Below, piece by piece: positions 1 to 64,000 of a stretch of 64,000 bases of DNA. Under the pieces are notes generated by a model, which made no database searches, was not told where the DNA came from, and saw only the letters and a list, made by a program, of their open reading frames with translations. The translations under genes and the position numbers were made by a program. Position 1 is the first letter of the stretch, and the number at the start of each line of letters is the position of its first letter. The DNA is from Candidatus Limnocylindria bacterium (GTDB lineage Bacteria; Chloroflexota; Limnocylindria; P2-11E), in contig DASRGG010000005.1 of assembly GCA_035651155.1 (NCBI GenBank), positions 74,503 to 138,502 on the forward strand, given 5' to 3'.

Positions 1-263
1 GATAGAGCCTCAGCCACAGAAATGCCCCGACGCGGGCGACGACGAGCACCGGAAGCGCCCAAAGGTAGACGCGCAGGTATGCGTCGAACGTCGGCGAAGG
101 CGCGTCGAAGCGCAGCGCCAGAGCGAGCAGGAACGAGAGCGCGGTGGATGCAACGTCGAGCACCACGAGGTGGCGGCCGCGGAGCGTCAGCGCTCGCACG
201 CCCGCCCGTCGTGCGTCCGCGAATCCGGGACGCTTCATCGTGTGGCGAGGATAGTGCCGACCG

Positions 264-2342
264 TCACTTGTAGTCCTGCTGCAGCTGCAGCGCGGCCTTG
301 TTCTGCGGATCGATGGCGAGTGCGGCGGCGATCTCCGCGCGCGCCTCGTCGTCGCGCTTCTCGGCGTGCAGCACCTGCGCGAGCAACAGGTGGAGCTGCA
401 GCGACGCGGGCGGCTTGATGAGCGTCAGGCCATTCCGGACCATGTCCTCCGCCTGCTTCAGCTTGCCGACGCGGATGTCGGCGAGGACCGCCGCCTCATA
501 CACAGAGGGCTCCGTTGGCTGCAGCTCGACGGCGAGGTGGCCTTCGCGCGATGCGCGCTCGGCGTCCCCCAAGAGGAGTGCCACGCGCGCGGACAGGTCG
601 CGACTCTGCTGATCCCACGGGTCGGCGGCGGTGGCCTTCTCGAGCGCGACGGACGCGCCATGCACGTCCTGCACGAAGAGGCGCATGAGCGCGAGGTTCG
701 ACCAGAAGATCGGCTGCGACGGCTTCAGGCGCGCGGCCTCCGCGAATGCAGCCGACGCCTGCACGACCTTGTCGGACGCGTTCAGAGCGGTCCCGAGGCC
801 GCTCCAGTACTCCGCCCGCCGTGGATCCGTCTCCACGGCGCCGATCGCCTCAGGCACGGCCTGGGTGCCACGACTATTCGCGACGAGGCTCTCGCTGCGT
901 CCGAAGCGGTCCGATGCGATGACCCGGTCGTTCGCGGCCGCGGTAGCGGCGACGGCGGCAGCGAGCGCGAGGGCGCCGACGGCGGCGACGGCCCATCGCG
1001 GGTACGGCGCCCGCGCGCGCGCGGCAACGCGGCGGCCGGACGCCTCCGCGATCACCCCGAAGCACAGCCAGGGGATCCAGTCCGTACCGATGTCATTGAT
1101 GGTGACCAGTCCCTGACCGAAATACGCCGCGAGGGGCACGAGCGCGATTGCGGCTGGATGGCCCTGTCGCGCGAGCCGCACCGCCGCTACGACCGCGATC
1201 ACCAGGAGCGCGACGAACGCGGTCGTGCCGATGAGGCCGGCGCTCGTCGCGATGTGGAGAAGCCAGTTATGCGTCGAGTTCTGCAGCTCCGCAGGGTTCA
1301 GGAAGACCGAGCGCTCTGCGCGGAACGCGGGATAGCCGATGCCGAAATTGTCCGGGCCCAGTCCGAGCAGTGGCCGCTGAAGGATGAGCCGCACGGATGT
1401 GCCCCAGATCTCGAGGCGCGATTGCGCAGATCGATCGTTCAACAATGTCCCGAGATCGAGGAAACGGGATCCGAGCGGTGTCGCGACGAGGCCGACCACG
1501 CCAAGGAAGGCAGCGCCGACGAGCGCGACGAGCGACTCGCGACGCCGCGCGTCGGGCGCAAGCAGCACGAGCAGCACGACGGCAAGCCAGCCGAACGCGA
1601 GCCCGAGGTAGGCGCCCCGGACATTCGTGAGGATGACCGCGACGAAGAGCGCAAAGGTAACGAGGCCGAGCGCGATGCGCGCCGCGCGGCGGTCGACACG
1701 GATCGCGGCCGCGAACGCGGCGGTGCCGGCGATCGCGGCGTACGTACCCGATACCTCAGGCTGACCGAACGACCCGGGTGGCCGGATGTCCCGTCCTTCC
1801 AAATACGTGACCGGATCCAGACCAAGCTTCTGAACGAACATGTACGTCGCGACAACGCCGGCGGTCGCGAGCGTGACGATGGCGAGCCGCGTGAGGTCTC
1901 TCGCGGTCGGGAGGAGCACGAGGGCCGCGCAGTAGAGCACGGCGTTATCGAGCATCTGGTCGAGCCCGAGGTAGCGGCGCCAGATGCCGAAGAACGCGGT
2001 CTCCTGATCGAGCGCGAGCAGCGCCGCCGCGGCGTACGCGAGGAGCACGGCACCCAGAGCGATGTGCGCGGGGCTCCACACGATGAGTCGGCGGCCGTGG
2101 AGGACGACGAGCGCGACGAGGAGCACCGCGAGCACCAGGCCTGTCACGTGCGCGACGGCGCTCTTCGGCAGCGCGAACGCGTCGATGATCTGGGGATCGA
2201 ACACCAGCACGACGAGGACGACCTTGAGCGCGAGTACCGCCTGCGCTGCGAGGAACAAGGGATCGCGAGCCACGGTATCGACGAACGCGGCTTCGGCTAT
2301 CGGGTCGTTATCAGGTGATTGAGCGCGTCGACGACGTGCCAC
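264..2342 (-). CDS. O-antigen ligase (Wzy_C/WaaL-like) polytopic membrane protein with C-terminal TPR repeat domain
   Basis: 692 aa with about 10 predicted TM helices. Contains a motif typical of O-antigen ligase/polymerase domains (NSTHNWLLHIATSAGLIGTTAFVALLV). The C-terminal 200 aa is made of TPR-like helical repeats (AEYWSGLGTALN..., ...ALAIDPQNKAALQL). Confidence 0.6.
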   Translation of the reverse strand: MARRRRAQSPDNDPIAEAAFVDTVARDPLFLAAQAVLALKVVLVVLVFDPQIIDAFALPKSAVAHVTGLVLAVLLVALVVLHGRRLIVWSPAHIALGAVLLAYAAAALLALDQETAFFGIWRRYLGLDQMLDNAVLYCAALVLLPTARDLTRLAIVTLATAGVVATYMFVQKLGLDPVTYLEGRDIRPPGSFGQPEVSGTYAAIAGTAAFAAAIRVDRRAARIALGLVTFALFVAVILTNVRGAYLGLAFGWLAVVLLVLLAPDARRRESLVALVGAAFLGVVGLVATPLGSRFLDLGTLLNDRSAQSRLEIWGTSVRLILQRPLLGLGPDNFGIGYPAFRAERSVFLNPAELQNSTHNWLLHIATSAGLIGTTAFVALLVIAVVAAVRLARQGHPAAIALVPLAAYFGQGLVTINDIGTDWIPWLCFGVIAEASGRRVAARARAPYPRWAVAAVGALALAAAVAATAAANDRVIASDRFGRSESLVANSRGTQAVPEAIGAVETDPRRAEYWSGLGTALNASDKVVQASAAFAEAARLKPSQPIFWSNLALMRLFVQDVHGASVALEKATAADPWDQQSRDLSARVALLLGDAERASREGHLAVELQPTEPSVYEAAVLADIRVGKLKQAEDMVRNGLTLIKPPASLQLHLLLAQVLHAEKRDDEARAEIAAALAIDPQNKAALQLQQDYK

Positions 2343-2421
2343 GCCGGCACCTTACCTCTTCTAGACATGGGACCGGGGCCCTTGCGGGCCCCGGTCCCCA
2401 GATCGCTACGCGAGATTCTCG

Positions 2422-4560
2422 CTACGGAAGCGAGGTCTGGACCGAGATGTTGCAGGTGCCGTTCGCTACGAGCAGCGGCAGCGTCGGGCTCGAGCCCGAG
2501 GTGATCACTGGACCGTAGTTGTCGGTACCTGCGGTGGTGGTCGAGCGGACCGTGTAGGTCGTCGAGCCACCGCTCGTGGTCTGCGGGTTGGTGGTCAGCA
2601 GCGTCGTCGACGTGCCCGAGTTACGGGAGAACGTGACCGAGTAGCTGCCGGACGACACGGTGTTGCCGAGCTGGTCACGGACCCTGACCGTCGCAACCGA
2701 CGTCGACGAACCGTCATTGACGATCGCGATCGGCGAGAACGAGCAGGTCAGGTGGTCCGCGCCGCCAGCGGTCCACGTCATCGTGGTCGTCACGCTGGTC
2801 AGGCTCGGCGAGGAGAACGTCACGGAGCAGGCGCTGTAGGCGCCGGCGCTCCTGAACGCGAAGGTCGCGCGGCCCGAGGACGCCGTGTCCGTGGTGCTGG
2901 CAACCGCAGCCGCGCCGCCGCCAGCGCCGATGCACGTGTTCGGGTCAAGGGTCGCGGTGACCACGACCGAGCCGGTCGGCCCGGTGACCCGCAGGCCGTT
3001 CACGTCCTGAACGAGGACGCGGACGATGATGCAGGCGGAGTCAGTGATCGTGCCCGCGGCGTAGTTCGCCTTGGTGCACGTGCCGTTCGCCGCCGCAGCC
3101 GGCTTCGGCGACGAGTTGTCCGCGACCGCGAGCTTGTTCGGCGCGCCGACGATCTGCGTCGTCAGCGTGGCCGACGTGCCCGCGATGGACGTGTCGTTCG
3201 TCGTGATCGCGATGATGCAGCTGCCAGGCGTGCTCGTCGACGTGAGCGTGAACGAGACCACGCCGCCCGCAGCGGTGGCCGAGCCACTACCGGCGGAAAC
3301 GCTGAAGCCGGTGCCGGTCGAGCCAGCGCTCAGGGTGCAGACGCTCGCGGAGCTGGAGTCACGCGTCGCGGTGATGACGGTCGAGTTGTCGCTGATCACG
3401 GTGTTGCCGTTGGCGTCCTGGATGGAGACCGTGAGCGCCGACGTCGACGCGGTGTCGGCCGCGATCGGGTTACGGCTCAGGCTGGCACCCGTCTTGGTGG
3501 CCGTGCCCGGGGCCGAGGTCGGAACGATCGCGTTGCAGCCGGTGACGCCCGTGCCGGAGACCGACACCTGCGCGCTACCGGTGTTCGTCGTCGTCGTGGC
3601 GGTCACCGAGGCGACGCCGGCCGACGGCGAGATCGTCTGCGGAGACCCACCGTTCAGCGTGATGAGGGTGGGCGTGTTGTTCGTGAACGTCAGGGCCGGC
3701 GAGCTCGCGTTCGTAACGGTGTTGCCGTTCGCGTCCTTGAGCGTCGCCGTGAACACGATCGTGTTGCTGCCGTTCGCGATGGTCGAGGTCGGGTTGGCGG
3801 AGCAGCTGACCTGCGTCGCCGGGCCGAAGACGCTGACCGGCGCGGAGCCGGTGAGGCCGTCAGAGCTCGTCGCGATGACGGTGCAGGGCTGCGTGGCCGA
3901 GTTCGTCGCCGTGGCGGCGAAGAGGCCCGCCGAGGTGATCGCGCCGCAGCCACCGGTGACCGACCAGCTGATGGTCGCGCCGGTGCCTGCGCCGCTCGCG
4001 GTGAACTGCTGGGTGCCGCCGACGGCCAGCGAGGCCGAGGCCGGCGAGAGGGTCAGGCCACCAGTCGTCGAGCCAGGGGTGGTGTTGACCTGGAAGTACC
4101 CCTGGGGACGGAGCATGAGGCCGCTCGCGATGAGTCCGACGTCACCGTTGAAGGTGGCGGCGGTGCCCGCCGGGGTGCCCGCCGGAACGGTGAAGTTGTA
4201 GATGAAGAAACCGTTCTGGCCCGGGGCAACAGCGGCGGAAACGGTCGCGTACACCGTGCTCGAGAACCATCCCGAGGCGTACGCGGCGTTCGGCGACGCG
4301 ACGTTGCACGTCACCTTGTCGGCGGCGCACACGAGGAGCCCGACGACGCCGGGCTGCCAGGTCTGCGTGCCGTCGTTGAAGAAGATGGCCGAGAACTGAC
4401 CCGAGGCACCGGCCGGCAAGTTGGTGAAGACCGACTCACCGGAGTAGCTCGAGGAGTATCCGCCACCTGCGAGGGCATTGGCCTGGACGGACGTGCTGAA
4501 CGTCAGCAGGAGGCTGAACGCCATCACGAGCGTCAGGGCCGTGCTTGCGATCCTTCGCAT
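2422..4560 (-). CDS. Secreted protein with signal peptide and tandem Big_1 (invasin/intimin-type bacterial Ig-like) repeats
   Basis: N-terminal signal peptide MRRIASTALTLVMAFSLLLTFSTSVQA. Repeated about 90-aa units with Big_1-like signatures (TATLKDANGNTVTN, TVSIQDANGNTV, VRVLVQDVNGLRV, VRVRDQLGNTV). Thr/Ser/Gly rich. Good RBS (GGAAGG) before the ATG. Confidence 0.6.
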   Translation of the reverse strand: MRRIASTALTLVMAFSLLLTFSTSVQANALAGGGYSSSYSGESVFTNLPAGASGQFSAIFFNDGTQTWQPGVVGLLVCAADKVTCNVASPNAAYASGWFSSTVYATVSAAVAPGQNGFFIYNFTVPAGTPAGTAATFNGDVGLIASGLMLRPQGYFQVNTTPGSTTGGLTLSPASASLAVGGTQQFTASGAGTGATISWSVTGGCGAITSAGLFAATATNSATQPCTVIATSSDGLTGSAPVSVFGPATQVSCSANPTSTIANGSNTIVFTATLKDANGNTVTNASSPALTFTNNTPTLITLNGGSPQTISPSAGVASVTATTTTNTGSAQVSVSGTGVTGCNAIVPTSAPGTATKTGASLSRNPIAADTASTSALTVSIQDANGNTVISDNSTVITATRDSSSASVCTLSAGSTGTGFSVSAGSGSATAAGGVVSFTLTSTSTPGSCIIAITTNDTSIAGTSATLTTQIVGAPNKLAVADNSSPKPAAAANGTCTKANYAAGTITDSACIIVRVLVQDVNGLRVTGPTGSVVVTATLDPNTCIGAGGGAAAVASTTDTASSGRATFAFRSAGAYSACSVTFSSPSLTSVTTTMTWTAGGADHLTCSFSPIAIVNDGSSTSVATVRVRDQLGNTVSSGSYSVTFSRNSGTSTTLLTTNPQTTSGGSTTYTVRSTTTAGTDNYGPVITSGSSPTLPLLVANGTCNISVQTSLP

Positions 4561-4865
4561 GTGAACCTTCCTTCTAGAGATTTGATTCGCCTACTTGGTC
4601 GCGATGCGCACGAGGTGATCGCGCGGATGAGTCCTTGTTCCGATGAGCGTGTCCCCCGGTGCTCAGTCACCTCCTTCGATCGAGGTTTTGGCCCCGGAGG
4701 CAACTTCCCGGGGACCTTCGCCAATCGGACGCGGGGACAGAGACGAGGCGGCCAGCCGCGGAACGGCTGCCACCAGGCCGGGTTGTACCAGAAGCGGCCA
4801 AAAGCCGCCAGCCGGCCTCTCCGGCCCGTTGCCATCAAGACGCACAGGTGAACGGGTTTGTCGCA

Positions 4866-7289
4866 TCACGACCGGCCTCCCGGGAGCGTGACGTAGAAGC
4901 CCTCGCGGCCACCCTGCCACGCGCGGCCCAAGAGATCGAACATCGGTTCGGATGCATCTGCTGGCTCGATGTGCGCGACGCCTCCGGGCTGCGCGAGGCC
5001 GTAGGCGAGCACCCCGCCAGCCCGGCTGACGTAGTAGACGAACCCGTTCTGGTCCATCGCGAAGCTCGTGATCGCGCGGCCGACGAGGCCAGCCGTCACG
5101 CTGAGGCCGCCCGTCTGAGCGGGGCGCAATGAGAACGTCTGGCCCGTGTCGGTCCCGACCCAAACCGTGCCCTGGCGGTCGACGGACAGGGCGGTGATCG
5201 AGCCGCCATGTGCGAGCGAGTACTCCGTGGTCTTCGCCGTCAGCGGGTCGTAGACGTCGATCGCCTGACGGTCACCGCCGGCGGTCCAGATGCGCCCGAG
5301 CGGATCGGACGCCACCGCCGCGAGTCCCAGGCCGACCGGGATGCGCTGGACCTGTCCGGTGCGCGGGTCGTAGCTCACGAGGCCGTCCGCGCCGGTCGCG
5401 AGCCAGAGCCGCTCGTCGGGGGAGGCCGTGATCGCCGACGCGTTCGTCGCGTAGGCCAGCGGGATCTTCACGTACTGCAACGTGCTGACCGTGAGCGCGT
5501 AGACCATGCTCGACGGACCGTCGACGAAGTACACGTGGTTCCGGCTGGCCGCCATGCTCGTGATCGTCGCGCCGGCGGGAAGCACCGCGAGCTGCAGCAG
5601 ATCGCCGTTCTGCATGTGCAGCGCGTTGACGCGGTTCGCGTTGTCGAGATACCAGATGCGCGTCCCGTCGCTCGCGACGCGCGTCGGTCGCTGCGACGGG
5701 GAGACGCTCACGAAGTAGGTGCCCGGCCACAGCGGCCGCGCGTTCAGCGGCACGAGGTCATCCTTCTCTTGGGGCGCGACCACGACCGCCGGCTGCGTCG
5801 CCGCGGGCGTCGGTGTCGCGGATGGACCAGGCGTCGTGATCGCGGTCGGCAGCGGTGTGGCTGTCGACGCCGGGTTTGGCGATGTCGCGGCGGCCGTCGT
5901 GAGCGAGGACGGCAACGGAACGTCCTTCACGTCGTTCGCGCCGATCACGGCGAACTTGCGCTCCGACGCGTCGTACGCGAGATCGCGGGCGTTCGCCGGC
6001 GCGTCGATGGTCGCCGCGGGGAGCCCATCTGACGTGAGGATCGTGATGACTCCCCTCCCGGCGAAGTCCGCCAGCACGGCGAACTGGCCGCCCGGGAGCG
6101 CCGCGACCGCGCGCGGCGTTCCGCCGATCGCGAGGCTGGCACCACCACGGCCGAAGGTGATCGTCGCGCCCGCGGCGCCGTTCGAGAGCACCACGTAGTT
6201 GTCGCCACCGATCGCGAACGCGGCGGCGACACCGCCGGGCGCGCTCGCGAGCGGTGCGTAGGTCGCGGCGTCCGCGAGGATGGACGACTTCGCGGAGACG
6301 AGGAGCGCACGCCGGCCGTTCGGCTCGATGACGATGATCTGCGGCGCGACGTCCACCTGGTGGACCGACTCGACCTGCTTGGTGCCGCCGTCGATCGTGG
6401 AGATGACGCCCGTGCCGGACGAGGCCGCGCCGGGCGTCGCGCTCGGACCGGGTCCGACGACCGAGGTCACGACGAGGTTGCCCTTGCCGTCGACCTGAAG
6501 GCTCGTCGGCGTGCCGGGAACGCTCACCGCGGTCGCGGCGGTGATCGCCATGCTCGAGCCGTCGATCTCGGTGACCGTCTTCGCCGTCGAGTCGAGCACG
6601 ATGACGGTGTTCGTCGTGAGGTTGATGGCGAGCGCGGTCGGCCGGCCGCCCACGTGGACGATCGCCTTCTGCGCGAGCGTCGTCAGGTCGAGCGCGGCGA
6701 CCGTCGCCTGATCGGGCTTCAGCACGTAGAGGGTGTTCGTGTACGGGTTGCGCACCGACTGCTGCGCGGCCGCCACGAGCGGCGTGTTCGGCGTTGCGGT
6801 CACCGTCGGCCCACCCTGCGGCAGGCTCAGGACGAGGATGAGCGAGATGGCCGTGACGACGGCGAGGGTCGGGAGCGGCCACGCGCTCACGAGGCGCGGC
6901 ACGCGCACGGTGCGCTCGCGGCCGAGGGCACCGATCGCGGCGTCGACGCGAGCCGACGGGATCGCCACGGGCATCGCCGCGAGCGTCCGGTCCACGGCGG
7001 ACCAGTCGCGGACGGCGGCGCGGCAGTCGCCGCACACGGCAAGGTGCGCGGAGGCCATCGCGGCCTCCTCCGGGCCGAGCTCCCGGTCGATGTTCGCGGA
7101 GAGAAATGCCTCTGCCGCGCCGCAGGAGAGCGCGGGCGAGGCGGCGACGTCCTCGTCGACGGCCGCAAAGAGGCGCAGCGCGCCCGCGCAGGAGGCGCAT
7201 TCGCCGAGGTGGGCCGCGGCGGAGGTGGCGTCGGAAGGCGTGAGCTCGCCGTCGAGGTAGGCGGACAGGAGGTCGTCGCTGAGGTGCAT
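4866..7289 (-). CDS. Anti-sigma factor: two tandem zinc-finger (ZAS, HxxxCxxC) motifs, one TM helix, extracytoplasmic beta-propeller domain
   Basis: The N-terminus carries LSAYLDGELTPSDATSAAAHLGECASC and a second copy LSANIDRELGPEEAAMASAHLAVCGDC, giving two HxxxCxxC motifs. TM segment WPLPTLAVVTAISLILVLSL. The C-terminal half has repeated YVTN/Vgb-lyase-like blades (LWLATGADGLVSYDPRTG, RIWTAGGDRQAIDVYDP, TVWVGTDTGQTFSL). Confidence 0.65.
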   Translation of the reverse strand: MHLSDDLLSAYLDGELTPSDATSAAAHLGECASCAGALRLFAAVDEDVAASPALSCGAAEAFLSANIDRELGPEEAAMASAHLAVCGDCRAAVRDWSAVDRTLAAMPVAIPSARVDAAIGALGRERTVRVPRLVSAWPLPTLAVVTAISLILVLSLPQGGPTVTATPNTPLVAAAQQSVRNPYTNTLYVLKPDQATVAALDLTTLAQKAIVHVGGRPTALAINLTTNTVIVLDSTAKTVTEIDGSSMAITAATAVSVPGTPTSLQVDGKGNLVVTSVVGPGPSATPGAASSGTGVISTIDGGTKQVESVHQVDVAPQIIVIEPNGRRALLVSAKSSILADAATYAPLASAPGGVAAAFAIGGDNYVVLSNGAAGATITFGRGGASLAIGGTPRAVAALPGGQFAVLADFAGRGVITILTSDGLPAATIDAPANARDLAYDASERKFAVIGANDVKDVPLPSSLTTAAATSPNPASTATPLPTAITTPGPSATPTPAATQPAVVVAPQEKDDLVPLNARPLWPGTYFVSVSPSQRPTRVASDGTRIWYLDNANRVNALHMQNGDLLQLAVLPAGATITSMAASRNHVYFVDGPSSMVYALTVSTLQYVKIPLAYATNASAITASPDERLWLATGADGLVSYDPRTGQVQRIPVGLGLAAVASDPLGRIWTAGGDRQAIDVYDPLTAKTTEYSLAHGGSITALSVDRQGTVWVGTDTGQTFSLRPAQTGGLSVTAGLVGRAITSFAMDQNGFVYYVSRAGGVLAYGLAQPGGVAHIEPADASEPMFDLLGRAWQGGREGFYVTLPGGRS

Positions 7290-7541
7290 GCCCTCCTATG
7301 ACGAGCGGGGCGGCGCCGTTGTCGCGCTCTCAGGCCACAGGCCCGTGAGGACCGTAGGGCGCCCGGGCGGCTCTCAGGGCGTCTTCAGGCCGCTTATGGC
7401 CTTGGGGTACAGGCCAGGCTGGACCCATCGGGCTTTCCCGGGGTGTACGCGGCCTCTGAACGCTGCACGGGCGCGCGATCGGGCTTCGGACGACTACCGC
7501 ACGGCGCCCCGGGGTCAGCCGTCGCGTGACAGACTGAACGC

Positions 7542-7892
7542 ATGATCGAGCAGGAGCAGCGGGCGCGTGAGATCCGCCGAGCGCGGCTCGAGGCGGCGCT
7601 TCCGAGCATGGTCGAGAGGCTGAAGCGGCTCGGCGCGCGACGGGTGATCCTGTTCGGCTCGCTGGCGCGTGGCGACGTCGGCAAGCGCAGCGACCTGGAC
7701 CTCATCGTGGTGCTCGACGCCGCACCGCCCCGCTTCCTCGACCGGCTCGCGCTCGTCGACGAGGCGCTGCGGGAGCGGGACGTTCCGCTCGACGTGCTCG
7801 TGTACACGACCTCGGAGCTGGCGGAGCTCTCGCGCACGCGTCCGTTCCTGCGTCGCGCGCTGCGCGAAGGACGCGTCCTGTATGAAGCCTGA
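7542..7892 (+). CDS. Minimal nucleotidyltransferase (MNT/MntA-like, Pol-beta superfamily), antitoxin of a HEPN/MNT module
   Basis: 116 aa with the motif GSLARGDVGKRSDLDLIVVLD (GS...D.D). Overlaps the downstream HEPN ORF by 11 nt. Confidence 0.7.
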   Translation: MIEQEQRAREIRRARLEAALPSMVERLKRLGARRVILFGSLARGDVGKRSDLDLIVVLDAAPPRFLDRLALVDEALRERDVPLDVLVYTTSELAELSRTRPFLRRALREGRVLYEA

Positions 7893-8109
7893 GGCGTCGG
7901 CCGAGGCCGGACGCTGGCTCGCGCAGGCCGAGCGCGACCTCGCCGCGGCACGCGATCTCGAGCGGGCGGGCCACTTCAACGTCGCGTGCTTTCAGGCACA
8001 GCAGGCAGCGGAGAAGGCGGCGACTCACCCAGACGGTGCGCGACGCCGGTCATCAACGGGGACGATCTCGCTGACCTGGCGGACTCGACTGAGGGCAGGG
8101 AGGCTCTAA
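7882..8109 (+). pseudogene. HEPN-domain fragment (N-terminal about 47 aa HEPN-like, C-terminus degenerate or truncated)
   Basis: MKPEASAEAGRWLAQAERDLAAARDLERAGHFNVACFQAQQAAEKA matches the HEPN N-terminal helix pair. Downstream sequence (ATHPDGARRRSS...) does not continue a HEPN fold in any frame, and the C-terminal Rx4-6H motif region is absent. The ORF ends 3 nt inside the convergent sigma-factor gene. Confidence 0.45.
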
Positions 8110-8720
8110 CCCGCCGGTCCTCGAGTTCCGTAGGCCGCCTTGAAGGCGGCCCGCGCCCGGGCGATGCGGCTCCGGACCGCGGTCATGGTCACGCCCTGGA
8201 TGTCGGCGATCTCCTTGTACGAGTAGCCCTCGAGGGCGTGGAGGAGGAGCGCCACGGCGTTCTCCGGCGGAAGGGTGCGCAGCACCGCCTGGACGTGCTC
8301 GCGCTCGCCGACCTCGCCCACCGCGTCCGCGGCGTGCGGTTCGATGGGCGTGTGCTGGACCTGGGTCATGCGGATCCAGGTGAAGCGCCTGCGGCGACGG
8401 AGGTGGTCGATCGCGCAGTTGCTCGCGACGCGGTAGAGCCAGGGCAGGACCTTGGTCCCGCGCTCGAGCTTCGGCAGCGCGTGGAACGCCTTGGTGAAGA
8501 CCTCCTGCGTGACGTCGTCCGCGAGCTCGGCGTCGGAGAGGAAGCGCAGGAGGAACGTGTAGATGCGCGACTTGTACGCGCCGTAGAGCGCGTCGAGCCC
8601 GTCGCGCTGCGATTCCGCCGCGAGTGCCAGGAGCTGCGCGTCCGAGATCACCCCGTGCTCCACGACAGCGACCTTGGCCGGGTCAGCCGAACGGAGCGAC
8701 GCGAACGCGAACACCGGCAC
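8106..8720 (-). CDS. ECF-type RNA polymerase sigma-70 family sigma factor
   Basis: Region 2 (DALYGAYKSRIYTFLLRFLSDAELADDVTQEVFTKAF) and region 4 (LLHALEGYSYKEIADIQGVTMTAVRSRIARAR) are clear. Only 9 nt downstream of the preceding gene in the same orientation. Confidence 0.8.
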   Translation of the reverse strand: MPVFAFASLRSADPAKVAVVEHGVISDAQLLALAAESQRDGLDALYGAYKSRIYTFLLRFLSDAELADDVTQEVFTKAFHALPKLERGTKVLPWLYRVASNCAIDHLRRRRRFTWIRMTQVQHTPIEPHAADAVGEVGEREHVQAVLRTLPPENAVALLLHALEGYSYKEIADIQGVTMTAVRSRIARARAAFKAAYGTRGPAG

Positions 8721-8729
8721 AGGGGGACT

Positions 8730-9209
8730 TTACTGTGCGAGGACCAGGTTGAGAACCTGATCTTGCGTCGGCTGGAGGCGCTTCACGACCTCCTTGAAAC
8801 CGTCCTTGGTGAAGTGGAGGTCGTACGCGACCTGCGCCTGCGGGAAGTCGATGTAGTACACGCCGCGCGCGTCGGTGCGCGGGCTGTGCTCCTGACAGCC
8901 GTTGGGGCCGATGGCGATGCAGACGCCCGGGATCGGCGCTCCCAGCTCGTCGACGACGACACCCTCGATCCGGTACTGGGTACCGGGGTTCCGCCCGGGG
9001 GTGGCCGTCGCCGGCTTCTGCGTCGGCGGGATCGGGATGGTGTTGCCCTGCGGCGTGATCGCGATGAGCGGCGACGCGTTCGGGTCCGGGATCGCCGTGG
9101 TGTTCTCGGTCGCGCGGTATCCCCATACCAGCACGGCCGCCGCGATGAGGAGCGGGACACCGAGCGCGAGGAGCGTCCAGGTGCCCCGATCCTTCCAGTC
9201 GATCTTCAC
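8730..9209 (-). CDS. Small membrane-anchored protein with carboxypeptidase-regulatory-like (CarboxypepD_reg) beta-sandwich domain
   Basis: N-terminal TM anchor WTLLALGVPLLIAAAVLVWGY. C-terminal YRIEGVVVDELGAPIPGVCIAIG...DARGVYYIDFP resembles a CarboxypepD_reg fold. Tightly packed between the repeat protein and the sigma factor. Confidence 0.5.
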   Translation of the reverse strand: MKIDWKDRGTWTLLALGVPLLIAAAVLVWGYRATENTTAIPDPNASPLIAITPQGNTIPIPPTQKPATATPGRNPGTQYRIEGVVVDELGAPIPGVCIAIGPNGCQEHSPRTDARGVYYIDFPQAQVAYDLHFTKDGFKEVVKRLQPTQDQVLNLVLAQ

Positions 9210-9221
9210 GCGGTCTCCCTG

Positions 9222-10997
9222 CTAGGGGGCGGTGAACCCCTCGTAGATCATCGCGTTGTCGCCGCCGGAAGCCAGCTCGACGACGATGCCGTTGATGGAC
9301 CCGGTGCCGCCGTCGGCCACCACCGAGTATTGCGTGTCGTCGGAGAGGGCGCTCACGTCGCGCGGGTCGACGCGGATCGCCGAGCCCGGCGTGATGGGGA
9401 GGGTCTGCGTGGTCACGAGAGCGCCGTCGCTGAAGCGGTACCACGAGAGCGTGACGCTCACCGCGGACGAGGACTGGATGATGAGCGGCGTCGTCCATCC
9501 GGCCGCGCCGCCGAGCCTGCGCGTCACGTTCGGCAGGAAGCTCTTCCCGGCGACGGTCGGCGTCGCGGAGTAGGCCATCGCGGTCGCCTCGCTGTTCACG
9601 TTCACCTGCCCGGCGAGGCTCGCCCCCGGCGCGGAGACGACGAACGAGTAGTCGCCGTCCGGGAGGCAGCCGCCGATCGCGCTCGACGCGCAGAAGGGCT
9701 GCGTGGTGTCGCCGTTCGCGTACCGCACGTCGAAGACCTTGGAGGCGCCCGGCCGGATCGCGCCGAGCGCGTACGTGCGCGCCGTCCCGCCGCCGTGCGG
9801 CGTGAACGCGATCGTCGGCGACGCGGCGCTCGTGCCCAGGTTCTGGACCACGACGGTCGCCGACCGCGATATGCCGTCCGTGTTCTTCGGCGCGTAGGCG
9901 CCGAAGAGCGTAGCGCCGCCGACCACCACGCCGCCGGTGCTCCCGGCCTTCGGATGGACCTGCCACGGCTGGTCGTCCTGCGTGTTCACGACGACGGCGA
10001 GGGGCTGCGACGCGGTGACGGTGACCGCGTACTGCGTGCCGTCCACGAGGCCCGGCTCGACGTTCGGATCGATGAACTGCGAGCGGCCGGCGTCGATGGT
10101 GCGGATCGACGTGACGGTCGGCGCCGTGCCGTCGAAGGAGACGAACCGCGCGGTCGCGGTGGTCGCGACGGCGCCGAGGTTCTGGATGACGAACGGCGTG
10201 TCGAAGCCGAAGAAGCGCCGCGTGATGTTCGGCAGGAACACGCTCGTCGCGCCCGCCGCCGCGCCGACGTACGACATGGCCTCGGCCTCGTCGCCGCTGC
10301 CCTGGTGCTCGTTCACGACGGACACGACGGTCGAGCCGTAGCTGCGCACGACGACCGCGAACTGCGAGTCGCCGGGCAGGTAGGTGTCGTTGTTGGGCAC
10401 GTCCGCGTAGGAGGTGCCGGGCGCGAGGCTCGGCACGACGCGGCAGGTCACGAGCGACCCGTCGGAGAACCGGTAGAAGGAGATCTCCAGACGCGTCGCG
10501 GCGGTGCCGGTGTTCTGCACGATGAACGGCGTGTACCAGCCGCCCGGTCCGCCGAGCGTCTTCGTGACGTTCGGGAGGTAGACGGTGCGCGTCGGCGTGC
10601 CGCCGGTGCATGGCTGCGCGGGCACCTGGCCCGGCTTCAGCATCGGGGCGTCCTGCCTGGTCGCGCCGTGCACGACGAACTGCGGCGAGTCGTATTCCTG
10701 GTAGACGCCGCTCTGGTCGAGGAATTCGAGCTGCTGCGCCGCGGTGACGAGGTCGTTCGGCGGGAAGTCGATGCGATACGTGCCGTCGGCGGCGGTGCGC
10801 GTGAAGCACGTGAGCTTCACCGGGCCGAGGATCACGCAGATGTTGGCGAGCGGAGCACCGGTGGAGGCGTCGAACGCGATCCCGTAGATGTAGCTGTCGA
10901 ACGCGGCCGCCTGCCCGCCCGACAGCCCGAGTGACGCGATGACGAACGCGAGGACGACGGACAGCCTGACGGCACGGACGACACGTGTGGGGTCCAT
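9222..10997 (-). CDS. Secreted protein: N-terminal CarboxypepD_reg-like domain followed by four copies of an uncharacterised ~110-aa repeat (LPNVT[KR]..GG..GW.TP.I[IV]QN)
   Basis: Signal peptide VVLAFVIASLGLSGGQAAAF. The CarbPepD-like segment is IYGIAFDASTGAPLANICVILG...ADGTYRIDFP. Four internal repeats begin YLPNVTKTLGGPGGWYTPFIVQNTG, FLPNITRRFFGFDTPFVIQNLG, (degenerate) ATVVVQNLG, FLPNVTRRLGGAAGWTTPLIIQS. Confidence 0.55.
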   Translation of the reverse strand: MDPTRVVRAVRLSVVLAFVIASLGLSGGQAAAFDSYIYGIAFDASTGAPLANICVILGPVKLTCFTRTAADGTYRIDFPPNDLVTAAQQLEFLDQSGVYQEYDSPQFVVHGATRQDAPMLKPGQVPAQPCTGGTPTRTVYLPNVTKTLGGPGGWYTPFIVQNTGTAATRLEISFYRFSDGSLVTCRVVPSLAPGTSYADVPNNDTYLPGDSQFAVVVRSYGSTVVSVVNEHQGSGDEAEAMSYVGAAAGATSVFLPNITRRFFGFDTPFVIQNLGAVATTATARFVSFDGTAPTVTSIRTIDAGRSQFIDPNVEPGLVDGTQYAVTVTASQPLAVVVNTQDDQPWQVHPKAGSTGGVVVGGATLFGAYAPKNTDGISRSATVVVQNLGTSAASPTIAFTPHGGGTARTYALGAIRPGASKVFDVRYANGDTTQPFCASSAIGGCLPDGDYSFVVSAPGASLAGQVNVNSEATAMAYSATPTVAGKSFLPNVTRRLGGAAGWTTPLIIQSSSAVSVTLSWYRFSDGALVTTQTLPITPGSAIRVDPRDVSALSDDTQYSVVADGGTGSINGIVVELASGGDNAMIYEGFTAP

Positions 10998-11093
10998 GTC
11001 GTGACTAACGACGCAGGTGCCATTTCAGTTTCGTCGGCGGCGACCGCGTGGTGTACGAGCCTCGGGCCTTCGCGAGCTGGGCGCCTCGCTCGT

Positions 11094-11123
11094 TGTACGT
11101 CTACATGTACGTTCAGATGTACG
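11094..11123. promoter_or_regulatory. Three TGTACG hexamers at 12-nt spacing (with a fourth at about 11052) in a divergent intergenic region
   Basis: tTGTACGtctacaTGTACGttcagaTGTACGATG. The last hexamer abuts the ATG at 11124. The region lies between the minus-strand repeat-protein/sigma operon start (10997) and the plus-strand RelE/ParE ORF. Candidate operator. Confidence 0.3.
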
Positions 11124-11507
11124 ATGGCGGCGCTCCTCGCGCGCGACCGGCGCGACGCCGGTGAGACGTCGCGCCCGCTCGCGGAGCTGATCGCCGAGCG
11201 TCGCGGTGCCCGCCCGAAGCGTCGCACGCCGCGACGCGCGCATGCCGCGTATCGCGTCCACGTCCAGCGATCGGCGGAGCGCGATCTCGAGCTCCTCGCG
11301 CCCGCGCTCTTCGATCGGATCGCGAGACGGCTCGTCGCGCTCGGCGCGGTTCCGCGGCCGTCAGGAGCGGAGAAGCTCGTCGCGATCGAGGCCTATCGCC
11401 TTCGTGCGGGCGACGACCGCGTCGTGTACGAGGTCAACGACCGCACGCGCGTCGTGATCGTCACGCGGATCCGGCATCGCCGGGAGGTCTACCGGAGGCT
11501 GCGCTGA
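11124..11507 (+). CDS. RelE/ParE-family type II toxin domain protein with about 40-aa N-terminal extension
   Basis: The C-terminal 85 aa (YRVHVQRSAERDLELL...LVAIEAYRLRAGDDRVVYEVNDRTRVVIVTRIRHRREVY) matches the RelE/ParE consensus (RLRvGdyRviYev.d..v.V.ri.HRreiY). No intact upstream antitoxin ORF found. Confidence 0.55.
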   Translation: MAALLARDRRDAGETSRPLAELIAERRGARPKRRTPRRAHAAYRVHVQRSAERDLELLAPALFDRIARRLVALGAVPRPSGAEKLVAIEAYRLRAGDDRVVYEVNDRTRVVIVTRIRHRREVYRRLR

Positions 11508-11753
11508 ACGATCGCAAGGACGAAGACGTCGGAGCGCTCGAGGCGGGGGGCACGCGCGCCTTGACGATCAGTCGGCGCTGATCCGGCGCGCGATCGACCG
11601 CGAATACCTCGGACGGGCTCGGTGATCGAAGGCGGATCGTTTGCGCGCCATCCGCAGCGCCGCGGGAGCGTAGCGGGGGCGGACCGAGACCGGTGCGGAC
11701 TACGTCGAGCGCATGCGTTCCGGGCGGCTCGCGCGCCTTTGCGCGCGCGCGCG

Positions 11754-12143
11754 ATGAGGTACGCGATCGATACGTCGGTCCTGATCGACGTCCTGCGCGA
11801 GTACCGGCCTGCCGTCGAGCTCCTCGAGCGGCTGGCGGAGCAAGAGGCTCAGCTGGTGAGCTCGTACGTCGTTCGCACCGAGGTGCTCAGCGGGATGCGT
11901 CGCGGTGAAGAGCGCGGCACGCGCGCGCTCCTGGAGCTCGTGGAATGGCTGCCTGTGGGGGAGCCGGAATCCGAAGCCGCGGGAGCGTTGGGGCGGAGGT
12001 GCGCCGGGGCGAACCAAGGGCTCGACACCCCCGACCTGCTGCTCGCGGAGGTCGCCGAACGTCAGGGTGCCGAGCTGCTCACGACGAACGTCAAGCGCTT
12101 CCGCGAGATCTTTCCAGGCATCCGCGCGCCGTACCCGTACTAG
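11754..12143 (+). CDS. vapC: PIN-domain ribonuclease (VapC-like toxin), apparently without intact cognate antitoxin
   Basis: MRYAIDTSVLIDVLRE... carries the N-terminal PIN acidic motif, and ...LLTTNVKRF is the C-terminal PIN signature. The upstream 240 nt contains only frameshifted antitoxin-like fragments (..ALIRRAIDREYLG). Confidence 0.65.
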   Translation: MRYAIDTSVLIDVLREYRPAVELLERLAEQEAQLVSSYVVRTEVLSGMRRGEERGTRALLELVEWLPVGEPESEAAGALGRRCAGANQGLDTPDLLLAEVAERQGAELLTTNVKRFREIFPGIRAPYPY

Positions 12144-12178
12144 CCGTACCCGTACTAGAGGACGCGGATCGGCGTCGC

Positions 12179-13303
12179 CTACCGCAGGGGGAGGCGCTCG
12201 ATCGCGCGCAGCGCGGAGAGGCCGTCGCCGATGCCGCCGATGAGATACGCGTCCGACCCGGTGACCACCAGATCGCCGAGAGCCCGCGCGATGGACGGGC
12301 TGGCGAACTCCGACCACGCGTTCGTCGCGGGATCCCAGATCTCCGCGCCCGCGACCGGGACCCAGTCCTGACGATCCGGGAGCTGGCGCGATCCGCCGGT
12401 GATGAGCACGCGGCCGTCCGGGAGCGCCGCGGCCTGCTCGATGAGACGCGGCTCCACCAGCGCGCCCGCGTAGGTGAACACGCCGCGCGCGGCGTCGTAG
12501 CGCTCGGCGGTGTTCGCCGCGGCCTGCTGCCCGCCGATGATGAGCACGTCGCCGTCGCGCAGCGCGACCATCGCGTGCTGCACGCGCGGGACGGACATGT
12601 CGGGACCGGGCGTCCAGAGGTCCTTCGCGGGGTCGTAGATCACCGAGCTCTTCATCGGCGCGCCGATCTTCGAGAGGCCGCCGGCGACGAGCACGCGCCC
12701 GTCGCGCAGCGGCGCGATCGAGAAGCGCACGCGCGGCTCGGGCAGCGGCGCGGCCTCGGTCCAGCGATCGGCCTTCGGGTCGTACAGCTCGCTCGACGCG
12801 AGCGGCACGGTGCCGAAGTTCCCGCCGGTGACGAGCACCCGCCCGTCGCGGAGCGCGGCCGCGCCGTGATCGCTGCGCGCCTGCAGGAGCGGCGCCGCGC
12901 GGCGCCAGCGGTGCTCGAACGGGAGGTACACGTCGACGCGGTCCGACGAGTGGAACGCCTTCGCGTACCACTCCACGCCGCCGGCGATGACGAGGCGATC
13001 GCCGCCGACCTGGGTCATGGTGTGGTGGAGGCGCCCGGGGAGCGGCTGCTCGAGCACCCGGAGCGTGTCCGTGAGCGGATCGATGAGCTCGGTCGCGGGA
13101 TTCACGACGCCGGGATCGTTCTCGTCGAGCCCGCCGAACACGAAGATCTCACCGGTGGGAAGGAGCGTCGCGCTCGCGTACGCGCGCGGGCGCGCGAGCT
13201 GCGCCATGGTGGTCCACCCGGCGTCCTTGAAGCCCTGCGGCGCGCTCGCCCCCACCAGTACGGCGACGGCGAGCGGCACGACGAGCGTGCCGACCCACCT
13301 CAT
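12179..13303 (-). CDS. Kelch-repeat (galactose-oxidase-like) beta-propeller protein, secreted
   Basis: 374 aa. Signal peptide MRWVGTLVVPLAVAVLVGASA. Six repeats of the Kelch signature (...GGxx...G....ELYDP....W; e.g. VLVTGGNFGTVPLASSELYDPKADRWTEAAPLP). The start ATG overlaps the stop of the upstream amidase (caATGAgg). Confidence 0.75.
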   Translation of the reverse strand: MRWVGTLVVPLAVAVLVGASAPQGFKDAGWTTMAQLARPRAYASATLLPTGEIFVFGGLDENDPGVVNPATELIDPLTDTLRVLEQPLPGRLHHTMTQVGGDRLVIAGGVEWYAKAFHSSDRVDVYLPFEHRWRRAAPLLQARSDHGAAALRDGRVLVTGGNFGTVPLASSELYDPKADRWTEAAPLPEPRVRFSIAPLRDGRVLVAGGLSKIGAPMKSSVIYDPAKDLWTPGPDMSVPRVQHAMVALRDGDVLIIGGQQAAANTAERYDAARGVFTYAGALVEPRLIEQAAALPDGRVLITGGSRQLPDRQDWVPVAGAEIWDPATNAWSEFASPSIARALGDLVVTGSDAYLIGGIGDGLSALRAIERLPLR

Positions 13304-16300
13304 TGCACTTGGAGGGTAGCCGAGCCTCCGGGCACGCCTTGACCCGAGAACCAGGTGACGCCTTCCTGCACGAGGTCGAACGTGAGCGTGTACGTGCCCG
13401 CGGTCGCGGGCGCCTTCACCGTCGCCACGAGGGCGATGCTCTGACCCGGCTGCACGTCGGTCGGCAGCGCGGTGCGCGCGCCGTCCCACACGTACAAGAG
13501 GCCGGCCGCCGTCGAGAGGTGGTAGGCGAGGTTCACCTGCGACGCGCGCAGCCACGGCATCGCGCCGGTGTTCGTGAGCGTGACGCCCACGTTCGCCGTT
13601 CCCGCGACCGGGGCGCTGATCGGGTTCCCCGCGACCACGTACGTCGCGCCGTAGCTCGGCACGACCGCGGTGAACGTCCTCTGCGGCGTCTGCATGCCGT
13701 TGCCGGAGAACCACGCGACGCCCTCCTGCACGAGGTCGTAGCGGATCGTGTACGTCCCCGCGGTCGCCGGCACGCCCACCTTCACGGCGACGGTGCGGAG
13801 CTCGTTCACCTTCATCCCCGCGAGGCTCGTGCGCAGGCCGTCCCACACGACGGTGTTCCCGGACGCGTCGTAGAGGTGGTAGCTGAGGTTGACGCTCGCG
13901 CCCCAGTCGAAGTTCGAGAGGTTCTGCACCTTCACGTTGAAGGTCGCGGGCATCGCGGTCGGCAGCGTCGCCGGCGTAGCGGAGACGTCCAGCGATCCGC
14001 CGTAGAAGAGGTTCGCGGTCGAGCCGACCTGCACCGGCTGGTCGAAGGTGCGCACGTCCTTGCCGCTGAACCACGCCACGCCCTCTTCGACCATGTCCCA
14101 GCGCAGCGTGTACGTGCCGGTGCCGGTCGGGAACACCAGCGACGCCTGGAGGCTCGCGGAGGCGCCCGGCGCGACGTCGGCGGGCAGGCTCGTGCGCAGG
14201 CCGTCCCAGACGACCGTGCGGCCGGCGCTGTCGCTCCAGTGGTACGAGAGGTGGATCGGGTTCGCGCCGCCCGCGGACCACGCGAAGCTGCTCGTGTTCG
14301 TCACGGTGATCGGCACGCTCGCCGCGCTGCCCGAGACCGCGAGGGTCTGCACCGCGGGCTGGTAGCTCGCGCCGTACGTCTTCACCAGCGGGCCCGCGAC
14401 CGGCGTCGAGAGGGTGCCGGTGGCGACGCCCTTGGACGAGAACCACGCGACGCCTTCCTGCACGAGGTCGAAGCGCAGCTGGTACTGGCCGCCCTGCGGC
14501 GGCGCGGTGACCTGCGCCTGCAGCGTGACGGACTGGCCGGGGGCGAGGTCGGCGCCGAGCTTGGTGCGCGCGCCGTCCCACACCGCGGCCACGCCCGCGG
14601 CGGTGTACCAGTGGTAGCCGAGGGTGACCGGGTACGAGCTCGTCGTCGGGAACACGCCGCGCCCGGTGTTCGTGACCGTGACGGGCACGGTCGCGGTCTG
14701 GCCCGCGCTGAAGGTGGGCTGACCCTGGACCTGGTACGCGGCCTTGAAGTCGAGCGAGACGCCCGTGGGCGTGTCGTCGGGCGCGACGCCCTTGTCCGAG
14801 AACGCGAACTCGTTCTCCTTGTAAAGGTCGAGGTAGTTCGTGTACTGCGTCGGATAGGTCGGCGCGGTCATCGGGAACGTGAGCGTCACCGACTGGCCGG
14901 GCTGCACGTCGGCGGGGAGCGCCACGCGCGTCGCGCCCGGGAAGGTGTTGCCGGTCGCGTTGGAGACCCACTTGTAGCCGAGGCGCACGGGGTTCGCGCC
15001 GCCCGCGGGCCACACGCGGCCGCCGTCGTTCTGCACGGTGACGGTGATCTGCTTCGTCTCGCCCGCGACCCACGCGATCGGCACGTTGTCCTTGACCCAG
15101 TCCGCGCTCCAGTCGGCCGAGTTGAACCACTGGTCGCGCACCGGCGTGCCCTTCAGCGTGTTCCACCACTGCGTGCCGGTCTGGAGATCCCAGCGCACGA
15201 TGTACGACCCGATCGCGGGCACGCTGAACGCGACGTTCACCGTCGCGGCCTGGCCCGGCGCGAGCGGCGCGGGGATCGGCGCGAGGGGGCCCTGCGCCTG
15301 GACGACCGCGCCCTTCGAGAGGATGCGGTACGAGACGTTCGTGCCCGCGGGGATCGCGGTCTGCCCCCTGTTCGTCACGGTGACCGGCACGCTCACGACC
15401 GCGCCGGGGAACCCGGCCTTCGGGAGCTGCGGATCGATGTAGGGCATGTCGAAGTAGCCGGCGTTCACCGCGTTCTGCGCGAGGCGGCGCAGCCCGTCGA
15501 TCATGTTGTAGATCCCGTTGCCGGGGCAGGCGGTCTGCCCGCCGTGCTGCGAGAGGATGTAGTTGCAGTCGCGGTGGCCCTGCACGTTGGGCGGGTTGCT
15601 CGTGATGTTCACCCAGCTCCCGTCGGGCGCCTGCTCCTGGTGCGTGAACGTGTCGTTGCCGTAGGGCTGGATCCCGAGCTGGGTCGCCTTGATCGCGACG
15701 ATGTTCGCGATCGCGCCCTGCAGCGCGCTCGTCGGCTGCGCGATGGAGTAGTCGCCCAGGGCGGCGATGCCGATGGAGCCGTTGTTCCAGCCGTACGCGT
15801 GACCGGCGATGACGTTGTCGCCACCCTGCCGGCCCGTCCAGATGTTGCCGAACTTGTCGACGAGGTAGTTGTAGCCGATGTCGCCCCAGCCGCGCGTGAC
15901 CGCGTGGTAGTAGTAGATCGCGCGGATCGTCGCCGCGACGTTGTTGCCGCCGTCGTCGGTGACGGTGTGGTGGATGACGAACTTCTGCGCCTTCTGATAG
16001 CGCGGCGGCCACTGCATGAGGTTCTCGTCCGCCGCCCAGTCCTGCCGCGTGAGGATGCGCGACGAGCCCACCGGCGCCGCGTCGGCGTAGCTCCGTGTGA
16101 AGTCGCTGAACGCGCCGGCCACGTCGTTCAGCAGGCGCGCGAGCGGGCCGGCGTTCAGGTCGCTCACGTCCATGAACGTGAGGTTCACGCGCGCGATCGC
16201 GTCGGGGTCGCCGCTCGTGAGCCACACGCGGTACTGCGCGTAGCGCGCGGCTGTTTGCGCGACCGGCACGGGCGCGGCGAAGTGCTCGTTGCTGAGCTCG

Positions 16301-16761
16301 TCGGTCATGTCCTCTTCTTCGTTCATCTGGCGCCAGCCGCTCCACAGGGCGCCGTCGCTGGAGGTGCGCGCCTCGACGAAGATCGTGTCCTGGGCGCCGG
16401 GCGCCGCGATCCAGTGGATGCCGAGCCGGTCGAAGACCTGGCCCGCGTCGATGACCTCGGATGAATAGAGGAGCGTCGCGCCGCCGGTGCTGCCCGCGTC
16501 GGCCGCGCTGATCCGCGCGCCGCTCGGAAGAGAGAGCGCGCCCGCCGCGCCCCGGGCCGGGTGCGACCGGGAGACCTCGCTCGCGACGATCCGGCCGCTG
16601 GCACGCGGGGAGGCGACCGCCGGCGTGCCGAAGTTGGGGAGGAGGGCGAGCACGAGCGCGCCGATGAAGAGCGCTATCCGAAGGCGCGCGTGGCGTCGGC
16701 CCAACCGGACCTCCTTCTTCCTCTGCCACGCTTCCCCGACGCCGAAGCTGGATTCTGACAT
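13300..16761 (-). CDS. Secreted N-acetylmuramoyl-L-alanine amidase (Amidase_2/PGRP domain) with about 7 tandem four-tryptophan (FW/NBR1-like) Ig-like repeats
   Basis: The catalytic domain is FVIHHTVTDDGGNNVAATIRAIYYYHAVTRGWGDIGYNYLVDKFGNIWTGRQGG...AGHAYGWNNGSIGIAALGDY. C-terminal repeats of about 110 aa follow the pattern TVTNTG...W..GGANP[VI].LSYHW.D..G..VVWDG.RT.LP.DVAPG.S.TL...P...GTYTLR.DLVQEGVAWFS. Signal peptide present. Confidence 0.8.
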   Translation of the reverse strand: MSESSFGVGEAWQRKKEVRLGRRHARLRIALFIGALVLALLPNFGTPAVASPRASGRIVASEVSRSHPARGAAGALSLPSGARISAADAGSTGGATLLYSSEVIDAGQVFDRLGIHWIAAPGAQDTIFVEARTSSDGALWSGWRQMNEEEDMTDELSNEHFAAPVPVAQTAARYAQYRVWLTSGDPDAIARVNLTFMDVSDLNAGPLARLLNDVAGAFSDFTRSYADAAPVGSSRILTRQDWAADENLMQWPPRYQKAQKFVIHHTVTDDGGNNVAATIRAIYYYHAVTRGWGDIGYNYLVDKFGNIWTGRQGGDNVIAGHAYGWNNGSIGIAALGDYSIAQPTSALQGAIANIVAIKATQLGIQPYGNDTFTHQEQAPDGSWVNITSNPPNVQGHRDCNYILSQHGGQTACPGNGIYNMIDGLRRLAQNAVNAGYFDMPYIDPQLPKAGFPGAVVSVPVTVTNRGQTAIPAGTNVSYRILSKGAVVQAQGPLAPIPAPLAPGQAATVNVAFSVPAIGSYIVRWDLQTGTQWWNTLKGTPVRDQWFNSADWSADWVKDNVPIAWVAGETKQITVTVQNDGGRVWPAGGANPVRLGYKWVSNATGNTFPGATRVALPADVQPGQSVTLTFPMTAPTYPTQYTNYLDLYKENEFAFSDKGVAPDDTPTGVSLDFKAAYQVQGQPTFSAGQTATVPVTVTNTGRGVFPTTSSYPVTLGYHWYTAAGVAAVWDGARTKLGADLAPGQSVTLQAQVTAPPQGGQYQLRFDLVQEGVAWFSSKGVATGTLSTPVAGPLVKTYGASYQPAVQTLAVSGSAASVPITVTNTSSFAWSAGGANPIHLSYHWSDSAGRTVVWDGLRTSLPADVAPGASASLQASLVFPTGTGTYTLRWDMVEEGVAWFSGKDVRTFDQPVQVGSTANLFYGGSLDVSATPATLPTAMPATFNVKVQNLSNFDWGASVNLSYHLYDASGNTVVWDGLRTSLAGMKVNELRTVAVKVGVPATAGTYTIRYDLVQEGVAWFSGNGMQTPQRTFTAVVPSYGATYVVAGNPISAPVAGTANVGVTLTNTGAMPWLRASQVNLAYHLSTAAGLLYVWDGARTALPTDVQPGQSIALVATVKAPATAGTYTLTFDLVQEGVTWFSGQGVPGGSATLQVQ

Positions 16762-16932
16762 CAGAGAGCAGGGTTGTCTCTCTCGGAAACGAATGGGGCG
16801 CCGCGGTCGTCACGCTGGGCGGGTGCAATTCGCCATCAGATGAGCAGGCAGAAAGACGAGCGCATCTCAGCGGCGTGCAAGCGTCGGACGTTCGATCTGA
16901 CGATGAGCTTCGCACATGCTGTGTGCTAAGTT

Positions 16933-17178
16933 GTGTGCGTGCGTCTGCACATAAGCCTTGATCCGAAGCTCGTGAAGGCCGTGGACAGACGCGTCGGGAA
17001 ACGCAAGCGGAGCGCCTTCATCGCCGACACCGTCCGGCGCGCGCTCGAGGACGAGCGGCGCTGGGACGACATCCTCGCGTCCATCGGATCGATCCCGGAT
17101 TACGGCAGCGACTGGGGAATGACCCCGGCGGAGTGGGTCCGCGCGCAGCGGCGGCTTGACCCGCGACGCGTGGGTTAG
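16933..17178 (+). CDS. vapB: Ribbon-helix-helix (CopG/VapB-type) antitoxin
   Basis: GTG start. VRLHISLDPKLVKAVDRRVGKRKRSAFIADTVRRALEDE is a classic RHH fold. The stop TAG immediately precedes the vapC ATG. An imperfect inverted repeat (TGTGCGtgcgtcTGCACA) overlaps the start and is a possible operator. Confidence 0.7.
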   Translation: MCVRLHISLDPKLVKAVDRRVGKRKRSAFIADTVRRALEDERRWDDILASIGSIPDYGSDWGMTPAEWVRAQRRLDPRRVG

Positions 17179-17574
17179 ATGGCAGCGATCTTCCTCGACA
17201 CGACCGTACTCGTCGACGCCCTCCGTGGCGGACCGGCGGGTGCTCGGGTGCGCGTCCTGAGGCGAGACGGCTTCACGCCGTTCGTCTGCGCCATCAACGT
17301 CGACGAGCTTTGGCGTGGCGCGCGTGGCCCGACACAGGAGAAGGAGGTCGCTCGGCTTCTGCGCGGGCTTCGTGTCGTGCCGCTCCGAGCCGAAGAGGGT
17401 GAGCGTGCCGGCCGGTGGCGCCGGGACTTCGGCGCCCGCGGGATCACGCTCGGCCAGGCGGATTGCCTCATCGCCGCCGCCGCGGTCACGGTCGGCGCAC
17501 GCCTGGCGACGGCCAACGTCTCTGATTTCCCGATGCCGGAGCTCGTCGTCGAGGACTGGTCGGACTCGCGCTGA
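17179..17574 (+). CDS. vapC: PIN-domain toxin VapC
   Basis: MAAIFLDTTVLVDALRG...NVDELWRGA...DCLIAAAAVTVGARLATANVSDF shows the PIN acidic residues and the C-terminal motif. Confidence 0.75.
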   Translation: MAAIFLDTTVLVDALRGGPAGARVRVLRRDGFTPFVCAINVDELWRGARGPTQEKEVARLLRGLRVVPLRAEEGERAGRWRRDFGARGITLGQADCLIAAAAVTVGARLATANVSDFPMPELVVEDWSDSR

Positions 17575-17927
17575 GGCAAGCTACGCACCTGCCAACACCT
17601 TCACGTACTCGGCAGCCCACTCCAAAAATCTCGGCCACGCGGCCGCGCCCTTCGGCAGCGGCGGCGGATAGAGCCCCGCGCCGGCGAAGACCGCCCTTTG
17701 CTCCTCGAGCATCCGGACGGCAGCGACGGCGTTCGCGAGGTCGCTCCGCTTCGCGCTCCCCGGAGGAGCTCGAAGATCCGGTGCACGGCCGCGAAAGTCC
17801 GCGACCAGCGCGTGTAGCGCTGCGGCAGCGGCTTGAGCAGCGCCCCGATCTCTTCGCTCATCGCGAGCGAGTAGCGGTCGGCGTTGACGGCACGGAAGCT
17901 CTTCACGACGCCCGCAGCGGGATCGGA

Positions 17928-20900
17928 TCAAAAGGGCGCGAGCCGCAGCATGGTCGATCTGAGGCCGAGGCACGCCTGGATCGACTCGGCCTTCACGTCC
18001 GCGGTCGCGGCGGTGCCGATGAAGCGGATCGAGATGGTGTGGCCGACCCCGGCCGGCGACTGGTTCGTGACGTCGACGCCGACGAGCGTGCCGATGTTCG
18101 GGCCGCCGGCGCAGATGGCGGCGTTCACGATCTGGGCGCCGCTATAGGTCGCGCTCCACGACGCGCGCGGGTTCGGCGGGCTCGCGACCAGACGATCGCC
18201 CGGGTCCGGGACCGCCGCGAGGTACGGCTGCGTCGCGTCCGGCGTGCACACCCAGGTGCCGCCGCTCCGGACGACGCGGTTGCCCCAGCAGCCGAACTCG
18301 AGCGTGTAGCCGCCGCTCGAGCTCGCGAAGTACGTCTTCACGATGCGGCCCTGGTAGGTGACCAGCTTGCCGGCGGTCGCGAGGACCGCGGCGTCGGTGC
18401 GCGGACCCTCGGCCGCGACGCCGCCGTAGCACTGGTCCGACTGGTCGTCGCTCACGTCGTAGTCGCGCGCGGTGCCGCGGTACGACGCGTACGCGTACGA
18501 GCGCGCCGCGTAGGCCTGCGCCTTCAATGCCTCCGGGTGCCACGTGCTCGGCATCTCGTAGGAGATGACGCCGCGCACGTAGTCGTCGTAGCTCACGGCG
18601 TTCACCACGCGCAGCGTGTTGCCGAGGTTGGTGAGCCGGAAGTTGCCGCGGTAGAAGCCGGGCGTGCCGTCCAGGTGGTCGAGCTGCACGAAGCGCAGCG
18701 GCTGGCTCGGATCGAGCGGCACGACCGCGACGCTTGCGAACGATCCGAGGTTGGTGGGCGTCGCGGTGTTGTTGCTCCACACCTGCACCGCGCCGCCGGT
18801 CGCGACGAACTGCCACTTCGCGTTCGGCGCCGCGCGCCCGATCTCGGCGTTCGCGTTCGCCTCGTTGAGCACGCGGAATCCGCCGGCCGACACGACGTCG
18901 CCGAAGTAGCCGTCGAAGTACGCGTTCGTGCCGCAGCGGTAGCGCGACTGCGACGACGGCTGCGAGAGCAGCACGCGGTTGAACGGACGCGCGGCGTCGC
19001 CGAACTGGAACTGCGTGCCCGGGAAGTACTTCTGGATGATCTGCTCGCCGGTCATCGGCGCACCCGTGGCGCCGGTGGCGTAGCCCTGCGCGCCGTACTG
19101 GCTCATGCCCACGCCGTGGCCGAAGCCGCTGCCGTAGAAGACGACGCCGGACACGACGGTGAAGGGCTCGCGCTTGGTCTGCACGTTCACCTGGCTGAAC
19201 CAGGCGACGCCCTCCTGCACGAGATCCCACGCGATGATGTAGTCGCCGACACCCGCGGGCACGGTGACGCGGATCGGCACGGTCGCGGAGGTGAACGCCG
19301 GAACGTCGTTCGGGAGCGTGCCGCGGGCGCCGTCCCACACGTACGTGGTGCCGGTGTTCGCGCCGAAGATGTGGTAGCCGAGGCGCACCGGATTCGCGCC
19401 GCCCGCCGGCCACGCGCGCGGCCCGTAGTTCATCACCGTCACCGTGAGGTCGATGACCGCGCCGATCGTGACCTGCCCCGGCGTCGTCGTCGCGCCGTAG
19501 CCGCCGGAGAGGCCGCTCGTGACGCTGAACGCGGCGCGCGCCGGCGGCGAGCCGCCGTCGGCGAACCAGCCGATGCCCTCGCGGACGAGGTCGATGGCGA
19601 GCGTGTACGTGCCCGACGAGGACGGCGCGGTGAACGCGAGCTGGAGCGTGCGCGAGCCGCCGGGCGCGAGGTCCGCGCCGATCGGCGTGCGCGCGCCGTC
19701 CCACACCACCGTCGCGCCGTCCGCGTCGAAGATGTGATACGAGAGGTTCACCGGATTGGGGCCGCTCCCGCTCCAGGCCTGGTTGCCGGTGTTCGTCACG
19801 GTCACGGCGACGGTCTTCGACTCCGCCCAGTACGCGTCGATCGTCGCGGCGAGCGAGTACGCGGCCGCGTAGCGGATCGCCTCGACCGCCGCGGACGCGC
19901 GGTACGGCGTGCCGCCCATCGCTCCGAACCAGCCGACGCCCTCGCGCACCAGGTCGACGGTCAGCGTGAACGTGCCCGCGACGAGCGGCGCGGTGACGCG
20001 CGCGTTCACCGTGGCGCTCGCGCCAGGCGCGACGTCGGCGGGCAGCGGGGTGCGCACGCCGTCCCACACGACGGTGTTCCCGGTCGCGTCGTGCCAGTGG
20101 TACGACACGTCGATGGGCGTCGCCCCCGTCGCGTTCCACGTCGCGGCGCCGGTGTTCTTCACGGTCACCGGCACCGTGTACGCGCCGCCGGCGACGAACG
20201 CGGGGAGCGACGCCGCGCTCACCTGCGCGACGTACGGCGCGAGCGCGTTCACCGCCATCGCCGGACCGGGCGGGAACCACGCCACGCCTTCCTTCACGAG
20301 CGCGAGCTTCAGGAGGTACGTGCCGGGGGCGGGCGGAAGGACCACGTTCGCGGTGACGGTGCGCTGCGCCGCGGGCGCGACGTCGCCGCCGAGCGGCGTG
20401 CGCACGCCGTCCCACACGACCGCGTTCGCGCCGGTCTGGTCGTACCAGTGGTACGTGAGGTTCACCGGGCTCGCGCCCGTGGCGTTCCAGGTCTGGTTGC
20501 CGGTGTTCGTGAGCGCGACCGCCACCTGGAGCGTGCCGCCCGCCGGTGCGGACGCCGGCGGCGCCGCGACCGTGTAGGCCGCGGTGTACGTCGCGGGCTG
20601 CGCGGTCACGGAGAGCGGCGCGCTCGGCGCGAACCAGGCGATGCCTTCCTTCACGAGCGCGAAACGGAGGAGGTACCGGCCGGGGCTCGCGGGCACGACG
20701 ACCGTCGCGGTCACGGTGCGCTGGCCCTGCGGCGCGACGTCCGCGCCGAGCGGCGTGCGCACGCCGTCCCACACGACCGCGGTCGATCCGCTCGCGTCGT
20801 ACCAGTGGTAGGTGAGGTTCACCGGGTTCGCGCCGGTCGAGGTCCACGCCTCGTCGCCGGTGTTCGTGAGCTGCACCGCCACGGCGATCGTGGCGCCCGC

Positions 20901-21038
20901 GGCGACCGCGGCCGGCGGCGTGGGTACCGCGTACGTCGCGGCGAGCACGCCGAGCGGCGCCGCGAACGAGGCGCTCCCGAGGATGCCGGTCACGATCGCG
21001 GCCGCGACGAGGGGCGCGAAACGACGGCTCATCGGCAC
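17928..21038 (-). CDS. Secreted SpoIID/LytB-domain protein (lytic transglycosylase/amidase enhancer family) with 5 N-terminal FW/NBR1-like repeats
   Basis: Signal peptide. Five repeats (QLTNTGDEAWTSTGANPVNLTYHWYDASG..VVWDGVRTPL...GRYLLRFALVKEGIAWF and similar). The C-terminal SpoIID/LytB signatures are GSGFGHGVGMSQYGAQGYA, EMPSTWHPEALKAQAYAARSYA, YFASSSGGYT. Confidence 0.8.
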   Translation of the reverse strand: MPMSRRFAPLVAAAIVTGILGSASFAAPLGVLAATYAVPTPPAAVAAGATIAVAVQLTNTGDEAWTSTGANPVNLTYHWYDASGSTAVVWDGVRTPLGADVAPQGQRTVTATVVVPASPGRYLLRFALVKEGIAWFAPSAPLSVTAQPATYTAAYTVAAPPASAPAGGTLQVAVALTNTGNQTWNATGASPVNLTYHWYDQTGANAVVWDGVRTPLGGDVAPAAQRTVTANVVLPPAPGTYLLKLALVKEGVAWFPPGPAMAVNALAPYVAQVSAASLPAFVAGGAYTVPVTVKNTGAATWNATGATPIDVSYHWHDATGNTVVWDGVRTPLPADVAPGASATVNARVTAPLVAGTFTLTVDLVREGVGWFGAMGGTPYRASAAVEAIRYAAAYSLAATIDAYWAESKTVAVTVTNTGNQAWSGSGPNPVNLSYHIFDADGATVVWDGARTPIGADLAPGGSRTLQLAFTAPSSSGTYTLAIDLVREGIGWFADGGSPPARAAFSVTSGLSGGYGATTTPGQVTIGAVIDLTVTVMNYGPRAWPAGGANPVRLGYHIFGANTGTTYVWDGARGTLPNDVPAFTSATVPIRVTVPAGVGDYIIAWDLVQEGVAWFSQVNVQTKREPFTVVSGVVFYGSGFGHGVGMSQYGAQGYATGATGAPMTGEQIIQKYFPGTQFQFGDAARPFNRVLLSQPSSQSRYRCGTNAYFDGYFGDVVSAGGFRVLNEANANAEIGRAAPNAKWQFVATGGAVQVWSNNTATPTNLGSFASVAVVPLDPSQPLRFVQLDHLDGTPGFYRGNFRLTNLGNTLRVVNAVSYDDYVRGVISYEMPSTWHPEALKAQAYAARSYAYASYRGTARDYDVSDDQSDQCYGGVAAEGPRTDAAVLATAGKLVTYQGRIVKTYFASSSGGYTLEFGCWGNRVVRSGGTWVCTPDATQPYLAAVPDPGDRLVASPPNPRASWSATYSGAQIVNAAICAGGPNIGTLVGVDVTNQSPAGVGHTISIRFIGTAATADVKAESIQACLGLRSTMLRLAPF

Positions 21039-21084
21039 GACGCCGCCAAGGTCCTCACGGTCGTGACGTTACACAACCGGCGCG

Positions 21085-23799
21085 TCATGGGACGAAGGTC
21101 ACCGGGCGCGTCGCGCCCGCCCCGAACCAGCGGACACCTTCCGACACCAGATCGATCGTCGCCGACGCGGCGCCCGCGGGCACGGGGCCGAGCGCGACGG
21201 AGAGCGCGATCGTCTCGCCGGGCGCGACGTCGCGCGGCAGCGCGGTCCGCGGGCCGTCCCACACGAGGACGTTGCCGGCGGCGTCGTACCAGTGCACCGA
21301 CGCGCGCACCGGGGCGGGCCCGCCGGCGGTCCAGAGCGCGCTCGTGACGTTCGTGACCGTGGTCTGCGCGACCGGCGCCGCGCGCGACACCGACAGCGGA
21401 CCGGTCGGCAGCCGCGCGCGGTAGTCGGCGACGACGAGCAGCGGCACGTCGCCGGTCGCGATGCCGAGGCCGCTGAACCACGCGACGCCCTCGCGGACCA
21501 GGTCCACGCGCGCGCGATACGCGCCCGGCGCGAGCGGCGCGTCGACCGCGACCTGGTAGCTGCCCGACGCGCCCGGCGCGACGTCCGCGGCGAGCGCGGT
21601 GCGGGCGCCGTCCCAGAGGACGACGTTCCCGCTCGCGTCGACGACGTGCGCGGCGAGGCGCACGGGGTTCGCGCCGGCCGCGGGCCACGCGAGGATGCCG
21701 TCGTTGCGGACGCCGACCGTCACACTGGCGCGCTCGCCGGGAAGGAGCGTCGCGATCGCGCCCGGCGTGTACGAGGCCGCGAAGCCCGAGGTCACCGAGT
21801 AGGTGATGTCGCGCGTGGGAACGCCCTCGCCGCTGAACCACGACACGCCTTCCTGGACGAGGTCGAGCCGCAGCGTGTACGTGCCGAGATCGGCGGGCGC
21901 GCTGACCGGCAGCTGCACGGTAACGGTCTGCCCGGGTTGGACGTCGGCCGTGAATGGGGCCCGCGCCCCGTCCCAGAGCACGGTCGTGCCCCCGCGCAGC
22001 CAGTGGTAGGAGAGGCGGACCGGGTTCGCGCCGGCCGCGGCCCAGGATCGGGTCCCGGTGTTCACGAGCGTCACCGCGAGCGCCGTCGCGGGCGCGCCGC
22101 TGACGAGCGTCGCGCTGGTGGCGGTCGTCGCGTACGACGCGCCGAGGCCCGACCCGACCGCGACGGCGACGTCCGCGGGTGCCACGCCGTACGCGGAGAA
22201 CCAGCCGATGCCCTCGCGCACGAGGTCGAAGCGCAGCGTGTACGCGCCGCGCGTCGGCGGCGCGAGCACGGTCGCCGTGGTCGTGACGGTGGCGCCGGGC
22301 TGCACGTCGCTCGGCAGCGTCGCGCGGACGCCGTCCCAGACGACGACGTTGCCGTTCGCGTCGAGCCAGTGGTACGAGAGGTGGACGGGGTTCGTGCCGC
22401 CGGCGGCCCAGATGCCGGGCGACGTGTTCGTCAGCGTGACCTTCGCGCTGAAGAGGTCGCCGGAGGTCACCGAGCGCGCCACCGCGCTCGTGTCGTACCT
22501 CGCGCCGAAGGGCGGCAGCGTCGCGGTCACCGCGCGCAGCGCGTTGAGGCGCCCCGCCCCGTACGCGACGTCGGGGCCCGGCGGACCGAGGTCGTCGGCG
22601 GTGGACTCGAGGCGCTGCAGGACCTGCGTCGCGGTGAGGCTCGGGTCCATTCCCAGGAGGAGCGCGGCGAGGCCGGTCGCGAAGGGCGTCGCCTGCGAGG
22701 TGCCGGAGAACGCGGCGTAGCTCATCGAGCCGCCGCGGTCCGATTGGTACGTCGGGTAGTGCGGCGTCGTGCTCACGATGCGGACGCCCGGCGCCGACAC
22801 GCCGACCTGCGGGCCCTGCGTGGAGAACGGCGCGATCGTGTCGTCGGTGGAGGTCGCGCCGACCGCGAGCACGCCGGGATAGCCGGCCGGGTACTCGACG
22901 AGGTTCCGCGTGTTGAGGCAGCGCGTCGACGCGACGCCGCAGTTGCCCGCGGCGGCGATGATGAGCACGTTGCGCTGGATCGCGTACTGCACGGCCGACT
23001 GGAGCGTGCCGCTGTCGCTCGACGAGCCGAGGCTGATGTTGACCGCGCGCGCGCCGTGATCGACCGCGTACACGATCGCCTGCGCGATGTCCGAGATCGA
23101 TCCGCTGCCGGTGCAGTCGAGCGCCTTGATCGGAAGGATGCGCGCGTTCGGCGCGATGCCGACGATGCCGATCCCGTTGTTCGCGTCCGCGGCGATGACC
23201 CCGGCGACGTGCGTGCCGTGTGAGTTGTCGTCCGTGCCGGCCGTGTCGGCGTTGCAGCCCGTCGCCTGCGCCGACAGGATCGTCGTCCCCGGAAGGACGA
23301 CGCCCGCGAGGTCGGGGTGGCCGGCGTCGACGCCGGTATCGATGACGGCGACGGTCGTCGGCGTGGTCGCGGTCACGAGGTCGCGCGCGCGATCGAGGAG
23401 GATCTTCCTCGCGCCCCACTGGCCGAGGCCGACGTACGGGTCGGTCGTCCAGAGCGGATCGTTCGGCGTGAAGTCGAGGTGCACGCGCGCGTCGTTCTCG
23501 ACCCGCAGGACGCCGGGCCGCGCGGCCAGCGCCGCGAGGAGGACGGCGCCGTCGGCGCCGCGCTCGAGCGGCGCCGCGATGCGGGTCACGCCGATGCCGC
23601 GGAGCTCGACCTCCACGACGCCGCCCACCGCGGCCGCGGCGGCGGCATGGTCGGCGTCGGTCGTCCCGGCCGCGAACTGGACGAGGACGCGAACGGTCTC
23701 CGCCGGCACGGACGCCGCCCGAGCGGGCGACGGGCCGGCCGCCAGCATCGCGGCGACGACCAGGGCGATGCCGACCCGGCCGAGGGCGCTTCCGTGCAC
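21085..23799 (-). CDS. Secreted subtilisin-like S8 serine protease with 4 C-terminal FW/NBR1-like repeats
   Basis: Signal peptide and pro-region. Catalytic triad motifs VAVIDTGVD (Asp), HGTHVAGV (His) and GTSQATP (Ser). These are followed by 4 repeats (VTLTNTSPGIWAAGGTNPVHLSYHWLDANGNVVVWDGVRATLPSDVQPG... and similar). Confidence 0.8.
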   Translation of the reverse strand: MHGSALGRVGIALVVAAMLAAGPSPARAASVPAETVRVLVQFAAGTTDADHAAAAAAVGGVVEVELRGIGVTRIAAPLERGADGAVLLAALAARPGVLRVENDARVHLDFTPNDPLWTTDPYVGLGQWGARKILLDRARDLVTATTPTTVAVIDTGVDAGHPDLAGVVLPGTTILSAQATGCNADTAGTDDNSHGTHVAGVIAADANNGIGIVGIAPNARILPIKALDCTGSGSISDIAQAIVYAVDHGARAVNISLGSSSDSGTLQSAVQYAIQRNVLIIAAAGNCGVASTRCLNTRNLVEYPAGYPGVLAVGATSTDDTIAPFSTQGPQVGVSAPGVRIVSTTPHYPTYQSDRGGSMSYAAFSGTSQATPFATGLAALLLGMDPSLTATQVLQRLESTADDLGPPGPDVAYGAGRLNALRAVTATLPPFGARYDTSAVARSVTSGDLFSAKVTLTNTSPGIWAAGGTNPVHLSYHWLDANGNVVVWDGVRATLPSDVQPGATVTTTATVLAPPTRGAYTLRFDLVREGIGWFSAYGVAPADVAVAVGSGLGASYATTATSATLVSGAPATALAVTLVNTGTRSWAAAGANPVRLSYHWLRGGTTVLWDGARAPFTADVQPGQTVTVQLPVSAPADLGTYTLRLDLVQEGVSWFSGEGVPTRDITYSVTSGFAASYTPGAIATLLPGERASVTVGVRNDGILAWPAAGANPVRLAAHVVDASGNVVLWDGARTALAADVAPGASGSYQVAVDAPLAPGAYRARVDLVREGVAWFSGLGIATGDVPLLVVADYRARLPTGPLSVSRAAPVAQTTVTNVTSALWTAGGPAPVRASVHWYDAAGNVLVWDGPRTALPRDVAPGETIALSVALGPVPAGAASATIDLVSEGVRWFGAGATRPVTFVP

Positions 23800-23829
23800 A
23801 GAAGGATTATTCGACGCGGGGCCGGGAAG

Positions 23830-24672
23830 TTATGGGGTCGTCCGCACGACGAGCACGTTCTCGAGGCGGCGGAGGTCCACGGCCGGAGCGATGATCGCGC
23901 GTTGATACGCCGCCGCCTCCGCGTTCTGCAGCTGGACCACTTTCCCGATCACCAGTCCCTTCGGATACAGGGAGCGCAGCTCCTCGCCGAGCCCCAGGCC
24001 GGCCGTCACGACGACGTCGCCGGGCCGCACCTTCTCGGTCTGGAGGATCCATTCCATGATCAGCGCGTCCCCGTACTGGCCGCGGACGATGCCCGTCGCG
24101 CGCGATCCCTCCACCAGCGCGGAGAGCGTCGACGCCGGGTCCGTGACGAGGAGCACCTTGCTGTAGTTCGCGCCGGCCTCGGTGATGCGGCCCACCAGGC
24201 CCTGGTCCGACACGACCACGTGACCGGCCTTCACGCCCTCGTTCGTGCCGACGCCGAGCACGACGGTCGCGAGGATGTTCGAGGGGTCGCGCGCGATCAC
24301 GGTCGCGCGCACCGTGTCGAACGGCAGCGTCTTCGCGACCTCGCCCAGCTTCGCGGCCTGTTGCGCCGCGAACGCGGCCTCGCGCAGCTTCACGTTCTCG
24401 AGCGTGAGGCGGTCGACCTCCTCGCGGAGATTCGCGTTGTCCGCACGCAGGCGCTGGATCTCGGCGATCGCCTGCGTGAATTGGTTCACGGTGATGCCCG
24501 CGTCGGCGAGGACGCGCTGCACCGGCACGAGCAGCTCGGTGCCGGTCGTCGCGAGCGAGCGCAGCGGATCCCAGTTCCGCGCGAGGAGCAGGAGCGTGGA
24601 CACGACCAGCAGGGCCGCGAACGATCGGACGAAGCCGTTCTGGGCGCGGCGGGTCCGACCCAGGCTTGCCAC
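23830..24672 (-). CDS. mreC: Rod shape-determining protein MreC
   Basis: N-terminal TM segment, a coiled-coil (QAIAEIQRLRADNANLREEVDRLTLENVKLRE) and C-terminal beta domains (VVSDQGLVGRITEAGANYSKVLLVTD). Sits immediately downstream of mreB. Confidence 0.8.
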   Translation of the reverse strand: MASLGRTRRAQNGFVRSFAALLVVSTLLLLARNWDPLRSLATTGTELLVPVQRVLADAGITVNQFTQAIAEIQRLRADNANLREEVDRLTLENVKLREAAFAAQQAAKLGEVAKTLPFDTVRATVIARDPSNILATVVLGVGTNEGVKAGHVVVSDQGLVGRITEAGANYSKVLLVTDPASTLSALVEGSRATGIVRGQYGDALIMEWILQTEKVRPGDVVVTAGLGLGEELRSLYPKGLVIGKVVQLQNAEAAAYQRAIIAPAVDLRRLENVLVVRTTP

Positions 24673-24675
24673 GCG

Positions 24676-25725
24676 CTACCGCGGCGCCATCTCGTAGGTC
24701 TCCATCACCAGGCTGCGGTCGTAGGTGACGAGATCCTCGAGGATCTTGCCGCACCCGCGCACCACGCACGTCAGCGGATCCTCCGCCACGTGCACGGCCA
24801 TCTGCGTCGCCTCGGCGACGCGCGTGTCGAGACCGCGCAAGAGGGCGCCGCCGCCCGCGAGGTAGATGCCCTGGTCCATGACGTCCGCGACGAGCTCGGG
24901 CGGCGTCTCCTCGATGGTGAGCTTGATCGCGTCGACGATCTGCTCCACCGACGGCTCGATGGCCTCGCGGATCTGCGCGCTCGTCACCTCGATCGATCGC
25001 GGCAGGCCCGTCAGCAGATCGCGGCCGCGGAAGAACGTGGAGACCTCTTCGTCGAGCGGGTACGCGGAGCCGATCGCGATCTTGATGTCCTCGGCGGTGC
25101 GCTCGCCCATGAGGAGATTGAACTCGCGCCGCGCGTACGCGACGATGTCGGCGTCCATCTCGTCGCCGCCGATGCGGATCGAGCGGGAGACGACGATGCC
25201 GCCGAGCGAGGTCACCGCGACCTCGGTCGTGCCGCCGCCGATGTCCACGATCATCGAGCCGGACGGCTCGTTCACCGGAAGACCCGCGCCGATCGCCGCG
25301 GCCATCGGCTCTTCCACCAGACGCGCCCAGCGCGCGCCGGCCTGCATCGCGGCGTCCTGCACCGCGCGCTTCTCCACCTCGGTCACACCCGACGGGATCC
25401 CGACGACGACGCGCGGTCGCGGAAAGAGCAGCGCGCGGTCGTGCACCTTGTCGATGTAGTGCTTGAGCATGAGCTCGGTCATGTCAGCGTCGCTGATGAC
25501 GCCGTCCTTCAGCGGACGGATCGCGACGATGCCGGCCGGCGTGCGACCGACCATGCGCTTCGCCTCGGCGCCGATCGCGAGCGGCGCGCCCGTGCGCACG
25601 TCCTTCGCGACGACCGAGGGCTCGGCGATGACGATGCCGCGCCCACGCACCCAGACGAGCGTGTTCGCAGTGCCGAGGTCGATACCGATGTCACGTGAGA
25701 AGAGGCCGAACAGGCCATCGAGCAC
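24676..25725 (-). CDS. mreB: Rod shape-determining actin homolog MreB
   Basis: Probable GTG start (VLDGLFGLFSRDIGIDLGTANTLVW...). Full actin-fold signatures (DIGGGTTEVAV, AGGGALLRGLD). The 287 upstream codons of the track ORF are Arg-rich artefact. Confidence 0.85.
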   Translation of the reverse strand: MLDGLFGLFSRDIGIDLGTANTLVWVRGRGIVIAEPSVVAKDVRTGAPLAIGAEAKRMVGRTPAGIVAIRPLKDGVISDADMTELMLKHYIDKVHDRALLFPRPRVVVGIPSGVTEVEKRAVQDAAMQAGARWARLVEEPMAAAIGAGLPVNEPSGSMIVDIGGGTTEVAVTSLGGIVVSRSIRIGGDEMDADIVAYARREFNLLMGERTAEDIKIAIGSAYPLDEEVSTFFRGRDLLTGLPRSIEVTSAQIREAIEPSVEQIVDAIKLTIEETPPELVADVMDQGIYLAGGGALLRGLDTRVAEATQMAVHVAEDPLTCVVRGCGKILEDLVTYDRSLVMETYEMAPR

Positions 25726-25823
25726 GGCGAGCTGATTCCCTTCCGATGCGCAGCCGGATCGCTCGAAGCATAACGGCGTGTGAACGCGAAACGCGCGCGT
25801 GAGGCGCGCCGATCGGTCGGCTG

Positions 25824-27194
25824 CTAGTCGCGCGTCGTCGGCGTCGGCGTCCGATTGGGGGTCGGCGCGGGCGCGACGGTCGTGCCGGACGTGCGTGTCG
25901 ACGTCGCGGTCGGTCGGATGGTCGCCGTCGGACGCGGCGTCGGGCGCGGCGTGGGCCGTGGCGTCGTCGGCCGCCGCGTGGGCGCGGGCGTGGCCGGACG
26001 GCGGAAGACCGGAGCGCGTGTCGGGTCCGGCGCGGGCGCGCCGGGGACGAGGCGGGCCTCGCCGGCGCCCGACAGTCCGGAGAGGCGGATGGGCTGGTAG
26101 CGGCTGTCGTACGCGACGACGCGGTGGACGGCCCGCGGCGGCGTCTCCTCGTACACCCACATCGCGGTGTGCTCGGCGTTCGCCCAGGCCTCGAAGATCC
26201 GGATGTGCCCGAAATGGGCCGGATCGCGTCCGGTGGTGAGGTTCACCGCGTCTCCGGGCCGGAGGTCCTCCTTGCTGATCGGGAAGGACACGTTCCAGAT
26301 GGAGTCGGTGGTGTAGCGCGAGACGCCCCAGGTCCAGCTCACGTACGCCGAGCAGTCCATCCCGCCGGCGGTGGAGCTGCCGCCCCAGACGTAGCGGAGG
26401 CCGAGCAGGCTCGCGGCGCGCTCGAGGATGCGGTTGCGGATGGCGACGGTGGGGTCCGCGACGACGACGGCCGGCTCGGGCGCCGGAGGCGGTGGTGGCG
26501 GCGGGACGGGAGCGGGCGCGCTCGCGCCGCGCGGATCGCCGGTGAAGGTGCCGACGGCGGTGCGCAGCAGCGGCTCGAACGCGCTCCACGCGCCGTCGGC
26601 CGCGGCGGCGCGGACGACGAGGACGCGATCCGAATCGCGCGAGTAGAGGAACCGCGTGAGGACGTGCAGGCCTTCGTAGGTCGCCTCGTCCTCGCGCGTC
26701 GTGAAGTGCGGAACGCTGCCGAGCTCGCGGTCGCCGCGCACCGTCCGGTCCATCAGGAGGATGTCGCTGCCCTCGCGGGCGACGCCGACCGAGATGACGG
26801 CGGTGGCGTCGGCGATCAGGCCGCTCGTGACCGGGATCGGGGCGGCATACAGCCGCGGGTCGCCCACGCGGACCTGAAAGCGCGCGACCTCCTGGACCGG
26901 CTCGGGCGGGTCGGACACGGGGTTGAGCGCGGTGTCCGGGCTGCGCACCCAGCCGGCGGGTGGCGTGATCGAGATGCCGAGCTCGGCGTCCGCGAAGCGC
27001 TCGGTCCTGGGCAGGTCGGGGTCGCGCAGCTCGGTGGGCTGGACGTGCACGGGCGAGGTGATCGCGACGGCCTCGTCGAGCGCGCCCGCGTGGCGGGAGC
27101 CCGGCATCGGGGCGGCGACGACGAGGATGGCGGCGACGGCCAGCAGGGCACGCTGCGCCACAGGGAAAAGGAAGGCTCCCACCTGGGCTACCAA
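25824..27194 (-). CDS. Secreted NlpC/P60 (C40) cell-wall peptidase with Pro/Thr-rich C-terminal tail
   Basis: Signal peptide MVAQVGAFLFPVAQRALLAVAAILVVAAP. The NlpC/P60 core is LLGLRYVWGGSSTAGGMDCSAYVSWTW...HFGHIRIF (Cys-His-His). Poly-Pro linker (PVPPPPPPPAP). The C-terminal 60 aa is a PT-rich low-complexity tail. Confidence 0.7.
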   Translation of the reverse strand: MVAQVGAFLFPVAQRALLAVAAILVVAAPMPGSRHAGALDEAVAITSPVHVQPTELRDPDLPRTERFADAELGISITPPAGWVRSPDTALNPVSDPPEPVQEVARFQVRVGDPRLYAAPIPVTSGLIADATAVISVGVAREGSDILLMDRTVRGDRELGSVPHFTTREDEATYEGLHVLTRFLYSRDSDRVLVVRAAAADGAWSAFEPLLRTAVGTFTGDPRGASAPAPVPPPPPPPAPEPAVVVADPTVAIRNRILERAASLLGLRYVWGGSSTAGGMDCSAYVSWTWGVSRYTTDSIWNVSFPISKEDLRPGDAVNLTTGRDPAHFGHIRIFEAWANAEHTAMWVYEETPPRAVHRVVAYDSRYQPIRLSGLSGAGEARLVPGAPAPDPTRAPVFRRPATPAPTRRPTTPRPTPRPTPRPTATIRPTATSTRTSGTTVAPAPTPNRTPTPTTRD

Positions 27195-27240
27195 CGAACC
27201 GAGCGGTGACGCGTTTCAGCCTGCGACGTGCTTGACACCG

Positions 27241-27909
27241 CTACGCCAGCGCGCCGGCGCGCCGCAGGCTCACCCAGCGGCCCGCGCCGAACACGAGATG
27301 ATCGACGACCTCGATGCCGAGCAGCCGTCCCGCGGCGACCGCGTCGCGCGTCGTCTTGATGTCGTCGCCCGACGGGGTCGGATCGCCGCTCGGATGGTTG
27401 TGCGCCAGGAGGATGCCGGGCGCGTTGCGGCGGACCGCGTCCCCGAAGAGCTCGGCGATGCGCACCGTCGTCCCCGACACGCTGCCGCGGTACAAAGGAG
27501 TGACCGCCACGAGGCGCTGCTTGCGCGAGAGCAGCGCGACGACGAGCGCCTCGCGCTCGAGATGCGCGAAGTGCGGCGCGAGCGCGACCGCGGCGAGCTC
27601 CGGCGTGTCGCACCGCTCGCCGTCCGCGCCGGCGATGACGACGCGCCGTCCGAGCTCGCACGCCGCGACGACGCGGCCCGCGGTCGCGGGACCGAGCCGC
27701 GCGCGCAGGCTCGCGACGTCGGCCTGACCGAGCGCGCGCAGTCCGCCCACCCCGCGCAGGAGCTCGTTCGCCATCACCAGCGCGGACCGCGCGCGCGTGC
27801 CGCTGCCGATGAGGAGGGCGAGGAGCTCGTCGTCGGAGAGCGCCTGCGCGCCGCGCGCGGCAAGCCGCTCGCGCGGACGCACGGACTCGGGCCACTCGTG
27901 GATCGGCAC
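27241..27909 (-). CDS. RadC-like JAB/MPN-domain protein
   Basis: GTG start (VPIHEWPESVRPRERL...). HNHPSGDPTPSGDDIKTTR is the JAMM HxHx7SxxD motif. The LSDDELLALLIGSG helix-hairpin-helix region is also present. Confidence 0.75.
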   Translation of the reverse strand: MPIHEWPESVRPRERLAARGAQALSDDELLALLIGSGTRARSALVMANELLRGVGGLRALGQADVASLRARLGPATAGRVVAACELGRRVVIAGADGERCDTPELAAVALAPHFAHLEREALVVALLSRKQRLVAVTPLYRGSVSGTTVRIAELFGDAVRRNAPGILLAHNHPSGDPTPSGDDIKTTRDAVAAGRLLGIEVVDHLVFGAGRWVSLRRAGALA

Positions 27910-28013
27910 CCTGCCTTGAGATCGGCAGGTCCTGCCTGGTCCGGAAAACCGGACCTCGCGGTCGCCGAGCTCGCGCGCCAGAAACGAGAGAACGGACCTC
28001 TGACACCGGCGCG

Positions 28014-37089: not shown

Positions 37090-37937
37090 GCGTCCTCGCC
37101 CGCTCCTACGAATCGCTGGACCTGGTCCGCGAAGGCGCGGAGGTCCGGGAGGCGCGTCTGGATCTGCCCGTACACGTCGTCGATGTCGGTCTGGTCGCGG
37201 TCGTACGCGAGCAGGTTGCGCAGGTTCGCAAGGTGCTCGAGCCGGTACGCCAGCGGCCGCTCGATGATCCCGTGCCCCGCCACGGCATCCAGTATGTCGT
37301 GATACGCCTCGGGCCGCGGAAGGGCGAGCGCCATGACCAGATACGCGCCCGTGCCGAACAGGAGCTCGACCGCCTGCTGCAGATACCACTGCGCCAGGCC
37401 GTACAGCTTGGGGTCCGACTTGAACTTCGCGTGCTCGATCGCGCGCAGGTCCTCGAGCAGCTGCGTGTACTCGCGCAGGCGCGCGAGGCGCGCGGCGATG
37501 TAGTCGCGGTCGATCGCGAAGCGGTCGCTCTTGGTGCGCTCCGCGAGCGCCTTCGACTGGAGGTCGTCGTACTTCTGGAAGTCGAGGTAATCCATCACCG
37601 CGCGGGTCTCCCACCGCACGCGGCGCTTCTCGTCGCGCTGGTAGAGGATGTTCCACGAGCGGATGACCTGGGCGCGCTGCAGCAGGCTCGCCTGGTTGAG
37701 GATCACCACGTCGAGCCCCTCGGTCTCGAGCGTCTTCGAGAGCTCGCTCACGAAGTAGACCTGGTAGTCGAAGAACTCGTTCGCCTTCACCTTGTCCAGG
37801 AGAAGGAGCGCGACGTCGATGTCGTTGTAGGCGCCCGCGAAGCGGCGGCCTGAGGCGTTGCCCTGCGTGTAGGCCGCGTCGACAGGGCTTCGCTGGAAGA
37901 GCGCGTGGAGCTGGGCCTGCCTTTCGAAGAGGTCCAT
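37086..37937 (-). CDS. Fused nucleotidyltransferase (MNT/Pol-beta NTase) + HEPN-like (HepT/DUF86-type) protein, inserted between purQ and purL
   Basis: N-terminal NTase motif GNASGRRFAGAYNDIDVALLL...GLDVVILNQ (GS, DxD, third Asp). The C-terminal region LEHLANLRNLLAYDRDQTDIDDVY aligns to the HepT RNxxxHxY motif with His replaced by Ala. 283 aa. This architecture also resembles KNTase-type nucleotidyltransferases. Confidence 0.6.
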   Translation of the reverse strand: MDLFERQAQLHALFQRSPVDAAYTQGNASGRRFAGAYNDIDVALLLLDKVKANEFFDYQVYFVSELSKTLETEGLDVVILNQASLLQRAQVIRSWNILYQRDEKRRVRWETRAVMDYLDFQKYDDLQSKALAERTKSDRFAIDRDYIAARLARLREYTQLLEDLRAIEHAKFKSDPKLYGLAQWYLQQAVELLFGTGAYLVMALALPRPEAYHDILDAVAGHGIIERPLAYRLEHLANLRNLLAYDRDQTDIDDVYGQIQTRLPDLRAFADQVQRFVGAGEDA

Positions 37938-37960
37938 CTCGGTCCTATCTATCTATACAT

Positions 37961-38674
<714 letters not shown>

Positions 38675-38798
38675 CCTCGAATGATGACAGGAAGGACCGC
38701 CGCGGGATTACTCCTGCGGCATCGCCAGCGGCACGGCGAGATCGTGTGCGAAGGAGCCCGCCACGCGATCAGATGAGCCGCGCACTCCCTGATTCGCA

Positions 38799-39815
38799 TC
38801 AGCCATTGATGTAGGTGTAGCCGAGACACTTGGGGACCTGTGCGACGAACGAGCTGTACAGGCTTCCATTCGGGTTGCGGATGACAACGGAGTAGCTCCC
38901 CGGAGGGACCGGCGACAGGCGGACGTATCCATAGTTCTGCAGCGTTCCGTTGATGTAGATCGCCTTCGGGCCGGGGCTCGTCGAGTCGGTGATTGAGATG
39001 AATTCCCTGCCGCAGAACGACCCCGGTGCGACTCCGCCACCGCCTCCCTCGGAGCGCGGCCACCAATAGCCCATCGGTACGTTCCCGACGGGGTTCGTGA
39101 CGACGCTCGGCTGATTCCCGACCACGCCCGCGCCACCCGTGAGCGATCCCGGATCGCTCGGTAGCGGCGCGACGGGCGCCTGCGCCACAGGGGTGGCTTG
39201 CGGCGGGACGGCCACCGGCACGCCGGGCACCTGCACGGCCGGCGCGGGCGGTAGCGCGACACCGGATAGGGGCGCGACCTTGTCGATGATCCAGAGCTGG
39301 TAGTCGGCAAGCGACGCGACGAATGCCGTGGTCGCGGCTTCCGTGGCGGATCGTCGCCAAACACCGACGGTGACGACCACGTTCCGCGTCCCCGTCGTGT
39401 AGACCACCGAACCCGCCGGAGCGCCTTGGAAGCTGTACGCGCACGCCTTCGCACCGTCGCCGACCACTGGCGCCCTGATCTCACCTGAGCTCAGCGCCGG
39501 CGGCGTATACGTCCAGTGGTCGCAGGTCGCCGCGGCGATCGCGTCGTAGGACCTCTCCGATGGGTCGAGCACCGTCACGTCGACGCTCACCCAGGGAAAC
39601 GCGCCGGGCCCACTCCACATGCGCGTCCAACTGTCCGTTCCAGCCTGCGCGTCGGTATCGACACCGTACCCCGTCAGTGGAAACTGCTCGGGGGGCAAAA
39701 TGACCTGCTCTGGTCTGAAGGTCACCGCATCCGGGATCGGGGAAGCCGCAACGACGCTCGGGGACACGGTGCCGGTGTAATACCCGGCGACGACGACGGC
39801 GCTGACGATCAGCAA
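38799..39815 (-). CDS. Hypothetical secreted/membrane-anchored protein (Gly/Pro/Val-rich, no recognised domain)
   Basis: N-terminal hydrophobic segment MLIVSAVVVAGYYTG. Diverse, non-Arg-rich composition and Cys pairs. Part of the roughly 2 kb island between purS and purQ. Confidence 0.45.
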   Translation of the reverse strand: MLIVSAVVVAGYYTGTVSPSVVAASPIPDAVTFRPEQVILPPEQFPLTGYGVDTDAQAGTDSWTRMWSGPGAFPWVSVDVTVLDPSERSYDAIAAATCDHWTYTPPALSSGEIRAPVVGDGAKACAYSFQGAPAGSVVYTTGTRNVVVTVGVWRRSATEAATTAFVASLADYQLWIIDKVAPLSGVALPPAPAVQVPGVPVAVPPQATPVAQAPVAPLPSDPGSLTGGAGVVGNQPSVVTNPVGNVPMGYWWPRSEGGGGGVAPGSFCGREFISITDSTSPGPKAIYINGTLQNYGYVRLSPVPPGSYSVVIRNPNGSLYSSFVAQVPKCLGYTYING

Positions 39816-39973
39816 GAGGCCGATGACGAGAAGCCGTGTGGCCTTTATGGGATGAGTCTAGGTACGTCCGTCAACAACGCCGGTGGATCGTGGTCGCTGC
39901 TCAGCGACTTTGACAAGGGAATCTGCTCAGAGACTTTGTGAGTGCCCCAGGGGAGGGAAAGGACGCAGTCGTC

Positions 39974-40411
39974 ATGCAGGAGGTCAAGCGCGAAGCGATC
40001 ATCCGGCGGATCCTCGCGGGCAAGCTCGACGTCACAGAAGCAGCGCTGCTGCTTGGGCTTTCCGAGCGGCAGATCTGGCGTCTCAAATCCCGCTTCCTCG
40101 CTGGTCCCGGCGGTCTCGCTCACGGCAACCGCGGCCACGCACCGGTCAACCGCATCGATCCCACGCGTGCGGCCCGCATCGTGTCCCTCGCCAAAGGGGC
40201 CTACGTCGGGATCAATGACAGCCAAGTCACCGATCTCCTCACCAGCCGCGAGGCGTTCAGCGATCCGATGCGCCGACACGACGAACAACGGAGGCTCGGT
40301 AACACCATCACCCCCGCACCGCGCCAAGGTGCGCTTCGAGGCAACGAAGAACGACGTCGTAGGGATCGTCGGGCGTTCCATAGACCTGCCACGTGCCACT
40401 CGGGAGACTGA
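39974..40411 (+). pseudogene. Remnant of an IS transposase (N-terminal HTH region only, ISNCY/IS1202-like)
   Basis: MQEVKREAIIRRILAGKLDVTEAALLLGLSERQIWRLKSRFLAGPGGLAHGNRGHAPVNRIDPTRAARIVSLAKGAYVGINDSQVTDLL matches the N-terminal HTH/ligand region of ISNCY-group transposases. After about 105 aa the frame degenerates and the DDE domain is absent. Two copies of CTCAG-N-GACTTTG about 27 nt apart lie upstream (about 39890-39940) and are a possible IR remnant. Confidence 0.5.
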
Positions 40412-40808
40412 ATTCGGTCGTGACGTGAACCGGCACGGTCTTCGATCGGTACTGCGTTCCCGTTCGGCCGTCAGCGAACGTGACCGCGGCTTCATCGTGA
40501 GCCGCGACGGTCCACCAGTCCGTGATGAACGTCACCGAGGAGTTCGAACGAGCCCGCTCAGGTGCAGGGGTGATGATGCGGATCATCGCGTCCGGCGACC
40601 GCAGCGCGTAGTCAGGAGCTCCGGGTGGGTATGACGAGCCGGTCCACCCAGGCGGCGCGCAACTGTTCACGGCCGCGAGGGTGTCGGTGCCGCGACGCGT
40701 TGGATTCACGGGCGTCGGATTCGGGGCCGAACAGGATGTCGCGCCGATGGCACTGATCACGAGCGCGGCAAGACCGCACCTGATGCGTCCCGTCGCGTTC
40801 CAGGACAT
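40308..40808 (-). CDS. Hypothetical lipoprotein
   Basis: Signal peptide plus lipobox-like LVISAIGATSC. Locally lower GC than its surroundings. Lies in the island next to the IS remnant. No recognised domain. Confidence 0.45.
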   Translation of the reverse strand: MSWNATGRIRCGLAALVISAIGATSCSAPNPTPVNPTRRGTDTLAAVNSCAPPGWTGSSYPPGAPDYALRSPDAMIRIITPAPERARSNSSVTFITDWWTVAAHDEAAVTFADGRTGTQYRSKTVPVHVTTEFSLPSGTWQVYGTPDDPYDVVLRCLEAHLGAVRG

Positions 40809-40820
40809 TCTCGACGGCCT

Positions 40821-41084
40821 CTATCGGTAGACCGTTTCGACCGTCGTGAGCTCGTACGTGTAGTCCTCGATCACCGGGTTCGCGAGGAGCTCGCTGCCCA
40901 TGAGCGCCACGGCCTCGCGCGCGGCGCCCTCGTCGGAAGCGTCGAAGGTCACGACGATCTCCTTGCCGGTGCGCACGCTGGACACGTCGAGCCCGAGCGA
41001 CCGCAGCGCGCCCCGGGCGGCGTCGCCCTGCGGGTCGCGCACCTCGGGCTTGGTCCGCACGTGGATCGTGGCGACGAACCTCAC
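40821..41084 (-). CDS. purS: Phosphoribosylformylglycinamidine synthase subunit PurS
   Basis: GTG start. VRFVATIHVRTKPEVRDPQGDAARGALRSLGLDVSSVRTGKEIVVTFDASDEGAAREAVALMGSELLANPVIEDYTYEL. Start overlaps the purC stop (GTGA). Confidence 0.8.
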   Translation of the reverse strand: MRFVATIHVRTKPEVRDPQGDAARGALRSLGLDVSSVRTGKEIVVTFDASDEGAAREAVALMGSELLANPVIEDYTYELTTVETVYR

Positions 41085-41968
41085 GGCAGCTTCTCTCCGG
41101 TGATGCGCTCGTAGCACTCGCGGTAGCGGTCGGCCGTCCCGCTGACGACGTCGTCGGGGAGCTCGGGCGCGGGCGGCTCCCTGTTCCATCCCGAGAGCGT
41201 CAGGAAGTCGCGCACGTACTGCTTGTCGTAGGAGGGCGGCGAGCCGCCCGGTGTGTACGTCGACGCCTCCCAGTAGCGCGAGGAATCGGGCGTGAGCGCC
41301 TCGTCGATGAGCGTGAGCTTGCCGTCGTAGAAGCCGAACTCGAACTTCGTGTCCGCGAGGATCAGGCCGCGGCCGAGCGCGTACGCGTGCGCGAAGCGGT
41401 AGAGCGCGAGGGTCGCCTGCTCGAGCTCCCTCGCGAGATCGGTGCCGACCATCGCGGCGAGCTGCGCGCGGCTGATGTTCTCGTCGTGCCCGGTGGTCGC
41501 CTTCGTCGCGGGCGTGAAGATCGGATCCGCGAGGCGCTCCGACTCGATGAGGCCCGGCGGCAGCGGCTCTCCCGCCACGGTGCCGAGCGCCTTGTACTCC
41601 GTCCACGCGGATCCAGAGATGTACCCGCGCGCGACGCACTCGATGTCCACGCGCTCGCAGCGCTTCACGAGCACCGCGCGCTGCGCGAGCTCCTTGCGCT
41701 CGCGGAAGGCCGGCGGGAAGCGGCGGATATCCGTCGACACGAGGTGGTTCGGCACGATGTGCGCGGTCTTCCGGAACCAGAAGCTGGAGAGCCGCGTGAG
41801 GACGCGGCCCTTGTCCGGGATCGGCGTCGGCAGAACGGCGTCGAACGCCGACAGCCGATCGCTCGCGACGATGACGAGGCGATCGCCGCCGGCCTCGTAC
41901 ACGTCGCGGACCTTGCCGCGCCGCCAGAGGGACGCGCCGGGGACGTCGGTCTGGACGATCGTGCTCAC
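41081..41968 (-). CDS. purC: SAICAR synthetase PurC
   Basis: GTG start (VSTIVQTD..., overlapping the purB stop as GTGA). An alternative ATG 33 nt upstream would overlap purB. Motifs RGKVRDVYE, LVIVASDRLSAFD, ILADTKFEFG. Confidence 0.85.
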   Translation of the reverse strand: MSTIVQTDVPGASLWRRGKVRDVYEAGGDRLVIVASDRLSAFDAVLPTPIPDKGRVLTRLSSFWFRKTAHIVPNHLVSTDIRRFPPAFRERKELAQRAVLVKRCERVDIECVARGYISGSAWTEYKALGTVAGEPLPPGLIESERLADPIFTPATKATTGHDENISRAQLAAMVGTDLARELEQATLALYRFAHAYALGRGLILADTKFEFGFYDGKLTLIDEALTPDSSRYWEASTYTPGGSPPSYDKQYVRDFLTLSGWNREPPAPELPDDVVSGTADRYRECYERITGEKLP

Positions 41969-43368
41969 TCGGGAAGTACCCCCTTCAGCTTCTCTCTCCA
42001 TAGCGCGGTGACCGAGCGGGCGACCTCGGGCGCGATGCCCAGGTAGTCCTCCGGGCGCTCGAGCGTGCGCCGCTCGGCCGGCGTGAGCTTCTTCAGGAAC
42101 GCGCGCACGTCGATGTCCTGCGCCGCGACCTCGAGCACCGTGCGCCCGCCGCGCTCGGCCTCGAGCGTGAGCTTGCGCACCGCCTCGTGCGCGTCGGGGT
42201 GCCCGTACTTCGCGAGCAGGACGTACAGCGGCTCCGCGACGATCGCGCCGCGCGACATCGCGAGGTTCGCCTTCAGGCGGTCGCGGTCGACGCGCATGTT
42301 CTCGAGCGACGAGGTGAGCCGTCCCGCGGCATAGGCCGTCGCCGCGAGGATCTCGCCCAGGAACCGCTGCGACGCGGAGTTCGTGAGGTCCCGCTGGTGC
42401 TCGCTGATCTGGTCCATGTACGTGGTGAGCACGCGCGGCGCCATCGCCTTCCAGATCGACTTCACGTTCTCGAAGGAGACCGGATTGCGCTTGTGCGGCA
42501 TGGTCGAGGATCCGACCTGGTCGGCCGAGAAGGACTCGGCGACCTCGCCGATCTCGGTCCGCTGGAGGTGGCGCATGTCGTCGGCCATGTTCGCCATCAC
42601 GCCGAGCGCCGTGACGCACGCGTGCGCCAGATCGGTCCACGGCTCGGGCTCGACGATCTGCGACGACATCGGCCGGGGGTCGAGGCCGAGGGACCTGAGG
42701 AATCGCTTCTCCAGCGCGCGGGGGCTCGTCGACGCGACGAGGCCCATCGCGTTGTACGCGCCGACCGCGCCCGAGAGCTTCCCGGGCAGGCGGCGCGCGA
42801 CGGCCGCGAGCGCCTGCGTGCGGTCACCCAGCCGGGAGACGTACTGCGCCATCGCGAAGCCGAAGGTGATCGGCTCGGCGTGGCGGCCGTGCGTGCGTCC
42901 GATCTGGGGCGTCTCGGCCTCCGCCTCGGCGATCGCGATGCAGCGCGCGACGAGCCGCGCGAGGGCCGGCACGAGGACGTGGTCCACGCACTCGCGATAG
43001 CGGAGCGCGTTCGCGGTGTCGACGATGTCGTACGAGGTCGCTCCGAGGTGGACGTACCGCTTCGCCTCGTCGGAGACGCGCGCGCGGATCACGTTCACCA
43101 GCGCGCGCACGTCGTGCCGCGTCTTCGACTCCTCGTCGGCGACCTCCTGCGGCGTGACCTGGTCCGCGCCCCGCGCGATCTCGTCGGCGAGCGCGTGGTC
43201 GATGATCTTCGCGTCGGCCATCGCGAGCGCGAGCGCGCCTTCGACGCGCGCCTGGTAGCGGATGACGGCGGCCGCCGAGAGATACGGTCCGAGCTCCTTC
43301 TGGAGCTTCGCGTCGCCGCCGACGAAGCGGTAGTCGATCGGGCTGATCGCGTCCCAGCGGCCGTTCAT
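41965..43368 (-). CDS. purB: Adenylosuccinate lyase PurB
   Basis: 467 aa with fumarate-lyase signature ...SSTMPHKRNP... Confidence 0.9.
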   Translation of the reverse strand: MNGRWDAISPIDYRFVGGDAKLQKELGPYLSAAAVIRYQARVEGALALAMADAKIIDHALADEIARGADQVTPQEVADEESKTRHDVRALVNVIRARVSDEAKRYVHLGATSYDIVDTANALRYRECVDHVLVPALARLVARCIAIAEAEAETPQIGRTHGRHAEPITFGFAMAQYVSRLGDRTQALAAVARRLPGKLSGAVGAYNAMGLVASTSPRALEKRFLRSLGLDPRPMSSQIVEPEPWTDLAHACVTALGVMANMADDMRHLQRTEIGEVAESFSADQVGSSTMPHKRNPVSFENVKSIWKAMAPRVLTTYMDQISEHQRDLTNSASQRFLGEILAATAYAAGRLTSSLENMRVDRDRLKANLAMSRGAIVAEPLYVLLAKYGHPDAHEAVRKLTLEAERGGRTVLEVAAQDIDVRAFLKKLTPAERRTLERPEDYLGIAPEVARSVTALWREKLKGVLPE

Positions 43369-43471
43369 GCTTTTCGCACTCGTCTCCGCCCGCTTCGCGG
43401 CGTCGCCTCGTCGCGACGCTCCGCTCTGGCGGACTCGCTCGTCGCGGCAAAGCCGCTCCTCGCTCGATTTT

Positions 43472-43951
43472 TCATCCGGCGAGCACCTTCGCCGCCATGC
43501 CCTCGCGGAGCATCTTCACGCGGCCGGCGAGCGCGTCGTCCGCGACCGCGAGGATCTCCGCCGCGAGGATGCCGGCGTTCGCCGCGCCGGCGTCGCCGAG
43601 CGCGACCGTCGCGACGGGGATGCCGCGCGGCATCTGCACGATCGAGAGCAGCGCGTCGAGCCCGTTGGCGACGGCGTTCGGCGCGACGAGCGGCACTCCG
43701 ATCACCGGTCGCGTCGTGAGCGACGCGACGACGCCCGGCAGATGCGCCGCGGCGCCGGCGCCGGCGATGAACACGCGGACGCCGCGCTTCTCCGATCCGG
43801 CGACCCAGTCGCGGAGCGCGTCCGGCGTCCGGTGCGCCGAGAGGACCCGCACCTCCGTCTCGACGCCGAGGCCGCGCAGCGTCTCCTCGGCGTTCTTCAT
43901 CACCGGCTCGTCCGACCGGCTGCCCATCACGATCCCCACGAGCAGTCTCAC
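43472..43951 (-). CDS. purE: N5-carboxyaminoimidazole ribonucleotide mutase PurE
   Basis: VGIVMGSRSD...LSAHRTP...VFIAGAGAAAHLPGVVASLTTRPVIGVP. ATGA overlap with purD. Confidence 0.85.
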   Translation of the reverse strand: MRLLVGIVMGSRSDEPVMKNAEETLRGLGVETEVRVLSAHRTPDALRDWVAGSEKRGVRVFIAGAGAAAHLPGVVASLTTRPVIGVPLVAPNAVANGLDALLSIVQMPRGIPVATVALGDAGAANAGILAAEILAVADDALAGRVKMLREGMAAKVLAG

Positions 43952-45318
43952 GCGACAACCACCTCACCCCGCGCGATGTCCGAACGATAGAACTTGCTCT
44001 CGAAGGTCACGCGCTCGGCGCCGGCGTAGGCCTTCTCGTGAGCCTCCGCGACGGTCGCGCCGCCGGCGACGATGTGGATCGCGCGGCCGCCGGCCGTCGC
44101 GAATCCGCCGTCGGGCAGCGGGCGCGTCGCTCCGTGGAACGCGTACACGCCCTCGGGCAAGCGGTCGAGCCCCTCGACGCGTTCGCCGATCTTTGGCACG
44201 GCCGGATAGCCCTTCGCGCACAGCACCACGTCGACGTACGCGCGCTGGCTGAAGCGAAGGGGATGCTCGCGCACGTATTCCGCGAGCCGACCCTCCCCCA
44301 GCGCGACCATGAGCTTCGCGAAATCCCCGCCGAGGCGCGGCAGCGTGACCTCGGCCTCCGGATCGCCGAAGCGCGCGTTGTACTCGAGCACCTTGTACCC
44401 GTCGCGCGTGCGCATGAGGCCGGCGAAGATGACGCCGCGATACGGGATGCCGCGCGCGACGAGCGCCCGAGCGATCGGCGCGATCGTCTCCTCCGCGACA
44501 CGCTGCGCGTCCTCGTCGGTCAGCACGCTGGTCGGCGAGATCGCGCCCATTCCGCCGGTGTTCGGGCCGGTATCGCCCTCGCCGACGCGCTTGTGGTCGC
44601 GCGCCGGGGGGAGCGCGACGACGGTCTCGCCGTCCACGAGCGCCTGGAGGCTCGCCTCCTCACCCTCGAGCACCTCTTCGAAGACCACCGCGCCGCTGTT
44701 GGTCGGCGGCGTGCCGATCGCGACGCGCGCCTCCTCGACGGTGTGGCACACGGTCACGCCTTTGCCGGCCGCGAGGCCGTCGGCCTTCACCACGAGCGGC
44801 ATGCTCCACCGCGCGAGAGCCGCGCGCGCGTCGTCCGCGGTGCGGAAGGATTCCCAGCGCGCCGTCGCGACGCCGGTCTCGGCCATGAGCTGCTTCGCGA
44901 AGGTCTTGCTCCATTCGATCTTCCCGGCCTCGCGCGACGGGGCGACGGTCGCGACGCTCGCGCGGCGCAGGTGATCGCCGACGCCCTCGGCGACGAGCTC
45001 GTCCGGTCCGACGATGGCGAGGTCGATGTGCGAGGCGGCGAGGTGCTGCTGGAGACGTCCCGCGTCGCGGACCGGGAAGTCGAGCACGCGCGTGAACAGC
45101 GCCATGCCCGCGTTGCCGGGCACGACGTCGATCGTGGCGACGCTGTCGCATCGCGCCAGCCGCCACGCGATCGCGTACTCGCGGCCGCCGCCGCCGAGGA
45201 CGAGGCAGTTGAGACCAGGCGCGCCGCCGGATCGTCCGGGGCTGCGATTCGCGCGCTGCTCGCGGATGATCCGCTGCACGCGCTCGCCGTCGCTCAAGAA
45301 GTCCTTTATCGCGCGCAT
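43948..45318 (-). CDS. purD: Phosphoribosylamine-glycine ligase PurD
   Basis: ATP-grasp GAR synthetase (NCLVLGGGGREYAIAW...VVKADGLAAGKGV...). The first ATG gives about 35 extra N-terminal aa relative to typical PurD, so the true start may be internal (GTG/TTG). Confidence 0.85.
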   Translation of the reverse strand: MRAIKDFLSDGERVQRIIREQRANRSPGRSGGAPGLNCLVLGGGGREYAIAWRLARCDSVATIDVVPGNAGMALFTRVLDFPVRDAGRLQQHLAASHIDLAIVGPDELVAEGVGDHLRRASVATVAPSREAGKIEWSKTFAKQLMAETGVATARWESFRTADDARAALARWSMPLVVKADGLAAGKGVTVCHTVEEARVAIGTPPTNSGAVVFEEVLEGEEASLQALVDGETVVALPPARDHKRVGEGDTGPNTGGMGAISPTSVLTDEDAQRVAEETIAPIARALVARGIPYRGVIFAGLMRTRDGYKVLEYNARFGDPEAEVTLPRLGGDFAKLMVALGEGRLAEYVREHPLRFSQRAYVDVVLCAKGYPAVPKIGERVEGLDRLPEGVYAFHGATRPLPDGGFATAGGRAIHIVAGGATVAEAHEKAYAGAERVTFESKFYRSDIARGEVVVA

Positions 45319-45385
45319 GCCTGTTCCTCCGCGCAGCGGCGTCGGCCTGGCGCCGGGGCCGCTGCGCGGACACCCGTCATGCGGC

Positions 45386-46987
45386 TCACTCCCACTCGAT
45401 CGTCGCCGGCGGCTTGCTCGAGACGTCGTACACCACGCGGTTCACCTCGGGGATCTCGTTCACGATCCGCGCGCTGATGCGCGCGAGCACGTCGTACGGG
45501 ATGCGCGCCCAGTCGGCGGTCATGTAGTCCTCGGTGGTGACGGCGCGCAGCGCGACGAGCCAGCCGTACGTGCGGAAGTCGCCCATCACGCCGACGCTCC
45601 GCACGGGCGTGAGCACCGCGAACGCCTGCGCGACGGTGCGGTAGAGATCCGCCGCGCGCAGCTCCTCGAGGAAGATCGCGTCCGCCTTGCGCAGCACGTC
45701 GAGGCGGTCCTTCGTGATCGCGCCGATGACGCGGACGGCGAGGCCGGGACCGGGGAACGGGTGGCGCCAGAGGATGTCCTCCGGGATGCCGAGCTCGGCG
45801 CCGACGCGGCGCACCTCGTCCTTGAACAGGCGCCGCAGCGGCTCGACGACGGCGAGGTCCATCACCTCGGGCAGGCCGCCGACGTTGTGGTGCGTCTTGA
45901 TGCGCGCGCTCGTCTTCGAATCGCGGCTCTTCGACTCGATGACATCCGGATAGATCGTCCCCTGCACGAGGAGGGCTTTGCCCGCTCCCGCGCCGACGAG
46001 GCCGATCTTCTTCGCCTGCTCCTCGAAGCTGCGGATGAACTCCTCGCCGATGATGGTGCGCTTCCGCTCCGGGTCCTCGACGTCCCGGAGCTTCGCGAGG
46101 AACCGCTCGGACGCGTCGACGTGCACGAGGCGCAGCCGCGGGCCGAACGTGGCGACGACCTGCTCGGCCTCGCCCGCGCGCAGCAGACCGTGATCGATGA
46201 AGACGCAGGTGAGGCGGTCGCCGATCGCCTTCGCGACCAGCGCGGCGGCGACCGCCGAGTCGACGCCGCCGGAGAGCGCGCAGATCGCGCGCCCATCGCC
46301 GATGGCGCGGCGCAATTCCGCGACCGCCTCCTCGACGAACGCGGCCGGCGTCCAGTCGCCCTCGCAGCCGCAGACGCGGTAGAGGAAGTTGCGCAGCACC
46401 TCGGAGCCGCGCGGCGTGTGCATGACCTCGGGGTGGAACTGCACCGCGAAGCGGTTCCGTCCGTCGCTCATCGCGGCGAGCGGAAGGCGGTCGGTGCTCG
46501 CGACGCCGTGGAATCCGGTGGGCAGGCGCTTCACCGTGTCGCCGTGGCTCATCCACGCGCGCTCGCTCTGGCCGAGCCCCTCGAAGAGTCCGGACGCGTC
46601 GCCGATCGTGACCGTCGCGGGGCCGTACTCGCGCTTCCCTTCCGGCGCGACCTCGCCGCCGAGCACGTGCGCCATGAGGTGCATGCCGTAGCAGATGCCG
46701 AGCACCGGGAAGCGGCCGTCGAGGATGGCCGGCTCGATGCCCGGCGCGTCCTTCTCGTACACCGACGCGGGCCCGCCGGAGAGGATCACGCCGACGACGC
46801 CGCGGCGCGCGAGCTCGCCGGCGGTCACGTCGTGAGGGAAGATCTCGCAGTACACGCGCGACTCACGCACGCGGCGCGCGATGAGCTGGGTGTACTGGCT
46901 TCCGTAGTCGAGGATCGCGAGGGTCTGGCGCCGCTGCTGGGCGGACTCCCCCTCCGTGCGGTGGAGGCGGGCGTCCGGCGCGCTCAC
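45386..46987 (-). CDS. guaA: GMP synthase (glutamine-hydrolysing) GuaA
   Basis: GATase domain ([18 protein letters not shown]...GICYGMHLM), the ATP-PPase motif SGGVDSAV, and the C-terminal dimerisation domain. Confidence 0.9.
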
Positions 46988-46994
46988 GTGTCGA

Positions 46995-48125
<1,131 letters not shown>

Positions 48126-48175
48126 CTACGGCGCATCGATCGAGAAGGGGCAGGGGGCAGAACGAGCGGCGCGGG

Positions 48176-48198
48176 AAGTAGCGAAAGGGCGAACGCGT
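48176..48198 (-). terminator. Candidate stem-loop terminator after the TasA/SipW operon
   Basis: GGCGAAC-(6)-GTTCGCC hairpin immediately 3' of the last gene's stop on the minus strand. The downstream tract is only weakly U-rich. Confidence 0.3.
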
Positions 48199-49244
48199 CA
48201 GTTCGCCGTGATCCGCCCGGACGCCGCGCTGCTCTTGGTGTTGCCGGCGTTGTCGGTCGTCGTGACGTAGAAGCAGTACTTCTTGTTCGACACCAGGCCG
48301 GTGACCGTGTAGCTCGTCGCGGCCGCGCTCACGGCGTACGACGTCGGGTAGTTCGCGGCGTTCACCGCGGGGCAGGCGCCGGGCCCGGCGGCCGAACGAT
48401 GGATGGTCTGGCTCGCGACACCCGACAGCGCGTCCGTCCCCTTCGCCCACGAGAGATCGATCTCGCCGTTGCCCTGGCCAGCCACCCCGGTGATGCCTGT
48501 CGCCGCCGTCGGGCTCGTGAGGTCGATCTTCACCGTCTGGTTCGCGCTCGCGCTGGCGTTGCCGGCGGCGTCGGTGCCGAAGTACGCGACGGTGTGGCCG
48601 GCGCTTTCGCCGCTGACGTTGAAGGTCACACCGGCCCCGCCCGTCGAGACCTGGCCACCGGCGTCCACGTTGCGCGTGACCGAGCCCATACCGGTGCCGG
48701 TGTCGACACCGCTCACCGTGACGGAGACCGTGGCGTTGAACCAGCCCGCGCAGCTGCCGCCGTTGCAGGTGATCGACATCGTGGGCGCGGTGCGGTCGGA
48801 GATCCCGTTCTGCGCCGTGCTGTTGGCGCTGGTGAACGTGCCGCCGCCGGTCACCTTCGCCTGGATGACGTACTGGTACGTGCCGTCGGCCGGCGGCGTG
48901 TCCGAGTACGCGAGCCCCGCGGTCGTCGCGATCTGCGCGTAGGGGCCACCGGCCGGACCGCGCAGCACGTTGTAGCTGAGCGTGTGACCGGTGCCGGGCG
49001 CCGTCGGCGTCGCGGTCCAGGAGAGGTTCACGACGCCACCGGCGCTCGAGGCCGGCGCGCTCTGCGAGGCCGGCGGCTGCACGAGCAGCGTGCTCACGTG
49101 GTTGCCCGGGTTCGTGCTCGTCGTGGCGAAGGTCGCGCCCGTGTCGCCCGAGACGATGCCGGCGAGCGCGAGCGTGACCATCAGCACGAATGCGAGCGCC
49201 AGAAGGCGATCGCCCTGCGACCGGAACGCGCTCCCCATGGCCAT
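48198..49244 (-). CDS. TasA/camelysin-family (SipW-cognate) secreted protein with extended Ig/FN3-like C-terminal domains
   Basis: The N-terminus MAMGSAFRSQGDRLLALAFVLMVTLALAGIVSGDTGATFATTSTNPGNHVS resembles SipW-cognate signal peptides (..AxFxDT..S..N.F). Ser/Thr/Gly-rich beta-sandwich repeats follow. Directly downstream of sipW. Confidence 0.6.
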   Translation of the reverse strand: MAMGSAFRSQGDRLLALAFVLMVTLALAGIVSGDTGATFATTSTNPGNHVSTLLVQPPASQSAPASSAGGVVNLSWTATPTAPGTGHTLSYNVLRGPAGGPYAQIATTAGLAYSDTPPADGTYQYVIQAKVTGGGTFTSANSTAQNGISDRTAPTMSITCNGGSCAGWFNATVSVTVSGVDTGTGMGSVTRNVDAGGQVSTGGAGVTFNVSGESAGHTVAYFGTDAAGNASASANQTVKIDLTSPTAATGITGVAGQGNGEIDLSWAKGTDALSGVASQTIHRSAAGPGACPAVNAANYPTSYAVSAAATSYTVTGLVSNKKYCFYVTTTDNAGNTKSSAASGRITAN

Positions 49245-49245
49245 G

Positions 49246-49863
49246 TCAGGCCACCTGCGTCCGCCGGTGCGTCGTGCGGAGCCAGCTCATGTGCGCGTTC
49301 CAGGCCTCGTCCGCGTCGGCGGCGACGAGGACCGGCGTGCGCTCGACCCGGCGGAGCGCGATCGGCTGCGGGGCCTTCGCCGCCGTCTCCTTGCGGAGGA
49401 CGAGGGCGCCGGCGCATGCGAAGAACGTGATCGCCGCGATGAGCGTGAGCGCGAGCCGCCAGTAGGCCTGGACGCCGAACGCGACGTACCCGGCCACCGG
49501 GACGCTCCCGCGGACGATGCCGACCTCGCCGGGGAACCACTTGTCCTCGGGATCCGCGACGAGGTTCGCGTCGCCCTTGGTCGTGAAGGTGAGTCCGGCC
49601 GAGCTGCGACCGATCGAGGTGACCCGGTGGGTCGTGGTCTGGCCGTACTGCTGGAAGGTGATGACGTCCCCGACCTTGATCTCCGACGGGCTCACCGGCT
49701 GGACGAGCACGAGCGATCCCTTGTGGATGCTCGGCTCCATCGAGCCGCCCGTGACGATGTAGGTGCCGAGGCCGAGGACGCGGATCCCGACGAACGCGAG
49801 GCAGAGCACGAAGAGGGCGGCGAAGGCCGCCAGCGAGAGGATGTTCCCGATCGTCTTCGTCAT
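49246..49863 (-). CDS. sipW: Signal peptidase I, SipW type (archaeal/ER-like S26)
   Basis: N-terminal TM segment, GSMEPSIHKGSLVLV (Ser of the SM box), ...VTHRV..., and a C-terminal TM segment, as in Bacillus SipW. Confidence 0.75.
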   Translation of the reverse strand: MTKTIGNILSLAAFAALFVLCLAFVGIRVLGLGTYIVTGGSMEPSIHKGSLVLVQPVSPSEIKVGDVITFQQYGQTTTHRVTSIGRSSAGLTFTTKGDANLVADPEDKWFPGEVGIVRGSVPVAGYVAFGVQAYWRLALTLIAAITFFACAGALVLRKETAAKAPQPIALRRVERTPVLVAADADEAWNAHMSWLRTTHRRTQVA

Positions 49864-49949
49864 CTTCGTGCTCCTTTCCTGCTCGTTCGGTCTTCAGACG
49901 CGGGGACCGGGGCGGTCCCTCCCAGCCGGACCGCCCCGGCCAGGGAGGG

Positions 49950-50483
49950 CTACTTGGCCGAGCCGGCCAGCTGCGTCGCCGTGTACGTGATCGTGAAGTC
50001 CTGCGTGAGGCTCTGGAACGTGTTGCCGGCCGAGCTCGGGAAGCTGAAGTCGTACGTGAGCGTGTCCGTGGCGCCCGCCGCGATCGTGCCCGAGGCCGCG
50101 AGCGTCATGTTCTTCAGCGCGCCGGTGTAGAGGACCGTCGCGCCACGCTTGACCGTGACCTGGAGGCCGTTGGTCGTGTCCGACCACAGGAGCGTGTTCG
50201 CCGTCGCGCTGACCGCGGCGGTGTAAGTGAACGGCGCGTTGCCGCTGTTCGTGACGACGACCGTGCGGCTCGCGGTGTCGCCGGGAACGAGGTTGGTGAT
50301 GTTGATGAGGTCATTGGCGTTCGGCTTGTCGTTGCTCATCGAGAGGGTCGCCGATCCGAACGTGTTGCTCGGGTTCGTGCTCGTCGCGGTGAAGTTCGCG
50401 GAGGTCTTGTCGGCGGTGGCGGTGAGGCCGAGCAGGACCAGTCCCGCGAGCGCCATGCCAGCCAGAAGGTTGAGCTTGCGCAT
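49950..50483 (-). CDS. TasA/camelysin-family secreted protein (SipW-cognate class signal peptide)
   Basis: MRKLNLLAGMALAGLVLLGLTATADKTSANFTATSTNPSNTFGSATLSM... is the canonical SipW-cognate N-region (FTDT..S..NTF.AGTL). 177 aa, Thr/Asn/Ala-rich. Confidence 0.7.
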   Translation of the reverse strand: MRKLNLLAGMALAGLVLLGLTATADKTSANFTATSTNPSNTFGSATLSMSNDKPNANDLINITNLVPGDTASRTVVVTNSGNAPFTYTAAVSATANTLLWSDTTNGLQVTVKRGATVLYTGALKNMTLAASGTIAAGATDTLTYDFSFPSSAGNTFQSLTQDFTITYTATQLAGSAK

Positions 50484-50714
50484 CCAGGTTGTCCCCTTCT
50501 CTTTCCGCTCCGCCGGTTCGCTCTCGTGTTCCTGGTCGGGCGGTTCTTGTCTTCGGGGGTCAGGTTCGGCCCTGCCGGAGCGCGCTCCATCGGCGTTCAG
50601 GGGGAGGAAGGGTCCTTCGTTGGTCGTAGTCCCAGGAAGGAGAACCGCCAGGGATCACCCGTTGGTATCACGCGCGTCCTCCCGGAGGAGTAGGCCGCGC
50701 GCCGGGAAGGCGCC

Positions 50715-51044
50715 TCAGCCCTGCTGGCGGCTCTTCGCGAGGCGCTCGCCGAAGGCGGACCCGCCACCGGCCCAGAGGTTCAGCATCTCGATGCGCCGCT
50801 TGCTCCAGCCGCGCGCGCGCCACCAGAACGCGGTGGCGGCGGTGAGGGCGACGAAGCAGGCGCCGGGGAAGACGACCTCCTGGAGGGCCACGAACAGGTC
50901 GAACCGGTGCGCCACGATCCCGAGCGCGAGCAGGACGAGCGCCTCGACCTCCGCGACGATCAGGAGGAAGACGAGGGCGAAGGAGGCCGCGCCGAAGATC
51001 TTCTTGGCGCGGTAGGGGAACGCGACGTCGAGAAGGCCACCCAC
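50715..51044 (-). CDS. Small hypothetical membrane protein (2-3 TM segments)
   Basis: Hydrophobic segments FALVFLLIVAEVEALVLLALGIV and FVALTAATAFWW. Sits between purA and the tasA-like gene. Weak evidence. Confidence 0.35.
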   Translation of the reverse strand: MGGLLDVAFPYRAKKIFGAASFALVFLLIVAEVEALVLLALGIVAHRFDLFVALQEVVFPGACFVALTAATAFWWRARGWSKRRIEMLNLWAGGGSAFGERLAKSRQQG

Positions 51045-51107
51045 GTCCGGCGGACTATCGGCCCTGGCGGGAGCCCGAGCAAGCCCCCCAACGTGTGGAG
51101 AACCGCG

Positions 51108-52370
51108 TCATAGCAGCGTGGCGCTGCGTTCCGGGCCGATGCCGACCATGCCGATGGGCGCGCCGACGGTGTGCTCGATCTTCTCGAGGTACGCCCGTGC
51201 CGCGGCCGGAAGGTGCGCACGGTCGGAGACGCCGTCGAGAGACGAGCTCCAGCCGGAGCAACGCTCGTACACGGGTGTGACGCGCTCGAGGAGCGCGGTC
51301 GGCGGCATGTCCGTGGTCCGCTTCCCGTCGAGGTCGTAGCCGACGCAGAACGGGATCTCCTCGTAGGCGCCGAGCACGTCGAGCTTCGTCACCGCGATCT
51401 CGGTGAAGGCGTTGAGGCGGTGCGCGTGCCGCGCGGCGACCGCGTCGAACCATCCGACGCGTCGCGGCCGTCCGGTCGTCGCTCCGTACTCGTTCGCCAT
51501 CTCGCGGAGCGCGTCGCCCTCCGTGCCCTTCATCTCGGTCGGGAAGGGACCCTCGCCCACCGCGGTCGAGTACGCCTTCACGACGCCGATGACCCGCGTG
51601 ATATATCGGGGCGGGATGCCGGCGCCGACCGCCGCCCCGCCGGCGAGCGGATTCGACGACGTGACGTACGGGTAGATGCCCCAGTCGAGATCGCGCATCG
51701 CGCCGAGCTGTCCCTCGAGCAGCACCCGCGCGTCGGTGCGCACCGCGTGCTCGACGAGCGGCAGCGTGTCGGCGATGCGCTCGCCCAGCGTCGCGGCCGC
51801 GCCCAGGACCTGATCGGCGACCTCGCGCGCGTCGAGCGGCGCGTCGCCCAGGCGCTCGATGATCTTGTTCTTCACCTCGAGCTCGTGCGCGACGCGCGCG
51901 CGGAAGCGCTTCTCGTCCCGGACCTCGTAGACCTGGATGCCGTGGCGCGCGACCTTGTCGGCGTACGCGGGCCCGACGCCCATGCCGGTGGTCCCGAGCT
52001 TCTGGCGCCCGCGCTCGCGCTCGTCGAGACGGTCGAGGAGCGTGTGCCACGGCATGAGCAGGTGCGCGCGATCCGAGACGCGCAGGTTCGCGGTCGCGAT
52101 GCCGTGGCGTTCGAGGTTCGCGAGCTCCTCGCAGAGCACCCGGAGGTCGACGACCGTCCCCGGCCCGATGACGCAGAGCGCCTTCGGATTGAAGACGCCC
52201 GACGGGACGAGATGCAGCTTGAACGTCCCGTACTGGTTCACGACGGTGTGCCCGGCGTTGTTGCCACCCTGGTATCGGATGACGACATCCGCCTCCTGCG
52301 CGAGGAGGTCGGTGATCTTGCCTTTGCCCTCGTCGCCCCACTGGGCTCCGACGACGGCGGTCACGGGCAC
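51108..52370 (-). CDS. purA: Adenylosuccinate synthetase PurA
   Basis: VVGAQWGDEGKGKITD (P-loop), GGNNAGHTVV, GTTGMGVGPAY. Confidence 0.9.
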   Translation of the reverse strand: MPVTAVVGAQWGDEGKGKITDLLAQEADVVIRYQGGNNAGHTVVNQYGTFKLHLVPSGVFNPKALCVIGPGTVVDLRVLCEELANLERHGIATANLRVSDRAHLLMPWHTLLDRLDERERGRQKLGTTGMGVGPAYADKVARHGIQVYEVRDEKRFRARVAHELEVKNKIIERLGDAPLDAREVADQVLGAAATLGERIADTLPLVEHAVRTDARVLLEGQLGAMRDLDWGIYPYVTSSNPLAGGAAVGAGIPPRYITRVIGVVKAYSTAVGEGPFPTEMKGTEGDALREMANEYGATTGRPRRVGWFDAVAARHAHRLNAFTEIAVTKLDVLGAYEEIPFCVGYDLDGKRTTDMPPTALLERVTPVYERCSGWSSSLDGVSDRAHLPAAARAYLEKIEHTVGAPIGMVGIGPERSATLL

Positions 52371-52388
52371 GTGTTCAGATGGTAAGGC

Positions 52389-52979
52389 TTACTCGTTCCC
52401 GAAGAGGATGGCGGCGCCGAGCTTCGCGATCTCCACGAGGGTGAGCGACCGCGACGGCTCGCGCGTCCACCACCGATCGGGATCCCAGTCGGGGTCATCC
52501 GCCGGCCGGTTGCGGAACGAGAGGCCCGCGGGCGCGAAGGCTCGCGAGAAGAGGAGCGCCGCGCGGCGCTGGTGGTATGGGCTCGTCACGAGGATGGCCG
52601 TGCGCAGGCCCCGCGCGCTCATGACCTGCGCGACAAGACGCGCGTTCTCCTCGGTCGTCGTCGCGTCGGGCTCGATGAGGATCGCCCGCTCGGGCACGCC
52701 GAGCTTCATGGCGTCGCGCTTCATGAGCTCGGCCGAGCTCACCGAGTTCGGGTCGAGCGAAGCGCCCGAGAAGAGGAGCAGCGGCGCGTAGCCCTGCTGC
52801 CAGAGGCGGACGGCGGTCTCGGTGCGCGGCCCGGTGTCGCCGGAGACCGCGACGATGACGTCCACCTTCGCGAGCGGATCCCTGACCGCGAGGGCGTGCC
52901 CCAGCACGACGAGCGTGCCGACGCCGATCGACAGCATGAGGACGGCGCCCACGAGGACGCCGAACAAGAACGTGCGCAT
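52389..52979 (-). CDS. YdcF/ElyC-family (DUF218) envelope protein
   Basis: N-terminal TM segment, then VDVIVAVSGDTGPRTETAVRLWQQGYAPLLLFSG...TTENA...ILVTSPYHQRRA, the DUF218 signature. Confidence 0.65.
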   Translation of the reverse strand: MRTFLFGVLVGAVLMLSIGVGTLVVLGHALAVRDPLAKVDVIVAVSGDTGPRTETAVRLWQQGYAPLLLFSGASLDPNSVSSAELMKRDAMKLGVPERAILIEPDATTTEENARLVAQVMSARGLRTAILVTSPYHQRRAALLFSRAFAPAGLSFRNRPADDPDWDPDRWWTREPSRSLTLVEIAKLGAAILFGNE

Positions 52980-53018
52980 CCTCGCTCGGAGAGTACCGGC
53001 GGACCGGCCCCGGCGGTG

Positions 53019-53915
53019 CTACGCGAGCTTCGCGGTGAGCCGAAGACCGTCGCGAAGGCTCGTCTTCGCGCGCCAGAGTCCGGTGTGGAGGGCCTTGTGC
53101 GCGTCGAGGCAGGAGCGCTGGATCTCGACCGCGCGTGCCGGCGCGTGGCGGACGCCGGCCGGCGGGCCGAGGACCTCGGTCATGGCCGCGATGAGGTCGT
53201 TCACGCTCGTCGCGACGCCGGTGCCGATGTTGAAGACGCCGTGCCACGACCCCGCGAAGGAGGCCGTGACCGCGTCGATCACGTCTCCGACGTAGACGTA
53301 ATCGCGCTGGGCGGTGCCGTCGCCGAACACCGTGAGCGGCTCCTTGCGGCGCCACAGGCCGAGGAAGATCGCGATGACGCCGCCCTCGAGGTCCTGCCGT
53401 TGCCGCGGGCCGAACACGTTCGCGAGCCGCAGCGTGATCGACGGCACCTGCGCCTCCTCGACGATGCGCTCGCCCGCGAGCTTGAACCGGCCGTAGTTCG
53501 AATCGGGCCGCGCGGGAGTGCGCTCGCTCGCGCAGACCGGCGTCTCGCCGTACATCGCGCCGCCGGTGGAGATGTTCACCAGCATCTGGACGTGCCGGTC
53601 CTCGGCGAGCCGGGCCACGTTCGCCGTGCCGTCGACGATGACCCGGCGGTAGAGATCGGCCTGCTCCATCGATTCGACGACCTTCGTCTTCGCGGCGCAG
53701 TGCACGATCGCGTCGAAGCCCTCGCCGTGGACGGCACGGGCGAGCGACGTCGCGTCGCTGATGTCCGCGAGGCGGAACGGGATGTCCGGCGCGAGGTTCG
53801 CGCGGTCGCCCGTCGACAGGTCGTCGACGGCGACGACGAGGTCGCCGCGCGCGACGAGCGCGTCCACGATGTTGCTGCCGACGAATCCGGCGCCGCCGGT
53901 GACGAGCACACGCAA
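53019..53915 (-). CDS. NAD-dependent nucleoside-diphosphate-sugar epimerase (UDP-glucose 4-epimerase-like)
   Basis: MRVLVTGGAGFVGSNIVDAL (Rossmann). YxxxK is in NYGRFK. About 298 aa. Confidence 0.75.
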   Translation of the reverse strand: MRVLVTGGAGFVGSNIVDALVARGDLVVAVDDLSTGDRANLAPDIPFRLADISDATSLARAVHGEGFDAIVHCAAKTKVVESMEQADLYRRVIVDGTANVARLAEDRHVQMLVNISTGGAMYGETPVCASERTPARPDSNYGRFKLAGERIVEEAQVPSITLRLANVFGPRQRQDLEGGVIAIFLGLWRRKEPLTVFGDGTAQRDYVYVGDVIDAVTASFAGSWHGVFNIGTGVATSVNDLIAAMTEVLGPPAGVRHAPARAVEIQRSCLDAHKALHTGLWRAKTSLRDGLRLTAKLA

Positions 53916-54066
53916 GGCTTGGTCGCTCCCTTATCGATGTGGATGACTTTGTGGACGAGATGGTGCACGAGAGCCGTTCCGCCGGAGCGCTTCCGACAGT
54001 AGCGTTCGACACGTCGCGGGGCTTCCTCCGCGCGACGCGCGATGGCGGAGGCTCCGAGATGCCACG

Positions 54067-54082
54067 TAGAACACCCGTTCTA
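54067..54082. promoter_or_regulatory. LexA-box-like palindrome TAGAAC-N4-GTTCTA about 12 nt upstream of dnaB paralog 1
   Basis: gTAGAACacccGTTCTAga. Shares the GAAC-N4-GTTC core with the operator in front of lexA at about 62071 (aGAACatccGTTCgg). Confidence 0.4.
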
Positions 54083-54093
54083 GACTTGTCGGC

Positions 54094-56022
54094 GTGACCC
54101 TCGAGACACGCGTCGATCGCCAGGTCCCGTTCGACGAGGCCGCCGAGCAGCACGTCCTCGGCAGCCTGCTCATCGATCGCGACGCGATCTTCAAGATCGC
54201 CGACCTCCTCGCGACGAGCGACTTCTACATCGCGCGGCACCAGCGCATCTACGCGGCGATCTACGAGCTCCTGCAGCGCCGCGAGCGCATCGACCCGCTC
54301 ACGGTGCAGGTCGAGCTCGCGCGCCGCGAGGAGCTCGACCGCGTCGGCGGCGCGGCGTATCTGCGCACGCTCGTCGAGATCGTCGCGACGGCCGTCGAGA
54401 TCGAGCGGTACGCGCGCGTCGTGCTCGACAAGGCCATCCTGCGGCGTCTGCTGAACGCGGCGGCGCTCATCGCGGCCGACGCGTACGCCGAGCCGACGGA
54501 TATCCCGCTCACGCTGGACAAGGCCGAGCAGCGGATCTTCGCGCTGCGCGACGACACCACCAACGCGCAGCTGCGGCACATCCAGACGGCCCTTCAGGAC
54601 AACTTCCAGCACCTGACCGAGCGCATGGACCGCCCGTACGAGGTGTCCGGCATCCCGAGCGGCTTCAAGGAGATCGACTTCTTCACCGAGGGCTTCACGC
54701 AGGGCGACCTCGTCGTCCTCGCCGCGCGGCCGTCGGTCGGCAAGACGAGCCTCGCGCTGGCGATGGCCTTCAACATGGCCAAGCGCGGGCATCCGACGCT
54801 CGTCTTCTCGCTCGAGATGGACGCCAAGCAGATCGTGTCGCGCTTCCTCGCGATGAACAGCCGCACCGATCTCCTCGCGCTGCGCACCGGCAACGTCTTC
54901 GATACGGACGCGGCGAGCGCGCTCGCGGGCGTGCCGATCCTCATCGACGACACGCCGGGCCTCTCGATCATGGAGCTGCGCACGAAGGCGCGCCGCGCGA
55001 GCACCAACGATCGCCTCGAGGCGATCATCGTCGACTACATCCAGCTCATGCGCACCGGCGGCGACGAGGAGAACCGCGTCCAGGAGATCGCGACGATCAC
55101 GCGCAACCTGAAGTCGCTCGCGCGCGAGCTGAACGTCGTGATCATCGGCCTCTCGCAGCTCTCGCGCGCCGCGGGCGACGCGGGGCTCGAGCCGAAGCTC
55201 TCGACCCTTCGAGAATGCGTCACCGGTGACACGCTGGTGTGCCTCGCGGATGGCGGCCGCATCCCGATCCGAGAGCTGGTCGGCACGGCACCGGAAGTCT
55301 TCTCGGTAGCGAACGGCAGGATCGTGAAGGCACGAGCGGATCTCGTGTGGCGCGTCGGCGTCCGCCCCGTCTACCGCGTGAAGCTCGCGAGCGGCCGCGA
55401 GATACGCGCGACGGCAGACCATCGTCTTCACGCGTTCGGCGCATGGAAGCGGGTTCGCGACCTTCACGCCGGCGAGCGACTCGCGCTCGTACGCCAGCTT
55501 CCCGAACCCGAAGCGCGCACGTCTTCACGGTCGGAACCGCGCCGCGAGACGATGCGTCGGCGCGGCGTCACGACGCGCGCCATGGCCACGCCGCGGGGCA
55601 CACGGTACGGCGGAAGCTCACATTTCGCGTTCGCGCCCTCACGCGCGACGGTCGCCGACTACGCCCGGCCGCTTGACGACTCCGAGCTACAAGACGTCGC
55701 GACGAGCGATCTGTACTGGGATCGGGTCGCCGCCATCGAGCCGGCCGGCGAAGAAGCGGTGTTCGATCTGACCGTGCCGGGACCGGCGTCCTGGCTCGCC
55801 GACGGCATCGTCTCGCACAATTCGGGCGCCATCGAGCAGGACGCGGACATCGTGCTCATGCTTTGGAAGGACAAGGAGGAGACGCCCGCGGGCGCGCCGC
55901 GTCTCATCCACGGCAGCGTCGCGAAGAACCGCAACGGCCCCACGGGCATCTTCCAGCTCCTCTTCGCCGGCGAGCAGGCACGCTTCTTCAGCAAGGCCGC
56001 CGACGACCAGATGCCGGTATGA
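54094..56022 (+). CDS. dnaB: Replicative DNA helicase DnaB paralog 1, interrupted by a 202-aa mini-intein
   Basis: GTG start. N-terminal DnaB domain, Walker A ARPSVGKTSL, helicase motifs, and the C-extein SGAIEQDADIV...KNRNGPTG. The intein runs from Cys375 (LRE/CVTGDTLVCL) to VSHN/S. The stop overlaps the start of paralog 2 (ATGA). Confidence 0.85.
   Translation: MTLETRVDRQVPFDEAAEQHVLGSLLIDRDAIFKIADLLATSDFYIARHQRIYAAIYELLQRRERIDPLTVQVELARREELDRVGGAAYLRTLVEIVATAVEIERYARVVLDKAILRRLLNAAALIAADAYAEPTDIPLTLDKAEQRIFALRDDTTNAQLRHIQTALQDNFQHLTERMDRPYEVSGIPSGFKEIDFFTEGFTQGDLVVLAARPSVGKTSLALAMAFNMAKRGHPTLVFSLEMDAKQIVSRFLAMNSRTDLLALRTGNVFDTDAASALAGVPILIDDTPGLSIMELRTKARRASTNDRLEAIIVDYIQLMRTGGDEENRVQEIATITRNLKSLARELNVVIIGLSQLSRAAGDAGLEPKLSTLRECVTGDTLVCLADGGRIPIRELVGTAPEVFSVANGRIVKARADLVWRVGVRPVYRVKLASGREIRATADHRLHAFGAWKRVRDLHAGERLALVRQLPEPEARTSSRSEPRRETMRRRGVTTRAMATPRGTRYGGSSHFAFAPSRATVADYARPLDDSELQDVATSDLYWDRVAAIEPAGEEAVFDLTVPGPASWLADGIVSHNSGAIEQDADIVLMLWKDKEETPAGAPRLIHGSVAKNRNGPTGIFQLLFAGEQARFFSKAADDQMPV
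55216..55821 (+). mobile_element. Mini-intein in DnaB paralog 1 (no endonuclease domain; low-complexity internal linker)
   Basis: Block A CVTGDTLV and block G IVSHN followed by Ser. No LAGLIDADG/HNH motifs. The internal segment ...EPEARTSSRSEPRRETMRRRGVTTRAMATPRGTRYGGSS... is low complexity. Confidence 0.7.
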
Positions 56023-58592
56023 CGCTGGCGCTCGAGCGCACCGGGCCGAAGCCGCCGCCGGAGAAGCCGGAGGCCGAGGCGAGCCTCCTCGGCTCGATCC
56101 TCATCGACGCCCACGTCTACGAGGAGACCGTCCGCGGTCGCATCGCCCCGGCGGAGCTCTCGCGCGAGCCGCATCGTCTCGTGCTCGGCGCGATCGAACG
56201 CGTGTGGGAGCGCGGTGAGCCGCTGGGCTTCCAGAGCGTGCAGGCGGACCTCGCGGCGCGCGGCGAGCTCGACACGGTCGGCGGCGCGCAGTTCCTCGTC
56301 GGCCTCATGCAGAACGTCCCCACGGTCGCGCACGCCGAGACCTACGCGACGATCGTCGAGCGCACCGCCCTGCTGCGACGCCTCATCGGCGCGGCCAACG
56401 AGATCGCCCATCTCGCGCTGACGCGCGAGGACGCGAAGAGCGCGGTGGTGGACGCGCAGGAGCTGCTGTTCGCGGTGAGCGAGTCGAACCTGCACCGCGA
56501 CGTCGTGCCGCTCGATATCGCGCTGCGCCGCTTCGCCGATCAGATCAGCGCGCGCGCCGACGATCACCACGAGGGCCTCCCCACCGGCTTCGCCTCCCTC
56601 GACGCCAAGACCGGCGGCCTCCAGCGATCGGACCTCATCCTCCTCGCCGGACGCCCGGGCCTCGGAAAGACGAGCTTCGCGCTGAACATCGTGTGGAACG
56701 CCGCGGCCGCGGGAAAGACCTGCGCGATCTTCTCCCTGGAGATGAGCGAGATGCAGGTCGTGCAGCGCCTCATCTCGATGACCAGCGAGATCGACGGGAA
56801 CCGCATGCGACGCGGGCGGCTCTCGCCGCAGGAATTCGTGTCGATCTCCGACGCGTCGGACCGGCTGCAGAAGGCGCCGATCTACGTCGAGGAGTCGAGC
56901 CAGCTCACCGTGACCGACATCCTCGCGAAGTCCCGGCGGCTGCAGGCCGAGCGCGGACTCGACCTCCTGGTGATCGACTACCTCCAGCTCATCGAGGGCG
57001 CGGGCGACGACGAGAGCCGCGTGCTCGAGGTCGCGCGCATCAGCCGGTCGCTCAAGGCCATCGCGCGCGAGCTGCAGGTCCCGGTGCTCGCCCTCTCGCA
57101 GCTCTCGCGCCAGATCGAGACGCGCGGCACCGAGCCGATGCTGTCGGATCTGAGGGAATGCGTGACGGGTGACACGCGCGTGATCGACGCAACATCCGGA
57201 CACTGGGTGCCGGTGCGGTCCATCCGTCCTGGCACACGTATCGTCGCAGTCGACGCACGCCAGCGAACCGGCATCTTTGAGGTCGCGGATGTCTGGAGCA
57301 CCGGTCGGAAGCCGGTGTACAAGGTCACCTCGCAGAGCGGCAGGGTGATCCGCGCCACTGCGAACCATCCCTTTCTCACCTCGCAGGGGTGGCGGCCTCT
57401 CGCCGAGCTGGGGGAATCGGATCTCCTCATCGCCACAGCGATGCGTCTCCCTGATCACGGTACCGAACGCGATGAACGCGGCGACCTCTGCAGACTGCTC
57501 GGCTATCTGGTCGGCGATGGCACGTATCGCAAATGGGGGGCCGTGGGATTCATCTCCAGTGATCCGGCGACCTTCGACGACGTCGTCGACGTCGTCACCC
57601 GACGCTTCGCTGGTGTCACGCCACGAGTGAAACGGCACACGGAGGGCTATCGCGAGGTGGAGTTCCGGCGCCTCTACGACAACGGCTATGGCAAGCCTTA
57701 CGGGAATCCGCTACGCGAGTGGTTGCGCGAGCTCGGCCTTCATGGCCAAACGGATGAGCGAAAGCGTGTCCCGGACTTCGTCTTCGGAGCTGGTGTCGCG
57801 GGCGTCGCCGAGTTCATCGCGGGATATCTCGCCTCCGACGGCTGCGTGAAATCCCGTGAGGTGCCACACAAGCGCAGACGTTGGTCGATCCAGTTCGACA
57901 CCGTCAATCCTCTCCTGGCTGAGGACATCCAGGCCCTTCTCCTGCGCCTGGGCGTCACGGCAACGATCCGACCGGGCGCTTGGAACACGAAGAGCACGCA
58001 GCCGATCTATCGCATCGACGTCCATCAAACGTGGGTGAATCTGGCGCGCTTTGCGCGCCTCGTGCCTGTCCGCGGTCGGAAGGCGGCGCTTCTACAGGAG
58101 CTCCTCGCCGACCAGCCGATCCACGAGACTTCCCCCGGCGTCTATTCGCTACCGGCGGAGCTCAGCGTCCACTTGAAGCGACTGCAGCCCGGATGGAAGG
58201 ACCAGCACAAGCGCATGCGACGATCCACCGCGCTTGCCTGGGCGGAGCGCACTGATGACGAGCTACTGCGCGTGCATGCCGAGGGAGACCTCCTCTGGGA
58301 ACGCATCCGATCCGTCGTGCCGGAGGGGGAGGACGAGGTCTTCGACCTTCGCGTCCCGGGCAGCGGCAACTTCCTCGCGAACGGATTCGTCGTGCATAAC
58401 TCCGGGGCCCTCGAGGCCGACGCCGACCTCGTGATGTTCCTGTGGCAGAAGGACCGCAAGGACCGCGACGAGAGCGTGGTGCGGCTCAAGCTGGCCAAGC
58501 ACCGCAACGGTCCGACCGGCGACTTCGATCTGCACTTCCAGTCGGAGCTCACGCGCTTCCGCGATCTCGGGGAGACGCGCGCCGAGGTCTAG
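56019..58592 (+). CDS. dnaB: Replicative DNA helicase DnaB paralog 2, interrupted by a 414-aa intein with LAGLIDADG homing endonuclease
   Basis: MTLALERTGPKPPPEKPEAEASLLGSILID... Walker A GRPGLGKTSF. Intein inserted at the identical site (LSDLRE/CVTGDTRV ... FVVHN/SGALEADAD). Confidence 0.85.
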   Translation: MTLALERTGPKPPPEKPEAEASLLGSILIDAHVYEETVRGRIAPAELSREPHRLVLGAIERVWERGEPLGFQSVQADLAARGELDTVGGAQFLVGLMQNVPTVAHAETYATIVERTALLRRLIGAANEIAHLALTREDAKSAVVDAQELLFAVSESNLHRDVVPLDIALRRFADQISARADDHHEGLPTGFASLDAKTGGLQRSDLILLAGRPGLGKTSFALNIVWNAAAAGKTCAIFSLEMSEMQVVQRLISMTSEIDGNRMRRGRLSPQEFVSISDASDRLQKAPIYVEESSQLTVTDILAKSRRLQAERGLDLLVIDYLQLIEGAGDDESRVLEVARISRSLKAIARELQVPVLALSQLSRQIETRGTEPMLSDLRECVTGDTRVIDATSGHWVPVRSIRPGTRIVAVDARQRTGIFEVADVWSTGRKPVYKVTSQSGRVIRATANHPFLTSQGWRPLAELGESDLLIATAMRLPDHGTERDERGDLCRLLGYLVGDGTYRKWGAVGFISSDPATFDDVVDVVTRRFAGVTPRVKRHTEGYREVEFRRLYDNGYGKPYGNPLREWLRELGLHGQTDERKRVPDFVFGAGVAGVAEFIAGYLASDGCVKSREVPHKRRRWSIQFDTVNPLLAEDIQALLLRLGVTATIRPGAWNTKSTQPIYRIDVHQTWVNLARFARLVPVRGRKAALLQELLADQPIHETSPGVYSLPAELSVHLKRLQPGWKDQHKRMRRSTALAWAERTDDELLRVHAEGDLLWERIRSVVPEGEDEVFDLRVPGSGNFLANGFVVHNSGALEADADLVMFLWQKDRKDRDESVVRLKLAKHRNGPTGDFDLHFQSELTRFRDLGETRAEV
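57159..58400 (+). mobile_element. Full-length intein with LAGLIDADG homing-endonuclease domain in DnaB paralog 2
   Basis: Block A CVTGDTRV. Two LAGLIDADG motifs (LLGYLVGDGTY and IAGYLASDGCV). Block G VVHN followed by Ser. Confidence 0.75.
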
Positions 58593-60124
58593 CTCCGGTG
58601 AGCCACGCGGTTGCGGCCGGATTCCTTCGCCGCGTACAAACCGCGGTCGCCTGCGCGGAAGAGGTCGTCGGCGGTCCGGCCGTCTTCGGGATACGACGCG
58701 ATGCCCACGCTCACGGTCGCGTCGATCGTCTCGCCGGAGAGCGTCCGGTACCGCTGGCCGGCGACCGAGATGCGGAGGCGCTCCGCGGCCGCGAGCGCGT
58801 CCTTCGCGCCGGTGCGCGGCAGCACCACGACGAACTCGTCGCCACCGAAGCGCGCGAGGACGTCGGCGGTGCGCAGCGACGCGCGCATCGTCTCGGTGAG
58901 CCGCACGAGAAGGCGATTGCCCTCGGCGTGCCCGTAGCGGTCGTTCACCTGCTTCATGCAGTCGCCGTCGACGACGAGGAGCGAGACGTGGTCGTCATGC
59001 CGGCGCGCCGACTCGACCTCCTCCCGCAGCCGCTGCATGACGTGCCTGCTGTTGTACGCGCCGGTGAGCTCGTCGGTAACGGAGAGCCGGCGGATCTCCT
59101 CGTGCGCCTCCGCCGCCGCGATCGCGAGCGCGGCCTGGCTCGCGAGCGTGCGCGCGAAGCGGAAGTGATCGTCGGTGTACGACCGCACGCCCAGCTTCAC
59201 GGCGCGGGCGACGCCGACGAGGCGGTCCTCGACGAGGAGCGGGATCGCGATCGCGGACTTGGAGTGCGGCGGCGTGCCGTGGACGGCGCCCGGGCGCGGG
59301 TCGGCGCCGACGTCGTCGATGCGGACCGGCTCGCGGTGCAGCGCGGTCCATCCCACCAGGCCCTCGCCGAGCCGCAGTGGCATCGCGGCGAGGTTGCGCT
59401 CGTAGTCGGCGCCGTAGACGTCGGCGTTGAAGGAGAGCGCCGCCATGCGCAGGCGCTCGCTCCGCGCGTCCCAGAGGTACACCGCCACGGAGTCGGAGGT
59501 CGTGAGCTGCCGGAGCGACCCGCAGACCGAGTCGAGCGTCGCGGAAAGGTCGAGCGCGGCCGCGCGCTGCGCGACCTCGCTCACGGCCTGGAGCTCGGCG
59601 ATGTCCTTCTGCCGGCCCTGGTGCTGGCGCGCGTGCATGAGACCCATCGCGAGGAGACGCGCGTACGCGACCAGCAGCTGCTCGTCGGCGGGCGAGAACG
59701 CCGCGACCTGGTCGCTCTCGATCCCGAGGACGCCGAGAGCGCGCCCGGCGGCGGCGATCGGGACGCAGATCTCCGAGCGGCACGACGGCAGGACCGGGAT
59801 GTAACGGTCGTCCGCGAGGACGTCGGGGACGTTCACGACGCGGCCGCTCGTGAAGCAGGCGCCCGAGACGCCCGCGTCGTCGCGCGCCCGGAAGCCGCCG
59901 GCCGACACGACCTCCGTGAGCGGCCCGGCGAATGCCGCCGTGTACAGCTCCCCGTGCTGATCGTCGTGGAGCAGGACGTAGCGCGCGCCGTACCCGTACG
60001 GATCGCCGAGCAGATCCGTCGCGAGCGCGAGCAGCTTCTGCTCGTCGCTCGCCGCGACGAGCAGCTGCTCGGCGGTGCGCACGAGCAGGTCGATGTCCGC
60101 GCGCGTTCCGTTCGGGACCGTCAT
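58589..60124 (-). CDS. Diguanylate cyclase with tandem GAF sensor domains (GAF-GAF-GGDEF)
   Basis: Two GAF-like regions, then LTGAYNSRH...RFGGDEFVVVL...GRNRV, the GGDEF active-site motif. Convergent with dnaB2, the stops overlapping by 4 nt. Confidence 0.85.
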   Translation of the reverse strand: MTVPNGTRADIDLLVRTAEQLLVAASDEQKLLALATDLLGDPYGYGARYVLLHDDQHGELYTAAFAGPLTEVVSAGGFRARDDAGVSGACFTSGRVVNVPDVLADDRYIPVLPSCRSEICVPIAAAGRALGVLGIESDQVAAFSPADEQLLVAYARLLAMGLMHARQHQGRQKDIAELQAVSEVAQRAAALDLSATLDSVCGSLRQLTTSDSVAVYLWDARSERLRMAALSFNADVYGADYERNLAAMPLRLGEGLVGWTALHREPVRIDDVGADPRPGAVHGTPPHSKSAIAIPLLVEDRLVGVARAVKLGVRSYTDDHFRFARTLASQAALAIAAAEAHEEIRRLSVTDELTGAYNSRHVMQRLREEVESARRHDDHVSLLVVDGDCMKQVNDRYGHAEGNRLLVRLTETMRASLRTADVLARFGGDEFVVVLPRTGAKDALAAAERLRISVAGQRYRTLSGETIDATVSVGIASYPEDGRTADDLFRAGDRGLYAAKESGRNRVAHRS

Positions 60125-60128
60125 CGCG

Positions 60129-60176
60129 GACGACCGTAGGCGCGGGTCGCGCCGCGGACAATGCCACGGTCGTCCT
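60129..60176 (-). other. 10-bp perfect inverted repeat (GGACGACCGT...ACGGTCGTCC) with nested GC palindrome, between rplI stop and the GGDEF gene start
   Basis: On the minus-strand transcript the 3' arm ends 3 nt before the GGDEF ATG, so it would occlude any ribosome-binding site. It could equally be the rplI terminator. Confidence 0.3.
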
Positions 60177-60230
60177 ACTTCGCGAGCACTACCCCGAAGG
60201 TCATACTCGTGACGCCCGACGGGTGAGTGT

Positions 60231-60677
60231 TCAGGCGGGCTCGACCGCGATCGTCACCTTCGCGCGCACGTCGGGCAGGAGCCGGATCTCCACCTCGTGC
60301 GCGCCGATCGTCTTCAGCGGCTCGGCGACGACGATCGCGGTCCGGTCGATGTCGATGCGGTGCTCGCGCTTCAGCGCGTCGGCGATGTCCTTGTTCGTGA
60401 CCGACCCGAAGGTCTTCCCCTGCTCGCCGGCCTTCAGATGGAAGACGAGCCGCAGCGAGGCGAGCTTCTCCGCGAGGGCCAGGGCGTCCGCGTGCGCGCG
60501 GTCCTTCTTGACCTTCTGGGCCTGACGCTCCTGGGCGAGGCGCTTCAGCTCGCCGGCGGTCGCCTCGACGGCGAGGCCCCGCGGGAGGAGGAAGTTCTGG
60601 GCGTAGCCGTCGGCGACGTCCTTCACGTCGCCGGGGCGACCGAGGCCGCGGACCTCGCGCTTCAGGATCACGCGCAT
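60231..60677 (-). CDS. rplI: 50S ribosomal protein L9
   Basis: MRVILKREVRGLGRPGDVKDVADGYAQNFLLPRGLA... 148 aa. The upstream 38 codons of the track ORF are artefact. Confidence 0.85.
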   Translation of the reverse strand: MRVILKREVRGLGRPGDVKDVADGYAQNFLLPRGLAVEATAGELKRLAQERQAQKVKKDRAHADALALAEKLASLRLVFHLKAGEQGKTFGSVTNKDIADALKREHRIDIDRTAIVVAEPLKTIGAHEVEIRLLPDVRAKVTIAVEPA

Positions 60678-60687
60678 GCGGGTCTGG

Positions 60688-60873
60688 CTAGGTGGTGGAC
60701 GGCGTGGTGGGCTCGGCGAGCTGACCGCTCTGCTCGCTCTTGCGGAGCTCCATCTCCCACGCGAGGACCGATGCCGCGACGGCGACGACACCCATGACCG
60801 TGAGCGCGCCGATGATCGCGAGCAGCGCCTCGATCGCGCCGAAGAGACCGCCGCCCGAATCGCGATCGCTCAT
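60688..60873 (-). CDS. Small hypothetical membrane protein (61 aa, one TM segment)
   Basis: GLFGAIEALLAIIGALTVMGVVAVAASVLAW. Start overlaps the upstream DUF1232 gene stop. Weak evidence. Confidence 0.3.
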   Translation of the reverse strand: MSDRDSGGGLFGAIEALLAIIGALTVMGVVAVAASVLAWEMELRKSEQSGQLAEPTTPSTT

Positions 60874-61292
60874 TCGTCACCCCCTTGTTCCCGCTTCGCG
60901 CGAAGCCGTTCCAGCGTAGCGCGAAGCTCGCTCGCACGACCCGCGAGGAGCGAGCCGGCCGCGTCGATGTCCTTCGTGAGCGTGTCGGCGTTGGCCGCGA
61001 TGCGTGCCATGTGCTCCTCGACGACGTCCGGCGGCGCGTTGCGGATGAACCAGTCGAGGCCGAGGACGAGCACCGCGATGTCGTCGAGCTGGCCGATCAC
61101 CGGGATGAAGTCCGGGATGATGTCGAGCGGGAACGCGAGGTACGCCGCCAGCGCGCCGAGGACGGCCTTCTGCGACATCGGGACGCGCGGATCGCGCGCG
61201 AGCGCCCACACCAGACGCGCATATGCCGGCAGCTTCTTGACCGTGTCGACGGCCTCGTTCACGCTCCGCGGACGCTGGATCCCTCTAGCCAC
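60870..61292 (-). CDS. YkvA/DUF1232-family membrane protein
   Basis: LPAYARLVWALARDPRVPMSQKAVLGALAAYLAFPLDIIPDFIPVIGQLDDIAVLVLGL is the DUF1232 signature. Confidence 0.6.
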   Translation of the reverse strand: MARGIQRPRSVNEAVDTVKKLPAYARLVWALARDPRVPMSQKAVLGALAAYLAFPLDIIPDFIPVIGQLDDIAVLVLGLDWFIRNAPPDVVEEHMARIAANADTLTKDIDAAGSLLAGRASELRATLERLRAKREQGGDE

Positions 61293-62076
61293 CGTGGACT
61301 TCCCCCTGCGGGAACCGTGCCCGCAGCGCGCGTACGGCGGCCGACGACACCGCGTCGCGGTCCGCAGCCCAGAACGACACGAGGTAATGCGCCTTTCCGT
61401 CGGACACGCTCCGGAGCTCGACGGACGGCTTTGGGTCGGCGCTGATCCCGGGAAGGTCGGCGAGGGCCGCGCGGATCTCGTCCGCGGCGGTCGGCCGCTC
61501 GCCGTCGTCGACGACGAGCCAGAGCGTGCCGCGACGCGTCGGGAAGCGCGTCATGTTCACGACCGACGCGTTCATGAACACGCCGTTCGGCACGATGACC
61601 TCGCGGTTGTCCGGGGTCCTCAGCATCGTCGTGCGGAACGCGATCTCCTCGACGACGCCGGATTGACCGGCGACCTCGATCGTGTCCCCGATGCGGAAGG
61701 GCCGCTCGACCAGGACCCAGATGCCGGCGAAGAAGTTCTTGAGGATGTCCTGCAGCGACAGCCCGACGACGATGCCGAGCACGCTGAACGAGGTGAGGAT
61801 CCAGCCGAACGCGTCGCGGGTGTAGATCGCGAGCACCCCGAGGGCGCCCACCAGGATCACGACGACCTGCGCGAGGTTCCCGAGGAGGATCGTGACGTTC
61901 GCCTGGGCTCGGCTCCGCGCGAGCACGCGCATCGTGGTCCGCCGGACCGCCCGGGCGAGCAGCAGGGCCACCACGGCGACGAGCAGGGCCCAGATCGTCC
62001 GGGTCGCGTAGTCGACGAGCAGCGCGGAATCCAGCGGCATGGGTCGAATCATGCCCCGCACTTGACAGGAGAACAT
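61285..62076 (-). CDS. Mechanosensitive ion channel, MscS family
   Basis: TM helices followed by ILKNFFAGIWVLVERPFRIGDTIEVAGQSGVVEEIAFRTTMLRTPDNREVIVPN, the MscS beta-domain signature. Confidence 0.7.
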   Translation of the reverse strand: MFSCQVRGMIRPMPLDSALLVDYATRTIWALLVAVVALLLARAVRRTTMRVLARSRAQANVTILLGNLAQVVVILVGALGVLAIYTRDAFGWILTSFSVLGIVVGLSLQDILKNFFAGIWVLVERPFRIGDTIEVAGQSGVVEEIAFRTTMLRTPDNREVIVPNGVFMNASVVNMTRFPTRRGTLWLVVDDGERPTAADEIRAALADLPGISADPKPSVELRSVSDGKAHYLVSFWAADRDAVSSAAVRALRARFPQGEVHGG

Positions 62077-62090
62077 CCGTTCGGTATGGT
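62062..62090 (+). promoter_or_regulatory. lexA promoter with LexA operator (Cheo/Gram-positive-type GAAC-N4-GTTC box)
   Basis: TTGACA(-35)-ggaGAACATCCGTTCgg-TATGGT(-10), 7 nt before the GTG of lexA. The box sits in the spacer, as expected for autoregulation. Confidence 0.55.
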
Positions 62091-62096
62091 GCCAGC

Positions 62097-62705
62097 GTGA
62101 CGAAGCAGGACCAGCAGCGAGCCGAGCGGATCCTCGAGTTCATCCGCGAGCGCATCTCGGAGCAGGGCTACCCCCCGACGGTGCGCGAGATCGCGGAGGC
62201 GGTCGGCCTCGCGTCGACCTCGGCGGTGCATCACCACCTGCTCAAGCTCGAGCGGGAGGGCAGGCTCCAGAAGGACGCGACGCGCTCGCGCGCGCTCGCG
62301 ATACCGGGTTCGCTCGGCGGTCGGGTCGTCCAGGCGCCCATCGTCGGCGAGATCGCCGCCGGGGAGCCCATCTACGCGTACGAGAACAAGGACGAGCATC
62401 TCTCGATCCCCGGCGAGCTGGCCGGCCGCGGCAAGGACACCTTCGTGCTGCGCGTGCGCGGCAAGTCGATGATCGAGGACCACATCGACGACGGCGACTA
62501 CGTCGTCGTGCAGTCGCAGTCGACGGCGCGCGACGGTGACATCGTGGTGGCGCTCCTCGAGGACAGCCGCGCGACGCTGAAGCGCTTCTTCCGCGAGAAG
62601 GACCGCGTGCGCCTGCAGCCGGCCAACGGTCAGATGCAGCCCATCTACACGCGGGACATCCAGATCCAAGGAAAAGTGATCGGCGTCATCCGCCGGCTCG
62701 CGTAG
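62097..62705 (+). CDS. lexA: SOS repressor LexA
   Basis: GTG start. Winged HTH (TVREIAEAVGLASTSAVHHHLLKLEREG), cleavage site AGEP (Ala-Gly), and the S24 peptidase Ser/Lys pair (GKSM...RLQPAN). Confidence 0.9.
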   Translation: MTKQDQQRAERILEFIRERISEQGYPPTVREIAEAVGLASTSAVHHHLLKLEREGRLQKDATRSRALAIPGSLGGRVVQAPIVGEIAAGEPIYAYENKDEHLSIPGELAGRGKDTFVLRVRGKSMIEDHIDDGDYVVVQSQSTARDGDIVVALLEDSRATLKRFFREKDRVRLQPANGQMQPIYTRDIQIQGKVIGVIRRLA

Positions 62706-63000
62706 TGGCTCGGCGGGCGCCAGGCGCAGTCGGCGCCCTCGCCCTACGTGGCGCTCTGGTCGCGTCTCGCTGACTTCGAGCGCGAGCGGCTCACGAAGCC
62801 GATCGACCGCGGCAACGTGCGCGACGCTGGAAGGGCACTTCGGCGCGTGGCGACCGCCGGGTGGTCCGGCGCTCGCGGATCTCGCGAAGATACCTGCCGA
62901 GGAGCGCGGCGAAGGACGAGCGTCTCCGCGGCTGGCTCCTCTTCGCCCAAGAAGCAGGTCATCTTCTCGGCCGTGCTGACGCCGCCTGAGCTCGATCGCG

Positions 63001-64000
63001 CGAAGATCGCGTGAGCGCCGCGCCCGCGGAGCGCCGCGCGATCCTCCACTGCGACCTCGACGCGTTCTACGCGTCGGTCGAGCAGCGCGACCATCCGGAG
63101 CTCCGCGGGAAGCCCGTCATCGTCGGCGGCGGTCCGAACGATCGCGGCGTGGTGAGCGCGGCCTCGTACGAGGCGCGCGCCTTCGGCGTGCACTCGGCGA
63201 TGCCGCTGCGCACCGCGTCGCGCCTCTGCCCCGGCGCCATCTTCGTGCCCGGCGATCGCGAGCGCTACGAGGAGGCGTCCGACGCGGTCATGGCGCTCTT
63301 CGCCGAGCGGACGCCGCTCGTGCAGCCGATCTCGCTCGACGAAGCGTTCCTCGACGTCACCGCCACGGAGCACCTCTTCGGCGGCGCGATCGCGATCGCG
63401 CGCCGGCTCAAGGCGGACGCGCGCGAGAAGCTCGGTCTCGTCCTGTCCGTGGGTGTCGCGTCGAACAAGCTGTGCGCGAAGATCGGCTCCGACCTGCGCA
63501 AGCCCGACGGCCTCGTGATCGTCCCGCACGGCGAGGAGCGCGCGTTCCTGGCGCCGCTCGAGCTCTCGCGCCTCTGGGGCGTCGGCCCGAAGACGCGCGA
63601 GCTCCTCGAAGGCTGGGGCATGCGCACCATCGGCGATCTCGCGAGCGCCGACGTCGCGACCCTCGAAGCGCGGCTCGGGGAGCACGGCCGCTCGATTTGG
63701 GAGCGCGCGAACGGGATCGACGACGAGGCCGTCGAGCCCGACATGGCGCCGAAATCGGTCGGACACGAGCACACCTTCGATCGCGACACCCTCGATCTGG
63801 TGACGATCGAGGGGACGCTGCTGCGGCTTTCCGAGGGCGTGGGCCGGCGATCGCGCGACCAGGATCTCCGAGGTCGCACGATCACGCTGAAGCTACGCGT
63901 GGCGCCATTCGACACACGCTCGCGACAGCGGACGCTCGCGACGGCGACGAACGACGACCTCTCGATCTATCGCGTGGGGCGGCAGCTGCTGCGCGAAGCG
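63001..64000 (+). CDS. dinB: DNA polymerase IV DinB (Y-family), 5' portion; continues beyond window
   Basis: GTG start. ILHCDLDAFYASVEQ (catalytic Asp), SLDEAFLDVT (Asp/Glu), little-finger region beginning. Not in the ORF track because there is no stop within the window. Confidence 0.85.

Follow-up and report, generated by a model that had tools for sequence, protein, structure and literature searches.

The DnaB replicative helicase of Candidatus Limnocylindria (Chloroflexota) is encoded by a fixed tandem pair of genes, dnaB1 and dnaB2, and this pair is a class-wide trait. Textbooks present the bacterial replicative helicase as a homohexamer. The occurrence of two diverged dnaB paralogs behind a LexA operator suggests, without proving it, that Limnocylindria use a replicative helicase built from two kinds of subunit.

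The window, by which we mean the whole 64,000-nucleotide stretch of DNA analyzed here, contains the chromosomal replicative-helicase locus of a Candidatus Limnocylindria genome. The dnaB pair is surrounded by the conserved chromosomal genes purA, an epimerase gene, rplI, and lexA, and purA/rplI is the usual dnaB neighborhood. Read as open reading frames on the forward strand, dnaB1 (54094–56022, GTG start) encodes a 642-aa precursor with an N-extein of 374 aa, an intein of 202 aa, and a C-extein of 66 aa, and dnaB2 (56019–58592, ATG start) encodes an 857-aa precursor whose corresponding parts measure 380, 414, and 63 aa. The spliced products would be 440 and 443 aa long. The two genes meet in the ATGA at 56019–56022 (forward strand), where the TGA stop of dnaB1 (56020–56022) shares bases with the ATG of dnaB2 (56019–56021).

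Both products are DnaB helicases by family models and by their best matches of known structure. Each contains the Pfam DnaB N-terminal and DnaB_C domains (PF00772 and PF03796) along with Intein_splicing, and LAGLIDADG_3 is confined to dnaB2. Against the NCBIfam DnaB equivalog TIGR00665, which has a cut-off of 385.25 bits, spliced B1 scores 430.6 bits and spliced B2 444.3 bits. The best solved match is a Geobacillus DnaB in each case (2r6a, E = 1e-92, for B1; 2vye, E = 5e-99, for B2). Walker A GKT, the Glu of SLEM, Walker B DY, the Gln of SQLSR, and K-x-RNG are invariant throughout the B1 and B2 ortholog families (∼77 species), with the catalytic motif positions mapped onto Geobacillus D320, Q362, and R381–G384. 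The arginine-finger motif is kept in both paralogs, and no ATPase motif has been lost from either one alone. Both proteins therefore look catalytically competent at the level of their residues, and the possibility that one of them is a pseudogene or an inactive paralog was rejected on the invariance of these motifs in both families. A sequence-only reading of this locus had described two full-length, tandem, translationally coupled paralogs of only moderate similarity and with intact helicase motifs. The reading frames, domain matches, equivalog scores, and ATGA overlap bear this description out, and the exteins are 38% identical.

The arrangement is strictly conserved. In every one of the 74 related loci in which the junction is covered (∼77 species), dnaB2 comes directly after dnaB1 and overlaps it by 4 nt. 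The overlap reads ATGA in 68 of these loci, GTGA in 4, and TTGA in 2, and no conserved Shine-Dalgarno sequence precedes dnaB2 across the orthologous loci. Orthologs of dnaB1 in 80 related loci are 66–94% identical, and orthologs of dnaB2, always immediately 3′ of dnaB1, are 68–94% identical. In the crown group, each gene always occurred together with the other, and no separate housekeeping dnaB was seen in the related loci examined. The two families are under similar constraint, with mean pairwise distances of 0.285 versus 0.271. Their distance matrices are strongly correlated (r = 0.95) and remain so given LexA (partial r = 0.79), as compared with 0.25–0.33 when each helicase is paired with LexA. 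One B1-like protein carrying a foreign C-terminal extension (P0295) has a chimeric look and was left out of the analysis.

Deeper in the lineage, the arrangement loosens. In a basal lineage, dnaB1 and dnaB2 lie in tandem with a gap of 150–255 nt and do not overlap; the tight coupling is therefore not ancestral. Limnocylindrales MAGs have a single dnaB, which adjoins lexA, rplI, and dinB and is 45% identical to both paralogs. The sequence-only reading had proposed checking whether the clade has one or two dnaB genes; in the loci examined, the lineage offers a stepwise series that runs from a single copy to a spaced pair to an overlapping pair. An NJ tree placed B1 and B2 as exclusive sisters in only 1 of 30 bootstraps. 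It is therefore synteny, and not the tree, that speaks for duplication in place, and we make no tree-based claim regarding duplication versus transfer.

The two paralogs have diverged from other DnaBs in complementary ways. We defined a near-universal set of 95 alignment columns that are at least 85% conserved among 101 other DnaBs. Each paralog retains 84 of the 95, but these are a different 84, such that the full near-universal set is present in neither B1 nor B2. In B1 the changes affect five residues of the H3–H4 loop, equivalent to P356, A359, E368, R370, and D379 of Geobacillus. In B2 they affect an FY (to LS) and a D (to G) of the N-terminal domain, an IDD (to VEE), an Arg, and the Gln of IEQDAD. 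The single-copy Limnocylindrales DnaB is intact at all 22 affected positions, and B1 of the basal lineage is nearly canonical, keeping 17–18 of the 22.

A LexA-type box stands in front of the pair. The palindrome TAGAACACCCGTTCTA (54067–54082; TAGAAC-N4-GTTCTA, with the core GAAC-N4-GTTC at 54069–54080) ends 11 nt before the dnaB1 GTG. The window also encodes a cleavable repressor: lexA (62097–62705, forward strand, 202 aa) specifies a protein with LexA_DNA_bind and Peptidase_S24 domains, and its translation shows an Ala-Gly cleavage site (AAG) together with GKSM and LKRF motifs. AGAACATCCGTTCG sits between the −35 and −10 elements of the lexA promoter (62062–62090, forward strand), which is made up of TTGACA at 62062–62067, GAACATCCGTTC at 62071–62082, and TATGGT at 62085–62090. 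The core is thus common to the dnaB1 and lexA promoters of the same organism, as expected of an SOS operator, and LexA is the presumed repressor of the dnaB1–dnaB2 operon. The sequence-only reading had placed a palindrome about 12 nt before the first paralog and had likened it to the lexA operator of the window; both observations hold.

Motif counts in the window are only weakly above chance, with three GAAC-N4-GTTC sites found versus 0.61 expected and 4 of 100 shuffles reaching three; the third site (4938) lies within a coding region and was treated as a chance occurrence. Comparison of loci is decisive for the operator. The core precedes dnaB1 in all 80 loci with a readable upstream region. 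A wider scan for such boxes, which the sequence-only reading had suggested for the genome, was run on 818 kb of related loci and returned 132 perfect sites, of which 78 lie before dnaB1, 53 before lexA, and 1 elsewhere. The 131 sites at these two promoters compare with ∼7 expected from base composition. The arms of the dnaB1 box are invariant across loci while its N4 spacer varies, and the lexA promoter architecture (TTGACA, box, −10) is repeated in all 54 lexA-containing loci. Class-wide conservation of the pair, of the 4-nt overlap, and of the box had not been part of the sequence-only reading.

The dnaB1 box lies in the spacer of a putative promoter and overlaps the first 2 nt of its −10 hexamer (TAGACT, 54081–54086, forward strand). 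The putative −35 hexamer, ATGCCA (54059–54064, forward strand), matches the consensus at 4 of 6 positions and stands 16 nt 5′ of the −10. TTGACA occupies the −35 position in many orthologous loci, and TAnnnT comes straight after GTTC in most of the 78 loci, TAGACT being the commonest form; in a subgroup of species, dnaB1 is instead preceded by a GGAGG leader. A strict scan for sigma-70 promoters and terminators over 53800–58900 returned no match, with the dnaB1 promoter of the window falling below threshold, so that the promoter was called from the alignment of loci across species. Since the dnaB1 start lies 7 nt after the −10, its mRNA is probably leaderless. Taken together, the alignments strongly support one promoter that would drive both genes, with its spacer and −10 lying under a Gram-positive-type LexA box. 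In Firmicutes and Actinobacteria, GAAC-N4-GTTC is established as the LexA motif, and variants have been reported in Chloroflexi (PMC4951493). Because the box precedes the whole dnaB1–dnaB2 operon, LexA control would extend to both genes rather than to a "second" helicase only.

Each paralog is interrupted by an intein at the same site of motif H4, between the E and the S of LRE↓SGA(I/L)E, in the ssDNA-binding H4 loop. The dnaB1 mini-intein (202 aa; 55216–55821, forward strand) has C1, TADH as its block B TxxH, and SHN↓S, and the dnaB2 intein (414 aa; 57159–58400, forward strand) has C1, TANH, and VHN↓S. PF14890 matches both, both have the features of class-1 inteins, and predicted splicing restores LRESGA(I/L)E, the sequence of intein-free orthologs. 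P0002 and P0121 are among the alleles that have no intein. The dnaB2 intein contains two LAGLIDADG motifs (LLGYLVGDG and FIAGYLASDG) with acidic catalytic residues and a PF14528 match; the dnaB1 intein is without such motifs, its endonuclease core having been deleted. Junctions of the RE↓SG and RESG↓S types both appeared among the database matches (RESG↓S in P0267, P0269, and P0276). A literature search with the extein peptide SIEQD gave no match, and the insertion site was placed through these junctions and through Novikova et al. (2016), who described two DnaB sites in H4, a and c, at a distance of two residues from each other (PMC4760082); it is a previously described H4 site.

The two inteins belong to different lineages. 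Inteins of the dnaB1 and dnaB2 types are ∼30% identical over their full length and ∼40% identical in the splicing blocks, the blocks of the two inteins in this genome being 36–45% identical. Most inteins of the dnaB1 type have both Cys1 and Cys9. After BLAST-anchored parsing of the related loci, the dnaB1 mini-intein aligns end to end with ∼419-aa dnaB1-type inteins, minus a gap of ∼217 residues at the LAGLIDADG core, and its splicing blocks are 53–75% identical to those of full-size dnaB1-type inteins of 17 other species (75% to L036). By this alignment, it is an internal-deletion derivative of a ∼420-aa dnaB1-type intein and not of the dnaB2 intein. The dnaB1 type scores slightly higher against inteins at the neighboring RESG↓S site, and the dnaB2 intein is 48–60% identical to RE↓SG-site inteins in a few Limnocylindria dnaB2 genes and in other DnaBs, including DnaBs of other phyla and some from MAGs labelled Ktedonobacteraceae and Armatimonadetes. 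Both are homologous to cyanobacterial DnaB inteins (E = 4e-20 to 4o1r). We conclude that each intein is a selfish element that inserted independently at a known hot spot of DnaB, and that both lie outside the core design of the system. As such they add little, being another independent invasion of the H4 hot spot.

We propose that B1 and B2 form a mixed (B1·B2)3 helicase, a reading to which we assign a probability of roughly 0.55. The DnaB N-terminal collar is a trimer-of-dimers, and the fuller version of the proposal, for which we regard the odds as even, is that Limnocylindria replicate with an obligate heterohexamer in which the two conformers of this trimer-of-dimers are now encoded by two genes, with their supply set by the SOS repressor. 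LexA would hold helicase supply low, and upon DNA damage, RecA-stimulated LexA cleavage would cause both subunits to rise together. dnaB1 would be translated from a leaderless mRNA, and ribosomes ending dnaB1 would reinitiate at dnaB2, giving a roughly equimolar output. The inteins would then splice out, leaving the 440- and 443-aa DnaBs to co-assemble as a mixed hexamer, the simplest form of which, (B1·B2)3, would fit the collar. In such a ring, each paralog would supply features lost from the other. A heteromeric ring calls for subunits that always occur together and are expressed together; B1 and B2 fit this description, both genes being present, with the 4-nt overlap, in all 74 loci and their distance matrices being correlated. 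A 4-nt overlap combined with the lack of a conserved ribosome-binding site proper to dnaB2 is a pattern typical of subunits made in a fixed ratio. Two helicases that did no more than share a function or a pattern of expression would, however, also be expected to have overlapping genes and correlated rates.

Indeed, as both paralogs have complete ATPase sites, each might in principle assemble into a hexamer by itself. B1 and B2 may thus be two separate homohexamers with divided roles, for instance replication from oriC versus fork restart or repair, that are merely co-transcribed from an SOS promoter. We consider this distinctly less probable than a mixed ring, but a serious competitor. No ATPase or arginine-finger motif is missing from either protein, both score above the cut-off of the DnaB equivalog model, a DNA-damage operator on the operon suits a repair-linked role, and the basal-lineage genes stand in tandem without overlapping. 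Independent helicases would not, however, readily account for the invariable 4-nt overlap with no conserved dnaB2 ribosome-binding site, for the absence of solitary copies in the crown group, for the loss from each protein of near-universal residues kept by the other, or for rates that covary well beyond those of neighboring genes. Alternatively, one paralog could be a nontranslocating accessory of the other, the true helicase, for example opening the ring as a loader does, regulating it, or serving as its primase adaptor. The order of divergence is compatible with such a role, in that B2 was the first to diverge, changing FY to LS and D to G in its N-terminal domain, whereas B1 remained near-canonical in the basal lineage and lost conserved residues next to the ssDNA-binding loop only later, in the crown group; in addition, no loader gene was seen in the loci examined. 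We nonetheless judge it unlikely, given that both proteins are full length with 430–444 bits on the equivalog model, that neither family shows any change in its catalytic residues among ∼77 species and no paralog-specific ATPase motif loss was found, and that evolutionary constraint on the two is equal.

Least probable is the explanation offered in the sequence-only reading, in which an intein homed from one paralog to the other and one copy then lost its endonuclease, the second dnaB being an extra, SOS-specific helicase, possibly of mobile-element origin. Part of this description stands: the inteins are a 202-aa mini-intein and a 414-aa LAGLIDADG intein at an identical extein site, and the dnaB1 intein has lost its endonuclease. 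Since LRESGA(I/L)E surrounds the site in both paralogs, cross-homing is also conceivable in principle. Recent homing between the paralogs is nevertheless contradicted by the membership of the two inteins in different lineages, each with closer relatives elsewhere: RE↓SG inteins of other DnaBs, some in other phyla, for dnaB2, and the dnaB1-type inteins of 17 species for the mini-intein. The SOS-specific second helicase fares no better, as the box stands before the whole operon in the usual dnaB neighborhood and the loci show no housekeeping dnaB beside it. A prophage or plasmid source of the second dnaB was rejected on the class-wide synteny of the pair and on family-model scores, B1 and B2 reaching 333.5 and 332.6 against phage DnaB (TIGR03600; cut-off 498.65) and 311 and 308 against SPI-7-island DnaB (NF040583; cut-off 655).

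It is useful to contrast the pair with known systems. DnaB of Geobacillus stearothermophilus and G. kaustophilus (PDB 2r6a, 4esv, and 2vye) has the same two-domain architecture and all the ATPase motifs checked in B1 and B2. To our knowledge, characterized DnaBs are products of single genes and are treated as homohexamers, whereas Limnocylindria co-encode two paralogs, 36–38% identical, each without a different subset of near-universal residues. Open-access papers and bioRxiv preprints yielded no relevant description of a tandem, paralogous, or heterohexameric DnaB. Eukaryotic MCM2–7 offers a possible parallel, as duplicated ring-ATPase paralogs that always occur together and show subunit-specific divergence. 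The two systems differ in that MCM2–7 is an AAA+ 3′–5′ helicase with six paralogs, whereas DnaB is a RecA-like 5′–3′ helicase of unrelated fold with two; moreover, B1 and B2 have no degenerate active site, and their co-assembly is proposed from sequence. SOS linkage of dnaB, which the sequence-only reading had called unusual, has a precedent in Mycobacterium tuberculosis, whose dnaB (Rv0058) has a GAAC-N4-GTTC-type LexA motif in its promoter region (PMC3381160), is induced by DNA damage in a partly RecA-dependent manner (PMC3381160, PMC8151990), and encodes an intein-containing protein (PMC6195587). That dnaB is a single gene at which LexA binding is weak or uncertain in ChIP-seq; by comparison, the core of the Limnocylindria dnaB1 box is perfect in all species examined, and the box reaches into the −10. 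The Ssp and Npu DnaB mini-inteins (PDB 1mi8 and 4o1r) are likewise class-1 inteins in motif H4, where LAGLIDADG and mini forms both occur. The B1 and B2 inteins use RE↓SG, as opposed to the RESG↓S junction of P0267, P0269, and P0276, and they place two intein lineages at the same site in the two paralogs of one operon.

Finally, DnaB is an asymmetric machine, in which an N-terminal collar of three-fold symmetry sits on a motor of six-fold symmetry and the subunits adopt sequential states on DNA. This asymmetry has to be examined with subunits that are all identical. A natural two-gene DnaB, if confirmed, would make each subunit position separately mutable and would show how a ring helicase subfunctionalizes after duplication; an obligate (B1·B2)3 would be a bacterial counterpart of the MCM2–7 principle. 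Should the paralogs instead form separate rings, Limnocylindria would still possess a conserved, damage-regulated second DnaB. Overall, the dnaB pair would tie the supply of the replicative helicase to the DNA-damage response of soil and freshwater bacteria that are abundant and uncultured.

In the window, dnaB1 runs on the plus strand from GTG at 54094 to TGA at 56020–56022 (642 aa), and dnaB2, on the same strand, runs from ATG at 56019 to 58592 (857 aa), with the end of the first gene and the start of the second overlapping in ATGA. Both proteins contain Pfam DnaB N-terminal, DnaB_C, and intein-splicing domains; of the two, only dnaB2 has a LAGLIDADG domain. Each is split at ...LRE|C...HN|SGA(I/L)E, dnaB1 into exteins of 374 + 66 aa around a 202-aa intein and dnaB2 into 380 + 63 aa around a 414-aa intein, and the exteins are 38% identical. 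The coordinates, ATGA coupling, and two intein sizes at a shared LRE site proposed in the sequence-only reading are all confirmed on the sequence. At 58589–58592, the stop of dnaB2 shares 4 nt with that of a convergent minus-strand GAF-GAF-GGDEF gene (58589–60124), and no intrinsic terminator was predicted at this boundary.

In annotation, close homologs of the two products, B1 and B2, are assigned to Candidatus Limnocylindria or Chloroflexota. For each paralog, the matches listed include more than 100 ortholog clusters at no less than 76% identity, most without an intein (~440 aa for B1, ~443–446 aa for B2). Contigs of equal length among the B1 and B2 matches gave a first hint that the two genes lie together. 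Whether relatives carry one or two dnaB genes, a check proposed with the original observation, was examined in 80 loci taken from one genome per species (~77 species). Wherever a locus extends far enough past dnaB1, dnaB2 comes directly 3′ of it, and the two genes overlap by 4 nt at 74/74 junctions (ATGA in 68, GTGA in 4, TTGA in 2). No conserved Shine–Dalgarno sequence precedes dnaB2 across loci. This constancy of order and overlap argues that the tandem, translationally coupled pair is a class-level character, extending beyond this one genome. Five such loci (L004, L021, L022, L056, and L064) lie on contigs of MAGs labelled Acidiferrales, Udaeobacter, Bathyarchaeia, or Saccharimonadales, probably through binning contamination in public MAGs. 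Separate contigs of another MAG, GL30_DN_metabat_152 (L033 and L065), each carry a dnaB1 with 74–75% identity to that of the window, which suggests that the bin mixes strains or contains the locus in duplicate.

Spliced B1 and B2 both score above the curated DnaB equivalog cut-off and below the phage and island DnaB cut-offs, and Geobacillus DnaB is the best solved-structure match for each. Neither family shows any variation at Walker A, the catalytic Glu, Walker B, the sensor Gln, or the Lys/Arg finger. The description of both genes as full-length helicases with intact motifs thus holds, and pseudogene status is rejected for either. B1 and B2 are 36% identical; against representatives of 101 unrelated DnaB clusters, each averages ~39%. 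Across 95 alignment columns at least 85% conserved in those 101 other DnaBs, each paralog keeps 84/95; the losses are complementary and fixed per family. B2 is changed at the N-terminal-domain FY, a conserved Asp, IDD (replaced by VEE), a conserved Arg, and the Gln of IEQDAD; B1 is changed at five residues of the H3–H4 loop, corresponding to Geobacillus P356, A359, E368, R370, and D379. Judged by these alignments, B1 and B2 are not a pair of ordinary DnaBs.

We propose that B1 and B2 would be subunits of one mixed ring, (B1·B2)3, a reading to which we assign a probability of roughly 0.55. The two genes are under equal selective constraint (mean distances 0.285 and 0.271), and their distance matrices correlate at r = 0.95, with a partial r given LexA of 0.79 vs 0.25–0.33 for controls. 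Such correlation and equal constraint, together with strict co-occurrence, the 4-nt overlap lacking a conserved dnaB2 ribosome-binding site, and complementary losses of universal residues, are expected of subunits of a single complex. The N-terminal collar of the DnaB hexamer is a trimer of dimers, and its protomers consequently alternate between two conformations; given such a collar, a (B1·B2)3 ring would be a natural outcome of dnaB duplication. The ATPase sites, intact in both proteins, would also suit two separate homohexamers with divided roles, which we regard as rather unlikely. A second rival, in which one paralog would be a non-translocating accessory, we consider more doubtful still.

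Upstream of dnaB1 lies the palindrome TAGAACACCCGTTCTA (54067–54082), whose likeness to the operator of the window's lexA (62097–62705; AGAACATCCGTTCG, between TTGACA and TATGGT) had been remarked from the sequence. The likeness is general: a perfect GAAC-N4-GTTC core lies 20–55 nt upstream of dnaB1 in 80/80 loci with a readable upstream region, and in the 54 loci with lexA a few kilobases downstream of dnaB2, the core sits between TTGACA and the −10 of lexA in 54/54. The proposed search for further boxes, run over 818 kb of related loci, returned 132 perfect cores against ~7 expected from base composition; 78 precede dnaB1, 53 precede lexA, and 1 lies elsewhere, placing 131/132 at these two genes. 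In dnaB1 boxes the arms are invariant and the central four bases vary (first R, last mostly Y), with TAnnnT, resembling a −10, right after GTTC. Conservation suggests a putative −35 ATGCCA (54059–64) and −10 TAGACT (54081–86), the 16-nt spacer holding the LexA box and the GTG following 7 nt after the −10, so laid out that the window's dnaB1 mRNA is likely leaderless. A strict consensus scan made no promoter call at dnaB1, and the assignment therefore derives from conservation; its placement is supported by a subgroup of species that have a GGAGG leader in place of the leaderless layout. In Firmicutes and Actinobacteria, experiments have established GAAC-N4-GTTC as the LexA motif, and variants of it are reported from Chloroflexi (PMC4951493). 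We conclude that the entire dnaB1–dnaB2 operon is a predicted part of the LexA regulon of this class. The idea of an unusual SOS-regulated second helicase is not supported, since the box precedes the whole operon and M. tuberculosis dnaB, which has an SOS-box motif and is damage-inducible, provides a precedent (PMC3381160; PMC8151990).

A third perfect core in the window (GAACATCGGTTC, 4938–4949) falls inside a large ORF on the minus strand (4866–7289), in its 3′ end, has no promoter context, and probably reflects chance (0.6 expected per window). The −10 of the window's lexA ends 6 nt upstream of its GTG, and this mRNA, too, looks leaderless. A dinB-type (IMS family) polymerase gene begins ~300 nt downstream of lexA (63011 to the window end); the gap between them contains no perfect box, and the gene may be co-transcribed with lexA.

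A possible ancestral state is seen in P0296, a DnaB of Limnocylindrales MAGs with 45% identity to both B1 and B2. Its gene, the sole dnaB in a 14-kb locus, lies directly downstream of lexA with rplI, a DUF1232 gene, and a dinB-type polymerase as neighbors, and the protein retains 22/22 affected residues. In a basal lineage (loci L084 and L088), the pair occupies the same neighborhood with the genes 150–255 nt apart; B1 is nearly canonical (17–18/22 residues kept), B2 has already diverged, and L084 has a LexA box upstream of dnaB1. A plausible series would lead from a single lexA-linked dnaB, through two spaced genes of which only dnaB2 had clearly diverged, to an overlapping pair with B1 diverged too. 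Neighbor joining recovers each family in 30/30 bootstraps and exclusive B1–B2 sisterhood in 1/30, so the case for in-place duplication comes from synteny. In L084, an 84-aa acidic ORF (7585–7839), absent from the window's clade, fills the gap and overlaps the dnaB2 start. In L085, from the Limnocylindrales MAG with a single dnaB, a tandem of two perfect LexA boxes (4671–4717) is found upstream of a 90-aa ORF on the minus strand (4344–4616) that carries no annotation and is a candidate small SOS gene.

Both window inteins have Cys1, a TxxH block B, terminal His-Asn, and Ser+1; two LAGLIDADG motifs occur in the dnaB2 intein and none in the dnaB1 intein, and their ends are 36–45% identical. The dnaB1 intein is present in about 20 of roughly 77 species, always at RE|SG, and mostly measures 419–425 aa, the minis being those of the window (202 aa) and of locus L077 (175 aa). 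The window mini-intein, 53–75% identical to full-size dnaB1-type inteins in its splicing blocks, aligns with them end to end across an internal gap of ~217 residues, where the LAGLIDADG core is gone. This alignment indicates that the endonuclease loss initially suspected is real and took place inside the dnaB1 intein lineage. The accompanying proposal of homing between the paralogs fared differently. Inteins of dnaB2 are rare: among the loci they occur only in the window and L063, and a small number of metagenomic proteins have them as well, in some cases as minis. The dnaB2-type is ~30% identical to the dnaB1-type over its full length (~40% in splicing blocks) and 48–60% identical to RE|SG-site inteins of other DnaBs, some in MAGs labelled Ktedonobacteraceae or Armatimonadetes; inteins at the neighboring RESG|S site give the dnaB1-type a slightly higher score (35–37% identity) than the dnaB2-type does. 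With such low identity and separate affinities, recent homing between the paralogs is not supported; different intein lineages colonized the two genes.

Mapped on Geobacillus DnaB, the insertion falls between E382 and S383, presumably inside the R381/E382/G384 loop that binds ssDNA in the DnaB–ssDNA structure. In dnaB1-type inteins of 13/18 species, a second Cys occupies position 9 (CVTGDTLVC; window N-terminus at 55216–55242, compared with dnaB1 inteins of L036–L082), where the dnaB2-type has Ile. A Cys1–Cys9 disulfide could make splicing of dnaB1-type inteins redox-sensitive, a behavior reported for a mycobacterial DnaB intein. The RE|SG site itself is already known: Novikova et al. described three DnaB intein sites, a and c lying two residues apart in DNA-binding motif H4 (PMC4760082).

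The inteins, headline of the sequence-only reading, are the least remarkable part of the locus. Taken singly, the components are already known: DnaB, inteins at the H4 site, a LexA box of the GAAC-N4-GTTC form, and, at dnaB, even an SOS box. In the searchable literature, we found neither a heteromeric bacterial DnaB described nor a conserved pair of dnaB paralogs joined by translational coupling. Interest in the pair is high, since it would allow a bacterial replicative helicase to be dissected subunit by subunit.
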